Part shown: piece after piece, positions 1-64,000 of the stretch
Layout of the letters: each line of letters begins with the position of its first letter
How positions within the stretch are numbered: the stretch's first letter is position 1
Virus record (IMG/VR): IMGVR_UViG_3300042450_000799
Location: 11,872-75,871 of that record
Reading direction: 5' to 3' (one strand)
Source: a virus
Length of the DNA: 64,000 nucleotides
The notes under the pieces: model-generated
Told to the model about the DNA's origin: nothing
The model's input: only the letters and a program-made list of their open reading frames with translations
Database searches by the model: none
Translations under genes and position numbers: made by a program

Positions 1-2068
1 TGTCTGAATTACAATCTGTATTAATTACGATCATATTATTTAAATAATCGATTAGTACTCCCCCAATACCACCATATGAAATCAAAATCTCTTTTACAAC
101 ATCATAAAATAAACTATCTAAAGGAAATTCGGTTAAAGTAGACCCAGTGTAGAAAGATTGAATTTGAGTATCTCCATTAACAGTTACTTCCGCGTAAAAT
201 ATTGTTTGATTTAATATACAATTGGTATCACCACTAGTTAAATCATAAAAACCTTCGGTTAACATTTGTTGAGGGCCTTTCCTAATAGTTTGACCTGTAT
301 TCATAAAATCACCATCACAAATATTATATGTCTGATATGATGATAATAGATTAAAACCATTAATAATTATATCTCTAGTTTGAACACACCCATTTGAATC
401 CGTAACTGTTAAGGTGTAAGTCCCCGCAGATAAAGTATTAACATTTAATCCCGTTTGACCATTAACATTTAAACTCCAATCTAAAATAAACGGTGGTTCT
501 CCATTTGTAATAAATGCACTTATAGTCCCATTACTTCCGTTAGTTGAGTCAGTTCCAGCTAAAACAAAATCAAGAGTACTCGAATTATCAATAGTAAACG
601 GTAATATTTGAACACATCCATTTGAATCCGTAACTGTTGCGGTATAATTACCCGAAGATAAGTTAGTGAAAGTATACGTTAAATCACTTGTAAAAACAAA
701 ATGACCATCAATTTCAAACTTAAATGGCCCAACCCCACCTTCTGTTATATTCAAAGTAACTGAACCATCGTTTGAATCACATGTTGTACCAATGGTATCG
801 ACCGATAATTCAAATAACGTTATATTATCAATTGTATATTCCTGAGTAAACACACAAGGCCCATTATCCGAAATTGTTAAAGTATAATCTCCAGATGATA
901 ACCCGTTAAACGTCCATGTTACAAAACTCCCCGAAACTGTTGTAGAGTTACTTAGGGAATCTATCAATGTATATGTATAGGGAGGTGATCCCCCAAAAAT
1001 TACAACACCAATTGATCCTGAAATATTATTACACACTGAATTTACAACATTAACTGAGGTTACAGAAAGACCCCCCGGTGTTAATAGTGTAACTGAGGCT
1101 ATAAAATTACATAACCCCGCGTCAGTTACTTGAACTGAGAATATACCAGCTGGCACTCCTGTGAAAGTATGTGTCGAAGAAAAACTAACCGCAACAGACC
1201 CATTGGAACCTGAATAATAATATGGTGAGGTTCCACCTGTTATTGTTATTGTTACTTCTCCATCTGATGAGAAACAAGATGGTGTAACAACAGTGAATGC
1301 CCCTAAACCAACATTAGGTACTGTCGTTACAGTTACCCCACTACTTTGTACACATCCAGAACCATCAGTTACCGCAATTGTGTATGGGCCTGCCGTTAAT
1401 CCCGTTATTGATTGTGTAGTTTGACCACCTGGTGACCATAAATAAGTATAAGGTGGTGTTCCCGTTAACCCTGTTATATGTATTGATCCCGAATTAACCG
1501 CACAACCCGCATCATTTACAACATATAACCCAATTTCAAGTGGAAGTGAGTCTTTGATGATACACGTTTCAGATTTACCCGTACACCCACCTCCATCATC
1601 AGCAACCACATAATATGTACCCGCAGATAAACCTCCAAAACTATAAGACGAAACAATACTAACTCCTGATGTAATATAACCTGAAGTCATTTCATATAAA
1701 CCAAAACTACCTGTTCCATATAAATTAGTTGTTGTGGCGGTTAAAGAACCATTGTCTAATCCGCATACGGTATTCGTTTGACTCGTAATACTAACACATG
1801 TTCCTGTTGATATATAGACATTAACTGGTAAGATAGTATTCGTTGGTGAGCAACTATCAATAATATTAAATGTATATGTTCCTCCTGATAACCCAGTGTT
1901 ACTATAATTTGTAACTCCTGAACCTAATGGGATTGTTGTTGTATAAGGACTAATCCATTGTATTGTATAATCAGGAGCGATCCCTAAAATATCAAGACTA
2001 AACGCCCCTGATGAATCATTCGAACAGTCTCCTGTTAGACTAATAGCATATGTTAAAGTACATGACAT
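1..2068 (-). CDS. SprB-repeat virion/adhesin protein (3' end runs off the window; not in ORF track)
   Basis: ATG at 2068 overlaps the TAA of the upstream gene (TAATG). Manual translation gives MSCTLTYAISLTGDCSND..., with repeated Cys-containing units such as GSIHITGLTGTPPYTYLWS...GLTAGPYTIAVTDGSGC, typical of SprB repeats. Confidence 0.8.
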   Translation of the reverse strand, partial: MSCTLTYAISLTGDCSNDSSGAFSLDILGIAPDYTIQWISPYTTTIPLGSGVTNYSNTGLSGGTYTFNIIDSCSPTNTILPVNVYISTGTCVSITSQTNTVCGLDNGSLTATTTNLYGTGSFGLYEMTSGYITSGVSIVSSYSFGGLSAGTYYVVADDGGGCTGKSETCIIKDSLPLEIGLYVVNDAGCAVNSGSIHITGLTGTPPYTYLWSPGGQTTQSITGLTAGPYTIAVTDGSGCVQSSGVTVTTVPNVGLGAFTVVTPSCFSSDGEVTITITGGTSPYYYSGSNGSVAVSFSSTHTFTGVPAGIFSVQVTDAGLCNFIASVTLLTPGGLSVTSVNVVNSVCNNISGSIGVVIFGGSPPYTYTLIDSLSNSTTVSGSFVTWTFNGLSSGDYTLTISDNGPCVFTQEYTIDNITLFELSVDTIGTTCDSNDGSVTLNITEGGVGPFKFEIDGHFVFTSDLTYTFTNLSSGNYTATVTDSNGCVQILPFTIDNSSTLDFVLAGTDSTNGSNGTISAFITNGEPPFILDWSLNVNGQTGLNVNTLSAGTYTLTVTDSNGCVQTRDIIINGFNLLSSYQTYNICDGDFMNTGQTIRKGPQQMLTEGFYDLTSGDTNCILNQTIFYAEVTVNGDTQIQSFYTGSTLTEFPLDSLFYDVVKEILISYGGIGGVLIDYLNNMIVINTDCNSD

Positions 2069-5000
2069 TAATTACATAATATATTAAAGTTTATTCCAAT
2101 ATTCAATTTAAAATTGATACCTTGTTCTGATACCGAACATACTTGATTAGATAACACCACAGTATCAGTTGTTGTTAAAAAATAATCATAACCATAAGTT
2201 TTTAAAGTCTCTAACCCAATTAAAAGAGCCGAATTCCACTCAGATATTGTTGGGACACTATAGACGGGACTATTGTATCCGATCCCATTAAAAAATGAAT
2301 AATCAACAATAATGACATCATCGATTCTCAAATCAACAAACCACTCACTTGTCATCCCATTGAAATCACAATCATTCAAATTATACCCATTATCCGCTAA
2401 ATAATTAGTTAATAATTGACCTAAAACCGCATTAAAATCTTGGATCACAGAGTTTTCCATCCAAGGATATATCGGACACTCAACTGTCTCTAATGGACAA
2501 TCATGTGAGAATAAGTTTGATGTGAGCGAACATGGTTTACAAGGAACTTTCATTAGTTGGCATCCCTCTTGTCTTCTCCAAACAAATTTTTGTCTATGAA
2601 AGATCGAATTCTCAAGTCGAACCCCCGTATTCCAAATTGTTGTTGCCGGAACCATTTGTTCCACTAATCGTATCCAATAATCCCCCAATCCATTAACATA
2701 TTCCATCATAGTTTTATATGTGAAATTATCATTTGGAACCCCAATAGTCTCATTTGATTGTAGATATCTCCAAAATATAGAATCTAAGGTTGGATACCCA
2801 CCAGTCTTACCATTAGAAGAGAATTGTCTATTTCTAACATTAATAGTATTTAACCAAAATGTTTGAGCAAACTCAAAGAAAGTTTTTCGACTTGGTTGTG
2901 GATTAATCTCAGTCCAATCTACGCCACCTCTACTCGGATAAGGACTATACGGTTTTGGATCACAAGGTGTTGGTGGAACGTAATTTAACCCCTCATCCGG
3001 TATTGGGTAATTATATTGCTGTGACATATACCATATATCGTAAGCAATCCCTTGTCCAGGATTTAAGAATAAATCAACATTCTTAACATTCAATACTAAT
3101 TTTTCATCCGACACATAATATCTAGCATTAAGATTGCCGTCAAGATTTCTTCTAATACCTATCTCATTATCAACCCAACTTTTATTGTTATCAATTGTTT
3201 CTCTTAACGTATACCCTAAATTCATAAATGGGAACTTACGATATCTATTCAAATATTCTTGACCATATGAATACGGTAATAATACTGTTTGATAATTCGG
3301 ATTATTACCCACAAATACACTATTAGTTAGGTCTACATTTTCTGGAGCCCTATGTTGTGGTGTTTGTTCAAACCATCCACTACCCATTTGAAAGAAATAA
3401 CTATCTGAGTTGATTGGTGTTGACGGATACCCATATTCATCCATAGGATATTCATCTATAGTTACATTAACATCTTGTATATCTCCCGTTGTTGTAAATC
3501 CAGTGTAAGTTTGACCAAAAATTGAATATATATCAGCAGTATCTAATACCGGTGTTTGTTGTACATAAGTACCTCCAGATATCTGAGAGAATTGTGTGTC
3601 AAATTGAGATATGTTAATTTTTTGATCAGCAAGATAAACATACTCATTAAAATCAATCAATGCTTCAGGAGCCCCAATTAACCTCATTAAAATTTCAATC
3701 GATTTTCTAGTTCCTTTAGATTTAAATAGATACGCAGAATTCAACACTAAATTTCTATAATATTGGTAATTCAACTCATCTGGTGTTTGTTCTTGAGATA
3801 ACCCAGGATAAACCGAAGCCTCATTATTTTTAGTCCCAAAGACTGATGTCAATAAATCTGTTTCTGATATTGGTGAAATATTAGTATTCCACCCAAGTGT
3901 TTGTGCAAGATTTTTAAGTAATTGTGATGGTATATCATTACCAACATTATAATTAACAGATGTCATATAAGATAATGCTGTTATGTATTTTTTAACATCA
4001 TCAAAACTTTTACCATAAATCTGTAACACTTTCTCAACTTTCTGATCTTGAGTGTCAAACTCTTTAAATGATCCCGTTGTTAAAAATCTCGAAACTAAAT
4101 TTGTTCTATATAAATCAAAAGATTCACTAAGATCACTTATTGAAATAATATACGTCTCAAAAGATTTTGTAATGATATCAATATTCCAAGTCCCATATAA
4201 TGGCCAAGTAATATTTTTATTCTGAATGTAATACGTCCCATCTTCAGATTCCTTCGGTATTTTAAATGTTGCCGTATATTTTGGTGTGACGTTTCTGTTT
4301 AATAGGAAGTTTTCAACTTCGTCTAAATTCTCATTAAACACCTTATTAACTTCCAAGTCATTTGGTCGTATAACCAAATCATCAGTAGTTACGGTCTGAC
4401 CTGAAAACGGATCCCCATAAACATACAATTTCAATGTCCCACTCGTTAAACTTGTTGTTGGAACGATTCCCGTTACTCCATACCCAACCCCATTATAATA
4501 AAGTGAGTATTTTGCATACTGAACTTTCATATCTCTTAATGGAGAGACTTGGATTTCCTTTAATTGTAAATTTCTAGTTGAGTTTACCGTAAAGTCAACG
4601 TCAAATGGATTACGTAATCTAGACAAATCTAACTCAAAACTAGTTTCATTATTTTTCTTATCATACGTAATATTATTAGCTGTAGGTCCCGTCACATAAT
4701 TAGGCCCCATATAAGTAACCTCTAACGCTCCCGGGAAATAACTAATTATTGTAGTAATTGACGCAGACATTCTTTTAACCATCGAACCATACAATGTAAA
4801 GTTAGTAACTTGAGTTAAATCGAAATTAGGGTATACTTTGAAATTGTTTTCAATAATCGCTTTAGATTGATCAAGACTCTCAATCCCTAACGAACTTAAA
4901 TTTATTGGTTCTGAAAATGTCCCAGTATTAAAAGTTCTATTTGTTTTCTCATTTGCCGATGTGGTAAATTCAAAATTCCCTTGCGTAAGACCTCCTCCCG

Positions 5001-5088
5001 ACACAAGTTGTAAACCAACTAAGTTATCTGAGAAAGTACCAGCACCAGTTACGGGTTGTGGTGGACAAGTGTATTTCTTAATCGCCAT
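2068..5088 (-). CDS. Virion structural protein, probable baseplate wedge (P2 gpI/T4 gp7-like region)
   Basis: 1006 aa. The segment LLKNLAQTLGW...YRNLVLNSAYLFKSKGTRKSIEILMRLIG resembles the gpI-type wedge motif; lies in the baseplate cluster. Confidence 0.6.
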   Translation of the reverse strand: MAIKKYTCPPQPVTGAGTFSDNLVGLQLVSGGGLTQGNFEFTTSANEKTNRTFNTGTFSEPINLSSLGIESLDQSKAIIENNFKVYPNFDLTQVTNFTLYGSMVKRMSASITTIISYFPGALEVTYMGPNYVTGPTANNITYDKKNNETSFELDLSRLRNPFDVDFTVNSTRNLQLKEIQVSPLRDMKVQYAKYSLYYNGVGYGVTGIVPTTSLTSGTLKLYVYGDPFSGQTVTTDDLVIRPNDLEVNKVFNENLDEVENFLLNRNVTPKYTATFKIPKESEDGTYYIQNKNITWPLYGTWNIDIITKSFETYIISISDLSESFDLYRTNLVSRFLTTGSFKEFDTQDQKVEKVLQIYGKSFDDVKKYITALSYMTSVNYNVGNDIPSQLLKNLAQTLGWNTNISPISETDLLTSVFGTKNNEASVYPGLSQEQTPDELNYQYYRNLVLNSAYLFKSKGTRKSIEILMRLIGAPEALIDFNEYVYLADQKINISQFDTQFSQISGGTYVQQTPVLDTADIYSIFGQTYTGFTTTGDIQDVNVTIDEYPMDEYGYPSTPINSDSYFFQMGSGWFEQTPQHRAPENVDLTNSVFVGNNPNYQTVLLPYSYGQEYLNRYRKFPFMNLGYTLRETIDNNKSWVDNEIGIRRNLDGNLNARYYVSDEKLVLNVKNVDLFLNPGQGIAYDIWYMSQQYNYPIPDEGLNYVPPTPCDPKPYSPYPSRGGVDWTEINPQPSRKTFFEFAQTFWLNTINVRNRQFSSNGKTGGYPTLDSIFWRYLQSNETIGVPNDNFTYKTMMEYVNGLGDYWIRLVEQMVPATTIWNTGVRLENSIFHRQKFVWRRQEGCQLMKVPCKPCSLTSNLFSHDCPLETVECPIYPWMENSVIQDFNAVLGQLLTNYLADNGYNLNDCDFNGMTSEWFVDLRIDDVIIVDYSFFNGIGYNSPVYSVPTISEWNSALLIGLETLKTYGYDYFLTTTDTVVLSNQVCSVSEQGINFKLNIGINFNILCN

Positions 5089-5996
5089 TATTGAACTATG
5101 TTTGTGAAGTTTTTACTAAAATCAATATTATTACCTCTATCTTGTCTAACCTCATATAATAATTCATTAAATTGATCTCTAATTTCGTATAAATTGTATT
5201 GTTTATAGATGTTATTTTGATTGTCGTATAAGGTATAAACACCATCATCAATAGATTTAGTTTGATTACCAAATAATGCAATAGCCAATGTTGAGAAATC
5301 ATGTTCCGCAATTTCAATATCCAAAGTGATTGGGTTGAAAAAAGTATTGGTTATTATAATATCCTGATCAGGTTGACCTATATAAGGAATTGCATTAGGT
5401 TTATTTGTCGGTGCCGAGGACGGTGACAATGTGCAAAACACTAAATTAGTATTATTATCAGTATATCGATATCTAATAGATTTCTGAGATGTATTTGTTA
5501 AATTTTGAACAACTGGCTCACAGAAAAATGAAGAGGTTATTAATCTAAAAAAGTTAGGTATTTTTGTTCCATCAGAATTTAAATATTCAATTCTAAACCC
5601 AATTAACCCCTGATTAATAAATTTATTTCTATATTGTGATGGTACTGAATTTAAATCAATAACAATACCTCTAACATTAGGTAATGCCGATAAAACCCCA
5701 CAATCTAACACTGTAGTTCTAATTTGAGCCGGTCTAATCAACAATGTATAAATTCCAATCTTATTGAATTGATCCGCAGGTAATTTCAAATTATATAACC
5801 CACCTAAAATTTCAACGCCAGGATTTCCTCCTGTACTCGCATTATTGAAGTATGGTCTTAGGATAGACGGAGCGTCTAACTTAGTTAAAACAAAATTATC
5901 AGTTTCGTCTCTCGATGGGGTGTAATTTAAGATTATCTCCACATCTTCGGGGGAGACATCGGCGGGTCTTATGGTTCCGTAAGTAGCAGTTGCCAA
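5088..5996 (-). CDS. Putative structural protein
   Basis: 302 aa, TTG start, stop overlaps the next start, within structural operon. Confidence 0.6.
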   Translation of the reverse strand: MATATYGTIRPADVSPEDVEIILNYTPSRDETDNFVLTKLDAPSILRPYFNNASTGGNPGVEILGGLYNLKLPADQFNKIGIYTLLIRPAQIRTTVLDCGVLSALPNVRGIVIDLNSVPSQYRNKFINQGLIGFRIEYLNSDGTKIPNFFRLITSSFFCEPVVQNLTNTSQKSIRYRYTDNNTNLVFCTLSPSSAPTNKPNAIPYIGQPDQDIIITNTFFNPITLDIEIAEHDFSTLAIALFGNQTKSIDDGVYTLYDNQNNIYKQYNLYEIRDQFNELLYEVRQDRGNNIDFSKNFTNIVQ

Positions 5997-6000
5997 ATTT

Positions 6001-6939
6001 TTATAGTATTAATTCATTTATTGTTATTGAACATTTAGTTCTTTTTTTAATGTTTTCTTCCCAAGGAATAAACTCCAAATTTTTAATTCCCCCAATAATT
6101 TCAGGTGATATATTATTTTTAAATCCTTCTATAATTGAATATTTATGGTCTAAATGAAACGCCCCGTCAACACCAGAATTATTTCTTTTTCCATAATTAG
6201 GTAATTGATTGATAGATTGTTGTCTTGTGAACCTCATAACATCATTTTTATATTTTTTATAATCATCTTTAATATTTAAGTATTTGTCATATGATATCCC
6301 TCTAAATCTTTTTACAGTACCAACCGAGTTTCCCTCACTCATATTTCTACGATAATCGGTTAATTGTAAATATTTGTCAATAAAAGATTTTGTTAATCCT
6401 AACTGACAACCAATTTCTTCAGTATTTTTATAATCATCCAAATACAACTTTTTAATTAAACTAATTTGTTCTTCAGATAAGTTAATTTTAACACCATTAC
6501 TACGACCTTTCCTTAATATATTTTTTTCTTTTAAAATTCTTTTAATTGGTGTAATACTGACATTAAAATCTATTGAAATTTTTTTTGCCGATAACCCTTC
6601 GTTATATTTTTTAATTATTGTATCAATATCGTCAACACTAAATTCTTTTTTAGTTTTATCTCTATCTTCAATCCAAACATTTTTTTCAATCAAAATAGTT
6701 TTAACATTTTTGCGACCAATATTTATCATCATACTCACCTCACTATAACTAACCCCATTTTTATATAATTTAACTACCTCGCTAACAACCTCATCACTAT
6801 ATATTTTTTTCATGTGAGTTGGAGAACAGTTATTACACTTCCAATTTTCTCGGATAGAACATTTTAACCTACTTTTAGTAGTGTAAGATTGTATTCCCCC
6901 ACAATTAAAACAAGTTTTAATATATTCTTTATTACTCAT
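6001..6939 (-). CDS. Free-standing HNH homing endonuclease with Zn-ribbon and repeated HTH-like domains
   Basis: N-terminal CxxC...CxxC; three helical HTH-like repeats; C-terminal HLDHKYS...NLEFIPWEENIKK HNH motif; Lys-rich; own TATTTAT motif upstream. Confidence 0.75.
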   Translation of the reverse strand: MSNKEYIKTCFNCGGIQSYTTKSRLKCSIRENWKCNNCSPTHMKKIYSDEVVSEVVKLYKNGVSYSEVSMMINIGRKNVKTILIEKNVWIEDRDKTKKEFSVDDIDTIIKKYNEGLSAKKISIDFNVSITPIKRILKEKNILRKGRSNGVKINLSEEQISLIKKLYLDDYKNTEEIGCQLGLTKSFIDKYLQLTDYRRNMSEGNSVGTVKRFRGISYDKYLNIKDDYKKYKNDVMRFTRQQSINQLPNYGKRNNSGVDGAFHLDHKYSIIEGFKNNISPEIIGGIKNLEFIPWEENIKKRTKCSITINELIL

Positions 6940-6956
6940 AACAATAAATATCCATT

Positions 6957-8144
6957 TTATATTTTTATAACATTGAAAAACTTAAACCCATACTTTTCAA
7001 GGTCACCAACATTATCAACTTCCCCTAATCTCTCAAGTCTCTCTAATGCCGAGTTTTTACCTCTCTCAATGAAGACGTTGGATTGTATTTCTGCTTCATC
7101 AATTACATTTAATAATACTTCATTTTTTGTTATTGCCGAACAAACCATCATGTCAGGGGTCATTCCAGAAGAATAAACCGTAAATACAGTGGTTCCATCG
7201 TTATAATCATAGTAGTTAATGTCATTAATTGTATAGGCGGTGTATAGGTTATCGATAGATGGCCCAAAAAATGTCCCAACATTACCCGAGGTACCTGTCA
7301 CCTGAATACCTATTTTATATTTCCCACCAAATAAACCAGGATTATATTTACTACCGTATTGAGTTAAGTCATTCATCGTTGAATTTGTATACCCCGTAAT
7401 TAGGAATGGAACTGTGGTGTAATTATAACTTGACTGATCATATACATCACAATTAGAATCCCCCGTAAATAAATAATCATACATAAATGATGTTCCTGTC
7501 CAATTCCCCCCCGCAGGTGTGAAATACGCAGTTCCATTAGGGTTAGTGGCAATAATATTCGTAAATGGTACCGTAACATCTTTTTTAACCACATTATAAC
7601 CCCACGGACTCATCCCAGACATTGTAATAGTATAGTTACCATTAGAGGCATAAGTGTGAGCATAATAATTAGGAGCTGTATAAGGAACTAATTCTAATGG
7701 TGAACCATCTCCCCAATCAATTTGGTAAGTCGCAAATGATAAATACTTTTTAAATTCAGACTCTGAAGTATTATAAAAATAATAGGTATAAGGTGAAAAT
7801 GTTGTTGCGGAAAATAAAAAATTAGTCATTGTTTCTTTTTGTATGACCATTCCATCAAACACGGAATAATATCCAATATCAATTGTGGTTTCAGTTAATA
7901 ATATAGGTATGGTTAATCCTGTTAATAAAGAATCCCCACTTGTACCACCACTCACAATTTGTGACATTCCCGAATACACCCGAGTATATCCAGTGTATTG
8001 ACTAGTTGTGGTAGTTGTCGTTATATCACAACAAGGATCCCCACTTAAATTAAATTGTGATGTACCAGCATCGTAAGATGCAAGAAATAAATCTCCATTA
8101 ATAACTTCCGGGGAAATTCGTATACTATAATATCTATCGTCCAT
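6957..8144 (-). CDS. PKD/Ig-like domain virion protein
   Basis: YQIDWGDGSP...HTYASNGNYTITMS is a PKD domain signature. Confidence 0.65.
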   Translation of the reverse strand: MDDRYYSIRISPEVINGDLFLASYDAGTSQFNLSGDPCCDITTTTTTSQYTGYTRVYSGMSQIVSGGTSGDSLLTGLTIPILLTETTIDIGYYSVFDGMVIQKETMTNFLFSATTFSPYTYYFYNTSESEFKKYLSFATYQIDWGDGSPLELVPYTAPNYYAHTYASNGNYTITMSGMSPWGYNVVKKDVTVPFTNIIATNPNGTAYFTPAGGNWTGTSFMYDYLFTGDSNCDVYDQSSYNYTTVPFLITGYTNSTMNDLTQYGSKYNPGLFGGKYKIGIQVTGTSGNVGTFFGPSIDNLYTAYTINDINYYDYNDGTTVFTVYSSGMTPDMMVCSAITKNEVLLNVIDEAEIQSNVFIERGKNSALERLERLGEVDNVGDLEKYGFKFFNVIKI

Positions 8145-8965
8145 TATGGGTTAATATATTCATACCATTTTATTGGTGAACCCGCACCTATACGGCTATT
8201 TAAATAATCAAATACTTGGTAAGTTTTTGTGGTATAATCTAAAACCACTTTATTATAAAAGTATCTACCACCATCAAATATGAATTTATCGGGTAAAATT
8301 CCTTGTGGTTCATTCATCATCTTAACGAAAACACCAAATCTGCCGTCAAAAAATTTAGCTGACATGTAGAATGTATCAATATTTAAATAAGTTATATCTT
8401 TCAACCAATAAATAAAAAACCCTTCTTTATCACCAACAAAATCCAGAGTATAAGACGGTTTTCTAATATCAACATTTGGTGTTAATGGTGATATACTCAC
8501 ATTTTCAGTCGCCCCTTGTTGTACAGGAATTATGATTGTAAAATAATTAGTTTGACTTTGGGAATCTTTTGTGTCGTAAAAATCAAGTTTAAAAAAAGAT
8601 TTGGTAAACGGTTTTTCATAAAAATAAACCTGTGTTGGTGAAAACCCAGATGGTACCGCATTTGGGAATAAATAACTATTAACCCAATCGGTTGATGTTG
8701 TAGACGCAATCACAGGAACACTAGAGTCATAAAAATGAAAATCATATTTAATTTCAGTTTTTTGATTTGGTTCATAAGATAAATGACTAAATCTTGATAC
8801 CTCATAATCTTTAGCAATACCAATAACATCCGTTAAAACATCTTCTTCATAAATCTCAATACTATCATCTCTACCATAGAAATCCCATTTAATTTCAATA
8901 GGTAAATCGATAGCTTTGTTTCCCGTTGGGATGGTAAATAAAAATTTGTTACTCACAATTATCAA
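8144..8965 (-). CDS. Putative structural protein
   Basis: 273 aa ORF overlapping both neighbours in the tail/baseplate operon. Confidence 0.55.
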   Translation of the reverse strand: MIIVSNKFLFTIPTGNKAIDLPIEIKWDFYGRDDSIEIYEEDVLTDVIGIAKDYEVSRFSHLSYEPNQKTEIKYDFHFYDSSVPVIASTTSTDWVNSYLFPNAVPSGFSPTQVYFYEKPFTKSFFKLDFYDTKDSQSQTNYFTIIIPVQQGATENVSISPLTPNVDIRKPSYTLDFVGDKEGFFIYWLKDITYLNIDTFYMSAKFFDGRFGVFVKMMNEPQGILPDKFIFDGGRYFYNKVVLDYTTKTYQVFDYLNSRIGAGSPIKWYEYINP

Positions 8966-10736
8966 TGGTTGGATCTGCGATTATGGTTTGTTCACTATAA
9001 TTAGTTCCTTCTGGTATTATTCTAAAAATAATATTACGAAAAGGGTAGTGAACACCGTTTAAAAAGGGGTAATTTACGCCAATACCACCACTATCAACAA
9101 ACCCATACGGATATAAATCTCTCCATATAAACGAATCTTTAGTTGTTGAGAAATGAGCATAATCCGGTATCCCAACAACATTTTTAATATCACCATCTTC
9201 AATATAATCTGAAAACACCCTTGTTGTTAACACATGATGTGGTTGATAATAATACCCAAGTTGATTCTCCACCGTAGTCCCAATTCTAAATGAAAAAGGA
9301 TTAAATCTTAATTTGTGAAATATGTTTGAGACAACCCTCTCTTTTTGGTCATAATCATTCCATTCACAATAATCACCATCAATAACATCCCCCTCTTTAA
9401 GGGATTCAATATATGTGAATGTTATTGGCCCTGATGCTGGGCCAAACCCTGTACTAATAGGGGTTGTATACGTATTAATTGGGAAATTACAATCGGAATT
9501 ACTTTGTCCATTCGACCACCAAGAACTAGGTTGACCTAATGGGTTTAAAGGTAAGTTAAATTCAAACCCTTGTTTTAATCCGTGATATCCTCCCAACCCA
9601 TCTGGTATACCAAACATCCATCCAAAATAACCTTTATATATAACGGTAAAGAATAATTCAGTTATTGGTCTTTTTTGGTTATCTCTAATCGGATTAACAC
9701 TAATATCTTTATTAAAAGATAATGTATAAGATTGAGACCCTTCTTTAATTGATACTCTAGCGATATGGTCAGGTGTTAATCCACTACTTTCATATTGTTT
9801 CTTTTGTCCAAAAACATTTTGCTCAAATCCAGCTTTAACTAAAATAGCATTTTCCGATTCTGTTAATAATTTATTTCTTCTAACATAATACGTTGAAATC
9901 GTATCCGCCTCATGGTCATTTAATATCACCCTTTTTGCCGTCCCTATTACACCATCATTAAAAACTCCAGGTAAGTATCCAACATCAATAATGTTAAAAA
10001 CATATTGTTCGCTACCAAAAGTATCAACCCCTAAAGAATCTATTTGAAATTTATCAATACCATTGTATAAAAAATTTAACTTAACAAATTCACCAACCGA
10101 CATTCCGTGTTTAACGGGACATCTAAATGAAATCGTATTCATACCATTATGGGTAGTATTCTCAATAATAAAAGGAATCCCATCGCCCACAACCCACGTC
10201 ATTGATGCGAACGTCTTTTTATCCGTTGCGGTCATAATTTTAGTATAATCATTTTCATACCCATAACTAACAAAGAAGTTCCAATTGTAACTTGACGCGC
10301 TTTGGGGTATAAATGTTAAATGTTCATTCGGTGATTGGGTATATCCCATAACATTATAATCTGTTCTAATAAAATCAAATTCATTATACTGGGGAAATCC
10401 TGACCACGACACATCGTTAGGGGGATTAGTACATTGGTCAATAGTCGCAGCAATCGAATTTATATAATATAAATTATTTTCAAATGGGGGGTAATTGGTA
10501 AATCCGGAATAAGAGTTTTGAAATAAAAGTGAAAATTTACACGTAGGTCTAATAACATCAGAATTTTGTCGTTCATCATTAAAAAGTCGTTCTAAATCAA
10601 CATCAATATTTCTATCAAACTCAACATTCTCTTTTACTGTCTGTATTAATGGTACGTTAAATAATAATGTTGTGTCCGGAGCGGATTTATAACGTAACGA
10701 ACCTAAAATTACCCTAATATCTTGTCTATTTCCCAT
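8949..10736 (-). CDS. Putative structural protein
   Basis: 595 aa aromatic- and beta-rich ORF in the tail/baseplate operon. Confidence 0.55.
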   Translation of the reverse strand: MGNRQDIRVILGSLRYKSAPDTTLLFNVPLIQTVKENVEFDRNIDVDLERLFNDERQNSDVIRPTCKFSLLFQNSYSGFTNYPPFENNLYYINSIAATIDQCTNPPNDVSWSGFPQYNEFDFIRTDYNVMGYTQSPNEHLTFIPQSASSYNWNFFVSYGYENDYTKIMTATDKKTFASMTWVVGDGIPFIIENTTHNGMNTISFRCPVKHGMSVGEFVKLNFLYNGIDKFQIDSLGVDTFGSEQYVFNIIDVGYLPGVFNDGVIGTAKRVILNDHEADTISTYYVRRNKLLTESENAILVKAGFEQNVFGQKKQYESSGLTPDHIARVSIKEGSQSYTLSFNKDISVNPIRDNQKRPITELFFTVIYKGYFGWMFGIPDGLGGYHGLKQGFEFNLPLNPLGQPSSWWSNGQSNSDCNFPINTYTTPISTGFGPASGPITFTYIESLKEGDVIDGDYCEWNDYDQKERVVSNIFHKLRFNPFSFRIGTTVENQLGYYYQPHHVLTTRVFSDYIEDGDIKNVVGIPDYAHFSTTKDSFIWRDLYPYGFVDSGGIGVNYPFLNGVHYPFRNIIFRIIPEGTNYSEQTIIADPTIDNCE

Positions 10737-10737
10737 A

Positions 10738-13700
10738 TTAATCAGTTATTGTTTCAAATGATAACCATTTAGTCGCAAATCTATCGAAAGATGTTTTACC
10801 CTTTTTAAGTCCAAAATAAAAATGGAATGGTGCCCCTACGGTTATTGTTCTGGATAATGGTATATTAGGGTCTTGTGTTGTAGGGTTAGGTTCATATAGA
10901 CCAGCACCATCAACTTGATATATATACCCTTTAAAATCTTTAATGTTTGACGTTGATCCTCTAAAATATCTTGAATTTGGGTCAAGCCTATCCAAAGTTT
11001 GGTATTTATGTGTGAAAAACTTAAATCCACTAATTGGTGATGTATACCAATCATTACTTTGACTACCAAAGATACTATCACCGACCGAATTTGATTTAAC
11101 TTCCCATTGATATAACGGGATTTCTTGAGTAAACACGTTGATATTATTGAACGTGCACGAATCCGTAATCGCAGCATTATTATTAATAATCGTTCTCCGA
11201 GGTGTAATAAAGTCTCTAACTTGAGTATCAGATGAAAAGAATATACCAATAATCCCATTACCAACGGTAAAACTATTAAAATAAATAGGGTCTTGGGGTG
11301 GACCTGGAGCTGTCGGATAATTCTCTGGCTCAAAATCAGCAACCCCCAACTCAGAACTAATCGATATCATTTGAGCATAATCCGCATCCACAAATTGTTT
11401 ACTTCTTTTATCAAAATAAGATAAAACATTTGCCCCTCCTGTCCCAAACATTTGACCCAAGAAACTTGTATTCGTTAATCTACTAATAATAAATAAATTT
11501 AAAATCTCAGAAATATCTGTAAATGTTGTTTCACCTAAATTATTAACAACATACCCATCATAATCATCGGACATCGTAATTTCTTGTAGATACTGACTTC
11601 TAGGTCCTAAGTCCATAATTGTTGTTGGATATTTTAAATTTTTAGAATTCCCACCATAAGTGCCACTACCTGACAAAGGTGTTGGAGCATCCGACCCAAT
11701 AAACCCAACACCATTTTTCCATGGACTACTCCTATAATAAAAATTGTTTGTGGGATGTAAAACCAATGTGTCCCTACAATATTTACTATAAGGTCGATTT
11801 AAAGAATCATAAAATCTATCATTTTTAAATGAAAACGCGTATAACGATCCATTAATCCAATTGTTAGTGAATATATGAGACCATACATTACGACAAGCAG
11901 CAAACGTTATTTGTAATCTTGACGACCATTCAGTAATTAAACGAAGATCCCTCGGTAAACTTAAAAAGATTGTCGTTACTAATACATAACACCCATTTAC
12001 CATAATATTTTTACCTTCACATGTATAACAGTCGTCACCATCTGGTGCAACGTCAACTTCATTTACATTTGGTAGATAACAACTTAATGGAACCATACCC
12101 CCACAAGTAAAGGTCTCTAAAATCGATGTGCTCACACCTGTAAAAGCTTCTTCTGAAAATTCTCCCGAATCAGAAATAGATGGAGAATTAGAAGCAGTAC
12201 CTCCCAACGTAGACGATGTCCCTTCATCACTAATTAAAAACGCCCCAAAGCTAGTATTACTATGTAATGCGTAACTATTATTAAGATTATTAACTACTGA
12301 TGTGGATGTTGGTAATCTGTCCGATCTCATAACAATTTGATTACCCGAAGAACCTAAATTAGTATAACTATATGTTCCCGAATATCTTGGTGCGTAATAA
12401 ATAGCATTATAACCAAGATACGAATTATTAGGTTTCATTATAATATTTTGTAACATAACGGATCCCCCATCAACAATCTCATTTATAAAATAACCTCTAT
12501 TATCCGATGAATAAGTATTAACCGTCCAATCATAATATCCGCAGATCCCAGGGATAGGTGGTAGCCAAACATATTGATCCCACTCAATTGTAAATCCATT
12601 ATACGCCCAATCAATTAATGGATCAGGAACGAATGAATTAATTGATGCGGATTTAGTAGACAGTTCAGTATGACAAGCCGCATATAACCCTGGTGATCCC
12701 GCAGCAGGGACAAAACTAATATTACTATCATCAAGAGATGAATAATAACTTGGTAAATTTGATGTAAAACCCGTAAAACCAGCATTTGCTGGGATAGGTT
12801 CAGGTAGAAAATGAAATGAGTCATAATATAAATTCTCAGTAGTCCATGGATCTGATTGTGTAACATCAGATGTCATATTATGTCTAACAGAAGCAAACGA
12901 CCCTTGTATTGGGTAATTTAATTTATACAGTAATGTTGGCCCACCCACAACTAACGACGGAACACTAGTTGGATATCCAAATAATTTACTTAAATCGTAT
13001 GAATTTTGTAACCTTGTTGAGTTAGGGTCAACACCTCTAACTAAAAACGTCAAAACTTGTAAACCCCCATCTAAATATGACTGTAAAGGATTCTCCCTCA
13101 GAATAAGAGGTGAACCAGACCCAGCTGAAGATTCAAACGCACAATTATTACCAGTAACATATGTGAAAACCATATCGTTATTTAAATAACGATTATTTAA
13201 AGTAATGTCACTACCAACAGGGTTAGATAACCCTGAGAATGAATTATATGTCATTGCCGTAATAACTTGATAATATTCAATATCAATTGGGAATTTGGCG
13301 TATAATGCATCAGTAGGATCTTGATTTATTATATATAGTGAGTTTGGTGGCGATATCGTACCTGACCCATCAGGGTTCGCATAATTAATTTGTAACGTTC
13401 CCGAATTATTTATAGTTGTTCCTGTTATACTTTTACTTCCAAATTGGTTATATGTAGTAAACCCAGTAATATTAACATCTGTTGATAACATAGGGTCTTG
13501 GAAGGAAATTAATTGTCCTGGTTGAAGTAGGGATGAGTTAGATGGTTGACATGAAATAACCAATACATTATCATAATGAAATTTTGCCAATGGATTATTT
13601 AATGTTGTGTCAAACGTAACTTTAATCCTATTCTCCCCACCACCTGGATTTAAACCACCAAGATTATCAAAATATTTAGCTTTATTATTGAATAAATTAA

Positions 13701-15822
13701 TTCTTTCCGCCAAAGTAATACTTGTTGTGAATATCTGTCCGTTATTACTAGGATCCCCATATGACTGAAGTTGAGGGGCTAATGATGTTGGTGTTGGGTG
13801 AAGAGTGTCTATATACGCACCCCCCATTATATTTTGAAACTTATATGGTTCCGACCATCCAGGATTAACATTTTGATAATTACCCGCTAATGTATATGTT
13901 GATAAAAATGCTGAGGATGGAGGCTGGGGTGGAATAGACCCACCAACACTAGCGGCCGAAGCTCCCGTTTCATCAATTGATGTACCTTCATCACACGAAC
14001 ACATTTCACAGTCAGGGTACGATAAATTAGGTATGGTTATGTTTTTGAAATTTTCTCTAACCTTATATATCTTAATTGTTAAAAACGTAACTGTAATCGC
14101 CCCAAGTAAACAAGCCAAACCAATTAATGCAAATGGTAAAATTAAAAGTAACGCAGGAAAAGACACCCCCGCTGCTATAAAATTTTGAACCGCTAAAGTA
14201 ATCAGATATAAACCCAACATTACTAAAAGTGGTATTAATACGAAATTAACCAAAAAAGCAAAAATGTGCATCAAGATTACTGTTATGTACACCAAGGGTT
14301 TTGTTATAAAAAATAATATAATAAATAACAAATAAATAAGATCAAATCTTAATACAGAATCATTAGTAGGATATTTAACAATCTCACTTTCACATGAATC
14401 ATCCATGATATTTTTAATCGATACCATCCTATTTGATAAATATCCTTTCCTATATTGATCCATTAATTGTGAAACGGTATAAACTTTATTATACATCATC
14501 TCATAAAAAGTATCTTCACAATTAACAGCCGATGGTACATCCGCATAATCATTCCAATCTAAGCTAAACGCATATGATTTAATCGCGTCTTGATAGATAA
14601 CACTTGACGGGGAATATTTTAGAGGGTCGTCATCACTACTTACCCACCCATACTCTCTAATATTAGGTACCAAGAAATATCCTCTCTTAACCGGCTCACT
14701 CAATGTTGTAGACTGATTCCATTTTACTTTAAAACGATATTTCCCCTTTGTTGGGACACCCTTTTTAGAATCATTAGATAAAACTCTCTCCCCAAACTCA
14801 TTAGTGATCACATAATCCATATTCATTGGGACATCAATTAACCAAGTTCCATTATCATCAATGACTTGACCACCACCCTCTAATTCAACAGTCTCCAATA
14901 TAGGTTGACCATTAATATCAGGATAAATTGTTTGTCTTATGGCTAAAATTTCTCCAGGACCCGCAACTAAATTACAAAGGTTCCCTTGTTTTACTTTTGG
15001 TTTACAATTTCTTTTCTGAAACTGATCGTCATTAGATGACATAATAGACCCCATGAATATTGATGTTGGGGTTATCAAAATATTAGCCCCCGATGTCAAA
15101 TCAAAATCAGTTCTTGTTACTCCTAAATTACAAACCTCAGGTTGTCCCCATAATGGTTCCACCTCAATATTATTATTCAAACTTATTATTTGAGGTAATT
15201 CATTTAAATTTGTCGAGCTTTTAAATTTATTTCCAGCAACTTGATCCGGAGTAGCAACACCCATACGAATTAAATCCTGAGGTGATAATGAAAACTCCCC
15301 AATGTCCGATAAATCAACATCAACATGAATTGTTTGATCCCCAGTTGGTACACCAAATATCATGTAATCACCACTTTCATTAGTTTTTGCCGTATACTTA
15401 TAATACTTGTCATAAACCTCAATAAGTGTTGGTTCAACTAAAACATCATGTTTATCAAAAAAAGAACCTGTTGGTGAATGATTACTATATGATGGTAGAT
15501 ATGGTAATAAATTATATCTATATCCATCCTCATTTAAATCTGTTAATGTTTTATATGGATATAACTCGGAAATAATAGGGTTTGCTGCGTCAGTATCCGA
15601 TAAAGGTATAAAGACCGATACTTTGGCATTAGGTATTCCAAAACCATCATTCGCGGTAACTCTACCAATAACAACCCCATAATCGGAACATTGTCTTGTA
15701 TATATTTGACTCGGTAATATTTTAAGGGATAAAATCTCAAGATATTCAAAATCTTGGTCGATTAAAATCTTAATTGATTTATCCACCCCTACTTGAGTTC
15801 TTATCCTATATGAATTTGACAT
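10738..15822 (-). CDS. Large tail/baseplate-associated protein with internal multi-pass hydrophobic segment
   Basis: 1694 aa; N-terminal GRVTANDGFGIPNAKVSV (carboxypeptidase-regulatory/transthyretin-like fold); about 90 hydrophobic residues encoded at ~14066-14340; adjacent to the baseplate wedge gene. Confidence 0.6.
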   Translation of the reverse strand: MSNSYRIRTQVGVDKSIKILIDQDFEYLEILSLKILPSQIYTRQCSDYGVVIGRVTANDGFGIPNAKVSVFIPLSDTDAANPIISELYPYKTLTDLNEDGYRYNLLPYLPSYSNHSPTGSFFDKHDVLVEPTLIEVYDKYYKYTAKTNESGDYMIFGVPTGDQTIHVDVDLSDIGEFSLSPQDLIRMGVATPDQVAGNKFKSSTNLNELPQIISLNNNIEVEPLWGQPEVCNLGVTRTDFDLTSGANILITPTSIFMGSIMSSNDDQFQKRNCKPKVKQGNLCNLVAGPGEILAIRQTIYPDINGQPILETVELEGGGQVIDDNGTWLIDVPMNMDYVITNEFGERVLSNDSKKGVPTKGKYRFKVKWNQSTTLSEPVKRGYFLVPNIREYGWVSSDDDPLKYSPSSVIYQDAIKSYAFSLDWNDYADVPSAVNCEDTFYEMMYNKVYTVSQLMDQYRKGYLSNRMVSIKNIMDDSCESEIVKYPTNDSVLRFDLIYLLFIILFFITKPLVYITVILMHIFAFLVNFVLIPLLVMLGLYLITLAVQNFIAAGVSFPALLLILPFALIGLACLLGAITVTFLTIKIYKVRENFKNITIPNLSYPDCEMCSCDEGTSIDETGASAASVGGSIPPQPPSSAFLSTYTLAGNYQNVNPGWSEPYKFQNIMGGAYIDTLHPTPTSLAPQLQSYGDPSNNGQIFTTSITLAERINLFNNKAKYFDNLGGLNPGGGENRIKVTFDTTLNNPLAKFHYDNVLVISCQPSNSSLLQPGQLISFQDPMLSTDVNITGFTTYNQFGSKSITGTTINNSGTLQINYANPDGSGTISPPNSLYIINQDPTDALYAKFPIDIEYYQVITAMTYNSFSGLSNPVGSDITLNNRYLNNDMVFTYVTGNNCAFESSAGSGSPLILRENPLQSYLDGGLQVLTFLVRGVDPNSTRLQNSYDLSKLFGYPTSVPSLVVGGPTLLYKLNYPIQGSFASVRHNMTSDVTQSDPWTTENLYYDSFHFLPEPIPANAGFTGFTSNLPSYYSSLDDSNISFVPAAGSPGLYAACHTELSTKSASINSFVPDPLIDWAYNGFTIEWDQYVWLPPIPGICGYYDWTVNTYSSDNRGYFINEIVDGGSVMLQNIIMKPNNSYLGYNAIYYAPRYSGTYSYTNLGSSGNQIVMRSDRLPTSTSVVNNLNNSYALHSNTSFGAFLISDEGTSSTLGGTASNSPSISDSGEFSEEAFTGVSTSILETFTCGGMVPLSCYLPNVNEVDVAPDGDDCYTCEGKNIMVNGCYVLVTTIFLSLPRDLRLITEWSSRLQITFAACRNVWSHIFTNNWINGSLYAFSFKNDRFYDSLNRPYSKYCRDTLVLHPTNNFYYRSSPWKNGVGFIGSDAPTPLSGSGTYGGNSKNLKYPTTIMDLGPRSQYLQEITMSDDYDGYVVNNLGETTFTDISEILNLFIISRLTNTSFLGQMFGTGGANVLSYFDKRSKQFVDADYAQMISISSELGVADFEPENYPTAPGPPQDPIYFNSFTVGNGIIGIFFSSDTQVRDFITPRRTIINNNAAITDSCTFNNINVFTQEIPLYQWEVKSNSVGDSIFGSQSNDWYTSPISGFKFFTHKYQTLDRLDPNSRYFRGSTSNIKDFKGYIYQVDGAGLYEPNPTTQDPNIPLSRTITVGAPFHFYFGLKKGKTSFDRFATKWLSFETITD

Positions 15823-15895
15823 TATTGGTCTTTTTTGATAAATAGTTTATATGCTACTTTCAAAAAGATAAACCATTATTTATATAAATAAATTA

Positions 15896-17734
15896 TCAGG
15901 TGAAATTAACTGTTTTTAAATTCTTAACCCTAACATTAATATCTTTATTTGGAAATCTTACTTGATACGTCTGACTTGGTTCCGCAAATATTGTCTCATC
16001 AATCAACTCAATCTCTCTAGTATCAAGATCTAAATATTTTTGAGATGTTTGAGATGATGAGTATTGCCCACCAACTTTATTAAAAACTTGAATATTCGAA
16101 ACTGAAATAACACCATTTTCACTTTGTATTTCTCTCCTAATTTCAGAAATATATACATTCTGACCCATCTGTCTATTTGAAGGATCAAAATATGTTGAAA
16201 CAATATTAACAATTTTAGAAATCAACGATCCCTGATTTTGACTATTATCTAACACGACATCTAAGTTCATACCTAAGTCAATAACACTTGCTGTCTCAAC
16301 CGATATGTAATCATTAATCATTCTATAGTTAGATAAATAATTAGCTACATTATTTTTCAATGTGTTTGAAACAATTTCGGTTAGTTTACCCGAATCATCA
16401 TAAGACAACATTTTTATTTTAATCTTATTATTTTCTTCCGTTATCGCCACCTTAGCAGGAGCTCCAAACTGTGAGGGCATTGTTCTAATAAGAGAATCAT
16501 AATCATTAACAGTTACCGCCCTATTTTGTGCCGAGAAATTAAACCCAACTAAATTTCTTACCTCTTCTGTTGTTGGAGATGCTGACCCCCCAATTGCCGC
16601 TGTAACATTATTACAACTTAATGAATTAACAACACTAGTGTTAATAGAATCTGAAGGCCCATTAACAAAGAAAGAAACCGTACCAATTTGAGATATAACA
16701 TTAACACCCAAATTACTTCCTGTACCACCTCCAATTCTATATTGAATGAACATTGTTGTATTAGATTTAATAGTACTACCTAATGCCAAATTATTAGAAT
16801 ATTTATATAGATTTAATTCATATCCATTTCTCGCAAACTCTCTTAATTGTTCATCCGCAGATTGACTACCACCACCAAAAGTCATTTTTAAAAACCCTTC
16901 TGGAGTAAATTCAGTTATAAATTTATCGCTCGTCTCAATATACTTCCCAACTTTAATACCCGGTCGATCAGACACTTTAGTAGGATCTTCAATGAAGACT
17001 CTATCTTCAACTAAAGCCTTAACTTCATACCATCTATTATCTAACCCTAAAAATTCTTGTGAAGAAGGCATATTAGCATATTGAGTTCCGTCTTTTAATA
17101 AAACACTTGTTATACCTAAAACGTTTTTTTCAGGTAAAAACATTTCAAAAAATGGTTTAACATCATTAGGTGTCATAACTCTTTTAAACACCTTAGTTAT
17201 ACCATTAACAACAGTTTCTCTTTTTACAATCGTATAATTAAGTAATTTATTATTTGAATCAAAATTAGGAATTTTTAATCTATTAGGATATCCATCAGCA
17301 TTAAGACCCGATGAGAAATCAATATCATAAACAGTTTCAAATACTTGACCAGCACCACTAACTTGAGACCCTCTTCTTAATATACCACAATACCTTAAAT
17401 CTTCTTTATCCCCAAAAGCAGGAACAGTTATAGAGAAATCAACTAAAGCAACCGACGGTCTTTGACCAGGAATCTTTAATCCATAAGTTCTTGCAATATT
17501 AAAAATTGACGATCTTTGTTGAGCATATTGTAAAACAGTTTCCTGAATACTTCTATCAATATTAAACTGTAAGTTATCACTAACAGCAGCATTTAAATCT
17601 AATAAGGCCGAGAATACTGACGCATCATTAAAGTTGTCAATTAACTCGGGATAGTATGTTCGAGTAAAATTAATTAATTCAGTCCTTATTGACTGAAAAT
17701 CCCTTGTCGTATACGATATTTTTTTATTAGCCAT
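15896..17734 (-). CDS. Baseplate wedge subunit (T4 gp6 / baseplate J-like)
   Basis: N-terminal RDFQSIRTELINF and AQNRAVTVNDY motifs typical of gp6/gpJ; next to the gp25-like gene. Confidence 0.85.
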   Translation of the reverse strand: MANKKISYTTRDFQSIRTELINFTRTYYPELIDNFNDASVFSALLDLNAAVSDNLQFNIDRSIQETVLQYAQQRSSIFNIARTYGLKIPGQRPSVALVDFSITVPAFGDKEDLRYCGILRRGSQVSGAGQVFETVYDIDFSSGLNADGYPNRLKIPNFDSNNKLLNYTIVKRETVVNGITKVFKRVMTPNDVKPFFEMFLPEKNVLGITSVLLKDGTQYANMPSSQEFLGLDNRWYEVKALVEDRVFIEDPTKVSDRPGIKVGKYIETSDKFITEFTPEGFLKMTFGGGSQSADEQLREFARNGYELNLYKYSNNLALGSTIKSNTTMFIQYRIGGGTGSNLGVNVISQIGTVSFFVNGPSDSINTSVVNSLSCNNVTAAIGGSASPTTEEVRNLVGFNFSAQNRAVTVNDYDSLIRTMPSQFGAPAKVAITEENNKIKIKMLSYDDSGKLTEIVSNTLKNNVANYLSNYRMINDYISVETASVIDLGMNLDVVLDNSQNQGSLISKIVNIVSTYFDPSNRQMGQNVYISEIRREIQSENGVISVSNIQVFNKVGGQYSSSQTSQKYLDLDTREIELIDETIFAEPSQTYQVRFPNKDINVRVKNLKTVNFT

Positions 17735-17740
17735 ATATTA

Positions 17741-18196
17741 TTAAATATTAATGATTACAAAATCACTCTGATTAAATGCTGAATCAGTAACTATATAATC
17801 AATCTTAATTTTAGCGGTATGTTCTTTTTCACTAATACCAGGAACCCGATAAACTCTTGAATCCCCATCAACATAAGTACCTTTATCTTCCTCTCCATTA
17901 GAAGCGTCAGTTACACTTATTTTAGTTATAGTAATTCCCGGAATATATTCAGAGACTGAATCTCTTATCTCCGCCTCAATATCCGAAAATGTTGGCCCAT
18001 CCATAGGTTCAAAAATGTATTCATAAAGTCTAGTTCCAAAATCAGGTAAATAATATCTAGTACCTTTTCTTGTTAATAATAAATGAATCAAATTTGATCT
18101 AATCTCCTCATCAGCAAAATTTGATAACGAAACATAATTACCTTTTAAAGAATCTCTAAAAGGGAAGTTAATACCATATGTTTTTCCTTCTGCCAT
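17741..18196 (-). CDS. Baseplate wedge / sheath initiator (T4 gp25-like)
   Basis: IRSNLIHLLLTRKGTRYYLPDFGTRLYEYIFEP is the gp25/GPW motif. Confidence 0.9.
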   Translation of the reverse strand: MAEGKTYGINFPFRDSLKGNYVSLSNFADEEIRSNLIHLLLTRKGTRYYLPDFGTRLYEYIFEPMDGPTFSDIEAEIRDSVSEYIPGITITKISVTDASNGEEDKGTYVDGDSRVYRVPGISEKEHTAKIKIDYIVTDSAFNQSDFVIINI

Positions 18197-18247
18197 TAAT
18201 CATAAATATAGTGTTACAATATTTTCGGTGAATAGATATAAAATAAA

Positions 18248-18271
18248 AAATCACGACAAGTGTCGTGATTT
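18248..18271 (-). terminator. Intrinsic terminator ending the replication operon
   Basis: AAATCACGAC-AAGT-GTCGTGATTT inverted repeat, followed by a U-run on the minus strand. Confidence 0.75.
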
Positions 18272-18280
18272 CTTTTACAA

Positions 18281-18493
18281 TTATTTTATAACCGTATTTC
18301 CTTTTTCATATCTAGGATTGTAAGGACAATGTAAACATTTATTCCCGCAACAACTACCCCTTCGTTTATGATAACTTTCAGTCATCATCATTCTACCTTG
18401 TTCCCAATAAAAATCAGTAGGTAGAAATTTATTTTTGGTAGTAGTTTCTTTAATATGTAATTGGAAGATCCAATCATCTGTTATAATACCCAT
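18281..18493 (-). CDS. Small Cys-rich protein (DUF5522-like)
   Basis: HKRRGSCCGNKCLHCPY motif. Confidence 0.7.
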   Translation of the reverse strand: MGIITDDWIFQLHIKETTTKNKFLPTDFYWEQGRMMMTESYHKRRGSCCGNKCLHCPYNPRYEKGNTVIK

Positions 18494-18498
18494 GTTAA

Positions 18499-20358
18499 TT
18501 ATTTTATTTCACATCCGTCAGCCCCACACGCAATTTCACCACTTAGGTCTGTTTCATCAGAATATTCAATAACTTTAGTCAAATCAATCGAATGTATTTT
18601 AGTTACCATAGCCTCAAATTCTTCTTTAGTACAATCGGTAAAAGGTGCTTGAATATATGATCCTCCGTCGTGGGGTAAAACTGATAGACCATTATAAAAA
18701 TCTTTGTTATTCCACATCCATTCTCCCGCTAAATCCCAATCCTCAGGTTTTAAACTGATTGTGGCAGACACGTTATGTAAATTAGAACCACCTCTATGTC
18801 CGGGTCTAACCCACTCTTGAGTTACTCTTTTAACTCTCTCCAATAATTGGAATGGACTTTCCGTTCTCAATATTGCCCCTTCGGGTGCCTTTTGTGGTAC
18901 CGAAATAACTGCGGTATCGTGAGGTCTAAAGAATTCATCCTCAACTAGTTCTGGATGATTTTGACTTAAATATTGATAGATAGATTCATTTTTTCCAACA
19001 CGAATTCGTCTAATATAATAATCGTTATGCCAAGCGTGGATTCCTGAAGATGTTCCCAAAGTTAATGATGTTGTTCCCGCAGGTTTTACCGTAGTTGTTC
19101 TTGCAGATTTATTAATCCCAATTAATTTAGCAACTCTTTCATTTTCTTCTTTAACAATCTTAGCCGATTCTTTCATATTATATCCCAACACAACACCTGA
19201 ACCAATCCCAGTCATAGAGACCCCAATCAGGGCATCTTTTTCAGTAGTTCTTTTCCAAACATCTCTTAAATAGTGGAAGTTAGTGTAACCTGCTTGTAAT
19301 GTTCCAATGAATGAAGCTGCTCTAACACGATTATTTAAATCTTCTTGAGATTCAATATCAGAAACATTTACCTCACATAAGTTACAAAATTGATTTGGTC
19401 TCAATGCGATTTCACAACACGGATTCGTTCCCCAATCTTTATCATTTGAAAAATAAATTCCTGGTTCACCTGCTCCTGAAGCTTCAATACGTTTCCATAA
19501 ATCCATGAAGAAGTCTTGAGTAATTTTATGTCTCAATAATACTGCCGAATTGTTAGCTCTACCTCTTTGTGGATTTGTTTCCCACCAACTACCTGATTTA
19601 CAAGAAATCATTTCTTGGTCATCAGCACTGAATAATGAAATTAATGCTGCTCGTCTAATTCCACCCGCAAGAACCGCATCGGCAATATGACAAACCATAT
19701 CATGAACCTCTATTGGTGTCAATCTATCCCCATCTTCTTTTGATTCCAAAAGACCTTTCAATTTATGTAAACAATCTTTAAGTGGTTGTGGACCCGGAGC
19801 TTTTCCCCCAGAGGTTACAAGTTGAGCACCTTTATGTCTTATGTCAGAGAAATCAAAATCGGGTGTTGATATTTGTTCACCAAAATAAGATTTAAATAAC
19901 ACTTTAATCGCGTCAGCCCACCCTTCAATTGAGTCACTAATTAGATATCTTCTTTTTCTAGTTTCACTCGGTTTTCTAATCTCAGGTAGTTTTTCTACGT
20001 GATGTTTCTGTACTGAATATCCAACACCCGTTCCACCTAATAACAAGAACATTGATTCAGAAAACGCCTCCAAGGAATCAATTGGCAAATATGCACAATT
20101 ATAGATCCTGTTTGGAGAAATTTCAATTGGTTTTCCACCAAATTGCATTGACCTCATTGAGGGTAATACTTTTTTATCATACACATATTTGTACACCTCT
20201 TTAATCTCACTCTCAAGTGATGGGTATTTTTTAATGTGCATATTAATGTTTCGGGTTACTAACTCTTCCCAAGTTTCACGTCTATTTAATTCAGGTACAA
20301 ATTTTGCGTACTTCATATAGACAGTTAAGTCCGATAAAATCTTTTGTGATGCGTCCAT
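18499..20358 (-). CDS. nrdJ: Class II (adenosylcobalamin-dependent) ribonucleotide reductase, monomeric RTPR type
   Basis: YNCAY, GTNPCCEI, TTVKPAGT motifs; C-terminal CGADGC redox pair; no nrdB in the window. Confidence 0.9.
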   Translation of the reverse strand: MDASQKILSDLTVYMKYAKFVPELNRRETWEELVTRNINMHIKKYPSLESEIKEVYKYVYDKKVLPSMRSMQFGGKPIEISPNRIYNCAYLPIDSLEAFSESMFLLLGGTGVGYSVQKHHVEKLPEIRKPSETRKRRYLISDSIEGWADAIKVLFKSYFGEQISTPDFDFSDIRHKGAQLVTSGGKAPGPQPLKDCLHKLKGLLESKEDGDRLTPIEVHDMVCHIADAVLAGGIRRAALISLFSADDQEMISCKSGSWWETNPQRGRANNSAVLLRHKITQDFFMDLWKRIEASGAGEPGIYFSNDKDWGTNPCCEIALRPNQFCNLCEVNVSDIESQEDLNNRVRAASFIGTLQAGYTNFHYLRDVWKRTTEKDALIGVSMTGIGSGVVLGYNMKESAKIVKEENERVAKLIGINKSARTTTVKPAGTTSLTLGTSSGIHAWHNDYYIRRIRVGKNESIYQYLSQNHPELVEDEFFRPHDTAVISVPQKAPEGAILRTESPFQLLERVKRVTQEWVRPGHRGGSNLHNVSATISLKPEDWDLAGEWMWNNKDFYNGLSVLPHDGGSYIQAPFTDCTKEEFEAMVTKIHSIDLTKVIEYSDETDLSGEIACGADGCEIK

Positions 20359-20380
20359 AATTTTTCTTTTGTTTTATTTA

Positions 20381-21757
20381 TTATTGTTTTTCTCTTTCTT
20401 TTCGTTTGTCAATCAAATCTTTGATTCGTTGTCGATTTCTTTCTTCTGTTTGTTCTTCAAGACCTAAAAATGTAACTGATGACTCTGTATCAATCTCTAA
20501 CATACCATTATCAAATTTACAATTTTCAAATACAACACCATCATCCCCAATTCTTGATTTAGTTATCGCAATGGTTGCCAATTTCATTTCTTTTTGAGTT
20601 AATGACTTAGCAATTGAAATGATGACGTGACCAACTTGAGCTTTTTTAATTGAACCCCCCATTTGATCTGTTGTTACAACATCTGATGAGATTGAACTTC
20701 TATTTCCTTGTGTTGCCGTCCATCCCACTAAATCCATCTCATGACACATCGCCTCAAATGCTCTCATTACAGATCCTTCAGATTTCCATTCATCACCAAG
20801 ATTTTTATTAGGTACCACACAATCAATATAATCAAGTAACACCATGTCAATCTTGATACCATCTGCCATCATTTTTCTAATTTGACCTTTGATTTGTAAC
20901 ATAGTTACAGTGTCTGACGGTAATTTTTTAAGTATTAACTTATTCGGCATAGAGTCTTTGATCTCTTTAACTTTAGCCATTACCTCTTCTTTCTTCACAG
21001 TTAACTCATCTGGATGTACTTTCGTCCATAATGTGATGTGTTTTCTCTGAATGATTTTAGGGTTATCCTCAAAAAATATTTGAAGAACATTATACCCTAA
21101 GTTAAATGCGTGGTTAGATATTTTAGTTAACATCGTTGATTTTCCAACACCAGTTGGTGCTAATACAACTCCGATTTCACCTCTCGCCAACCCACCTTTT
21201 AAGAGACGATCAATACCTGGGATTCCCATTGGTATTGGATGTCTATAATCTTCGTTTAAAACCTCATCCAAGTTGTTGAAAACGTCTTCCATACCATCTT
21301 CTCTTTCCCCTACTTGTAAGGCCTCTCTAACCAAAGTTTCCAAAGTGTCATAGTTCTCAAACTCACCACCATCAATCACTTTTTGAGCCTTAGTAATCGC
21401 TTTCTGCAACTCTTGTTGTTTACAGAATTTCAACGCTTTTTCTTGAACAAATTCTTGTCCATCAGTTGGAGCGTCTTTAATTTTTGTTAGAGTATCTAAT
21501 ACAATTTTAGACGCTAACTCTTGTTGTAATTCTGATTTGGTAATCTGATCTAAAGTATCAAACGTTGGAGTATGTTCATATTTCATATAATACTCCTTAA
21601 CCATTTGGATAATTATTTTGAAATATTTATTCTCAAAATAATTACTCTCAATCACATCAATAATTGATCTTGAGAAGTCTTTATCGATTATGATTTGATT
21701 TAATAATTGTATCTGAAAAGTACTCCCTAGATAATCGAAATTTTTGTTTGATGACAT
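20381..21757 (-). CDS. dnaB: Replicative DnaB-like helicase (T4 gp41-like)
   Basis: Walker A APTGVGKS, Walker B LLDYID, WTATQGNR, KSR arginine finger. Confidence 0.9.
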   Translation of the reverse strand: MSSNKNFDYLGSTFQIQLLNQIIIDKDFSRSIIDVIESNYFENKYFKIIIQMVKEYYMKYEHTPTFDTLDQITKSELQQELASKIVLDTLTKIKDAPTDGQEFVQEKALKFCKQQELQKAITKAQKVIDGGEFENYDTLETLVREALQVGEREDGMEDVFNNLDEVLNEDYRHPIPMGIPGIDRLLKGGLARGEIGVVLAPTGVGKSTMLTKISNHAFNLGYNVLQIFFEDNPKIIQRKHITLWTKVHPDELTVKKEEVMAKVKEIKDSMPNKLILKKLPSDTVTMLQIKGQIRKMMADGIKIDMVLLDYIDCVVPNKNLGDEWKSEGSVMRAFEAMCHEMDLVGWTATQGNRSSISSDVVTTDQMGGSIKKAQVGHVIISIAKSLTQKEMKLATIAITKSRIGDDGVVFENCKFDNGMLEIDTESSVTFLGLEEQTEERNRQRIKDLIDKRKEREKQ

Positions 21758-21773
21758 ATAATTTTAGTATTGT

Positions 21774-22244
21774 TTAAGATAAGTATTCAACCTTTGTCGG
21801 AATTCCAAGATACTCATATGTTAAATTTTTCTCCGAAAAAATGTCAGTCAATTCCGAAAGTATACTTTTTATGTGCGGACGTATATCCACGGTGTATCTT
21901 ATCTTTGGCGGGAAGATTTTCGCATCCATCTGTCTATGACAAATTGTCATGTCCCCCTCCTTAATAAAAATGTTAAAATGTTCAGGCCCATCTGTATTTG
22001 AAGTTTCAATCATCATAGGATTCTGCTTAATTTCATAAGAATTATCCAATAAATAACTTATCGACTTCATCTTTAAAACCCCCTCCAACGTTCCCTTCAA
22101 ATCATAAAGATACTCATAAAATTCAAGCGAATTCTTAGCATCAGAATTATAATCCCTAACATTAAAAAATCTTTGGACAATAATATTGTCATTAACCATC
22201 ATCAAAAATTCTAGTTTGGTTGTTTCTTGTTCTTTCATAATCAT
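21774..22244 (-). CDS. Hypothetical protein in replication operon
   Basis: 156 aa ORF closely packed between exonuclease and helicase. Confidence 0.6.
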   Translation of the reverse strand: MIMKEQETTKLEFLMMVNDNIIVQRFFNVRDYNSDAKNSLEFYEYLYDLKGTLEGVLKMKSISYLLDNSYEIKQNPMMIETSNTDGPEHFNIFIKEGDMTICHRQMDAKIFPPKIRYTVDIRPHIKSILSELTDIFSEKNLTYEYLGIPTKVEYLS

Positions 22245-22246
22245 TG

Positions 22247-23254
22247 TTATTTTTGTTTAAATTTTTCTTTTTCTTTTCTTGTTAATTTTAAAAATGGGGT
22301 CAAGAAACTTACCCAATTATTATCCCCCTTAGGTAGATATTTAAAAAGACCATCCTCCATCATCATCTTAATAATGTTCCTATGCCCCCTACCATCAGGG
22401 TCTAAAGATTCTTTGTAATATAATTCAACGAGATCCCTACCTTCATCAGTAATAAGAGGGTTTGATAAATCAACCAATATTTTATTCGTTTCATAGAACT
22501 TTTCCCCGAAAATACCTTCTTTTGTTTTTCCACTTACCAGATTATTTAAGACAACACTCTTACTCTGTTCTTCTAATAATTTTTTACCTCTCAGTAAAAT
22601 ATCAGTGAAATTTATCTCCGAATCAAGTATTTCAGGAAATAATTTAATTAAAGTTTTTCCACCTAACAAACTAATACCATCAATATTGTCCGAAGTATCA
22701 CCCGCAAGAATTTTAAAGGTTTTAACATTATAATGAGGGATTGAACAATCTTTAAACCCAATATTATCTCCGAATCTATAATGTGTTTTAGAATTAGGAG
22801 AATAGACACTCACAGATTTTGAAATAAGTTGAGTTAAGTCTTTATCACTCGAAAATATGGTTTTCTCCTCATCTAAAGATATTTGACAGTAATAAGCTAT
22901 TAGATCATCCGCCTCTGAATTTTCAACCTCTAATTGTCGAATAAACATCTCCTCAAGATATTGTTTAACCCTAGATTTTTGTTTGTTAAATGAATCTGTC
23001 TTCACCTCACTATCAGGCGAAGATTTACGATTCATCTTGTACTTGGGGTAAATTAATTTTCTTTGGGTTGAACTAGTATCACTATCCCAAAAAACCATAA
23101 CTTTATTAAAATTAGTCTCTTCCAAAAACTTACGAATCGTATTAAGAAAATGCCAAATTCCACCAACATGATCAACTCCGTTATAAAAATCTTTTACCCC
23201 ATTAATTCCTATCTTCAATAGGTTGTTCCCGTCAATAACTAACGTTTTGGTCAT
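22247..23254 (-). CDS. 5'-3' exonuclease / flap endonuclease (T4 RNase H, PolI N-terminal-like)
   Basis: LVIDGNNL, YKMNR, EADDLIAY, SSDKDLTQL, GDTSDNIDGI motifs. Confidence 0.92.
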   Translation of the reverse strand: MTKTLVIDGNNLLKIGINGVKDFYNGVDHVGGIWHFLNTIRKFLEETNFNKVMVFWDSDTSSTQRKLIYPKYKMNRKSSPDSEVKTDSFNKQKSRVKQYLEEMFIRQLEVENSEADDLIAYYCQISLDEEKTIFSSDKDLTQLISKSVSVYSPNSKTHYRFGDNIGFKDCSIPHYNVKTFKILAGDTSDNIDGISLLGGKTLIKLFPEILDSEINFTDILLRGKKLLEEQSKSVVLNNLVSGKTKEGIFGEKFYETNKILVDLSNPLITDEGRDLVELYYKESLDPDGRGHRNIIKMMMEDGLFKYLPKGDNNWVSFLTPFLKLTRKEKEKFKQK

Positions 23255-23275
23255 TTGTGTTTTTTAGATTCGTTA

Positions 23276-23890
23276 CTATAAAATTTTGTTACTCTTTTTT
23301 AAATTGTCTTCAGCCCATAATGGTTGGAGATTTGTATAATGACACAACCGATAAAGGTCGTCTTCTGTTTTTGCCGATGATAAGGGAATAATATGATCAA
23401 TATGCCACTCAACCCTATTATCCCAACCCATACCATCAATAAATTGACTTTCTAAATGTTCCTTTAAAAATTCTGGTGAACAACCAACAATATCAAAGGT
23501 TTTTTGTGATCTATATTTTAAATATCGGTTAACCGAATTTCTCATATCAGTTTTAAGTTTAAACATGATATCTTCTTTTTTTCTTTTTTTCTGGTAGTTG
23601 TTAAAATATTCTCGATTATCACGATACCATTTTAATTTTCTTTCTTTTTCTGTTTCGTAATTAATAATATAATATTCTTCAAAGTATTTTTTATAATATT
23701 CTTGGTTTTCCTCATTCCATTTAGTGTTATATTCTTTAATTTTTCCTTTGTTTTCTATCCTATATTTTTTAGAATCAATCGTTTGGCATTCTCGACAATA
23801 ACTTCTAACACCACATTTAACTTTAGACATCTTATTAAAGTCTGTCAGTTTTTTTTCAACACCACATTTAGTACAAACTTTTGTCTCCAT
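23276..23890 (-). CDS. Zn-finger HNH endonuclease (cassette copy 1)
   Basis: CxxC...CxxC N-terminus, charged helical linker, WHIDHIIPLSS...CHYTNLQPLWAEDNLKK. Confidence 0.85.
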   Translation of the reverse strand: METKVCTKCGVEKKLTDFNKMSKVKCGVRSYCRECQTIDSKKYRIENKGKIKEYNTKWNEENQEYYKKYFEEYYIINYETEKERKLKWYRDNREYFNNYQKKRKKEDIMFKLKTDMRNSVNRYLKYRSQKTFDIVGCSPEFLKEHLESQFIDGMGWDNRVEWHIDHIIPLSSAKTEDDLYRLCHYTNLQPLWAEDNLKKSNKIL

Positions 23891-24032
23891 TTCTAATATA
23901 CTCTTTTAATAGTTTATTAACAAGAGAAGATAAGTTTATAGATTTATCCTTAAAGTATTGTGGTAACTCGGGATCAATAGACACCGCCAATTTTACTTTC
24001 TTTTTTTCTTCTTCAACCTTTCTTCTCCCCAT
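23868..24032 (-). CDS. CcdA/CopG-like ribbon-helix-helix protein (cassette copy 1)
   Basis: 54 aa MGRRKVEEEKKKVKLAVSIDPEL...INLSSLVNKLLKEY; ATG at 24032 lies 4 nt after TATTTAT; paralog at 55566-55727. Confidence 0.75.
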   Translation of the reverse strand: MGRRKVEEEKKKVKLAVSIDPELPQYFKDKSINLSSLVNKLLKEYIRNGDKSLY

Positions 24033-24081
24033 ATTAATAAATATCACCAAATAACTAAAAAGTATAATTATTTATATTTTA

Positions 24082-25065
24082 TTATTCGTCAATGTCGTCA
24101 TCAGATTCCTCCAAAGAATAATTAGAACCTCCCAATTTTGTTTCCCAATAATCCGAATATTCTTTTTTATAGTTATCCAAAGATTCTTTTGTGTCAGTAA
24201 TATACCCTTGTGGTACCGCAATGAGCTTACCGTCTTTATATCCAAGACCATTAACGTGATTCTTTAATATCGATATCTTTGTTCTAATTGCGAACGACAC
24301 CTTTCTACCGTTTTTAGTAGCGTCAATATGACTAATACCAGCTTTCTTCTGATTACCAAATAAAAACACCAATGACGACGCTAACCATATTGCCGTTCCT
24401 CCTTTGGCACGAATTTCAGGTTGCCCAAATGGATTGTCAGGTAACTCAACCCAAGGCTGATTTAATATCACTAAAGTGTTGTAATAAGGGTATTCTTCTT
24501 TTTTAGATTTTGATATTCTCGAATGAATACCCATACCAATTTTATCGGCTAAAACTTTAGCGGTGTGCATGCCTCCACCCTTACCGTCGAATGTCATCTG
24601 ACATGGTATGGATCCGATTGAATCCCAAAGAAATAATAAACTATGAGGGATGTCACCTTTCTCTTGAGCATCCAAAATATTATTAACGAATTCAGTCGCT
24701 TGTTCTACTGTGTCAAATGAATCATTAAAGATGAAATGTCCATCCCATTCCCCATCTTCATTTTTTTCAGCTTGCAATCCTAACTCAACTGAGTGTTCCC
24801 ATGACCATTTTTTCTCCGTTATAATAAGAACGGGTAAATGTCCCCTTCTTTGTGCGTCAGCCGCCGCCAATATCATCGCTGTTGTTTTAGATGTGTTAGA
24901 ATGTCCTAAAAACATATTGATCCCCCCCATTACGGGTCCTGGTAATCCTGTCGCTCCCATAAATGCTTCGCCACAATTATAAAAACTTTCTGGTTTATAT
25001 TTTGTTTTAGTTGAGAATTTACCCTTGATTGCATCCAAAGACACTTCTTTCTTTTTTATTGCCAT
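24082..25065 (-). CDS. RecA/UvsX-like recombinase
   Basis: P-loop-like GHSNTSKTT, Walker B LFLWDSIGS, ILNQ, KGGTAI, KNHV; beside ssb. Confidence 0.8.
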   Translation of the reverse strand: MAIKKKEVSLDAIKGKFSTKTKYKPESFYNCGEAFMGATGLPGPVMGGINMFLGHSNTSKTTAMILAAADAQRRGHLPVLIITEKKWSWEHSVELGLQAEKNEDGEWDGHFIFNDSFDTVEQATEFVNNILDAQEKGDIPHSLLFLWDSIGSIPCQMTFDGKGGGMHTAKVLADKIGMGIHSRISKSKKEEYPYYNTLVILNQPWVELPDNPFGQPEIRAKGGTAIWLASSLVFLFGNQKKAGISHIDATKNGRKVSFAIRTKISILKNHVNGLGYKDGKLIAVPQGYITDTKESLDNYKKEYSDYWETKLGGSNYSLEESDDDIDE

Positions 25066-25138
25066 CTTTACCTTTTTTTTGTTTTTTTAATATCTTTCTA
25101 CATGTCTTCCGTTAAGGAGATAGTATTTGATTTTTTGG

Positions 25139-25360
25139 TCATATAATATTATACTTGTAAATGGTTTCCAACATTTCAAGTTTGTCTTTAGCGTTTGTCA
25201 TTTTTTCAACATATTTATCCATTTCCTCTAAGTGTTGTGGATGTTCTCCAATACCAACAGAATTATTAAAATAGATTAGTAGTGTTGCTTCTGATTCCGC
25301 CATCTCTGACCTATATCTCAAGGTTAGAGCTTCATACATTTTTTCTGATATCTTATTCAT
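25139..25360 (-). CDS. Small conserved phage protein
   Basis: 73 aa helical protein with a VGIGEHP motif of the kind seen in T4-like phage hypotheticals. Confidence 0.6.
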   Translation of the reverse strand: MNKISEKMYEALTLRYRSEMAESEATLLIYFNNSVGIGEHPQHLEEMDKYVEKMTNAKDKLEMLETIYKYNII

Positions 25361-25387
25361 ATATTATTTTTTAATGTTAAAGAATAA

Positions 25388-25414
25388 GAACTTGGCGGTT
25401 ATATCGCCAAGTTC
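25388..25414 (-). terminator. Hairpin/terminator downstream of ssb
   Basis: GAACTTGGCG-7 nt-CGCCAAGTTC perfect 10-bp stem. Confidence 0.6.
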
Positions 25415-25420
25415 AATAAG

Positions 25421-26284
25421 TTAAAATGGTAATTCTTCGTCAGGTTGGTCATTAGCTTGTGAATCATGAACTAATTGTGGTTCAGGAGTGCTACCCCCCA
25501 TAGAAATTTCCGATGAATCAGAGTTTCCATATGCGTACCCACCTTTTTCACTATCCCAACGTGGAGTTTCTCCTCGTGCGATTGCTTCAAGATACTCAGT
25601 TGGTTTCTTAGAATAAACATCTGACCAATTAAGTTCATCGTTAATCCAAGATTTTGCTGTGTCAGCATCTTCATGAACAGTCCCAGCATCTTCATACATA
25701 ACTGTCTGAATAACTGTGTAAACAGCTCCTTTAGGAGTTTTAGCTTTAGTTAATTCAAGGATAATGTCACGACCCGTTGTAGGATCTGTAATGTCACCTT
25801 TAGCTCTCCAAATAGGAATGATTTTGTCAAGGATTCCCTCGTTTTTGTAATTGTGTTTAAAACGCCAGAATTTAACACCATCCGATTCATTGTCACGATC
25901 AATTACTTTTACGATGTAAAACTTACGAGGTTTGTATTGTTTAGCAAGTTCTTTATCAGAATCTCTACCTGTTGCCATAAGTTCTTCAGCAACTTCACTC
26001 AAAGGTGAACGTTCGTTATCGTTTTTTCCTGGATCGAATAACTTCACCCATTTTCCGTCAATTTGGATCTCGTGGAACCATACTTCTTTAAAAGGCGAAG
26101 AACCATCTGTTGTTGGTAAGATTCTTAATCTTTTTTGTCCTTGTTTCTCGTTATCCTTAAGGATTGCCGCGAAATACTTTTTCATTCGATCTTCTTGAGA
26201 TACCTTAGAAGTGGAAGTATAACCACCTTGTTTTGATTGTTCGTACTGTGCTAGTACTGAGTCTAGGGAATTGTTTGTCGCCAT
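25421..26284 (-). CDS. Single-stranded DNA-binding protein (T4 gp32-like)
   Basis: RLRILP...PFKEVWFH, GDITDPTTGRDIIL, acidic C-terminal tail DEELPF. Confidence 0.85.
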   Translation of the reverse strand: MATNNSLDSVLAQYEQSKQGGYTSTSKVSQEDRMKKYFAAILKDNEKQGQKRLRILPTTDGSSPFKEVWFHEIQIDGKWVKLFDPGKNDNERSPLSEVAEELMATGRDSDKELAKQYKPRKFYIVKVIDRDNESDGVKFWRFKHNYKNEGILDKIIPIWRAKGDITDPTTGRDIILELTKAKTPKGAVYTVIQTVMYEDAGTVHEDADTAKSWINDELNWSDVYSKKPTEYLEAIARGETPRWDSEKGGYAYGNSDSSEISMGGSTPEPQLVHDSQANDQPDEELPF

Positions 26285-26310
26285 ATAAATTAAGTTTTAA
26301 TTGTTTAAAA

Positions 26311-26339
26311 AGTATAAGTGTCAGCCGTTGGTTTGTCAA
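26311..26339 (-). promoter_or_regulatory. Sigma70-type promoter for the ssb-recA replication operon
   Basis: Minus strand reads TTGACA-17 nt-TATACT, 26 nt upstream of the ssb ATG. Confidence 0.75.
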
Positions 26340-26351
26340 ATAATTTTAAAT

Positions 26352-26379
26352 AAAAAACGGTCATTTAAGACCGTTTTTT
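26352..26379. terminator. Intrinsic terminator (potentially bidirectional)
   Basis: AAAAAACGGTC-ATTTAA-GACCGTTTTTT. Confidence 0.8.
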
Positions 26380-26382
26380 ATT

Positions 26383-27072
26383 TTATTTTAATCTTGTAAA
26401 AGGATTAGTATCTTCATCATCGTTTCCGAAATCTTTAAAACTTTTTTTAATGTCTCCCGGGGAATATGCTTCAACATCATCTTGAGTTAAAATATACTCA
26501 TTTTTTCCTGATTTTTCCATATCATCCTGTTTATCATCAAAGAAGTCGCTTAATTTTTGATTGAATGGGCCTGAATCTAAACTTCTTAATTCCAATTTTT
26601 CTTCAGGTGTTTTTACTCTATATTTATCAACCTTAGTTTCAAGGTCGTTTAATTTAGCCATAATTGAGTCCATATCAGAAAGTTTACTTTCTAATCCTTC
26701 AAGGTGTTTAAACAAATTATTAAAATACTCTTCTTGTTTTTTCTCAACGTTTTGTTGTGACTTAACTAAGTCGGTTATCTCAAGTTCTTTTTTATCACTA
26801 TCATCTTTCCCAATTTTTTCAACATCAGGGTCAGTTGTGATATCAACAGGTTCTGGTGGCATTCCTGCCTCAGGAGCTGGAGGTGGTGGTACTGCACCAT
26901 CATCAGGTGGTAACATTGCTCCAGTATCAGGTGGTAACATTGCTCCAGCATCAGGTGGTGGTACTGCACCAGCATCAGGTGGTGGTGGTAATTCGGCTTC
27001 TTGTTCATTAATATAATTATTTATGTCCTTATACCTCATTATCTCATTTAATATTTTTACGTCCATTCTCAT
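26383..27072 (-). CDS. Acidic Pro-rich coiled-coil protein (possible scaffold/internal head protein)
   Basis: 229 aa with PPPDAGA repeats followed by a coiled coil; downstream of a TATTTAT-led gene. Confidence 0.55.
   Translation of the reverse strand: MRMDVKILNEIMRYKDINNYINEQEAELPPPPDAGAVPPPDAGAMLPPDTGAMLPPDDGAVPPPPAPEAGMPPEPVDITTDPDVEKIGKDDSDKKELEITDLVKSQQNVEKKQEEYFNNLFKHLEGLESKLSDMDSIMAKLNDLETKVDKYRVKTPEEKLELRSLDSGPFNQKLSDFFDDKQDDMEKSGKNEYILTQDDVEAYSPGDIKKSFKDFGNDDEDTNPFTRLK
26882..26990 (-). repeat. Coding 24-nt tandem repeat (PPPDAGAV/LPPDTGAM, about 4 copies)
   Basis: Repeated ...atcaggtggt... units with 24-nt period. Confidence 0.8.
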
Positions 27073-27076
27073 CTTA

Positions 27077-27301
27077 CTATCCGTTTAATAATTGTTTAAC
27101 CCCAGTGGTTGTCTCAACTTGGATTTTTTTATTTTTAGACATGGTATTGTCCACTCTTTCGATTAAACCATCTTTCATTCTGATTGTATAACAATCACCT
27201 GTGTCCAAATCACAAACTTGCTTATTACCGTCACCTAAATCTTTTTCAGTGTGTCGAGTATTTTTACCTAAGTAGTTGTCTAATATTAATTTTGTATTCA
27301 T
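27077..27301 (-). CDS. Small late hypothetical protein
   Basis: 74 aa with VCDLDTGDC; TATTTAT motif upstream at 27317-27323. Confidence 0.6.
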   Translation of the reverse strand: MNTKLILDNYLGKNTRHTEKDLGDGNKQVCDLDTGDCYTIRMKDGLIERVDNTMSKNKKIQVETTTGVKQLLNG

Positions 27302-27359
27302 AACTAATGTTTCTATATAAATATATCAAAAAAGATAAAATTTTATTTATAACTTACTT

Positions 27360-30300
27360 TTATGGTGTTGTCGTGGTTGTTGTTGTTGGAACCGCATTCC
27401 AAATATCAATAGATTTTTTTACTTTATCCTCAATGGATGTTAATTGTGTTGACCCCATTCCAGTATAAACATTGTCTGGAAGAATATTGGCACCCATATT
27501 TAATATCCAAAATTTAGCAATATCTTTTTCCGATGAACTAGCAACATTAAACATTCTATTATTCCATCTTTCTAAAAGGAGTTTAATCGTATTAGCTAAA
27601 TCATCAAATACCGCATAAGGTAACATTGTTGTTTCAGATTTTAAACAAAAAAACTGTTTATTTGAATTGAACTGTGAGGATGACCCTTCACCCCAAAAAT
27701 TAGATAAATCAATACCAGCAAAGTTATATTCATAAGCTTCTAACCCTGTGGATGTCCCTGATTCTAAATATAAAGCCGCAAATACTGCGTATTTTAGTTT
27801 TCCATCGTCTGGAATACCACCAGATGCCATTAAATTTTTTATCATCTTTTTAGCCTCAGTAAATGTTACCTTACGATTTGTTGGTGTTATCGCCACATAA
27901 CCCGAGTATTTTGAATTTGGTACACAAGTTTGAGGCTCCACTAATTCTTTACCCCCATTAGCATTTGACACAACTTTATCTTTTTGGGAAATCACATTTC
28001 CTTTAGCATCTTTAGTTTTTTTAGTTTCTTTATTTTTCTTAATAATTGTTTGTAGTAGGTTAGTTCTAAGAGACTGTAAGTAAGCATCAACTTTAGGTAA
28101 GGCAACAACTGGTTGTCTAACACCTGTTATATATGTATCAAAATTCCCCGGAGTGATATAATGATCAACACTTAATATCATATAAGGCCCACTAAACATT
28201 GGCACATTTCTCAAATTAAAATACATCGTTGGTTGCATCATCGCATTTCCCATCATATTTATCTGACAACTATAACTTCTATTTTTATAAAGATTATATA
28301 ACGAAGTATTTTGAGTACTCTCTTTTCTCGCACCTCCTGAGTTCGCAAGTTGATTCAACACTTCAAGACCTTCAGCGGTTGCTAACCCAGCACTTTGGTC
28401 AACTTGGAAACTTTTAAATATTTGTTGATTTTGAGGCCCAATATCAACATTAAACCCGACCACTTTATTTGATAACGCCCAATCTTTTTTACCGACCTGA
28501 TTTTCCACTAATGGATTATCACTAGCTCTACGTAAATCAAACGCATCATTTCTATAACGATAATCAACATTGTTTTTCATTTCTAATTGTCCACTTGGTT
28601 TTCCAGCATATAAACAAACTAATTTTGATGTCGAATCTCTATAATCAACATCTAAAAATGTACCAAATAATGTATTAGCAAATTCCGCAGTACCTTCTAT
28701 TTTTGGTGTTGGATTTTTCACAGCGTCTTGTACGTTATAAAAATTAACATAAGATGGTATATTCATCACAACAAAATGGTTATCTGTTAAAATACTTTGA
28801 GCTACCGTTAACATTGACATTTTAGCATTTGTATTCATTAACCTGTCTTTTAATTGGTAAACATCCACTAAAATTTTATCACCAATATCACGACTTGCCC
28901 TATCTAATAGTAACACATCTTCAAATAATGTTTTAGTTTTAAAATCATACCCAGAAACCCACTTATCATTTAAAGCCTTGAATGTTTCCCATAATTCAAC
29001 TTTAGTTTGATCCCCTTCTAAATCAGAATCAACTTGACCTTCAGCTCCAATTGTTGTTGTTGGTAACGAGGCTTGTAATTTAGGCATTAAACTATCAATA
29101 ATCTTATTTTGGAATGAATCGATATCTAAAAGATAATTAGTCATAGCCTGATAGAAAGCCCCTTTACCTTCATTACTTCCCGGGTTTGGTACTAGTGGGT
29201 ACTCATCTTGAGGGACAAATACCGTATTTACAATATATTGTGGTTGTGTTGGGGTAGTCGCCAATGAACCAAAAACCGCAATAATCGCCTCATCAATTAA
29301 TGATTGCGTAATACCAGTCGTTGGTGGCCCACCTAATGGTAACCCTTCATACAATATAATACCCGCACTATTCGATAAGTAAGCAGTTTTTTGAGAACCA
29401 ACTTTCCTAACCGTAACAGTATCCCCACTTAAAAGAGATGTTGTGGAAATCACCTGACTTGGTGATGTTATCGGAGCGTCGGGTGGAAGAATTGGGTTAC
29501 TTTGGAATTGGTTTAATTTTTGGGTTGCATATATTTTAATAACTGTTGCGAATAATTTAATATTGTCCACAGTAAAGGCGACATTCAAATCAACAAAGAA
29601 ATCTGTAATATAAGAACCATTGTCACCATAAACTAATTCAGGTATTTCTGAGAATCCAACATATGTATATAAACTTGCCCATTCATTAGGATAGTTTATT
29701 TTAGATGTAGCAAATGAAACCCCACCACCATTAGTTGGTACAGCATTAGGTGTCATAACCGTATAATCCTCCCATGTGTAAGGATCGACTAATTGTAATG
29801 TTGAAAACGTGTAGAATAAACGTTTATCATATAACGATGGGTTCCCATATTTAAAAACAACATCATAATTTAAAAATTGTCTTAAAATATTAGTCACATT
29901 AGTTGTTTGATAATCTTGGATTTCACCAATAACGATTGACCCCGTATCACCTGTTATTTTTGGAACTTTTAATAAACTTCTAAATAACATTTGAAAGTTT
30001 TTAAAAGTTTGTTCAGTTTCTGTCCCCGAATCTCCAGTTGACCCTGGTGTATAATCATACATAGATCTTGAGAAATTTAAAAATTCCGTTTCAAACCCAT
30101 CTAATACTTCTTTTTCAAAAACAGATAATACCTCACTCATTTTTGTATAATCACTTGCCACCCCATTAATCGAGAAATTTTCCTGTTGACTTTGTCCTGA
30201 AAAAATATGTTTCATATACTCAAATGGTGATGGTTTCGTAACCTTTGAATTATCATAGTACCCATAGTTTGGTGCCGACCAAAATAATCTAACAGACCCA

Positions 30301-33300
30301 TCATACATCGCTTGATTAGAATTAACCTCAAACTCTAATTTACCGTCCTTAAAACATTCATTTTTTGTTTGATTTAATAGTGATCCTTGGGATGGCATCA
30401 AATAAGTGTATTTTGTGTCAGGTGTATCAACACTAACCGACCAAGGTATAACCCTTAAATCTCTTAATGGTATCGCTGGGTCAAATCCCTCAGCAAAATC
30501 AATAATCGCACTATCGACATAATTAATTGAAACCCCAGAAGTTATCCCCGATTGTATATCACTATCAGTATATCCCGAGAAAACTTCATATCCTTGACAG
30601 AATACGTTAAAGTCATTTATCAATTTAGGGTAAAACCCTGTATTAATTAATGTTGAAACCTCAGCCCCAATAGTCGTATCTTTTTGTAACACAATATCAA
30701 TTGGTGCTCCATTAATTATCAAACCGTAATTTCTAGAATTGGAACTTGTTACTGGGTCAAAATTAGTCGTATAACTAAACCCCGACCAAGATGTATCTAA
30801 AATATCAACATTTTTCTCAACATATGTTTTATACCTATGCCAAATAGAACCAAATTTCAAAACCCAAGCATATGGCATTTTATGAACAGCCCCAAACTTT
30901 TTAAGTGCTGCAAAAACATAATCTAAGTCGGTCTCGGTTGTACCATCAGATGTTTTAAATTTTTCTCTAAGAGTTGTTAATGGTAAACTATTAATGAAAA
31001 GATATGATGATGCGATAAACGGATTTTCATCACTGTTTCTAAAATTCTTAATCCCTTGTTGAATTGAATTAATAAAATACGGTGTGTTAAATATTGATGT
31101 TGTTTGGGTATCTGTAACACCACCACTATAATTAAAATATCTAACATTACCTTCAGTAACCAATTGAGATTTAAAATCCCTACCTTGATACCAAGTTTTT
31201 AAATCAGTTGTACTATCCACGTTTGGTGTTTGCCCCAATAAATAAACAAAATTAGTAATAGGTCGATTACTGTTCGGTATCGTTGGGTTATCAAAACTTG
31301 TAATCAATTTAAGATCCGAGTTATATTTTAAAACTTTTGTAGTATTAAAAGAACTGTTAGCATCCAAAATAGTAGTCCCATTTGCTAAGTATGTCTTATC
31401 CCAATCTTTATTAGTAAAGGGAAATAAATCAGCCAAATCAAATTTATTTGATGTTGTTGACCCCATAATATATTCTGACATGGCAACCTCATTTGGTAAT
31501 GAAATTAACGGTTTTGATTCTGAACTGTTTAAAATATCTGAACTAATAATTTCAAAACCACCAGTTGTAATTATATTCTTAACATACGTAGTGTTAAAAA
31601 TCCCTCTAATATAATTTTGCCAACTTTCACCCACACCACTATTTGAAAACTGTCTTAGAATCGTTGTAAAGTTAGTTGAATTAAACCCATATTCCCTTAA
31701 TTTTTGAATTATAAAAGGATTATCATTTGTTAAACTTTTAACAATGTTGTTATTTTCAGAATCCGCAATTAAATTAATAATTTTATCAGCATCCGATACC
31801 GAAACATTACTTCTAGAAAGTCTTGAGTAATGTGATATTAACATAACCCTTTCATAAATTTCATAAAAGTATTTAACTTCTTCTTTATTCCCATATACCC
31901 AATTACCAATTGGGAATTCAATCGCATCTAAAGAAACTCTTTGAGGTTGGGTTGATTCATTAGTATTAGCCGTAGGATCTGAAGGTGGTAAAGTTCGTTC
32001 AGTAAATCCTTTTATAAATTCCTCAACAAACTCAACTTCAGGCCAAACATCAAACAAATATCCTTTAGTTCTACTAGATATTTTTGGATCTCCAGGATAA
32101 GCAATTTCATATTTTTCTCGACCATTATCCCCCGAAGTTTCAACGATTAATTGAGGCCATGGATAGACGGGCTCAGTAGAATTTTCACCTGACGAAAGAT
32201 TATCTGAAGACGCACCAGCGATTTGTTTATCAAAAATAACATCTTTTCTATATTTATTGTCTCTTTGTTCCCACGCACTAGTGTGAACATCATCCATTAA
32301 TCTTAAAAAAGCTTCAGCATTTGCAAAAAGAACTGCAAGGACATTTCTAATGTTTGGTACAAACCCAATACCACTAGTTTTACTTTGTAATAAAGTAGAT
32401 AAGGCATTTGTTAAATCAATTTCTATTTGTTGTGATTTTTCTGTTAATGTTTTAGATAAAGCATCAATTTTATCTGAAAATCTTTTGTCCCCTTCGAACG
32501 CATAATAATAAACAATTTTCCTTTCTTTACCATCACGGGTAATCGATTTTCCCGAATTAAACGTATTATTCCTATCTAACTCAACCTGTAAGTCAGCCTC
32601 AGAGATCAACGGTGTTTTCCCATTGTTTCGTTCATTAAGAGTTTTCGTTAAATCAATATCGTCAGACGCCACTTCAATTGAAAAATCTTTATAACTAATA
32701 TCAGAGACTATTTGACAAGGAATTGGTTTATTATCAATAGTATAACTACCCCCAGCACCTTTATGTCCATTAGGTCCAAAAGTGTCATTGTCATTTAATA
32801 ATTTATTCTTTTCTGATATAATGTTATTTAATTTTGATATTGCTTCATTTTGTAACGTCAGTGTATTAATTTCGGGTTTAAAGGTGTAAATTTGAGTATT
32901 ACTCCCTTTCAATACGAAATAATTTTTTTTATCCATGTACGTATTAAACCAAGATGTTTTATAAGCATCAAGAACCTCTTTTCGATATGATTCCAATATC
33001 CCTCGATAAGTATCAATATCCGTTAATGGGTCTAAATTTTGTTTACTAAATGTATCTAAAACATTCTTAATAAAATTTTCAATTCTATTCTGCATTTGGA
33101 CGAGAGTAATCTCAGGAAAATCATCAGGTATTAGACCTTTTGTTTTATATTCACTATACATCTCTCTAACCTTCTGATACCCCCTTTCATAAACAGTATC
33201 CTCAACATTTGAGAATTGACTAGCATTACCACTCGTTGTTTGTATTTTAACTCTCGATTTATACATGTGAGGAGTCGCCAATAAATATCCCATTGACACC

Positions 33301-34019
33301 TCACGTAAAACACTATACTTATATGTAATAAATTCTAACGACACATCAAAATTACCTGAACTTGTGTTATATCTTGTGTTAAAACTTTGTAACATTACCG
33401 GTAGTCGAACCGCCTTACCATAATACCCTTTTATTGTTAGATAAAATAATGGATACGGTAAATTGAAGAATGATGCATATGGGGAATTATCCCCACCCTC
33501 AAATAATGCCCTCCCTTTTATATCCACCATTTGAATTGAAATAGTTGATGTAAAAGAAGTGTTTTGTTTAATCCTTATGTCAGTAATACCTAATAACCCA
33601 TTATCTGTAGACCCTGGTTTACCCCCTGAATTAATAGTTTGTCTAATATAAAAATCTTTATCGTTTTTTGGGTTGGTTACAGATTTTTGGTTTGGTTGAT
33701 TCACACCCTTTCCCTGAATAGTGTCCTTACCAGTAAACTCATCAGTATATTCATTATCTAAAAAGTTTTTACCACCCGGGTTTAAAAAATTCATTGTTGC
33801 CACCGAGATAGTCTGAATATTATCATTACTAGCAGTACCAACAGATAACTTAGTTCTTGGAATTACTCGACATTCTAAATTAGCATACATAACTAAATCT
33901 TCTTGTCTTACGTGTCGTTCTGACGCAACCCCATGTTCATCCATAAGTTTATTCGGGTCAACTATTATAATGTTGTTGTAGTCGAGTTCGACCAATATAT
34001 TCTCAGGTTTATCTGCCAT
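27360..34019 (-). CDS. Giant baseplate hub protein (gp27/GPD-like) with putative C-terminal glucosaminidase-like domain
   Basis: 2219 aa; hub-like CQINMMGNAMMQP...SGPYMILSVDHYITPGNFDTYITG; C-terminal AALYLESG...YNFAGI resembles GH73; follows the gp53/LysM-like gene. Confidence 0.6.
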   Translation of the reverse strand: MADKPENILVELDYNNIIIVDPNKLMDEHGVASERHVRQEDLVMYANLECRVIPRTKLSVGTASNDNIQTISVATMNFLNPGGKNFLDNEYTDEFTGKDTIQGKGVNQPNQKSVTNPKNDKDFYIRQTINSGGKPGSTDNGLLGITDIRIKQNTSFTSTISIQMVDIKGRALFEGGDNSPYASFFNLPYPLFYLTIKGYYGKAVRLPVMLQSFNTRYNTSSGNFDVSLEFITYKYSVLREVSMGYLLATPHMYKSRVKIQTTSGNASQFSNVEDTVYERGYQKVREMYSEYKTKGLIPDDFPEITLVQMQNRIENFIKNVLDTFSKQNLDPLTDIDTYRGILESYRKEVLDAYKTSWFNTYMDKKNYFVLKGSNTQIYTFKPEINTLTLQNEAISKLNNIISEKNKLLNDNDTFGPNGHKGAGGSYTIDNKPIPCQIVSDISYKDFSIEVASDDIDLTKTLNERNNGKTPLISEADLQVELDRNNTFNSGKSITRDGKERKIVYYYAFEGDKRFSDKIDALSKTLTEKSQQIEIDLTNALSTLLQSKTSGIGFVPNIRNVLAVLFANAEAFLRLMDDVHTSAWEQRDNKYRKDVIFDKQIAGASSDNLSSGENSTEPVYPWPQLIVETSGDNGREKYEIAYPGDPKISSRTKGYLFDVWPEVEFVEEFIKGFTERTLPPSDPTANTNESTQPQRVSLDAIEFPIGNWVYGNKEEVKYFYEIYERVMLISHYSRLSRSNVSVSDADKIINLIADSENNNIVKSLTNDNPFIIQKLREYGFNSTNFTTILRQFSNSGVGESWQNYIRGIFNTTYVKNIITTGGFEIISSDILNSSESKPLISLPNEVAMSEYIMGSTTSNKFDLADLFPFTNKDWDKTYLANGTTILDANSSFNTTKVLKYNSDLKLITSFDNPTIPNSNRPITNFVYLLGQTPNVDSTTDLKTWYQGRDFKSQLVTEGNVRYFNYSGGVTDTQTTSIFNTPYFINSIQQGIKNFRNSDENPFIASSYLFINSLPLTTLREKFKTSDGTTETDLDYVFAALKKFGAVHKMPYAWVLKFGSIWHRYKTYVEKNVDILDTSWSGFSYTTNFDPVTSSNSRNYGLIINGAPIDIVLQKDTTIGAEVSTLINTGFYPKLINDFNVFCQGYEVFSGYTDSDIQSGITSGVSINYVDSAIIDFAEGFDPAIPLRDLRVIPWSVSVDTPDTKYTYLMPSQGSLLNQTKNECFKDGKLEFEVNSNQAMYDGSVRLFWSAPNYGYYDNSKVTKPSPFEYMKHIFSGQSQQENFSINGVASDYTKMSEVLSVFEKEVLDGFETEFLNFSRSMYDYTPGSTGDSGTETEQTFKNFQMLFRSLLKVPKITGDTGSIVIGEIQDYQTTNVTNILRQFLNYDVVFKYGNPSLYDKRLFYTFSTLQLVDPYTWEDYTVMTPNAVPTNGGGVSFATSKINYPNEWASLYTYVGFSEIPELVYGDNGSYITDFFVDLNVAFTVDNIKLFATVIKIYATQKLNQFQSNPILPPDAPITSPSQVISTTSLLSGDTVTVRKVGSQKTAYLSNSAGIILYEGLPLGGPPTTGITQSLIDEAIIAVFGSLATTPTQPQYIVNTVFVPQDEYPLVPNPGSNEGKGAFYQAMTNYLLDIDSFQNKIIDSLMPKLQASLPTTTIGAEGQVDSDLEGDQTKVELWETFKALNDKWVSGYDFKTKTLFEDVLLLDRASRDIGDKILVDVYQLKDRLMNTNAKMSMLTVAQSILTDNHFVVMNIPSYVNFYNVQDAVKNPTPKIEGTAEFANTLFGTFLDVDYRDSTSKLVCLYAGKPSGQLEMKNNVDYRYRNDAFDLRRASDNPLVENQVGKKDWALSNKVVGFNVDIGPQNQQIFKSFQVDQSAGLATAEGLEVLNQLANSGGARKESTQNTSLYNLYKNRSYSCQINMMGNAMMQPTMYFNLRNVPMFSGPYMILSVDHYITPGNFDTYITGVRQPVVALPKVDAYLQSLRTNLLQTIIKKNKETKKTKDAKGNVISQKDKVVSNANGGKELVEPQTCVPNSKYSGYVAITPTNRKVTFTEAKKMIKNLMASGGIPDDGKLKYAVFAALYLESGTSTGLEAYEYNFAGIDLSNFWGEGSSSQFNSNKQFFCLKSETTMLPYAVFDDLANTIKLLLERWNNRMFNVASSSEKDIAKFWILNMGANILPDNVYTGMGSTQLTSIEDKVKKSIDIWNAVPTTTTTTTP

Positions 34020-34332
34020 AATAGAAGAAATGATTGTCTAATTGATTTTTATAGTCCTGTAGAGAAGCTACTAAAGGAAATGGAATTGTCAAGATAGAAC
34101 CGTCAGGAATATTCCATTCTTGTCCACCATATGTTGGATTACCTTGCATAATTAACCACCCAAATGTTGGAGAACCATAATATTGTTGAGAAACCTTATC
34201 CATTCTTGATTGCCCAACCTTGTAAATATATCTTTTGTCAGTCGACTTACTAGGTAATGTTATATATGGAACAACTGTTTGTTTTCCATCAAGAATAAAA
34301 TTACTATATCTGTTATAATTTTGTTTTGCCAT
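34009..34332 (-). CDS. LysM-like baseplate wedge protein (T4 gp53 / P2 gpX-like)
   Basis: YKVGQSRMDKVSQQYYGSPTFGWLIMQGNP...GSILTIP. Confidence 0.85.
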   Translation of the reverse strand: MAKQNYNRYSNFILDGKQTVVPYITLPSKSTDKRYIYKVGQSRMDKVSQQYYGSPTFGWLIMQGNPTYGGQEWNIPDGSILTIPFPLVASLQDYKNQLDNHFFYYGR

Positions 34333-34334
34333 GA

Positions 34335-37300
34335 TTAATCAAATTTAATTTTTCCATCGAATGTATCTTTTTCTAAAGGTGGTACATTAACTGTCCTATA
34401 AAGATTTTGAATATTTGTTTTTTGATCCTTCTCTGTTGCCGGATCAGCTACTGTTGTGTAATTAAATTTCCTTGTTTTACCTTTAGGGTACATCTTTTTT
34501 TCTAAACCATTAGTAAATGAGGTGTATAACTTATTAGTTTTAAATTTATCAAATTTTTTCTCTTCTTTTTTAATTTCTTTCGAATATCGTTTCTCAATAT
34601 CATCAGTTATATCGTCAAATTTTTTCAGTAATTTAACAGGGTCTTTAACATCAACCAATTCACCTTTAATTACATATTTTTTAAATTCCTCCAATTTATT
34701 TTTATCATTAAAAATTCTTGAGATCACTAAGAAGAATCGTTTGTCCTCAATACTTTTAAAGGATCCTTCATCAATCTCAGTAAAATCCCCTTCCCTATAT
34801 AATGATGTTTTACTAACGATTCTTTCGGTATCTAACAAATCACTAAAATCTTTTAAAGCATCCCTTAAAGAAATGTAATCAAGTCTTAACTCATCATAAG
34901 TATCAGTAGGTACCACATTAGGGTTGTTACTTAAATCACTAATTGGGTTAGTTCCTTTTATATTATAAACCCTAGGAGTCCCCGCATCTAAAAGTTTACC
35001 ATCTGTTTTAGAATTAATTAAATTTAATTTTCGTATATTTTGAACATACGATTGTTGTAAAATAGTTAATTCTTGAGTTATTGTTGTTATTTCCGATGGA
35101 AATGTTGATGATAAACTCGTAATATAATCAATCATATTCTGTTTAACCTCTCTAAGAGTTGAACTACCCTCATCAAATTTTAGTTTTAATTCTGTAATAA
35201 TTGGATTATTATTATTATCGATATCTTCTATCACTTTTTTAAATAACGTTTCAAGTCTTTTTTCAACCCCTTCAGGTTTACCATATATTTCACCCTGAGG
35301 TGTAAGTATAACCGTTCCCGCCAAAATAGTTCCTCCTGTATATTGTCGAGAATCGTTAACTAATTGTTCAATACCATAATTAAAATTCACAGTTAATTTT
35401 TCCATTTGATTAACCACCGCTTCAAAATATGTTTTAGTATCAGTTAATAAACTATCCATAATTTTTTGATAACTAGTTTCTCCCGTTTGACCATTAGGTA
35501 CCGGAATATTAGTTACTATCTCACCTATTGTTGTCCCACCATTATTCGTAGCCGGATTTTTAACATCAGCAACAGTTGCTGGTGTTTGTGACGCCAATAT
35601 AGCATCAACGACACTTTTATCTAACGCTGATGTATCTTCAGTCCAAACAGACCTTTCATCATAAATCTCAGTATTTCCATAATAGTTAAACGATAAAGCG
35701 TTTTGTAATTGCTCAACAGGTTTTGCTAACCCCATACCACCAATAATATTAAAACTCAATGACACATTTGCAATCATTGGTTGTATACCAATACCCTCAG
35801 GGTTTAAGTCAAATATTAAAGGTTCATAACCAAACGTTAATGCCGTTGGAATAATTTTACTATTAATAAAATCCCCCAATCTTAATATTAAAACAGGCGG
35901 AGCCCCAAATGAGGTGTTAACCGCATCATTATATTTTGGTTTACCATCAGTTCCAATTGAAGGAATAGTGTCACCAGGTCTAACACATTGATTTAAGAAC
36001 GTTAGACGAGCGTTTAAACCTTCAGGTGTTGTTGAGTGAAACGCTGGGTTAAAGTATTTAATCTTCTCTTTAAAAGAGTCATATACCATTGGGTTTTCTT
36101 CTTTAATAACATCAAAATAATCACATTCAGATAAGATACCTCTTAATATTTTTTTACTAATACCCTCTTTAATTTTCTTAATAGTGTCAACCGTTGGTAA
36201 AGGTTTTGGTACGTCGACATTTACTGTCTTAACCTCCTTAATAACCTCAGGGGTTTTAGTTTCACTTTCACTTTTATCAGGAAGTACAACATCAATTGTT
36301 TTAACTCTAACTCGTCTACAAGCCATCGCACTAACCGAATATTTTTGTGAATCAGCCGTTACTTTACCATTTTGATCTTTTTGATTAACTCTACAATCAA
36401 CTTCCGATCCAGTAGTTGTCCCTGATGTCGATACGGGTGTTGTATCTGACCCTTGTTCAAGGTACGCTTTAGGAATGACAGTCTCCTCACCCGTACCAGG
36501 TTCAGTTTTAATAATAAATCTAACATTACTTCCTGTCATAAAAGACCCCAATGAGTTTGTTCCATCAGAATAACTTTTAAAGAACTTACTAATAGAATCA
36601 ATCCTCCTTTCAGACAAAGCTTTATTATAATCAACTGATGCAACCGCTGACGCAGAGCCTTCCAATGTAACACTAATCGTTGCTTTAGGATTATCGGTCA
36701 ATAGTTTAACCGCATCTTTCACAAACCCTTTACTAAAAACTGTAAAGTTTCCTGTCACAACACGATCAAAGAACTCCTGTACATTCACATCTGAACTACC
36801 TGAATTAAACGTACCTTTCGCTTTACTCACATATTTTTTAATATTTGACGGACTCGTATATGTATTATAGGTATTTTGATAAGGATCCGTTGTTGTGGTA
36901 TTAGGACTTTTACCAGGAATATCATTTTCAAAATAGAATGCAAAATCCAAATATTTATTTTCAAATTCCGCCCCCGAAGTATCCTCAGTTGTCGCAACAA
37001 CGACATTTGTCTCAGGCCCCGCATCAGCCCCACTACCTTGTTTTGGTATTGACAGGTTAACACCAGCCAATTCCTCAGGGGTTAATTTAGGGTTATTCAA
37101 TATTTGTTGATACGTAAATAAATCAGCCGCAGGTATTGTGTTATATTTTTTAGCCAACTCATAGATATCAAATTTGACACATCCCGCAAAAAACGAATCC
37201 ATTATTGATGTTATCTTTTCTTTGTTTTGACCTTTCAATTGTTTTTCAGCAACAATATTCATCACCGATGGGTGATCAACAATCATTTTCCAAGTTAAAG

Positions 37301-39374
37301 TACCCGTTCTTGAGGTACTTTTATAAGTGTAAATTGGTTCGGGTCTACCTAAAAAATCAGTTCCTTGGAAATTTGGTGTGCTTGATTCGTTAAATTTAAT
37401 GTCGTATGGAGGAAACCACATAACCCTTCCTCCATTTGGGCCTTTCTCACATACAGGTAAATCATCATACGTAAATCCAGGTCTATTTGATGTTCTCCAA
37501 GCTAAATTTTCAATAGAAAACATATATTTTTTAGCATACCCACCTCTACCATTTTCCCCTCCAGAGACAATATTTGTTGACCCAGGATTTTTTAACGGGG
37601 CAATATTTAAATTGAACGTATTATCTAAAACAGAATTTGTAAATCTTCTTCCTGACGTTGTTATACCATCAGTCTTTTGTAAATCAGCATATGTGTAGTA
37701 TGGTGTATCTTTTGTAAAAATCCTACAATATTCTATACCCACTTCACCACCTGTTGTATTATCAGTATAGGAAACAACCTGAGAACCTTTAGTTATTTCT
37801 TTATATCCATCATGAAACACTTTACTAACTTGATTTATCGCATTACCAACATGTTTTAATCTCTTAATACCAGTAACATTATCCGCAGAATCAACAATTC
37901 TTTGTGTTTGATCAAGTATTGAAGTTTCTTTAAATGTAATATTCGTAGATTCATTTTTTAAATAATCCGAACTAATTTGATTAAATTGTTGATCTAACTC
38001 CCCTGAACCTCCACCCGGAGTTGCATGAAAACCAGCGTTTTCTTTATATTTAGGAGATACCCATATAAATTGACCATCAATACCACCTCCATCACTTGAT
38101 GATTTACCCGCTAAACCAAAATTTAGTTTAGTCTCATTACCTTCATAAAGAATCCCTAATTCTGAAGGCCCATAAACAGGTGTTTGTACTTGTTTACCAA
38201 ATGGGTCAACTGGCACTTGATTTGGGGGTGAAGCTATCGTTGAAGGGTCAGCGTTTTTACTACCCACATAATAACCACCAACAACAGTTCCATTATCGGG
38301 GTTAATTAGACTAACTGTTAAATTAACAATTGCTTGACCAACACCTAATAACCCACCATAACTTTTGTCATAATCAGGTTGAAATCTATTATAATTTATA
38401 TTCGCAAATAACGCAGATCTTTGACCATTACCTGTATTCGCTAAGAATATTTGGGATGGATTCCTTGTCTTATTTAAGATTGGTCCTAAAAATCCTCCCG
38501 TTAATTTATTAATGATATTTAAAGCCGATGATGTTTGTTTTGATTGACCACCATCAAGTTCACTTTGTTTAAAATAATCCCCAGGAATTGGTGATACAGG
38601 CCAATAAGCACCCGCCAATCTTGTCGCCAAGTCAACAGCCGCTAAAATAGGGTTTTCTGGTACTGTAATTCTCCAATTTTTATAAATTAAAGGTTGTTGT
38701 CCAGATACTAATAAACTAGCCTCAAAAGGATCTTGTAATGACTGTAAATTAACAGCGCCTACCGTATGTTGATAAATTTCAAACGCAACCCTCTCTAAAA
38801 ACAACCCTTTTAGGGTTTGAGCACCAAGTTTCGCTAGATATGAATCTTGAGATAACGATCCGTTAGACCCTGTTGGGCTATTTGACGATAATATCTCAAA
38901 TGGAGAATAAACTGATGGTGTAAAAGTAAAATAAGGTAGATGAAGTTTATTATTATTTTGAATATTATCAATAACCACCATATCTTTATACCCCCCTTCA
39001 GGCCCAAACGGATTTTCAATATAAGCAGCGTCAATAAAAAACTCATTAACCAAATCCAACGCTGTATCAGTTGGATTATACTCCCCTTGATTTGAATTAA
39101 CTGGTAATGGAGGGTTATTATATGTAATATTTAAATTATAACCACCATTTGGCCCATATGAATTTAATGGATATAGTAGTTGACCATATGGGTCATCATG
39201 AATTAACGTATCAGGAGAATCAATAACATTTGAAACCGTTTGGGATAATTCATAATTTAATGGTCCTGATGGTGGAGTATAAACTCCGGGTACAGAATAT
39301 TGAGCTAAATTTTTAGCCATTAAACTATTTCTGAAACTCGATGTTGATACAAATGATAAAGTACTCCCTGTCAT
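34335..39374 (-). CDS. Tail tube initiator/baseplate protein with inserted OmpA-like domain
   Basis: DIKFNESSTPNFQGTDFLGRPEPIYTYKSTSRTGTLTW (tube-initiator-like); TLEGSASA...YNKALSERR...CRRV (OmpA C-terminal-like); directly downstream of the tape measure gene. Confidence 0.65.
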   Translation of the reverse strand: MTGSTLSFVSTSSFRNSLMAKNLAQYSVPGVYTPPSGPLNYELSQTVSNVIDSPDTLIHDDPYGQLLYPLNSYGPNGGYNLNITYNNPPLPVNSNQGEYNPTDTALDLVNEFFIDAAYIENPFGPEGGYKDMVVIDNIQNNNKLHLPYFTFTPSVYSPFEILSSNSPTGSNGSLSQDSYLAKLGAQTLKGLFLERVAFEIYQHTVGAVNLQSLQDPFEASLLVSGQQPLIYKNWRITVPENPILAAVDLATRLAGAYWPVSPIPGDYFKQSELDGGQSKQTSSALNIINKLTGGFLGPILNKTRNPSQIFLANTGNGQRSALFANINYNRFQPDYDKSYGGLLGVGQAIVNLTVSLINPDNGTVVGGYYVGSKNADPSTIASPPNQVPVDPFGKQVQTPVYGPSELGILYEGNETKLNFGLAGKSSSDGGGIDGQFIWVSPKYKENAGFHATPGGGSGELDQQFNQISSDYLKNESTNITFKETSILDQTQRIVDSADNVTGIKRLKHVGNAINQVSKVFHDGYKEITKGSQVVSYTDNTTGGEVGIEYCRIFTKDTPYYTYADLQKTDGITTSGRRFTNSVLDNTFNLNIAPLKNPGSTNIVSGGENGRGGYAKKYMFSIENLAWRTSNRPGFTYDDLPVCEKGPNGGRVMWFPPYDIKFNESSTPNFQGTDFLGRPEPIYTYKSTSRTGTLTWKMIVDHPSVMNIVAEKQLKGQNKEKITSIMDSFFAGCVKFDIYELAKKYNTIPAADLFTYQQILNNPKLTPEELAGVNLSIPKQGSGADAGPETNVVVATTEDTSGAEFENKYLDFAFYFENDIPGKSPNTTTTDPYQNTYNTYTSPSNIKKYVSKAKGTFNSGSSDVNVQEFFDRVVTGNFTVFSKGFVKDAVKLLTDNPKATISVTLEGSASAVASVDYNKALSERRIDSISKFFKSYSDGTNSLGSFMTGSNVRFIIKTEPGTGEETVIPKAYLEQGSDTTPVSTSGTTTGSEVDCRVNQKDQNGKVTADSQKYSVSAMACRRVRVKTIDVVLPDKSESETKTPEVIKEVKTVNVDVPKPLPTVDTIKKIKEGISKKILRGILSECDYFDVIKEENPMVYDSFKEKIKYFNPAFHSTTPEGLNARLTFLNQCVRPGDTIPSIGTDGKPKYNDAVNTSFGAPPVLILRLGDFINSKIIPTALTFGYEPLIFDLNPEGIGIQPMIANVSLSFNIIGGMGLAKPVEQLQNALSFNYYGNTEIYDERSVWTEDTSALDKSVVDAILASQTPATVADVKNPATNNGGTTIGEIVTNIPVPNGQTGETSYQKIMDSLLTDTKTYFEAVVNQMEKLTVNFNYGIEQLVNDSRQYTGGTILAGTVILTPQGEIYGKPEGVEKRLETLFKKVIEDIDNNNNPIITELKLKFDEGSSTLREVKQNMIDYITSLSSTFPSEITTITQELTILQQSYVQNIRKLNLINSKTDGKLLDAGTPRVYNIKGTNPISDLSNNPNVVPTDTYDELRLDYISLRDALKDFSDLLDTERIVSKTSLYREGDFTEIDEGSFKSIEDKRFFLVISRIFNDKNKLEEFKKYVIKGELVDVKDPVKLLKKFDDITDDIEKRYSKEIKKEEKKFDKFKTNKLYTSFTNGLEKKMYPKGKTRKFNYTTVADPATEKDQKTNIQNLYRTVNVPPLEKDTFDGKIKFD

Positions 39375-39412
39375 GTTTTATGTTTTTCTATAAATAGAGT
39401 CAATCCCTATTT

Positions 39413-41287
39413 TTATACCACCCCTAGTTCAGAGAGAGCCTTCAAATTTTGTTGTTTCTGAATAGAATTTAATGGTGAAGTTCCTGAAACACCACTCAAT
39501 GCGTCTTGTAGAGATTTAATTAAAGTTTGCTTAATAGATGGGTCGTTAAGAGCTAAAGTTAATTGTGTTACATCCATATTCGTAGGTGCTTCAACCTTAA
39601 CGTTCAAATCAACTTTTACAGGTTCCACTTTTATTGTTGAATTTGAAGAGTTTCCATTTATAGATGATTGAGTATTATTAAGTGGTGTTATCAAAGGAGC
39701 ATTAACATTACTTCCCATTTTATTAACGGGTAACGATAAATCTATTTTCTGATCTTTCTCGATAAATGCTTTCCCTGATTCCGCAATTGTTGTAAAAAAT
39801 TTAAGTAATGGGTTTGTTGACTCACCCAAAGTTTTAATCGATTTAGCTGAATTATCTAACGCTTCTGTCCAAGCACCTTTAATAAATGTTTCAGAATTTT
39901 TAGCCGCTGTACCAAGAGCCTCAAGCATAGGCGTTCCTTTATTTACCGAATCTATGAAGGTGCTCAACATACCCCCAAACTGATTACCAAGACCTTTAGA
40001 TGTTAAAGACTCCCCACTAGTTATCTTTGTCACACCTTTTGTTACAAGTCTAGAAGCGTTTTCAGCATCTGTTACAATTTTTTGTCCCGCCATTCCTAAA
40101 CCAAATCTTGTTGATAAAGCTTCAAGATGTTTTTCCGATAACTTTGATGTCGTTAATTGATCTTCAGCAATATCAATTATTTCTTTTGGTTGACTCGCCT
40201 TAACTAACTCATTAAATGATTCCTCGCTGGTACCATACTTCTCGAGAGCAGCATTGATGTCCATCTCAGCACCATCAACCTTGATCATCATATCACCATT
40301 TTTACCCATTTCAGTAATGTTTGCTAACATTTCTTTTTGTTCTTTGGTCGCGAACTCTGGGAAAGATATTTTACTGAGTTTATCGTCCAATTCAGCACCA
40401 CCTAAAGCCATTTTAGTTATTTCACCATAACTAATATTTAATTCCTTACTTATCTCCATAAGTTGTCTTTTACCATCAGGTAAAATTTCAAAATGTCCGT
40501 CAGCATTTAATTTTGTAAATGATTTTGACATCTCAGCGATTTGATTTTGGAGTTCAGCAGGATCATTTTGAGCTAAATCCATTAATCTCAACGGATCCAA
40601 TAAATCTGATTGGGTAACTCCCAATCTTTGCATAGCGGATGCCATCTTAATAGCCTCCTCAGGGTTAAACAATTTATCAGCTAATTGAAAGGTCTCTTTC
40701 ATATCAACTCTTAAATTAACCGCTTGAGCCGCCATTTTTGATAACCCCTCAACACCACCTTGAAAATTGTACTTATTTAAAGAATCAAGGTTTGTAACAA
40801 CCGATAGTGAAACTGCTCGAGCATCAACCCCAATTAATCTTGCGGTATCCATAACTTTTTGCATTTGATTACTCACCTCATATAGTGAGAACCCTGCGTT
40901 TTTAAACCCATTAATAAGTGAACTATTAGCAACACCTGTAACTTGAGCTGTAGCATAAAGTTTTTCATAACTATCGGACGCTAAAATAACATTTCTACCT
41001 AACGCCTTTGACGATTCAAGTTGTAAATCTATAACATCTTTTTGAGTTCCACCTAATTGAACAACCTTTGTTACCGCATTAGCCAAACCTGACCTAATTT
41101 CGGTTATTTGTTCCCTACCTTGACCAAAAGCCTTAGCAACCTGTATTGCCCCGTCTTCTATTGAAGCAACAATTACCTTTATCTTTTCACCATCAAAATT
41201 ATCACTAAGAGCCTTTTGGTATTTACCTGTAATGCCTTGAACATACTTGTTAGCATCAGCTCCTAAAGGGTTTTCTTCATCAGCCAT
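39413..41287 (-). CDS. Tape measure protein
   Basis: 624 aa, Ala/Gln/Met-rich and helical; canonical position after the tail chaperone and before the tube initiator, LysM and hub genes. Confidence 0.7.
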   Translation of the reverse strand: MADEENPLGADANKYVQGITGKYQKALSDNFDGEKIKVIVASIEDGAIQVAKAFGQGREQITEIRSGLANAVTKVVQLGGTQKDVIDLQLESSKALGRNVILASDSYEKLYATAQVTGVANSSLINGFKNAGFSLYEVSNQMQKVMDTARLIGVDARAVSLSVVTNLDSLNKYNFQGGVEGLSKMAAQAVNLRVDMKETFQLADKLFNPEEAIKMASAMQRLGVTQSDLLDPLRLMDLAQNDPAELQNQIAEMSKSFTKLNADGHFEILPDGKRQLMEISKELNISYGEITKMALGGAELDDKLSKISFPEFATKEQKEMLANITEMGKNGDMMIKVDGAEMDINAALEKYGTSEESFNELVKASQPKEIIDIAEDQLTTSKLSEKHLEALSTRFGLGMAGQKIVTDAENASRLVTKGVTKITSGESLTSKGLGNQFGGMLSTFIDSVNKGTPMLEALGTAAKNSETFIKGAWTEALDNSAKSIKTLGESTNPLLKFFTTIAESGKAFIEKDQKIDLSLPVNKMGSNVNAPLITPLNNTQSSINGNSSNSTIKVEPVKVDLNVKVEAPTNMDVTQLTLALNDPSIKQTLIKSLQDALSGVSGTSPLNSIQKQQNLKALSELGVV

Positions 41288-41330
41288 TTAAGTTATTTTA
41301 TTATAAATACATAACACGTCCCATTTTATA

Positions 41331-41489
41331 CTAATCTTTGGGTGTATTATATTCAATAATTTTATTAATAAGGAATTTTCGTTCATATGTTGGCATACGA
41401 TAAAAGTCCGAATATGAAACCCTAAGGATTTTAGCCATTAAATAAAATTCCTCGATGAGGTGTTGTCGATAATCAAAAGAAAGGCCGAA
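41331..41489 (-). CDS. Second (gpT/gp51-like) segment of tail assembly chaperone, probably reached by +1 frameshift
   Basis: The +1 frame reads FGLSFDYRQHLIEEFYLMAKILRVSYSDFYRMPTYERKFLINKIIEYNTPKD*, overlapping the end of the upstream chaperone ORF. Confidence 0.65.
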   Translation of the reverse strand, partial: FGLSFDYRQHLIEEFYLMAKILRVSYSDFYRMPTYERKFLINKIIEYNTPKD

Positions 41490-42231
41490 AAAACTCCACC
41501 CCAAAGGATATCTCGAAAGATACCATTTCTCCTGATGGGGCGTATGCTGTTTTTCTTAGGTCTAATGACGGTTCGTTTTCTCTCATAAAGTTACGAATAT
41601 GTTTAGAATCCATAATCGGTAGAGCTTCTACAAATGCAGAAATCGTACTTTGATCTGTAGACCCGTCAACTTCCTGAATTTGTTTATTCAATCTCCATGT
41701 AACTGTCGGAGCTGTTCGTCCAGCAGGATATTGGTCAGATAATCTACCCAACTCTAAAATCTCAGAATAATTTAACGGTTTTAATTTAACAGTAGAATTT
41801 GTTTTAGGTAATTTTGTTATAAATAACCCATTTTCATCCGCATCACTGGTTGTTTGTTTAATGTTTAACTCATCTAAAATTACAGTTGCTGTAAATTTTT
41901 TATCAGTCTGAGGATCAGTTAAATTAACTTCATATTCAGGCCCAAAAGATGTATTTCGTAAATAAATCATAATCGCCTCAACATCACCGTTTAAAAGTTC
42001 TTCAGGACGTAATTCAGTCTCATATATTTTATTTCTAAGTAGAGTTAAAATGATATTAGTATTTGGGTTTTGAGAAGCACCAATTAAAACATTTTCATCA
42101 TTAGCCGTTAAATAACCCACTTTAATTGATTTCTTTTTAGATTTGTAAAATCTTCCACCTGAAGGTAATGTGACAACGTCATGGGGTAGGTTAAATCCCT
42201 CCGTTCCAGCTTTAATTAAATCTTGTTCCAT
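41473..42231 (-). CDS. Tail assembly chaperone / baseplate hub assembly protein (T4 gp26-like)
   Basis: VTLPSGGRFY...YLTANDENVL...GDVEAIMIYLRNTSFGPEY...FFRPFF; between tube and tape measure genes. Confidence 0.75.
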   Translation of the reverse strand: MEQDLIKAGTEGFNLPHDVVTLPSGGRFYKSKKKSIKVGYLTANDENVLIGASQNPNTNIILTLLRNKIYETELRPEELLNGDVEAIMIYLRNTSFGPEYEVNLTDPQTDKKFTATVILDELNIKQTTSDADENGLFITKLPKTNSTVKLKPLNYSEILELGRLSDQYPAGRTAPTVTWRLNKQIQEVDGSTDQSTISAFVEALPIMDSKHIRNFMRENEPSLDLRKTAYAPSGEMVSFEISFGVEFFRPFF

Positions 42232-42291
42232 ATAGAATTGTTTTTATTATAAAAATAAGATAAAGTCAATTTTTATAAAGATAATCAATAC

Positions 42292-42513
42292 CTATATTAT
42301 CAATTTATTTTTTTTATAATATTTCTTTTTTGGAGAGTACGACCGAACACCTTGTTTTCTAAGGTTAGTCATTTTTTTCTTCATCCTTAAATCATTCTTA
42401 ATCATTGTATTATGTAACACTCTCATATTTTCTTCATGAACACTATATGTGTTTTGAGAACATGAACACACTATTAAGATTAATAATGGTGTGGTTATTT
42501 TGATTAAAAACAT
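42292..42513 (-). CDS. Small basic putative lipoprotein
   Basis: Likely start MFLIKITTPLLILIVCSC (lipobox-like). The ATG at 42561 lies inside a terminator hairpin, so the downstream ATG is preferred. Confidence 0.4.
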   Translation of the reverse strand: MFLIKITTPLLILIVCSCSQNTYSVHEENMRVLHNTMIKNDLRMKKKMTNLRKQGVRSYSPKKKYYKKNKLII

Positions 42514-42550
42514 GTAATATTTAAAGTTTGTTTTATTTTTTTTTATAAAA

Positions 42551-42584
42551 AAAATTCCCATACATTTATTTATATGGGAATTTT
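42551..42584 (-). terminator. Intrinsic terminator after tail tube gene
   Basis: AAAATTCCCATA...TATGGGAATTTT stem with U-run on the minus strand. Confidence 0.7.
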
Positions 42585-42625
42585 ATAATATTGTAAATGT
42601 TTTAATATAATTTAAAAATTAAGAA

Positions 42626-43114
42626 TTAATAAACCAATATACATCTATCCATACGGATTGTCGCTGTTATACTAGCAATTGCGTCTGTACTATAAGCCAA
42701 TGAATCAAAGTTAACGTCAGATAACCAACTACCCTCCATAATCCATTTCTCAACAACTACACCTGTTGGGTCTAACATCTCAAGATCAATATTTTTCTTA
42801 TAACCAGCTGCATATCCCATACGACCTGTTACTGATTCAGCACATAAACGTACCCACTCCATTAAAGCTTGTGATGCTGAAGGCCCAATTGGGTCACGGA
42901 ATTTAACATTTATAGTTCCCCAAGTAAAACGTCCTGCAACATATGTTGAAGTATTTAAGAATTGAATCTCAACTGGATTTATTGTTATATGTGGTCTAGC
43001 TGCCGTTTCAACGAACCATTCATTAATCCCCAAAGTAGATGGGAAACGAAGAATGAACCTATTTTGTCTTTTCGGTTCATAAGGAATCGGCATTTTCATT
43101 AGTAAATCAGCCAT
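42626..43114 (-). CDS. Tail tube protein (T4 gp19-like)
   Basis: YEPKRQNRF, YVAGRFTWGTINVKF, YKKNIDLEMLDPTGVVVEKW. Confidence 0.9.
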   Translation of the reverse strand: MADLLMKMPIPYEPKRQNRFILRFPSTLGINEWFVETAARPHITINPVEIQFLNTSTYVAGRFTWGTINVKFRDPIGPSASQALMEWVRLCAESVTGRMGYAAGYKKNIDLEMLDPTGVVVEKWIMEGSWLSDVNFDSLAYSTDAIASITATIRMDRCILVY

Positions 43115-43200
43115 TGTAATTTTTTGTTTGTTTTGTTTGTTTATTTTATTATAAATATCCAGAGATTAAAAAATTTCTCTTTACTTTCTTTTTTTTTATT

Positions 43201-43310
43201 TTAATCTTCTAGTATTAATCTTCTAGTTAATTATTTCTAGTATATATTTTCTAGTTAATTATTTCTAGTATATATTTTCTAGTATATATTTTCTAGTTAA
43301 TTATTTCTAG
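43201..43310. repeat. Intergenic array of 8 TTCTAG cores at exact 14-bp period
   Basis: TTCTAG at 43207, 43221, 43235, 43249, 43263, 43277, 43291 and 43305, separated by 8-nt AT-rich spacers. Confidence 0.95.
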
Positions 43311-44159
43311 CTATACTCTTTTTTTCACCCCCCCTGCTGTTAAATATAAATCCCATATACTATCAGGATTATTCTTTTTTCCTCGTTTAACATCAAAAGT
43401 GTCGACATTTCGTTTATCATCATCAGAAAACCCAATTTGAGGTTCTTGATTAATAATCACTTTCTTTAAGAAAGCTTTATTTTTAATACGGCTTGATATG
43501 TCCCTAATATGTCCTTCAAAATCATCAGCAGCTTTATTCTTACCTTCTTCTGGGTTGGTTGCTGACCCTTCACCATAAGTTACAGGATAAAACCTACATA
43601 AGTCAAGATATTCTTTAATCATATCTTTTTTAGACATTTCTCCCTCACCCGCCAAATCTCTATATTTTTCTAAATTTTTAACTAATTCGTTTGAACTAAT
43701 GCCGTTATGGTTAGAAGCAATAAGGTTATAACAAGCTTCTTTAAGTACATTTGGAGTGTGACCCCTTGCGGTTATTATCGAAAAAATCGACCCACTATTA
43801 ATAGCCTCTACAAAATCAGACCAAGATGGTCCTGGTTTCGCCAATAAGGAATCAATTATAAATTGTTTATCACCTTTAACACCAAAATTTATAAAAGAAT
43901 CATCCGATAAAGACACGATCATATGATCATTATATTCAAACGGTGTTTCCGCATCCCCACTTTTATTAAAATTACCTCTATATTCAGCAAAATCCTCAGT
44001 AGACATACCTACTTTTTTACCATTTTCATCTTTTAATAAAATTATTGTTGGCATAAACATAATGTTATCGTCCCAATCAAAAGCGTAGTATTTCAAATCG
44101 GGAGTTCCCTCCTCATCAAAACCTTCACTTAAAAAAATATTTCTAATTTTCATTTTCAT
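43311..44159 (-). CDS. HAD-superfamily phosphatase-like protein
   Basis: Motif I FDWDDN, motif II IITARG, motif III K, motif IV GFSDDD. Confidence 0.65.
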   Translation of the reverse strand: MKMKIRNIFLSEGFDEEGTPDLKYYAFDWDDNIMFMPTIILLKDENGKKVGMSTEDFAEYRGNFNKSGDAETPFEYNDHMIVSLSDDSFINFGVKGDKQFIIDSLLAKPGPSWSDFVEAINSGSIFSIITARGHTPNVLKEACYNLIASNHNGISSNELVKNLEKYRDLAGEGEMSKKDMIKEYLDLCRFYPVTYGEGSATNPEEGKNKAADDFEGHIRDISSRIKNKAFLKKVIINQEPQIGFSDDDKRNVDTFDVKRGKKNNPDSIWDLYLTAGGVKKRV

Positions 44160-44186
44160 ATTAATAAATATCTCATCATATATATT

Positions 44187-44218
44187 AAATCCCCAATAAA
44201 ATTAATTATTGGGGATTT
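44187..44218 (-). terminator. Hairpin/terminator after tail sheath gene
   Basis: AAATCCCCAATAA-6 nt-TTATTGGGGATTT 13-bp stem. Confidence 0.7.
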
Positions 44219-44230
44219 GATTTATTTTTG

Positions 44231-47200
44231 TTAAATGTTGTCAAAAGACGCTCCTGTTGGAGTAATATAGAACGTGATGTCTATGAACTCAAGAGATTTA
44301 GTCGGTTTGATATAAATCTTACCTGTCAATTGGTTTCTGTCTAAATCCGCAGAATCTGAAGAAACTGTAACACGGAAATCATATAAACCTCTGTCTCTTC
44401 TAATAGCATCTAAGATAGGATTAACCGCATCCAAGAAATCTTGTCTTACTTTCTCATCGTTTTGTTCAAACAATAATCTTACTGAAACCGCAGAAATTAA
44501 TTTACGAGCTTGTAACAATAATCGTCTAACGTTGATTCTGTCAAGAGCAGATTCTCTTATTTGCATAGTTTTATTACCCCAAATTACAGTTCCGACATCA
44601 GAGAAGGTCGCGATTGGGTTAATTCTACCTTTATAAAGAACATCTCTATCTTCTTGAGTAAGTTTCTTTCTTGCTTTAATTGAGTTAACAATACCACGAG
44701 TGTAACCAGCCGCTGCGAACCAAGGGAAAGCGATGTTATCAGTTAACGCCAAGTTTCTTGTTACCTCAGCTGTTGCTGGGATATAGATTTGTGTGTTATT
44801 TACTGTATCTCTTGTTAATACCCATGGGTAATAAGTTGCAGTGTAATTAGAATCTATACCAGCAGTTTCCAAATTGTCTACCGCTTCTTGGGGATAAATC
44901 ATATCTAATTGATCACCTGTTGATGGAACAAACATGTTGTAATCAGGTGTAGTACAGATATAAACTGAATCCGCTCTATTGTATTCAATCATTTCAATTG
45001 CCTCACCTACCAAGTCAGAATTATTTAAATAATCGATACCAGGAGTAACGAATACATTAATATTAACCGCCTCAGGGTTAGAGAATGTTTGTTGTCCTAA
45101 TAAGTAAGCATAATAGTCGGTGTTTGCCCAATCTTGTCCGTTGTTACCAACAGTGATTTGTTTAAACGCTCCCCATCCTGTAGCCGTTGGGTATTTGAAT
45201 GAAGGACACGCTCCATTTCTATAACCAAGTCTACCTAATACGAATCTATCAGAATTTGTTCTATGTTCTCTGTAGATATCCCATCCGTCAAATCCTCCGT
45301 GACATAATAATGAGAATTTACGAGCGTATAGTCTGTAATATGGATTCGATTCGTTATCTGGATCTGAAGTAAATGGTGCTGAACCTACGTAATACGCTGG
45401 TGTACCACTTGTTGCAAAATAACTTGGTATTGTTATACCACTTGCGTTAATATCCATGTGGAATCCTTTTGTTTTGTATGCCCATTCGTCACCTGAAACA
45501 TCAGTACAAACATCTAACGGTAATTGTTTACCTTTATATGTGTAGAAATCAACGTCAAAACCAACAGTATCAGAAATACCAAGATAAGTTCTACGAACAT
45601 TGTCACCAGCACTTCTCACAACATCATCAGCTCCTGAAGATAAACCAAATGGTGGGTTGTAAACAACTTCACCTGGATAATCATATTTTGTTTTATAAAC
45701 TGGGAATGGAGGTCTAACACCCGCATACTCTCTGAAACTATAACCTTCGAATCCACAAGGTAATGCGTCTATTGGTGCATCCTCGTTAAGTTCAATCATA
45801 ACATATTTAGAATTCAATGCGTATTCCCCATCCAATGTACCAATTTTCTTAGCAATAAAACTATTATCGTTAGGATTCATAGAACAGTTAGTGAATTTTT
45901 CAAGAACCACAGGATTATTATCCGAATCAAAGAAATCTCTAACAATAACATCAAATGTACCGTTGTTAAACGACATGTTCGCGATTGAAAGTTTAACTTC
46001 AATGTTCGCATCATTACCATCGGCAATTGTTGTAAATTTAAATAAGTTATAAACTTTTGACCCTCTTAATTCAGATACAACCCATGGGGATGTAGGTGAT
46101 TGATATTTTTCAAGGTACCAAGCAATTGATGTTGGATCATTACCTTGTCTAGCATTTGGTAATGCTGTTAACTCACAACTTAATCCTCTAATAAATCCTT
46201 TTCTCCAACCATAAGTTAATAACGCTTGGAATCTTTCTTCAACAAACAATGGAACAACAGTTCTTGGTTTTGCGAAATTAGACTCACCGAATACTTTAGA
46301 AATATATTTACTATCAGAATTTGATAAAGATGTCTCAAAGAAGAACGGGTTACCGTCTTTATCTGTTACATTAATACCAAATGTTGAAAATGGGTTTTTA
46401 GTTACACCTGAATATGATCCTGAACAATCCATTTGTACATCATGTCCATCAAAATTGTTATAAGCGTTAACCCCACCAGTTACTTCATATACAGCACCAT
46501 CATCACTACCATAAGTAGCCAAACCTCTTGAACGTAAAGTTGCAACAACTAAATCATCAAAATCAGTATAAGCAGTACCGTTATAAACGTAAATTTGTCC
46601 TGTTAAAGTACCAGAAAAACATCTTGTTGGTTTAGGTAATGTAGTTGTTGTTGTTGTTCCTGTTGGAGCTGGGTTACAAGGATCGGGTGTTGGTGTTGGT
46701 GTTGGTGAAGTGCTAGTCGTTGTTGTTGTACTAATAATTTCAGTCAAATCAGTAACGATTGACCAAAAAGAATAACCACTATAAACTGAACTACCAACAT
46801 TATCAAATAATGCATAATACCAAGGATCGTTCACTGGTGCCGCATAAGTAAACACACTTTCATCAACATTGTCAACACCAAAGACGTTTGTTTCTGCTGT
46901 GAATATTGGTGCAAGTGAATTATACACATCACCTGAAATAGGCCCGTAATAATAAATATTAGTGGTTTCCGCAGTATAAGGATTTATATCACTAATCACA
47001 TCAAAAATTTGATTTGTCATATCTTGATATAATGTTCCCGTACTACCATTAAAGTTTTCATATGGTAAGTTAATTTTCCCCGCGATTTCTGCAGGAATTT
47101 GTGTTGGGTCTGTAAAAGTGATACTTGAAGTGCTATTACTACAACCTGTGAAGTCAATAGAATAACTAATCACATTAGGTAGTGTACATTCAAACACACA

Positions 47201-47596
47201 ATCAACCGTTACCCCTGTAATACAATCGAATTCAATAGTTGCTGGATTAACATTTGCTTTTGTTGTGATTGACCAAGATGGACCTGCATCATAACCTGAC
47301 AAACCTAACACCCTTGTTACAAACAATTGATTAGATTGTTGTAAATAAGCTTTAGCAATGTATGCCGCCTCATATTTAGGAATCTGTGTGTTTATAAATT
47401 TTTCAGGAGATGTTCCTCCGAAGTATGATGAAAATTCATCAAAGTTTCTAATAAAAATAGGTTCGAAAGCAGGACCTTTTTGAGTCTCACCAACAATCCC
47501 TAAAGTTGTAACACCTACACTTTGTGCCACAAAACTCAAATCAACCTCAGAGGTATATACTCCAGGTGACACGAATACTTTGTTGTTTGTTGCCAT
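44231..47596 (-). CDS. Contractile tail sheath protein (T4 gp18-like) with large insertions
   Basis: FVSPGVYTSEVDLS N-terminus; PWFAAAGYTRG; IWGNKT...LDRINVRRLL; IYIKPTKSLEFI. Confidence 0.95.
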   Translation of the reverse strand: MATNNKVFVSPGVYTSEVDLSFVAQSVGVTTLGIVGETQKGPAFEPIFIRNFDEFSSYFGGTSPEKFINTQIPKYEAAYIAKAYLQQSNQLFVTRVLGLSGYDAGPSWSITTKANVNPATIEFDCITGVTVDCVFECTLPNVISYSIDFTGCSNSTSSITFTDPTQIPAEIAGKINLPYENFNGSTGTLYQDMTNQIFDVISDINPYTAETTNIYYYGPISGDVYNSLAPIFTAETNVFGVDNVDESVFTYAAPVNDPWYYALFDNVGSSVYSGYSFWSIVTDLTEIISTTTTTSTSPTPTPTPDPCNPAPTGTTTTTTLPKPTRCFSGTLTGQIYVYNGTAYTDFDDLVVATLRSRGLATYGSDDGAVYEVTGGVNAYNNFDGHDVQMDCSGSYSGVTKNPFSTFGINVTDKDGNPFFFETSLSNSDSKYISKVFGESNFAKPRTVVPLFVEERFQALLTYGWRKGFIRGLSCELTALPNARQGNDPTSIAWYLEKYQSPTSPWVVSELRGSKVYNLFKFTTIADGNDANIEVKLSIANMSFNNGTFDVIVRDFFDSDNNPVVLEKFTNCSMNPNDNSFIAKKIGTLDGEYALNSKYVMIELNEDAPIDALPCGFEGYSFREYAGVRPPFPVYKTKYDYPGEVVYNPPFGLSSGADDVVRSAGDNVRRTYLGISDTVGFDVDFYTYKGKQLPLDVCTDVSGDEWAYKTKGFHMDINASGITIPSYFATSGTPAYYVGSAPFTSDPDNESNPYYRLYARKFSLLCHGGFDGWDIYREHRTNSDRFVLGRLGYRNGACPSFKYPTATGWGAFKQITVGNNGQDWANTDYYAYLLGQQTFSNPEAVNINVFVTPGIDYLNNSDLVGEAIEMIEYNRADSVYICTTPDYNMFVPSTGDQLDMIYPQEAVDNLETAGIDSNYTATYYPWVLTRDTVNNTQIYIPATAEVTRNLALTDNIAFPWFAAAGYTRGIVNSIKARKKLTQEDRDVLYKGRINPIATFSDVGTVIWGNKTMQIRESALDRINVRRLLLQARKLISAVSVRLLFEQNDEKVRQDFLDAVNPILDAIRRDRGLYDFRVTVSSDSADLDRNQLTGKIYIKPTKSLEFIDITFYITPTGASFDNI

Positions 47597-47720
47597 TATT
47601 TTTTTTTCTTTTAACTTGTTAATTTATTTTATAGATAAATATTCGAAAAAAAACCAAAATACTTTACTTTATACTAACTATTTATTAATTGGGTAGATTT
47701 AATTCTGCCTTTTTTCTACC

Positions 47721-47885
47721 ATGGACAACAAAGTAAAAAAAATAAAGAATCTAAAAATATCAATTGAAGCTCATGATATCCTAAAGACATATTGCGAAAA
47801 AAAAGGGATTAAAATGTATAGGTTCTTAGAAAGAATGATAATTGAGAAATGTAAGGAAAAGACCGATGTATACGGTGAAAACTAA
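47721..47885 (+). CDS. Small ribbon-helix-helix DNA-binding protein (not in ORF track)
   Basis: 54 aa MDNKVKKIKNLKISIEAHDILKTYCEKKGIKMYRFLERMIIEKC...; TATTTAT at 47679-47685; divergent from the sheath gene. Confidence 0.7.
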   Translation: MDNKVKKIKNLKISIEAHDILKTYCEKKGIKMYRFLERMIIEKCKEKTDVYGEN

Positions 47886-48919
47886 ATTGGGTTACCAAAT
47901 AACTTAATTATTGAGTCTTTAGTATTGTCATTTTTAACCACAACTAATTTTAATTTATCATCTGTGTTTATTTGAATTTCGGATAAATCTGACCCATAAT
48001 AATCATTATTAATATACACATCAAAACTCCCAATATTAGTTAATCCACCAATAATTAAATTTGATGTATAATCGAAAATTTGTGAATTAATATTATTACC
48101 AACAACAAATAACACATCAATTTCATTACTAGATGTTACACTTTTCCGTTTAGATCTCCTTTTTACAGAATTATTATCAGCTTCAACGACTTGTAATATT
48201 CTAGTTATTGCCGGGGAAATCTCAAATTCATTTTCATCAATTAAAAATCCTAATAATGTGAATTCATAACTTTGGATATAGAATTTTCTTTTTTCTAAAT
48301 CCATAACTGATTCATCAGAAATATTACCCATAACAATCGGAATGTAGTGTCCTTTGATTACTTGATAAGCTTGTTTAGATGCAAATTTTTCAATCACATT
48401 TTTATTAAACTCATTAATCTCTCTCATTCTATTACAAACAATTTTAACCGTATATGTAATATCAACAGGAACTGGCTGAGGTATTTTATATATATCGGTA
48501 CCATTTCTTTGACCATCCCACGTTGGAACTTGTGCATAAAAATATTGTCTTCTATTTGGTATATTAAATACAACAGCAGGATTCGTCCCAAATTTAACCT
48601 CAGGAACTCTTACGGTTGTAATAAATGGGGGTTCAACATTCTTATCAAGATTTTGTAAATTCCACGTCTCGGTAAATTGACTCCAATTCTGAGTTGTGAC
48701 TAAAATATCAATCGTAGGTATTACCTTACCATCAATAACTGTCTTCAATTCATTTTTAACAAATTCCAAAAATCCACCGTCCAAATCGGCGTGTAATAAT
48801 GATTTAGGTAGATAAGTACCATCCTTATTAATTTTATCAACCAACTCCTGTCTTCTTGGTAGAAGAGTTTTAGATTCAGTTAATGGTAAATGTTTCTTTA
48901 TTTTTTTAGGTAACGGCAT
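47882..48919 (-). CDS. Tail terminator / sheath stabiliser (T4 gp15-like)
   Basis: PQPVPVDITYTVKI motif; lies between a neck gene and the sheath gene. Confidence 0.6.
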   Translation of the reverse strand: MPLPKKIKKHLPLTESKTLLPRRQELVDKINKDGTYLPKSLLHADLDGGFLEFVKNELKTVIDGKVIPTIDILVTTQNWSQFTETWNLQNLDKNVEPPFITTVRVPEVKFGTNPAVVFNIPNRRQYFYAQVPTWDGQRNGTDIYKIPQPVPVDITYTVKIVCNRMREINEFNKNVIEKFASKQAYQVIKGHYIPIVMGNISDESVMDLEKRKFYIQSYEFTLLGFLIDENEFEISPAITRILQVVEADNNSVKRRSKRKSVTSSNEIDVLFVVGNNINSQIFDYTSNLIIGGLTNIGSFDVYINNDYYGSDLSEIQINTDDKLKLVVVKNDNTKDSIIKLFGNPI

Positions 48920-48967
48920 CTTACAATTTTTTTACGTCATTATTTGTGACAGTTATCAATATATTCA

Positions 48968-49483
48968 TTATAATCCTCTAAATTCATTGTTCACAACCGC
49001 AGATGCCATAATCGTTCTATAGAAAGGTTTGTACCCTGCGTATGTGTGTTTATTATCTGAAATCACCCTCCCATCGTTATTTACTGTGTAATATCTAACT
49101 CTATCTTCGGTTTCGTAATACCCAATATAATCACCAAAACTAATGTCAACACCCAATTCATCTAATTGTTTTTGATAAACGGATACTTTTAAATTACCCG
49201 GCTCAAACTGTTCAATTTTAGAGTTACCTAAGTTTTTATTCTCAGGAGCCATAATCTGAACGTGACCTTTAAACTCAATTGGGGTTAAAAATTTAATACC
49301 GTCAGAAACTGTCTCTCCATAAACGTTATCTGTCTTCGTTTTTTGCCTATCAACTCTATATAATACCAACGTGAAGTTCATATCACCATACAACCATTCT
49401 TCACCAAATTGAATTTCCAAATCGTAGTCTTCAGAACTAAAAAATTTTCCGATTCTTGTAATGGGTACCCTATTTTCTGACAT
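48968..49483 (-). CDS. Head closure / neck protein (T4 gp14-like)
   Basis: 171 aa beta-rich; LYRVD...DNVYGE...GDYI...YYTV pattern; adjacent to the tail terminator gene. Confidence 0.55.
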   Translation of the reverse strand: MSENRVPITRIGKFFSSEDYDLEIQFGEEWLYGDMNFTLVLYRVDRQKTKTDNVYGETVSDGIKFLTPIEFKGHVQIMAPENKNLGNSKIEQFEPGNLKVSVYQKQLDELGVDISFGDYIGYYETEDRVRYYTVNNDGRVISDNKHTYAGYKPFYRTIMASAVVNNEFRGL

Positions 49484-49498
49484 ATAAATTATATTTTA

Positions 49499-49527
49499 TT
49501 GATAAATATTAAAAGATTCATTATTAT
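49499..49527 (+). promoter_or_regulatory. Sigma70-like promoter of SNF2 helicase gene, overlapping a divergent TATTTAT motif
   Basis: TTGATA-17 nt-TATTAT on +; ATAAATA at 49502-49508 serves the minus-strand gene. Confidence 0.45.
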
Positions 49528-49545
49528 TGTATAAAACATTAATCT

Positions 49546-52425
49546 TTGGATAATATAAACACGGGAACTACTGTCAACTTGATTGAACAAAAGGCGTTGT
49601 TAATACTTGACACTTATTCTGGCGCAAATAATTATATTATCAAATTAAAGTTTCAAAAAGAAACAAATAAAAAGTTTTACCCAACAAGAGCTCAATCAGA
49701 GTATATTGTTAATTTTTACGAAACACCACCTAAAGTAGCAAAAAAATGGGTCGATTTAGACCCATATTTTGCTAAAAAAATTGCTGATGAAAAATTATAC
49801 ACTGAAATCCCTAAGGAAATTTGGGTTGAAAAACTTTTAGCTGAAAAAGAAAAATCGTATCATGTTTGGGGTAAAGTATTATCCGGTGAAACAATTCATG
49901 ATTTTTGGTTACCAAAGGGAGCGTTAATTAAAACACACACAATTAAAAACATTGTTGTGGATTATTCGAAATACTCTAACCGACCTCCACTTGATCATCA
50001 AAAAGAGGCTATTGAGAAACTTACTGGATCTAAAAGGTTTATTTTGGCTGATGATATGGGTTTGGGCAAGTGCGAACCTAAGAATAATAAGGTATTTACA
50101 CCAAATGGTAGAAAAAAAATTGGGGATTTAAAAGTCGGAGATAACGTTATTGGTAGTGACGGCAAATCGTATAACGTTGTTGGTGTATTTCCACAAGGTT
50201 TAAAGGAAACATATAAAATTACATTCAATGACGGATTTTCAATTTTATCAGGAGATGAACATTTATGGTCTGTTTCATCCCCCAATTACGGTAAAAATAG
50301 AAAAAACGAAAGACTAAAAAAATCTTTAGTTTTATCAACAAAACAAATGTATGAGGGAGGTAAAATTAAAGTTAAAGGTATTGACTATAATAAAGATAAA
50401 GAATACGAAATTGAAACTTATTATAAATCTCCAAACGGGAATAATAAATGGCAAATACCAATCGTAAATCCAATACAATTTGAACGAAATGATACCCTTC
50501 CGATTAACCCTTATTTTTTAGGTCTGATTTTAGGAGATGGTCATATAACTAAATCGTCTTGTGTTTTTACAGTTCACTGCGACGATTATGATGAATTATT
50601 TTACGGTTTTAATTTAAATGAAAATAAAAAAATTGACAATAAAAGAAAAGGAAATAAATTTATTGGTAGGGATATATTAAACGAACTCAAACTTAACGAG
50701 GCTCGATCCCATAATAAATTCATACCTGATATATACAAATATTCATCAATTGAAAATAGATTGGCAATTCTACAAGGATTAATGGATACTGACGGACATT
50801 GTATGTTTAACGGAAATGAAACTTTTTTAGGGACTGAATATTGTACCATTTCAAAACAACTTTGTGATGACGTTGTTGAAGTGGTACAAACATTAGGGGG
50901 TGTTGCCAGAGTTAAAACTCGTATCCCCACATACACATATAAAGGTATTAAAATGGAAGGTAAATTAGCGTATAGAGTTAATATTAAATTACCCTTAGGT
51001 ATGAATCCATTTCGATTAAAACGTAAATCGGAAAGATATATCGAACCAAAAAAATACCCCACAGGTAGATATATTAAAAATATTGAAAAAGTTGGATTTG
51101 AAGAAAGTGTTTGCATATCGGTAGATTCCCCCGATAAATTGTACGTTACTGAACACGCAATTGTTACTCATAATACGACCTCAACAATTATTGCTGCGTT
51201 AGAAACTAAGGTAAAGAAAATTTTAATTATCTGTCCAGCATCCTTAAAAATTAACTGGCAAAGAGAGATTGAGAATTACACCGATAGAAGTGTTTATATT
51301 TCGGAAGGTAAAAATTTTTCAACGGATCACGACTTTGTTATTGTTAATTACGACATTCTTAAAAACTTTTACGATGTTAAAGATAAAGATAATTCTTTAA
51401 TCACCAAAGGGAAATTTGATCTTATTATTTTAGATGAGGCTCACTATGTTGCCAACGGAACAAGTAATCGGTCAAAATTGGTAAATGGTTTTGCTAAAAA
51501 TTGTGAAAGGGTTTGGTTATTAACGGGAACACCTATGACTAATCGACCAATGAATTATTTCAACCTATTATCTCTTATTGAAAGTCCTGTTAGTAATAAT
51601 TGGATGGCGTTTGCCATTAGGTACTGTCAAGGGTATCAATTTACTGCAGGAAAAAGAAAAATATGGAATGTCTCAGGAGCATCAAACTTAGAAGAATTGA
51701 GAGATAGGACATCAAAACAGGTGTTGAGAAGATTGAAAACAGATGTTTTAGATTTACCTGAAAAAATTATCACACCAGTTTATTTAAAATTAAAATCAAA
51801 ACTTTATGAAGGATTGATGGGTGAATATTATGATTGGTTTAATAAAAACCCTGATGAAAGTAATTCATTAACCGTTCAGTTCAGTAAATTAATGAAAGTT
51901 CGTCAAGTGATTGCTGAAGAAAAAATTAAAGATACCATTGAGTTGGCTGAGAATATTTTAGAACAAGGAAAGAAGGTAATTATTTTTACCAATTTTACTG
52001 ACTCGTTAAATAAAATTGCCGATCACTTTGGTAAACAAGCTGTGAGGTTAGACGGTTCAACGGGAAAACCCCAACGACAATACGCTGTAGATCAATTCCA
52101 AGAGAACGATAAAGTTAAAGTATTTGTCGGAAATTTAAGAGCTGCGGGGGTGGGTATCACTCTAACCGCAGCGGAAGCTGTAATTATGAATGATTTATCT
52201 TTTGTTCCTGGGGATCTTGCTCAAGGAGAAGATAGAGCTTATAGATATGGACAAAACAATTCGGTATCGATTTATTATCCATTATTCATCAATTCAATTG
52301 AGAGTGTAATATATGATATGGTAAACCAAAAGAAACAAAATATTAATACCGTAATGGGTGATAATATAGAAGACAAGGGTGATTTTATCGGGGAACTAAT
52401 GAATAAAATAAATAATAGGGGTTAA
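49546..52425 (+). CDS. SNF2/SMARCAL1-like helicase containing an intein
   Basis: LADDMGLGK|T (split Walker A), ILDEAH, LTGTP, AAGVGITL, QGEDRAYRYGQ. Confidence 0.92.
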   Translation: MDNINTGTTVNLIEQKALLILDTYSGANNYIIKLKFQKETNKKFYPTRAQSEYIVNFYETPPKVAKKWVDLDPYFAKKIADEKLYTEIPKEIWVEKLLAEKEKSYHVWGKVLSGETIHDFWLPKGALIKTHTIKNIVVDYSKYSNRPPLDHQKEAIEKLTGSKRFILADDMGLGKCEPKNNKVFTPNGRKKIGDLKVGDNVIGSDGKSYNVVGVFPQGLKETYKITFNDGFSILSGDEHLWSVSSPNYGKNRKNERLKKSLVLSTKQMYEGGKIKVKGIDYNKDKEYEIETYYKSPNGNNKWQIPIVNPIQFERNDTLPINPYFLGLILGDGHITKSSCVFTVHCDDYDELFYGFNLNENKKIDNKRKGNKFIGRDILNELKLNEARSHNKFIPDIYKYSSIENRLAILQGLMDTDGHCMFNGNETFLGTEYCTISKQLCDDVVEVVQTLGGVARVKTRIPTYTYKGIKMEGKLAYRVNIKLPLGMNPFRLKRKSERYIEPKKYPTGRYIKNIEKVGFEESVCISVDSPDKLYVTEHAIVTHNTTSTIIAALETKVKKILIICPASLKINWQREIENYTDRSVYISEGKNFSTDHDFVIVNYDILKNFYDVKDKDNSLITKGKFDLIILDEAHYVANGTSNRSKLVNGFAKNCERVWLLTGTPMTNRPMNYFNLLSLIESPVSNNWMAFAIRYCQGYQFTAGKRKIWNVSGASNLEELRDRTSKQVLRRLKTDVLDLPEKIITPVYLKLKSKLYEGLMGEYYDWFNKNPDESNSLTVQFSKLMKVRQVIAEEKIKDTIELAENILEQGKKVIIFTNFTDSLNKIADHFGKQAVRLDGSTGKPQRQYAVDQFQENDKVKVFVGNLRAAGVGITLTAAEAVIMNDLSFVPGDLAQGEDRAYRYGQNNSVSIYYPLFINSIESVIYDMVNQKKQNINTVMGDNIEDKGDFIGELMNKINNRG
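50071..51174 (+). mobile_element. Intein (368 aa) with LAGLIDADG homing endonuclease
   Basis: Starts with Cys (CEPKNNKVFT) right after GLGK; block B DEHLW; LAGLIDADG motifs LGLILGDG and LQGLMDTDG; ends VTHN, followed by Thr. Confidence 0.93.
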
Positions 52426-52465
52426 CTGAATTATTTAGATATATATAATATATAACACAACTATT

Positions 52466-53362
52466 ATGAATTTTTTAGAAAACAAAATTAAAATTATTAC
52501 TGAGAAAATAGAGGCTATTGATCAAAAAATAGATGAATCTCATTTATTTAAACAAATTTTATCTGAAAGTAGTTCGGAAAAATGTAGTCGAGAAATGGCA
52601 GAAGCAATTAGGTTTGTTTTCAACATTAACCCACAAGTCAAATTTATTTTTAGATATAAAATTGAAAAAATATTGGAAGATCTTTATCCTGACAATTTCT
52701 ATAAAAAAGATGAATACGGTCCTGGTCAAATGTCTGGTATATATGACTTAGATGGTAGTGGGAGATCAGTTATTAATAAATTAAACACCAATTATTATTG
52801 TTTTTGTATCTTGTTAAATGATGTGAATAAAGTATTGACACATTTGGGTAAACCTAATATTAATATTATCGGGTTAAAACCTTTTGAACAAATTAGCGAA
52901 ACCAACAAATTTGTTAGAATACTAGACGAATATAAAACAAGAATATTTTCTCCAAATTCCGGAACATTTAAAAATTTAATGACAACATTGGGGATCACAC
53001 ATACTGCTGGAGATGAAACAGAAGATTATACAGTTTCTGTTCTAAATAAAAAGTTTGGTGAAAATAATGTGGAAAGAATTGGGGAGTTAGGGAATAAGGA
53101 AGATATGTTAGATGGAATTGACTGTAAGATATCTGTTAACGGTAAAATTAATACCGCCCAAATTAAACCATTTAGAAGTGTTGTTCGTAAAGATGATCAA
53201 ATTTCCATATTAAAAACAGGTCAAGTTAAAAGATATTCAACCGATTGGTTAATCTTTTCAAAAACAAATGGTGAGGTATTAATTTTTGATAATAATAACG
53301 TCAAGATAGTTGATGGGAATTATGTTTTCTTGAAGGATGATTTAATTTATAGTTTAGGTTGA
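52466..53362 (+). CDS. Hypothetical protein with PD-(D/E)XK-like C-terminal domain
   Basis: GDETE...DMLDGIDCKI...TAQIKP resembles the E...D...QxK nuclease core. Confidence 0.45.
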   Translation: MNFLENKIKIITEKIEAIDQKIDESHLFKQILSESSSEKCSREMAEAIRFVFNINPQVKFIFRYKIEKILEDLYPDNFYKKDEYGPGQMSGIYDLDGSGRSVINKLNTNYYCFCILLNDVNKVLTHLGKPNINIIGLKPFEQISETNKFVRILDEYKTRIFSPNSGTFKNLMTTLGITHTAGDETEDYTVSVLNKKFGENNVERIGELGNKEDMLDGIDCKISVNGKINTAQIKPFRSVVRKDDQISILKTGQVKRYSTDWLIFSKTNGEVLIFDNNNVKIVDGNYVFLKDDLIYSLG

Positions 53363-53384
53363 TATTTATATATAAACACAAACT

Positions 53385-54512
53385 ATGTCAATTATAGCAG
53401 AACCTGAAAGAAGTCGATTATATACAAGGTTAAGACACTTGTTAGGAGCACCACTTAGAAGTGTTGAACTTGAGGATGAAATGTTAGACTCTTTGCTCGC
53501 ACTTTCTATTGAAGATTATTCACAATATGTTCAAGATTGGTTAATAGAATCCCAATGGACATCATTATATAACCTTAATCTAGATACACAATCTTTGTCT
53601 AACGCTTTTATGACAAAAAGCTTAAGTTATGAAGAAAGATATACTTACGCATATTCTAAAATTGTTGGTTTACAAGCCGGAGGTGATTCTGTGTTAAAAA
53701 AAGATTACATCCAGTTAGTGAGAAATCAACAAATGTATGAAATCCCCGCAGGAAGAGAAATTAATGAATTATTATGGTTTTCTCCCGCAACATTAAACAA
53801 TATTATGTTTGACCCATGGTCTTTCGGAGCATTAGGAGCCGGAGGAGGATTAGGTGGGGGAGGTGGTCTCGCTCAATCAGGTGGTATGGCTGGAAGTTAT
53901 TTTATGATGCCTGCTTTTGACATGTTACTGAGAATGCAAGAAATTAATATCCAAAGAAGAATGATTGCTGGTGACTTAACATATAAAATTACAGCATTAC
54001 CTGACGGTAAAAAAGCGATTCATTTAATGAATACACCTGGAGGTAAATTTGACTTTGGTAATGGTACAATGACAAAAGGTAGAGTTTGGTATCATTATTA
54101 TGAAGCGGAAGGTGCTGATAGAGATAAATGTTTAAAAGATAATCCTGATATTATTAAATTACCTTCTGATGTTCCTTTTGATAAAGTGTCTTGGATTGAT
54201 TTAAATAATCCGGCTCAAATATGGATTCGTCGATGGTTCTTTGCATATGCTAAAGAAACTTTATCAAGAGTTAGGGGTAAATTTAGTGGTAATGTTAAAA
54301 CTCCTGATAGTGAATTAACAATGGATTATGCGTCGTTAGCGACCGAATCTAAAGACGAAAAAACTAAACTAATTGAGGAACTTATTGGTGCAGAAGGAAG
54401 GTTAACAAGATTAAAACCTGAAAAAGTTATGGAACGAGAGGCGTTACTTGCCGAAAATTTAAATAAACAGAAAAAGTTTACAGCAATGCCAAGACAAATA
54501 TATGTAATCTAA
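53385..54512 (+). CDS. Neck / head-tail adaptor protein (T4 gp13-like)
   Basis: LGAPLRSVELEDEML; WIRRWFFAYAKETLSRVRGKFSG; TATTTAT at 53363-53369. Confidence 0.8.
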   Translation: MSIIAEPERSRLYTRLRHLLGAPLRSVELEDEMLDSLLALSIEDYSQYVQDWLIESQWTSLYNLNLDTQSLSNAFMTKSLSYEERYTYAYSKIVGLQAGGDSVLKKDYIQLVRNQQMYEIPAGREINELLWFSPATLNNIMFDPWSFGALGAGGGLGGGGGLAQSGGMAGSYFMMPAFDMLLRMQEINIQRRMIAGDLTYKITALPDGKKAIHLMNTPGGKFDFGNGTMTKGRVWYHYYEAEGADRDKCLKDNPDIIKLPSDVPFDKVSWIDLNNPAQIWIRRWFFAYAKETLSRVRGKFSGNVKTPDSELTMDYASLATESKDEKTKLIEELIGAEGRLTRLKPEKVMEREALLAENLNKQKKFTAMPRQIYVI

Positions 54513-54865
54513 TGAGAACTATAAATTTTACACCAAGAAAAAATGTTGTTAGACATCAAACTAGACTATCACCAACAATGGTAGTTGTTGACGGAAATGA
54601 AACTCCCCAAGAAAAAACTCATACGTTAAATAAAGAGTTATTAATTATTGTTAGGGATTCCGAGAATTCTGAAATCATTTTAAATTCCGAAGAACACACA
54701 TATATCACTGTTAAATCTTTAATTAAAACTTTAATAAAACCTGATGTCGGATTAATTGATGAGGAGTGGCATGAACTTATTTTAGAAAAAGGTTCTTGTG
54801 TTCAATTTCAATTTGTTGAGGACTCTTGGTTTATATTATCTTCAGACGGAATAAAATTTGAATAA
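54512..54865 (+). CDS. Hypothetical protein
   Basis: 117 aa, TAATG-coupled to the neck gene. Confidence 0.55.
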   Translation: MRTINFTPRKNVVRHQTRLSPTMVVVDGNETPQEKTHTLNKELLIIVRDSENSEIILNSEEHTYITVKSLIKTLIKPDVGLIDEEWHELILEKGSCVQFQFVEDSWFILSSDGIKFE

Positions 54866-54868
54866 CAT

Positions 54869-55585
54869 TTACAATATTTTACACCCTTTACTTAAATTGT
54901 CAAAAGCCCATAGTGGCTGTAAGTTTGTATAATGACAAAGTTTATAAAGGTCTTCTTCTGTGTTTGCCGATGATAATGGTATAATATGGTCAATATGAAT
55001 GTGTTGTCCCATTAATTCCCAAGACATCCCTTCTGTGAATTGTTTTTCAATATATTCTTTTAAAAATTCTGGTGTGCAACCAACAATATCAAATGTTTTA
55101 TTTTTCTTTGTGATATTATTTGATTTCATAAAAATAGATATTCTCACCCTCATATTGTGAGTAATTTTAAATATAAGGTCATATTTTTTTCTATTTTTTT
55201 GATAATCATTACTATATGTTGGATTTTTTTCTCGATATTCAAATGAATACATTGGATTAGCCTCACGAAACTTTCGACTTTTTTCTTTTATAAGTTCACG
55301 ATTATTCAAATAATATTTTCGAGAAACATTAGGTTGGTTTAACTTTATCTTTTCTTTGTTTTTTTCTTGATAAATTTTGTTTTTTTCTTTAATAATCTTT
55401 TGATTATTTAATTTATAATTTTTTGAATATTTTTTTATTTTAGTTTGATTTTTTTCTCGATATTTTTTGGCGTTCAAATTAAAACATATTTTACATGAGG
55501 CTCGGTATCCTTGATTATTTGGGTTAAAATAAAATTCGCAGACATCTTTTTCTACCTCACACTTACTACAAATTTTTGTTTCCAT
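54869..55585 (-). CDS. Zn-finger HNH endonuclease (cassette copy 2)
   Basis: METKICSKC...CKIC; HIDHIIPLSSANTEEDLYKLCHYTNLQPLW; clear paralog of 23276-23890. Confidence 0.85.
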   Translation of the reverse strand: METKICSKCEVEKDVCEFYFNPNNQGYRASCKICFNLNAKKYREKNQTKIKKYSKNYKLNNQKIIKEKNKIYQEKNKEKIKLNQPNVSRKYYLNNRELIKEKSRKFREANPMYSFEYREKNPTYSNDYQKNRKKYDLIFKITHNMRVRISIFMKSNNITKKNKTFDIVGCTPEFLKEYIEKQFTEGMSWELMGQHIHIDHIIPLSSANTEEDLYKLCHYTNLQPLWAFDNLSKGCKIL

Positions 55586-55727
55586 TTTTTCTATAGTCTT
55601 TAAGTAATTGATTAACCAACGATGATAAATTAATGTGAAGACTTCGATAATACGTTAATAATTCGGGATCTAATGCCACCGATACTTTAGTTTTTTTCTC
55701 TTCTTCTGTTTTTAATTTTCGCCCCAT
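55566..55727 (-). CDS. CcdA/CopG-like ribbon-helix-helix protein (cassette copy 2; not in ORF track)
   Basis: 53 aa MGRKLKTEEEKKTKVSVALDPELLTYYRSLHINLSSLVNQLLKDYRKNGNKNL; overlaps the HNH start by 20 nt. Confidence 0.78.
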   Translation of the reverse strand: MGRKLKTEEEKKTKVSVALDPELLTYYRSLHINLSSLVNQLLKDYRKNGNKNL

Positions 55728-55778
55728 ATTAATAAATATCGTCAAACATCGTAAAAGTGTGAATAATCACAAATTAGT

Positions 55779-58568
55779 TTAGTTAATAAATTCTTCCCAC
55801 CCATTTTCCGCTAAACCATAAATATAATCAGGGGTAACACTAACCCTATCCCAAAACTTTAACTCTAAATCAGTTATTGTTAATAAATCCTCAACAGTAT
55901 CTTGATCCGCATCTTTATTTGGGATTCCACCAATTAATTCACACTGTGATTTAGTGAAAAAATCTCTTTCTTCAGGATTAGAAATTAACAAATTATCTCT
56001 TAATTCCTTATTAAAGACAATTAACAATGGTTCTACTTTTTTATTGAATGTCGTAATTGCTCTCGCAACATTATATTCCCCCGTTAAATCTGGGTTATTC
56101 TCAACTTCAACTGGGTCTAACATATAGCAATTTAACTGTATTGTTGATGTTGATTTGTCTTCAGGTTCTTTACCATTAAGAGAGGAGAATAAATCCAATT
56201 CTTTTTTGGTGTAATTATTTTTTGTTATTTTTTGAACATCCCCATGAGACGATTTACTACCATTATTAACATACATGATAGTATCGCCCAATTGAACATT
56301 TAGATTATGCTTGATTGCCAACTCCATATGGCTCATTCGACTATTAAACGACCCCGCCTTTGTTTTCAAACTACATCTCTTTTTATAGTCTTCAATAGAT
56401 AATTTAACCCTAGATCTTTGAGCAATCTGTTTCAATGGAATTTGTTTAGAGAATATTCTTTGGTGATATTCAAAATACCACTCAATGAATTCCTGACCTT
56501 TTCCCTCCAATAACAATCTCACCCCTTTATCTAAGAACACTTCAATATATAAAGGAAGTTTTTTAGATTTGATTGAATTTCCCGTTAATTTAATTTTACC
56601 GTTAGATTCCATCGTAGCATAATTCTTTCTACTTAAGTTAATACAGGAATCCCAGGTTCCATCACAATCAAGACCCATCGAACCTTTCATAAACAAATCA
56701 TTATACTCTGCGGTGTCGGCATAATAACCTCGATATTCTTCACCCTCCTTGACTAACCAATTAAAACCTTTCCCAATATAAACCTTATCGTCAACACCGC
56801 CCTTCGGTAAACTAAAATTACAACCATCTGTGTCAAGTACTAAAGGTGTGTACCCCCTTTTAACAAAAAACTTAACCATTTGGCGAAGATATTGTCTTCC
56901 CGTACAAGTTATTTTTTCCCCACAATTCATTTCCCCCCATTCGTATACGTGTGGGGCACTTAACCCACCAAATAACGAGTTAATGAACACCTTAATTGGA
57001 AGTTGTTTACGATCATAAGTTAAAGATTTTTTGGGATCAATAGTTTTATATTCCGACGCCAAGTTTTTATACATGATTCGAGCATTACGAAAGTAAGATA
57101 ACATACCTTTCATTCCCCCCATCACATCACACTCAGGAAATACATCATGAGTTAATTGAATAGATGGGTATAAGGAAGAATAATCGAGTTTAAGTACGTT
57201 AGTGGAGTATCCGACTTTAAGTAGTCTTGAAAGTCCCCCTACGAAGTCTGTTTTAGATTCTTTCTTAGGGATTGCCAATTTATGTTTAAACGACCAAGCT
57301 AACATGATCATTCTCCATATTGTTGCAGTCCCCATTGTGGAAACTCTTTCGTATGTTGTTGGTACCATGGAGGCCAATAGAAATGTCCCTTGGTTGAATT
57401 CATCATCGACCGTTAATGTTTCTTCTAAATCGTCGTCAAGATATCTCTCAACAATATTATCCCCTGTCACTTTAATATATTTACCAGGGAATCTTGTGTC
57501 CAAATTATCGAAGTTTGGATTGTTGGCGTTTTTATATTTTCCATTTTCAATGTTTAACCAATACTCTTCTTTTTTGGCATACATTGGGCCTATCTCTGTA
57601 TGGTCAATATAAACTCGATCTGGAGCTTCGGCTTTGATATATTGGGTTATGTATTTAAGACCTGCCGATTTAATACTTGAGTTAATTGCTTGAGCTCTAC
57701 GAACTGAATGAATGATGTCAATAACATTATAACCCCATAATTGAGTTTGGGAGAATCTCTCAACTTCGTTAGCAAGTTTCAACATCCCATTTTTTTGAGA
57801 TATTGGTTTTAATGGGTTTAAGGATTTTGCAATCTTTTTAATGTCTAAATGAAGAGCTTTACATCTTTCAAATATCCAAAACCAGTCGAAGTTTGCGGAA
57901 TTATACCCCCCAATGATTGAAGGTTTGATTTCATCTATTATATTGAAGAATTCGATTAATCCTTTTCGTTCTTGGTCTTCATCGGCACATTCAATAACTT
58001 TTTGGTATCCTTTGTTGGTTTTAATCCCAATCATAAATATACGACCATCCTTTGGTTCTAATGCGGTCGTCTCTAAGTCAAACCCGAGTCTGGTAATGTC
58101 GTTATATTCGTCATATCCCTTGAATAGTCTTTTTTCTCGTGAAATTAAATATTGCTCCACTGGAGGTAGGACTAAGATTTTATCCTTTGCATTTTCAGCC
58201 CATGGATCTACCCCACCATCTTTAAAAAACTGAACTAATTGTCGATAACCTTTAACACTTTTCACCATATATTTCAAACCTTGTGACAATCGTTCGTTTT
58301 CTTTGGTGTCCAGTTTCTCGATTATTATCCCATGTTTGGACATGGCTTCTTTTTGAAGACCTTTGGATGATTGGTAGAAATTTAACCCTCTTAAATCCCC
58401 AACCCAAGCAAATGGTGTAAAACTATCTTTTTTGATTATTTTTCCCTGACCCGGAATTTCCTTTATTTTATATATTGAACCCGTTAGATAATCGAATTCA
58501 ATGGCAACGATGTGCTCTTCGGGATCATTCCCTTCTAGGAATGCTTTAATTTCTTCTTGACTTATCAT
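55779..58568 (-). CDS. Family B DNA polymerase
   Basis: ExoI FDLETT, ExoII GYNSANFDW; polymerase motifs LDYSSLYPS, KVFINSLFG, LDTDG. ATG at 58568 (MISQEEIK) preferred over GTG at 58592. Confidence 0.95.
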   Translation of the reverse strand: MISQEEIKAFLEGNDPEEHIVAIEFDYLTGSIYKIKEIPGQGKIIKKDSFTPFAWVGDLRGLNFYQSSKGLQKEAMSKHGIIIEKLDTKENERLSQGLKYMVKSVKGYRQLVQFFKDGGVDPWAENAKDKILVLPPVEQYLISREKRLFKGYDEYNDITRLGFDLETTALEPKDGRIFMIGIKTNKGYQKVIECADEDQERKGLIEFFNIIDEIKPSIIGGYNSANFDWFWIFERCKALHLDIKKIAKSLNPLKPISQKNGMLKLANEVERFSQTQLWGYNVIDIIHSVRRAQAINSSIKSAGLKYITQYIKAEAPDRVYIDHTEIGPMYAKKEEYWLNIENGKYKNANNPNFDNLDTRFPGKYIKVTGDNIVERYLDDDLEETLTVDDEFNQGTFLLASMVPTTYERVSTMGTATIWRMIMLAWSFKHKLAIPKKESKTDFVGGLSRLLKVGYSTNVLKLDYSSLYPSIQLTHDVFPECDVMGGMKGMLSYFRNARIMYKNLASEYKTIDPKKSLTYDRKQLPIKVFINSLFGGLSAPHVYEWGEMNCGEKITCTGRQYLRQMVKFFVKRGYTPLVLDTDGCNFSLPKGGVDDKVYIGKGFNWLVKEGEEYRGYYADTAEYNDLFMKGSMGLDCDGTWDSCINLSRKNYATMESNGKIKLTGNSIKSKKLPLYIEVFLDKGVRLLLEGKGQEFIEWYFEYHQRIFSKQIPLKQIAQRSRVKLSIEDYKKRCSLKTKAGSFNSRMSHMELAIKHNLNVQLGDTIMYVNNGSKSSHGDVQKITKNNYTKKELDLFSSLNGKEPEDKSTSTIQLNCYMLDPVEVENNPDLTGEYNVARAITTFNKKVEPLLIVFNKELRDNLLISNPEERDFFTKSQCELIGGIPNKDADQDTVEDLLTITDLELKFWDRVSVTPDYIYGLAENGWEEFIN

Positions 58569-58630
58569 TGTAAATATTATTAGTTGGCACATTAGCTCCC
58601 ATACGAAATGAGGTTTACCTTAGTCTAACA

Positions 58631-58659
58631 ATTATATTCATATTTTCACACTATGTCAA
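58631..58659 (-). promoter_or_regulatory. Perfect sigma70 consensus promoter for the DNA polymerase gene
   Basis: Minus strand reads TTGACA-17 nt-TATAAT. Confidence 0.8.
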
Positions 58660-58691
58660 CTGGGATTCCATAAAGTTTTGAATTATTATCT

Positions 58692-59249
58692 CTACGGATT
58701 TTTCTCAATAAACAACTTTACAATTGAGTCTTTTTCCTCATCGGTTTTGGAGTGTATCCACAACCAAATAAACGAGGCTTCTATTGATTTTAAGTTCCTT
58801 TTCTTGTTATTAATTAATTCGTTCAACACGTTAAAATCATTTTCGTCTAAAACTATTGGTATATTTAATGTTGAAGAAATTAAGTATAATTCAAATAGAT
58901 TATAATTATCCTGAGCTTCAGTTGCCCTCATATATAACTCAATCATATCTTCAGAGTTTGTTATATCTGGATGGGTTTTTTTAACAATTTCTCGATATAT
59001 TTTTTTAACTTTATTTTTCACATCTTCATCCACCGTATTTAAGACATCTTCTTTCTTTTTTTCCTGTGGAGTATTCTCCGACTCATTTTTGTAATCTGGG
59101 TTGATCTCAACCCTTTTCTTGCCGATTATTTCTAGAAAATTTTGTTTATTTGTCCCAATCAATTCTTGTTTAAATGAATCGTCACTAATTAAAAAATTGT
59201 ACTCCTGAATCAATTTTTTGATCTCAAGTTCTTTAAGCTTATCTGTCAT
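58692..59249 (-). CDS. J-domain (DnaJ-like) protein
   Basis: VKKIYREIVKKTHPD...YMRATEA; likely start MTDKLKE, 4 nt after TATTTAT. Confidence 0.7.
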   Translation of the reverse strand: MTDKLKELEIKKLIQEYNFLISDDSFKQELIGTNKQNFLEIIGKKRVEINPDYKNESENTPQEKKKEDVLNTVDEDVKNKVKKIYREIVKKTHPDITNSEDMIELYMRATEAQDNYNLFELYLISSTLNIPIVLDENDFNVLNELINNKKRNLKSIEASFIWLWIHSKTDEEKDSIVKLFIEKNP

Positions 59250-59295
59250 AACTATAAATATTAGAAATTCCGAGATATTTATAATAAAAGAAATT

Positions 59296-59487
59296 ATGAA
59301 AATATTATTACACATATTCCATTTAATACCTATTATTGGTCTTGGAATTTTGGCGTTTCTATATCCAGGTTGGTATCGAGATGGATACTTGACAGATTGG
59401 TACCCTTTAATTGGGGCGTTCGTGGCAATTTATGGTGGGTTTGTCGGATCATTAATTTGGTATATACAGAATTTCAAAAACTTATGA
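59296..59487 (+). CDS. Small two-TM membrane protein
   Basis: 63 aa MKILLHIFHLIPIIGLGILAFLY...PLIGAFVAIYGGFVGSLIWY; TATTTAT at 59276-59282. Confidence 0.6.
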   Translation: MKILLHIFHLIPIIGLGILAFLYPGWYRDGYLTDWYPLIGAFVAIYGGFVGSLIWYIQNFKNL

Positions 59488-59870
59488 TGGTTTTTATTGG
59501 GTTCTTATGTTTCTCGTTATCGGGGATGTTTGAAGGCTTTATGGACACACTACAATTTCACTATTCAAGCTCCATTTTTTATTATAAAAAGAATAAAAAC
59601 TTTTGGAACCCAGAATTATCTTGGAAAAATAAATATAAAAACTCGGATCCCACTGAAGGACCTAGATTCCCCTTTTCAACAACACTACTTGTTGGTTTAA
59701 CAGATGCGTGGCATTTATTCAAATTACTTAGAACATTCTTCCTTTTTGCTGGTGTTTTTTTCATATTCGTTCCTTGTCAAACAACCATTGTATGTTTAAC
59801 ATATGTTTTTATATCGAGAATTTTGTATGGGATATTTTTCACCCTAACATTTGACTATACATCAAAATAA
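59484..59870 (+). CDS. Membrane protein
   Basis: ATGA-coupled start MMVFIGFLCFSL; SWKNKY...TDAWHLFK; three hydrophobic segments. Confidence 0.6.
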   Translation: MMVFIGFLCFSLSGMFEGFMDTLQFHYSSSIFYYKKNKNFWNPELSWKNKYKNSDPTEGPRFPFSTTLLVGLTDAWHLFKLLRTFFLFAGVFFIFVPCQTTIVCLTYVFISRILYGIFFTLTFDYTSK

Positions 59871-59876
59871 TATATT

Positions 59877-61076
59877 ATGAAAAATTTAAAAATTGGAATT
59901 ACACTAGGTCTAAAAGATAATAAAGAGTCGATTTGGACAAACGGAATTAAACAAAACATATTGATGTTAACTAAGTTATTAAAAAACTCGAATGAGAAAT
60001 ATGAGATAACTTTATTAAACACAATTGATGTTGATTGGTCGACTAAGCCAAGTTATTTAACCGATGTTAACATTTGTAACTTTAGGGATCACTACGAAGA
60101 CATGGATTTGTTAATCGTTATGGGAGCTCAGATTAATAAATCTGAAATTGAGAAGTTTAAATCAAAACCGAATAAAAAAATAATTGCATACAAATGCGGT
60201 AACAATTATATTCTAAGTGCTGAAAACATCCTGTTTAAAGAAGATGAGAAAAAAGTTTATCAATTCGATGAAGTATATGACGAGATATGGTATATACCTC
60301 AACAACATGAAACTAATTGTGGTTATTATCATACCCTATATCGGTCTAAAGCGTTTATCGTTCCTTTCATATGGCATCACCAATATCTACTAGAGGCTCT
60401 TGTTGATATTGAAAAAGGATTTAAAAAGGGTTCATTTAAAAAAGATTATCGATACAACATCGGTAAAGAAAAGAAACGATTGGGTGTGATGGAACCGAAC
60501 CTTAACATGGTTAAATTTTGTCTTATACCAGCAATGATTGCTGAAGAGTCTTATCGAGGTGATGTTGGTAAAGAACATATAGATAAGTTAATGCTTACCA
60601 ATTCCGAGAAAGTTGCTAAACACAAGGAGTTCATGGGTATGATTAGGACTTTTGATTTATTTAAAGACAATAAAATAACATCTGAAAGTAGATACCAAAC
60701 AGCATTTATATTGACCCAACATATCGATGTATTAATCTGTCATCAAATATTAAATCCATTAAATTATATTTACTTGGATGCTGCATATATGGGATATCCT
60801 GTATTACATAACGCTCCAATGTGTAAAGATTTGGGTTATTACTATGAAGGTTCAGATACAGTTGATGGTGCTAAACAATTGGATTACATATTAACTGAGC
60901 ATGATAAGAATATTGACTCGTATAATGAACGAAACGATAAAGTGTTGATGAGATATCATGCTGACAATCAGAAATTGGTTAAAACATATGATAAATTAAT
61001 TCATAACTTGTTTAATGGGGGTAATGATGGTTTGGAATATAATCCGAAAACAAATTTGTATAAAAATCTAAAATGA
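59877..61076 (+). CDS. DUF2827-like protein (putative GT-B glycosyltransferase)
   Basis: SIWTNGIKQN N-terminus; MEPNLNMVK; HQILNPLNYIYLDAAYMGYPVLHN. Confidence 0.65.
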   Translation: MKNLKIGITLGLKDNKESIWTNGIKQNILMLTKLLKNSNEKYEITLLNTIDVDWSTKPSYLTDVNICNFRDHYEDMDLLIVMGAQINKSEIEKFKSKPNKKIIAYKCGNNYILSAENILFKEDEKKVYQFDEVYDEIWYIPQQHETNCGYYHTLYRSKAFIVPFIWHHQYLLEALVDIEKGFKKGSFKKDYRYNIGKEKKRLGVMEPNLNMVKFCLIPAMIAEESYRGDVGKEHIDKLMLTNSEKVAKHKEFMGMIRTFDLFKDNKITSESRYQTAFILTQHIDVLICHQILNPLNYIYLDAAYMGYPVLHNAPMCKDLGYYYEGSDTVDGAKQLDYILTEHDKNIDSYNERNDKVLMRYHADNQKLVKTYDKLIHNLFNGGNDGLEYNPKTNLYKNLK

Positions 61077-61099
61077 AATATAATTTCTATGATACAAGA

Positions 61100-61122
61100 A
61101 AGGGACTCGATTTGAGTCCCTT
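61100..61122. terminator. Bidirectional terminator between convergent genes
   Basis: AAGGGACTC-GATTT-GAGTCCCTT with flanking A/T runs. Confidence 0.8.
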
Positions 61123-61143
61123 CTTTTGTTGTGTTAATATTAA

Positions 61144-64000
61144 TTATAAAGTCCAATAAACATCAATATATCCGCCAAATGGACCATAACCAGATGGTGC
61201 ATATTGAATACAATTCCAAGTTTGTCCTTCATGGGTTACAACAGCACCAATGTTATAAATCGTTCCGCCATCCCATGGTTGTGTTGGAGGAGTTCCACCA
61301 CTATTAACACCTTTTACTCTTAGTTTACCACTTCCAACTGCGATTAAATCTAAACCATCAAAACTCCAACCTAGGTTATTTAATAGGTTATCATAATCAG
61401 TGTTACTTGCCGATGTTCTACCATTACTTGAAAGAAATTCACCACCAGATAATCCATTTTGATTAAGTTGATTTAGTATTTGATTGTTTACGGATGATGT
61501 TAATTGGTTAGTATATAAATTCAAATAAGTTAAACTAGATAAACTAGATAATCCAGTTCCGTCAAATGATGTTAATTGGTTCTCTTGTAAATTCAAATAA
61601 GTTAAACTCCCTAATCCACTTCCATCAAATGATGTTAAGAGGTTATCATTTAAAATCAAATTAGTTAAACTTGTTGGTAAATTACTAACTGATGTTAATA
61701 TACCACCCCCAGATTTACCGTCTCCCATTATAAGCAAATTAGTTAAACTCTCTAATCCAGTTCCATCAAATGATGTTAATTGGTTATAATTTAACTCCAA
61801 TATAGTTAAACTCTCTAATCCAGTTCCACCAAACGATGTTAATTGATTATAATTTAAATACAACTCAGTTAAACTAGATAAACCAGTTCCGTCAAATGAT
61901 GTTAATTGGTTACTTTGTAAATCCAAATAAGTTAAACCAGATAAACCAGTTCCGTCAAATGATGTTAATTGGTTATTACTTAAATACAACTCAATTAAAC
62001 TAGATAATCCAGTTCCGTCAAATGATGTTAGTTGGTTATTATATAAATTCAAACTAGTTACATCTCCACTAACTGTTCCATCTGAATCACATGAAATGAT
62101 TGTGTATTCACCGTTTATGTTTGTTATTGTGATTGTTTGTCCCCCATCATTTTGGTCAAATACACTTGAATCACTTCCATCGTGATTATATTTCCAAAAT
62201 CCAGTTGATGTATTAACATTAATGTTAATTGAATCTCCAACTGATTTGGATGTTATGAATGTTGGTGGTATGATTAAATCTAAACCAGTGATTGACCAAC
62301 CTAAACTTACTAAGTTATCATAATCGGCGTTACTTGCAGATGTTCTACCATTACTTGAATAAAATTCACCCCCAGATAATCCATTTTGATTAAGTTGATT
62401 TAGTATTTGGTTGTTTACGGATGATGTTAATTGGTTATCATTTATTTCTAAATAAATTAAACTAGATAATCCAGTTCCGTCAAATGATGTTAATTGGTTA
62501 GTTTGTAAATACAACTCAGTTAAACTAGATAAACCAGTTCCGTCAAATGATGTTAATTGGTTACCTTGTAAATACAATTGAGTTAAACTAGATAAACCAG
62601 TTCCGTCAAATGATGTTAATTGGTTAAGACCTAAATTCAAATTAGTTAAACTAGATAAATCAGTTCCGTCAAATGATGTTAATTGGTTATTATTTAAGTC
62701 CAAATCAGTTAAACTAGATAAACCAGTTCCGTCAAATAAAGTGATTTGGTTTTCAACTAAGCTCAACATAGTTAAATCTCCATTGACTGTACCATCTGAA
62801 TCACATGATATTATTGTGAATTCACCGTTTGCATTTGTTACTGAGATTATTTGTCCCCCATTATTTTGGTTAAATACACTTGAATCACTTCCATTGTGAT
62901 TATATTTCCAAAATCCAGTTGATGTTTGAACCCAAATGTTGATTGATTCTCCAACTGCTTTGGATGTTATGAATGTTGGTTGTGTTGTAGTGATTAAATC
63001 TAAACCTTCAAAATACCAACCTAAACTTACTAGGTTATCATAATCAGTGTTACTTGTCGATGTTCTACCATTACTTGAATAAAATTCACCATTTGATAAT
63101 CCATTTAATGCTAATTGATTTAGTATTTGATTGTTTACTGATGGTGTGAATGGATTACCTTCTAATCCCAAACTAGTTAAACTAGATAAACCCGTTCCGT
63201 CAAATGATGTTAATTGGTTAAAACCTAATTCCAAATTAGTTAAACTAGATAAACCAGTTCCGTTAAATAATGTTAATTGGTTATCACCTAAATTCAAACC
63301 AGTTACATTACCACTAACTGTACCTTCTGAATCACATGAAATGATTGTAAATTCACCGTTTATGTTCGCTACTGGTATACTATATACCCAACCATTTGCG
63401 TTTATACTTGAATCACTACCATCGTGATTATATTTCCAATATCCAGTTGATGTTTGAATATAAACGTTGATTGTTTCTCCAATGGATTTGGATGTTATGA
63501 ATGTTGGAAGTATAGGTAAATCTAAACCAGATAATGTCCAACCTAAACTTAATAGGTTATCATAATCAGTGTTACTTGTCGATGTTCTACCATTACTTGA
63601 ATAAAATTCACCATTTGATAATCCATTTAATGCTAATTGATTTAGTATTTGATTGTTTGATGATGGTGTGAATGGATTACCATTTATTTCTAAATAAATT
63701 AAACTAGATAAACCAGTTCCGTCAAATGATGTTAATTGGTTATCAGTTAAATCCAAATCAGTTAAACTAGATAATCCAGTTCCGTCAAATGATGTTAATT
63801 GGTTATCACCTAAACTCAAATTAGTTAAACTTGTTAAATCTGTTCCGTCAAATGATGTTAATTGGTTATTATATAAAACCAAACTAGTTAAACTTGTTGG
63901 TAAAATAAAACCATCCAATGATGTTAATTGGTTATTTCTTAAGTCCAACAGAGTTAAACTAGATAAACCAGTTCCGTCAAATAAAGTGATTTGGTTTTCA
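61144..64000 (-). CDS. Multi-module leucine-rich-repeat protein with C-terminal CBM5/12-like domain (5' end off window)
   Basis: 21-aa LRRs LTSFDGTGLSSLTxLxLxxNQ in capped modules; frame stays open upstream of 63948 (ENQITLFDGTGLSSLTLL); C-terminal PWDGGTIYNIGAVVTHEGQTW. Confidence 0.85.
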   Translation of the reverse strand, partial: ENQITLFDGTGLSSLTLLDLRNNQLTSLDGFILPTSLTSLVLYNNQLTSFDGTDLTSLTNLSLGDNQLTSFDGTGLSSLTDLDLTDNQLTSFDGTGLSSLIYLEINGNPFTPSSNNQILNQLALNGLSNGEFYSSNGRTSTSNTDYDNLLSLGWTLSGLDLPILPTFITSKSIGETINVYIQTSTGYWKYNHDGSDSSINANGWVYSIPVANINGEFTIISCDSEGTVSGNVTGLNLGDNQLTLFNGTGLSSLTNLELGFNQLTSFDGTGLSSLTSLGLEGNPFTPSVNNQILNQLALNGLSNGEFYSSNGRTSTSNTDYDNLVSLGWYFEGLDLITTTQPTFITSKAVGESINIWVQTSTGFWKYNHNGSDSSVFNQNNGGQIISVTNANGEFTIISCDSDGTVNGDLTMLSLVENQITLFDGTGLSSLTDLDLNNNQLTSFDGTDLSSLTNLNLGLNQLTSFDGTGLSSLTQLYLQGNQLTSFDGTGLSSLTELYLQTNQLTSFDGTGLSSLIYLEINDNQLTSSVNNQILNQLNQNGLSGGEFYSSNGRTSASNADYDNLVSLGWSITGLDLIIPPTFITSKSVGDSININVNTSTGFWKYNHDGSDSSVFDQNDGGQTITITNINGEYTIISCDSDGTVSGDVTSLNLYNNQLTSFDGTGLSSLIELYLSNNQLTSFDGTGLSGLTYLDLQSNQLTSFDGTGLSSLTELYLNYNQLTSFGGTGLESLTILELNYNQLTSFDGTGLESLTNLLIMGDGKSGGGILTSVSNLPTSLTNLILNDNLLTSFDGSGLGSLTYLNLQENQLTSFDGTGLSSLSSLTYLNLYTNQLTSSVNNQILNQLNQNGLSGGEFLSSNGRTSASNTDYDNLLNNLGWSFDGLDLIAVGSGKLRVKGVNSGGTPPTQPWDGGTIYNIGAVVTHEGQTWNCIQYAPSGYGPFGGYIDVYWTL

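What the first reader, a model, noticed from the sequence alone, without database searches (positions are those of the whole stretch)
61144..64000. VLR-like modular LRR protein: constant framework, hypervariable binding face, variable repeat number
Seen: at least 4 tandem modules, each an N-cap (FITSK...WKYNH...SCDSxGTV; starts at 63501, 62973, 62259; the first is off-window), then about 5, 2, 5 and 8 further LRRs, then a C-cap (NNQILNQL...GW...GLDL). Within the 63-nt repeats the framework (AACCAATTAACATCATTTGACGGAACTGG.TTATCTAGTTTAAC) is almost invariant even at synonymous sites. The x positions of TxLxLxxNQ differ in nearly every copy (N-S-GD, D-D-TD, Q-Y-QG, E-Y-QT, Y-D-QS, E-Y-NY). Parts are reassorted: a 106-nt identical C-cap segment at 63031-63136 and 63553-63658; 49 identical nt at 62707-62755 and 63952-64000; LIYLEIN is used as last repeat in two modules with different caps. 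Known: these positions form the concave ligand-binding sheet, and lamprey VLRs diversify by assembling LRR cassettes between caps. Inference: a recombination-diversified binder array (receptor binding or anti-defence) ending in a carbohydrate-binding-like domain.
Basis: partly seen in the sequence, partly recalled or inferred. Interest (0 to 1): 0.78.

Follow-up and report, generated by a model that had tools for sequence, protein, structure and literature searches.

The report
Six-module hypervariable LRR protein of phage
A large uncultured lake-water phage encodes one 1569-residue protein made of six copies of a leucine-rich-repeat binding module whose scaffold is almost identical in every repeat while four surface residues per repeat are nearly randomised. 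It looks like an inherited, recombination-shuffled set of binding surfaces, probably for attachment, and not a lamprey-style programmed receptor.

Summary
Window 61144-63999 (-) is the C-terminal 951 aa of a 1569-aa protein (P0121, a second assembly, 100% identical). It has six fused modules. Each is a ~67-aa beta-sandwich domain, then 3-11 LRRs of 21 aa, then a two-helix cap. One invariant GKLRVKG peptide and a CBM5/12-like tail follow the last module.

In 18 regular 63-nt units, codons 3, 5, 7 and 8 have 7-9 different residues (dN 1.14). The other 17 codons are about 90% identical in DNA (dS 0.20, dN 0.085). AlphaFold2 (pLDDT 96) puts positions 3-5 on the concave strand. A recombination breakpoint lies inside one repeat.

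Related phages keep the flanking gene at 96% identity but rebuild the locus with 1-6 modules and about 1-27 repeats. No reverse transcriptase or silent cassettes were found. Array pieces are identical in lake runs of 2020 and 2023. Diversification is therefore evolutionary (unequal recombination plus selection), not programmed. The closest analogues are the highly conserved repeats of fungal NLRs and the Flavobacterium psychrophilum LRR locus.

The function is inferred, not shown: a fibre-associated, virion-exposed multivalent adhesin. This scan has already noted similar phage LRR repertoires in at least 85 other genomes.

The parts
61144..63999 (-). C-terminal 951 codons plus stop of a 1569-aa six-module LRR protein. 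The 5' end runs off the contig.
   Evidence: ORF list. The window end is the contig end. The full-length P0121 is 100% identical over 951 aa.
63505..63999 (-).
   Evidence: The last 49 nt of the window are identical to 62707-62755.
62977..63504 (-). Module 4: N-domain, 3 LRRs and C-cap. Its cap shares 106 identical nt with the cap of module 3.
62263..62976 (-). Module 5: N-domain (62776-62976), 6 LRRs, C-cap and the IIPP linker.
   Evidence: AlphaFold2 model with pLDDT 96 and pTM 0.91. It shows a beta-sandwich, a six-strand concave sheet and a two-helix cap. Foldseek gives generic LRR matches.
61342..62262 (-). Module 6: N-domain (62062-62262), 9 LRRs including one irregular Gly-rich unit, and C-cap (61342-61488).
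   Evidence: In the model, pLDDT is above 90 up to GLDL.
61309..61326 (-). Invariant K-L-R-V-K-G junction peptide, flanked by Gly/Ser/Thr/Pro linkers.
   Evidence: The motif lies C-terminal to LRR modules and N-terminal in sister ORFs of the same locus in relatives. Its DNA pattern occurs only in this locus in five phage records, with 0 control hits. It is predicted to be unstructured on its own, pLDDT below 50.
61147..61275 (-). CBM5/12-like C-terminal domain (WDGGTIYNIGAVV..QTWNCIQYAP..).
   Evidence: Pfam PF02839 E 1.5e-5, 25.4 bits, just under the 26.2 cut-off. A profile of four phage tails hits chitinase A1 ChBD 1ED7 at E 0.0028. The model is of low confidence.
59877..61076 (+). Convergent neighbour gene, DUF2827. 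It is the conserved flank of the variable locus.
   Evidence: Pfam E 1.5e-99. It is 95.9% nt identical to relative L002 while PolB is 65-70%. dS 0.14-0.21 and dN 0.006-0.011.

Best explanation
SHOWN.
- The gene encodes a 1569-aa chain of six complete binder modules. Each is a small Ig/PKD-like beta-sandwich, a 21-residue LRR solenoid of 3-11 turns and a helical cap.
- Short Pro/Thr linkers join the modules. One GKLRVKG peptide and a CBM5/12-like tail end the chain.
- Repeats and modules are recent paralogues (synonymous divergence about 0.2).
- They exchange segments by homologous recombination or gene conversion.
- Four residues per repeat, on and just after the concave beta-strand, have been driven to near-random polar or aromatic residues (N, Y, G, S, D).
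- Related phages that share the flanking gene rebuild the locus with different numbers of genes, modules and repeats.

INFERRED.
- Diversity arises in the germ line over evolutionary time. The mechanisms are unequal crossing-over or slippage between near-identical 63-nt units, plus diversifying selection. No dedicated diversifying enzyme is involved.
- The protein is exposed on the virion, probably attached to the long coiled-coil fibre that is encoded just upstream in relatives.
- It acts as a multivalent adhesin or host-recognition accessory that presents about 40 different LRR faces and a glycan-binding tail.
- The likely hosts are freshwater Flavobacteriaceae.
For: Architecture.

Hypervariable positions against framework:
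- Codon table.
- Nei-Gojobori estimates: variable codons dN 1.14, framework dS 0.20 and dN 0.085.
- Nucleotide identity 0.90 for the framework against 0.46 for the variable codons.
- Family-wide, 652 units give 551 distinct four-residue signatures. Entropy is 2.8-3.6 bits at positions 3, 5, 7 and 8 and at most 1.7 bits elsewhere.

Concave face: the DSSP strands of the model fall on unit positions 3-5.

Recombination: exact 106- and 49-nt repeats and a breakpoint inside the last LRR.

Locus plasticity with a conserved flank.

Not programmed:
- No RVT_1 in five phage records, one of them 96% complete.
- No cassettes outside the locus.
- Identical array in a second assembly. Identical pieces in four runs, and the off-window module 2/3 junction DLQGLDVVIP was recovered in 2020 runs.
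- L003 equals L006 over 20,453 nt.

Exposed or fibre-associated:
- In relatives the order is long coiled-coil fibre gene, then a KLRVKG-start ORF, then the LRR genes.
- In L014 the order is head-tail adaptor, a weak tail-fibre hit, the fibre, then the LRR genes.
- CBM5/12-like tail and poly-Thr linkers in relatives.
- The best viral structural matches are PKD-domain phage proteins.
- No signal peptide or T9SS domain.

Host hint: the only hit among 185,579 species genomes is a phage-like contig binned with a Flavobacteriaceae MAG. The runs that hold the sequence are lake water.
Against: - No direct evidence that the protein is in the virion. The neighbouring genes in this window are replication genes (PolB, a DnaJ-like gene) and DUF2827.
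- The fibre gene is not on this contig. Its role as a virion fibre rests only on synteny and weak PHROG hits.
- The CBM assignment is just below Pfam's cut-off and the tail model is poor.
- Framework identity is as high between phages as within the gene. 'Concerted evolution within the gene' is therefore not separable from a recently shared unit pool.
- The Logan contigs are short and drop rare variants, so population invariance is not proven.
- The ligand is unknown.
Confidence: 0.5

Rival explanations
1. Intracellular binder set: the modules act inside the host cell, either injected with the DNA or made early. They would bind host proteins for takeover or anti-defence, as LRR type III effectors or T4 internal proteins do.
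For: - The 20-21-residue LRR class resembles SlrP, SspH2 and InlJ, weakly (30 bits).
- A Tenacibaculum phage LRR ORF is annotated SlrP.
- There is no signal peptide.
- The gene sits beside replication genes in this window.
- Other follow-ups in this scan proposed capsid-targeting leaders for other phage LRR families.
Against: - The N-terminal MATFITSK is a beta-strand of the folded N-domain (pLDDT 98). It recurs at every internal module start, so it is not a removable leader.
- The CBM5/12-like tail, the poly-Thr/Pro linkers and the PKD-like fold are typical of extracellular proteins.
- The locus follows a fibre gene in relatives.
- A 1569-aa protein is large for an injected protein.
Confidence: 0.2
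2. Environmental anchoring rather than host recognition: the LRR faces and the chitin-binding-like tail hold virions on particles, chitin or polysaccharide matrices where hosts live, as proposed for Ig-like decorations of phages.
For: - CBM5/12-like tail whose nearest solved relative is a chitinase chitin-binding domain.
- N/Y/S/D/G-rich and Lys/Arg-poor variable faces, compatible with glycan binding.
- Lake-water origin.
Against: - Strong diversification and locus turnover between close relatives is what is expected of an arms race with a variable host surface. It is not expected for binding a uniform polymer such as chitin.
- Only some family members carry the CBM motif (15 proteins in the count).
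Confidence: 0.15
3. Programmed diversification: VLR-like cassette assembly, a diversity-generating retroelement or a shufflon creates new arrays within a phage population.
For: - Near-identical framework DNA with changes concentrated in four codons.
- Variable codons are mostly NNT, as an AAY-templated DGR would give.
- Mosaic modules.
Against: - No reverse transcriptase in five records, including a 96%-complete relative. The positive controls worked.
- No cassettes outside the ORFs, and all copies are in one orientation.
- Identical arrays in separate assemblies and runs.
- The NNT bias fits the codon usage of a 31% GC genome, and CAA, GAG, GAA and ATG also occur.
Confidence: 0.05
4. Assembly artefact: the order and number of repeats is a short-read mis-assembly of a simpler gene or of several genes.
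For: - The contig ends inside the array at a 49-nt repeat.
- k=31 contigs shatter across the array.
- Illumina assemblies of highly conserved repeats are known to fail (PMC12222747).
Against: - A second contig (65,326 nt) carries the same 951 aa within a complete 1569-aa ORF.
- The longest exact repeat is 106 nt, so large-k assemblies can span it.
- Unique pieces and the module 2/3 junction are present in independent runs.
- Relatives L003 and L006 assemble identically.
Confidence: 0.05

Closest known systems
Repeats with high internal conservation in fungal NLRs (Podospora het-d/het-e WD40 domains; PMC12222747)
   Same: Tandem repeats 80-100% identical. Four hypervariable codons per repeat under diversifying selection on the binding surface. 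Repeat gain, loss and shuffling by unequal crossing-over. Short-read assemblies are unreliable for them.
   Different: WD40 propeller attached to a NACHT NLR in a eukaryote. Here it is an LRR solenoid in a phage protein with no nucleotide-binding domain. Allelic length polymorphism within a population is not shown here.
Flavobacterium psychrophilum tandem LRR surface-protein locus (Duchaud 2007; Altae-Tran et al. 2020, PMC10392669)
   Same: LRRs of about 21-22 residues with hypervariable positions on one face. 2-14 repeats per protein. The locus is restructured between strains while the flanks are conserved. No mobile-element genes. It occurs in the probable host clade.
   Different: Bacterial, with a signal peptide and a T9SS sorting domain, separate genes and many gene fragments. 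Here the gene is phage-encoded, has no secretion signals, and has its own N-domain, cap and KLRVKG peptide. Up to six modules are fused in one chain.
Lamprey/hagfish variable lymphocyte receptors
   Same: LRR solenoid with a hypervariable concave face and a variable number of internal repeats between constant ends. Hagfish VLR 2o6r is among the top Foldseek hits.
   Different: From general knowledge, VLRs are assembled somatically from silent flanking cassettes by AID-like deaminases and have Cys-rich LRRNT/LRRCT caps. None of this was found here. The structural match is no better than to Leptospira, SDS22 or internalin LRRs.
DUF7941 'fibre cloud' proteins of jumbo phage Goslar (bioRxiv 10.64898/2026.04.21.720040)
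   Same: Jumbo-phage proteins with a small N-terminal module followed by LRR/beta-helix or carbohydrate-binding domains. They are proposed host-recognition elements that chain head to tail through a disordered peptide.
   Different: No sequence relation was tested or seen, and that paper reports DUF7941 only in chimalliviruses. Head-to-tail docking is only a hypothesis here.
LRR type III effectors (SlrP, SspH1/2, IpaH) and internalins
   Same: Short bacterial-type LRRs. Weak NCBIfam and Foldseek similarity.
   Different: Scores of 26-30 bits against cut-offs above 1100. No NEL ligase domain, no internalin cap or inter-repeat domain.
DGR-diversified phage receptor-binding proteins (Bordetella phage BPP-1 Mtd; general knowledge)
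   Same: A phage varies a small set of ligand-contacting residues on a fixed scaffold.
   Different: A DGR needs a reverse transcriptase and a template repeat, and acts on a C-type-lectin fold. No RT was found and the scaffold here is LRR.

Membership tests
Leucine-rich repeat superfamily | LxxLxLxxN repeats that match the Pfam LRR models and fold as a solenoid with a concave beta-sheet | tested here: met
   LRR_4 171 bits and LRR_8 143 bits, cut-off 27. AlphaFold2 solenoid with pLDDT 96. 114 PDB LRR matches at E<=1e-3.
VLR-type assembled receptors | An incomplete expressed gene plus banks of silent LRR cassettes used as donors | tested here: not met
   All module matches in the 96%-complete relative and in four other records lie inside the expressed ORFs of one locus, on the same strand.
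VLR-type assembled receptors | Cys-rich LRRNT and LRRCT caps | tested here: not met
   No LRRNT or LRRCT Pfam hit. The N-terminal element is a beta-sandwich and the C-cap is two helices.
VLR-type assembled receptors | AID/APOBEC-like deaminase that drives gene conversion | not tested
   No deaminase search was run. Three quarters of this genome are missing.
Diversity-generating retroelement target | Reverse transcriptase encoded near the variable gene | tested here: not met
   PF00078 is absent from G000-G004, including a 281-kb, 96%-complete relative. The control genomes were positive.
Diversity-generating retroelement target | A template/variable repeat pair that differs only at template adenines | tested here: inconclusive
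   Variable codons are mostly NNT, but non-NNT codons occur and no separate template copy exists.
Repeats with high internal conservation (works-like comparison) | Tandem repeats at least about 80% identical in DNA | tested here: met
   Mean pairwise identity is 0.81 over all 63 nt and 0.90 over the 51 framework nt.
Repeats with high internal conservation (works-like comparison) | A few hypervariable codons with dN far above dS, located on the binding face | tested here: met
   dN 1.14 at codons 3, 5, 7 and 8 against framework dS 0.20. The strands fall at unit positions 3-5.
Repeats with high internal conservation (works-like comparison) | Repeat-number polymorphism among alleles of one population | tested here: inconclusive
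   Between related phages the answer is yes. Within this phage's population no variant was resolved. Contigs only, and the joints seen are explained by off-window modules.
Bacteroidota T9SS LRR adhesins (F. psychrophilum type) | N-terminal signal peptide and C-terminal T9SS sorting domain | tested here: not met
   No PF18962 or other sorting domain. The protein starts MATFITSK, which is part of the folded domain.
NEL-type LRR effectors (SlrP/SspH/IpaH) | Score above the NCBIfam equivalog cut-off and a C-terminal NEL ligase domain | tested here: not met
   26-30 bits against cut-offs of 1113-1243. There is no NEL domain.
CBM family 5/12 | Match to PF02839 above the gathering score | tested here: inconclusive
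   25.4 bits against 26.2. A profile of four tails hits 1ED7 at E 0.0028. The AlphaFold2 tail has pLDDT below 50.
T4-type capsid-targeted internal proteins | Short cleavable N-terminal leader that is not part of the mature fold | tested here: not met
   Residues 2-4 form a strand of the N-domain at pLDDT 98, and the same sequence recurs at five internal module starts. Cleavage itself was not testable.

The most novel reading that the evidence does not exclude
The invariant G-K-L-R-V/I-K-G peptide may be a docking strand. It is found only in this locus: after the last LRR module, or at the very N-terminus of sister proteins, and always between flexible linkers. It would plug interchangeable binder proteins onto the >1000-residue coiled-coil fibre encoded just upstream. 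Such phages would then carry a plug-in, rapidly reshuffled repertoire of LRR binders. The six-module chain would be a covalently concatenated version that displays about 40 different binding faces per molecule.
Probability: 0.15. Interest if true: 0.8.

Novelty: new variant of a known kind. Interest (0 to 1): 0.55.

Why it matters
Phage host recognition is usually explained by tail-fibre mosaicism or by DGRs. Here a third route appears in uncultured freshwater jumbo phages. An LRR scaffold is kept nearly identical at the DNA level, so that repeats and whole modules recombine freely, while selection randomises four contact residues per repeat.

The same evolutionary design is known from fungal NLRs and from a Flavobacterium surface-protein locus. 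This phage version is therefore a further, probably independent, use of it, possibly facing the same design in its host clade.

The family is small: 85 clusters among 1.84 billion representatives. It has no cultured member, and its N-domain and junction peptide are undescribed. If the proteins are virion adhesins, they are natural modular binders with a defined paratope (N/Y/S/D/G-rich). They could be used to study host-range evolution in lakes or as engineerable scaffolds.

Tried and rejected
- DGR: no RT.
- Silent or inverted cassettes: none.
- tRNAs in the window: none.
- PHROG, Pfam, NCBIfam and PDB sequence searches of the fibre, the small KLRVKG ORF, DUF2827 and the L005 C-terminal domain gave nothing useful.
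- ESM Atlas on the N-domain: scores 0.76-0.77, a lead only (PKD in 26% of one cluster).
- The TATTTAT late-promoter motif noted by earlier readers is not upstream of the locus genes in relatives.
- The locus-specific upstream element ATAAACAATTAAAAAT is not enriched in the window: 2 hits against 1.6 expected.
- Apparent alternative joints and a 'separate gene start' in the Logan contigs looked at first like population polymorphism. They were rejected. The 30-nt insert encodes DLQGLDVVIP, the module 2/3 junction of the same full-length gene. The loose end is consistent with the gene's own start, cross-mapped onto a paralogous module.
- Parts of the array without contig cover in some runs are not evidence of absence.
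- Cultured phages: only short LRR-only matches in Tenacibaculum phages PTm1 and PTm5, with no N-domain. The nearest tail sheath is only 31-37% identical (Microcystis and Flavobacterium phages).
Full report
CONTEXT. The window is bases 11872-75871 of a 75,871-bp IMG/VR virus contig, estimated 26% complete, and the window end is the contig end. GC is about 31-35%. Tail sheath, baseplate wedge, ribonucleotide reductase, DnaB, a helicase, a head-tail adaptor and a family-B polymerase mark it as a large myovirus. No cultured phage is close: the best tail-sheath identities are 31-37%, to Microcystis and Flavobacterium phages. Runs that hold the sequence are lake-water metagenomes.

THE OBSERVATION. 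The minus-strand ORF 61144..63999 is open at its 5' end.
- It has TFITSK domain starts at 63504, 62976 and 62262. NNQILNQL caps and GLDL ends fall at regular places.
- The LRR counts are at least 6, then 3, 6 and 9.
- Tandem Repeats Finder reports 63-nt arrays. Pfam LRR_4 and LRR_8 match at E 2e-51 and 2e-42.
- In 17 regular units, 17 of the 21 codons are almost invariant, down to position-specific synonymous choices. Leu4 is always TTG, Leu1/6/19 are TTA, Thr2 is ACT, Thr12 is ACA and Gly16 is GGA.
- Codons 3, 5, 7 and 8 carry 7-9 different residues.
- By Nei-Gojobori, the variable codons have dN 1.14 (pN 0.585). The framework has dS 0.20 and dN 0.085. Nucleotide identity is 0.90 for the framework against 0.46 for the variable codons.
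- The last repeat of the first visible module is a mosaic. It equals module C for LIYLEIN (21/21 nt). It then equals module B for the next 128 nt with 2 mismatches, against 24 mismatches to C.

FULL-LENGTH GENE. A protein search found P0121, 1569 aa, from a different 65,326-nt contig. It is 100% identical over all 951 window residues.
- It starts MATFITSK and has six modules with about 4, 11, 6, 3, 6 and 9 LRRs.
- Logan contigs of two 2020 lake runs contain the off-window junction of modules 2 and 3 (DLQGLDVVIP). Pieces inside the array are letter-identical in runs of 2020 and 2023 from four studies.
- An assembly artefact is therefore unlikely, and no population variant was resolved. These are contigs and cannot show rare variants.

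STRUCTURE. AlphaFold2 on module 5 with 30 homologues gave pLDDT 96 and pTM 0.91.
- The model has a ~67-residue beta-sandwich, six LRR turns whose strands fall on unit positions 3-5, and a two-helix cap.
- By the established geometry of LRRs, positions 3 and 5 point out of the concave sheet, and 7-8 follow on the same face.
- Foldseek finds only generic LRR proteins in the PDB: Leptospira LIC10831, hagfish VLR, SDS22 and internalins, at E about 1e-5. In the viral library it finds PKD-domain phage proteins and giant-virus LRRs.
- Module 6 folds equally well up to GLDL. The KLRVKG peptide and the tail are of low confidence.
- The tail is CBM5/12-like. Pfam gives 25.4 bits against a cut-off of 26.2. 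A four-sequence profile hits the chitin-binding domain of chitinase A1 at E 0.0028.

RELATIVES.
- Six IMG/VR loci carry the family. DUF2827, the convergent neighbour, is 95.9% nt identical to L002 (dS 0.14-0.21, dN about 0.01), while PolB is 65-70% identical.
- Yet the LRR locus differs completely between them. There are two single-module genes in L002, one ~27-repeat gene with the CBM tail in L003, three modules fused through poly-Thr linkers in L005, and two fused modules plus a KLRIKG-first module in L014.
- Among the retrieved homologues that carry the N-domain, 101 have one module, 20 have two and 4 have three. One has six (P0121). P0122 has five by my pattern and six by HMM stretches.
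- Family-wide, 652 regular units give 551 different four-residue signatures. Entropy is 2.8-3.6 bits at positions 3, 5, 7 and 8 and at most 1.7 bits elsewhere. The composition is N 23%, Y 13%, G 12%, S 11%, D 10% and K 0.6%.
- An N-domain profile finds only 85 clusters among 1.84 billion representatives. It finds one hit in 185,579 species genomes, a phage-like contig binned with a Flavobacteriaceae MAG.

IS THE DIVERSIFICATION PROGRAMMED?
- No reverse transcriptase in five records, including a 281-kb, 96%-complete relative. The controls were positive.
- All module matches lie within the ORFs of the one locus, in one orientation.
- L003 and L006, from two IMG datasets, are identical over 20,453 nt including the array.
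- Framework identity is as high between phages (0.89-0.91) as within the gene. Unit divergence (dS 0.2) is similar to that of the flanking gene between phages.
The pattern fits ordinary recombination among near-identical units plus diversifying selection on evolutionary time. This is what is described for the highly conserved repeats of fungal NLRs, which also have four hypervariable codons (PMC12222747), and for the F. psychrophilum LRR locus (PMC10392669). The VLR comparison holds for shape, not for mechanism.

FUNCTION (inferred).
- In relatives the LRR genes directly follow a 960-1150-aa Ala/Glu-rich coiled-coil protein and a small ORF that begins with KLRVKG.
- In L014 the order is head-tail adaptor, a 169-aa ORF, a 227-aa ORF with a weak tail-fibre hit, the fibre, then the LRR genes.
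- The KLR[VI]KG peptide occurs once per protein, after the last module or at the N-terminus of sister proteins. Its DNA pattern occurs nowhere else in five phage records.
- Three further features matter: the CBM-like tail, the Thr/Pro linkers and the absence of secretion signals. Together they make a virion-exposed, fibre-associated multivalent adhesin the best reading.
- Earlier notes on this genome report poly-Thr/Pro tags in many virion proteins. I did not test that.
- A similar idea, small N-terminal modules carrying LRR or carbohydrate-binding domains in a fibre cloud, was proposed for phage Goslar (bioRxiv 10.64898/2026.04.21.720040).
- An intracellular or injected role, as suggested by other follow-ups of this scan for other phage LRR families, fits less well here. 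The N-terminal sequence is a strand of the folded domain and recurs inside the chain.

NOVELTY. Five full-text searches found no paper on phage-encoded LRR arrays of this type. The scan itself has already noted comparable phage LRR repertoires in at least 85 genomes. What is particular here is threefold. Six complete modules are concatenated in one polypeptide. The N-domain is undescribed. The junction peptide is specific to this locus. I class it as a new variant of a known kind.

LIMITS.
- There are no expression or proteomic data.
- Three quarters of the genome are missing.
- Read evidence is from contigs only.

Noticed in passing
window 59877-61076 (+); L002:10967-12166; L003:11566-12765: The DUF2827 gene next to the LRR locus is 95.9% nt identical between phages whose PolB is only 65-70% identical. 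dS is 0.14-0.21 and dN about 0.01. The fibre/LRR/DUF2827 block therefore looks recently exchanged between otherwise diverged jumbo phages. The function of DUF2827 is unknown, with no PDB, PHROG or NCBIfam match.
   Followed up: partly
L002:7980-8042, 8460-8487, 9965-9994; L003:9400-9436; L014:5150-5211: Every gene of the fibre/LRR locus in relatives is preceded by a similar AT-rich leader (..ATAAACAATTAAAAAT..AAAAAATT-ATG). A G+C-rich hairpin often follows the previous gene. The element is not enriched in the window, so it looks locus-specific and suggests co-regulation of the fibre and LRR genes.
   Followed up: partly
L002:4567-7950; L003:3666-7112; L014:2232-5120: A coiled-coil-like protein of 960-1150 aa lies upstream. 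It has many internal repeats (..ADVDAEESRA..SAEGVLTADLSSEV..), a conserved N-terminus (MSNTKIVLNRQSDLIL) and an Ig-like C-terminal end. It has no Pfam or PDB relative. It is probably a neck or tail fibre and the candidate carrier of the LRR proteins.
   Followed up: partly
window 61669-61745 (-), aa 752-777 of the window ORF: One irregular LRR turn with a Gly-rich insertion (LTNLLIMGDGKSGGGILTSVSNLPTS). Its sequence is conserved in relatives (LHLSGPRGGGGTLTSVSNLPSS in L002 and L003). It is a fixed feature in an otherwise shuffled array, and pLDDT dips to 74 there.
   Followed up: no
L003:7642-9177; L007:1489-4035 and 4039-4260: Sister proteins of the locus begin with the KLRVKG peptide and a Gly/Thr linker, then carry other payloads. 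These are a different LRR type with a novel N-terminal domain, an 849-aa protein, and a 74-aa ORF that is only KLRIKG plus the CBM5/12-like domain.
   Followed up: partly
L005:4601-5917: In one relative the three-module LRR chain continues, after KLRIKG and a poly-Thr linker, into a 439-aa C-terminal region with no Pfam or PHROG match.
   Followed up: partly
window 59370-59870 (+): A 166-aa ORF with several hydrophobic stretches lies between the DnaJ-like gene and DUF2827. It has no family match and may be a small membrane protein.
   Followed up: no
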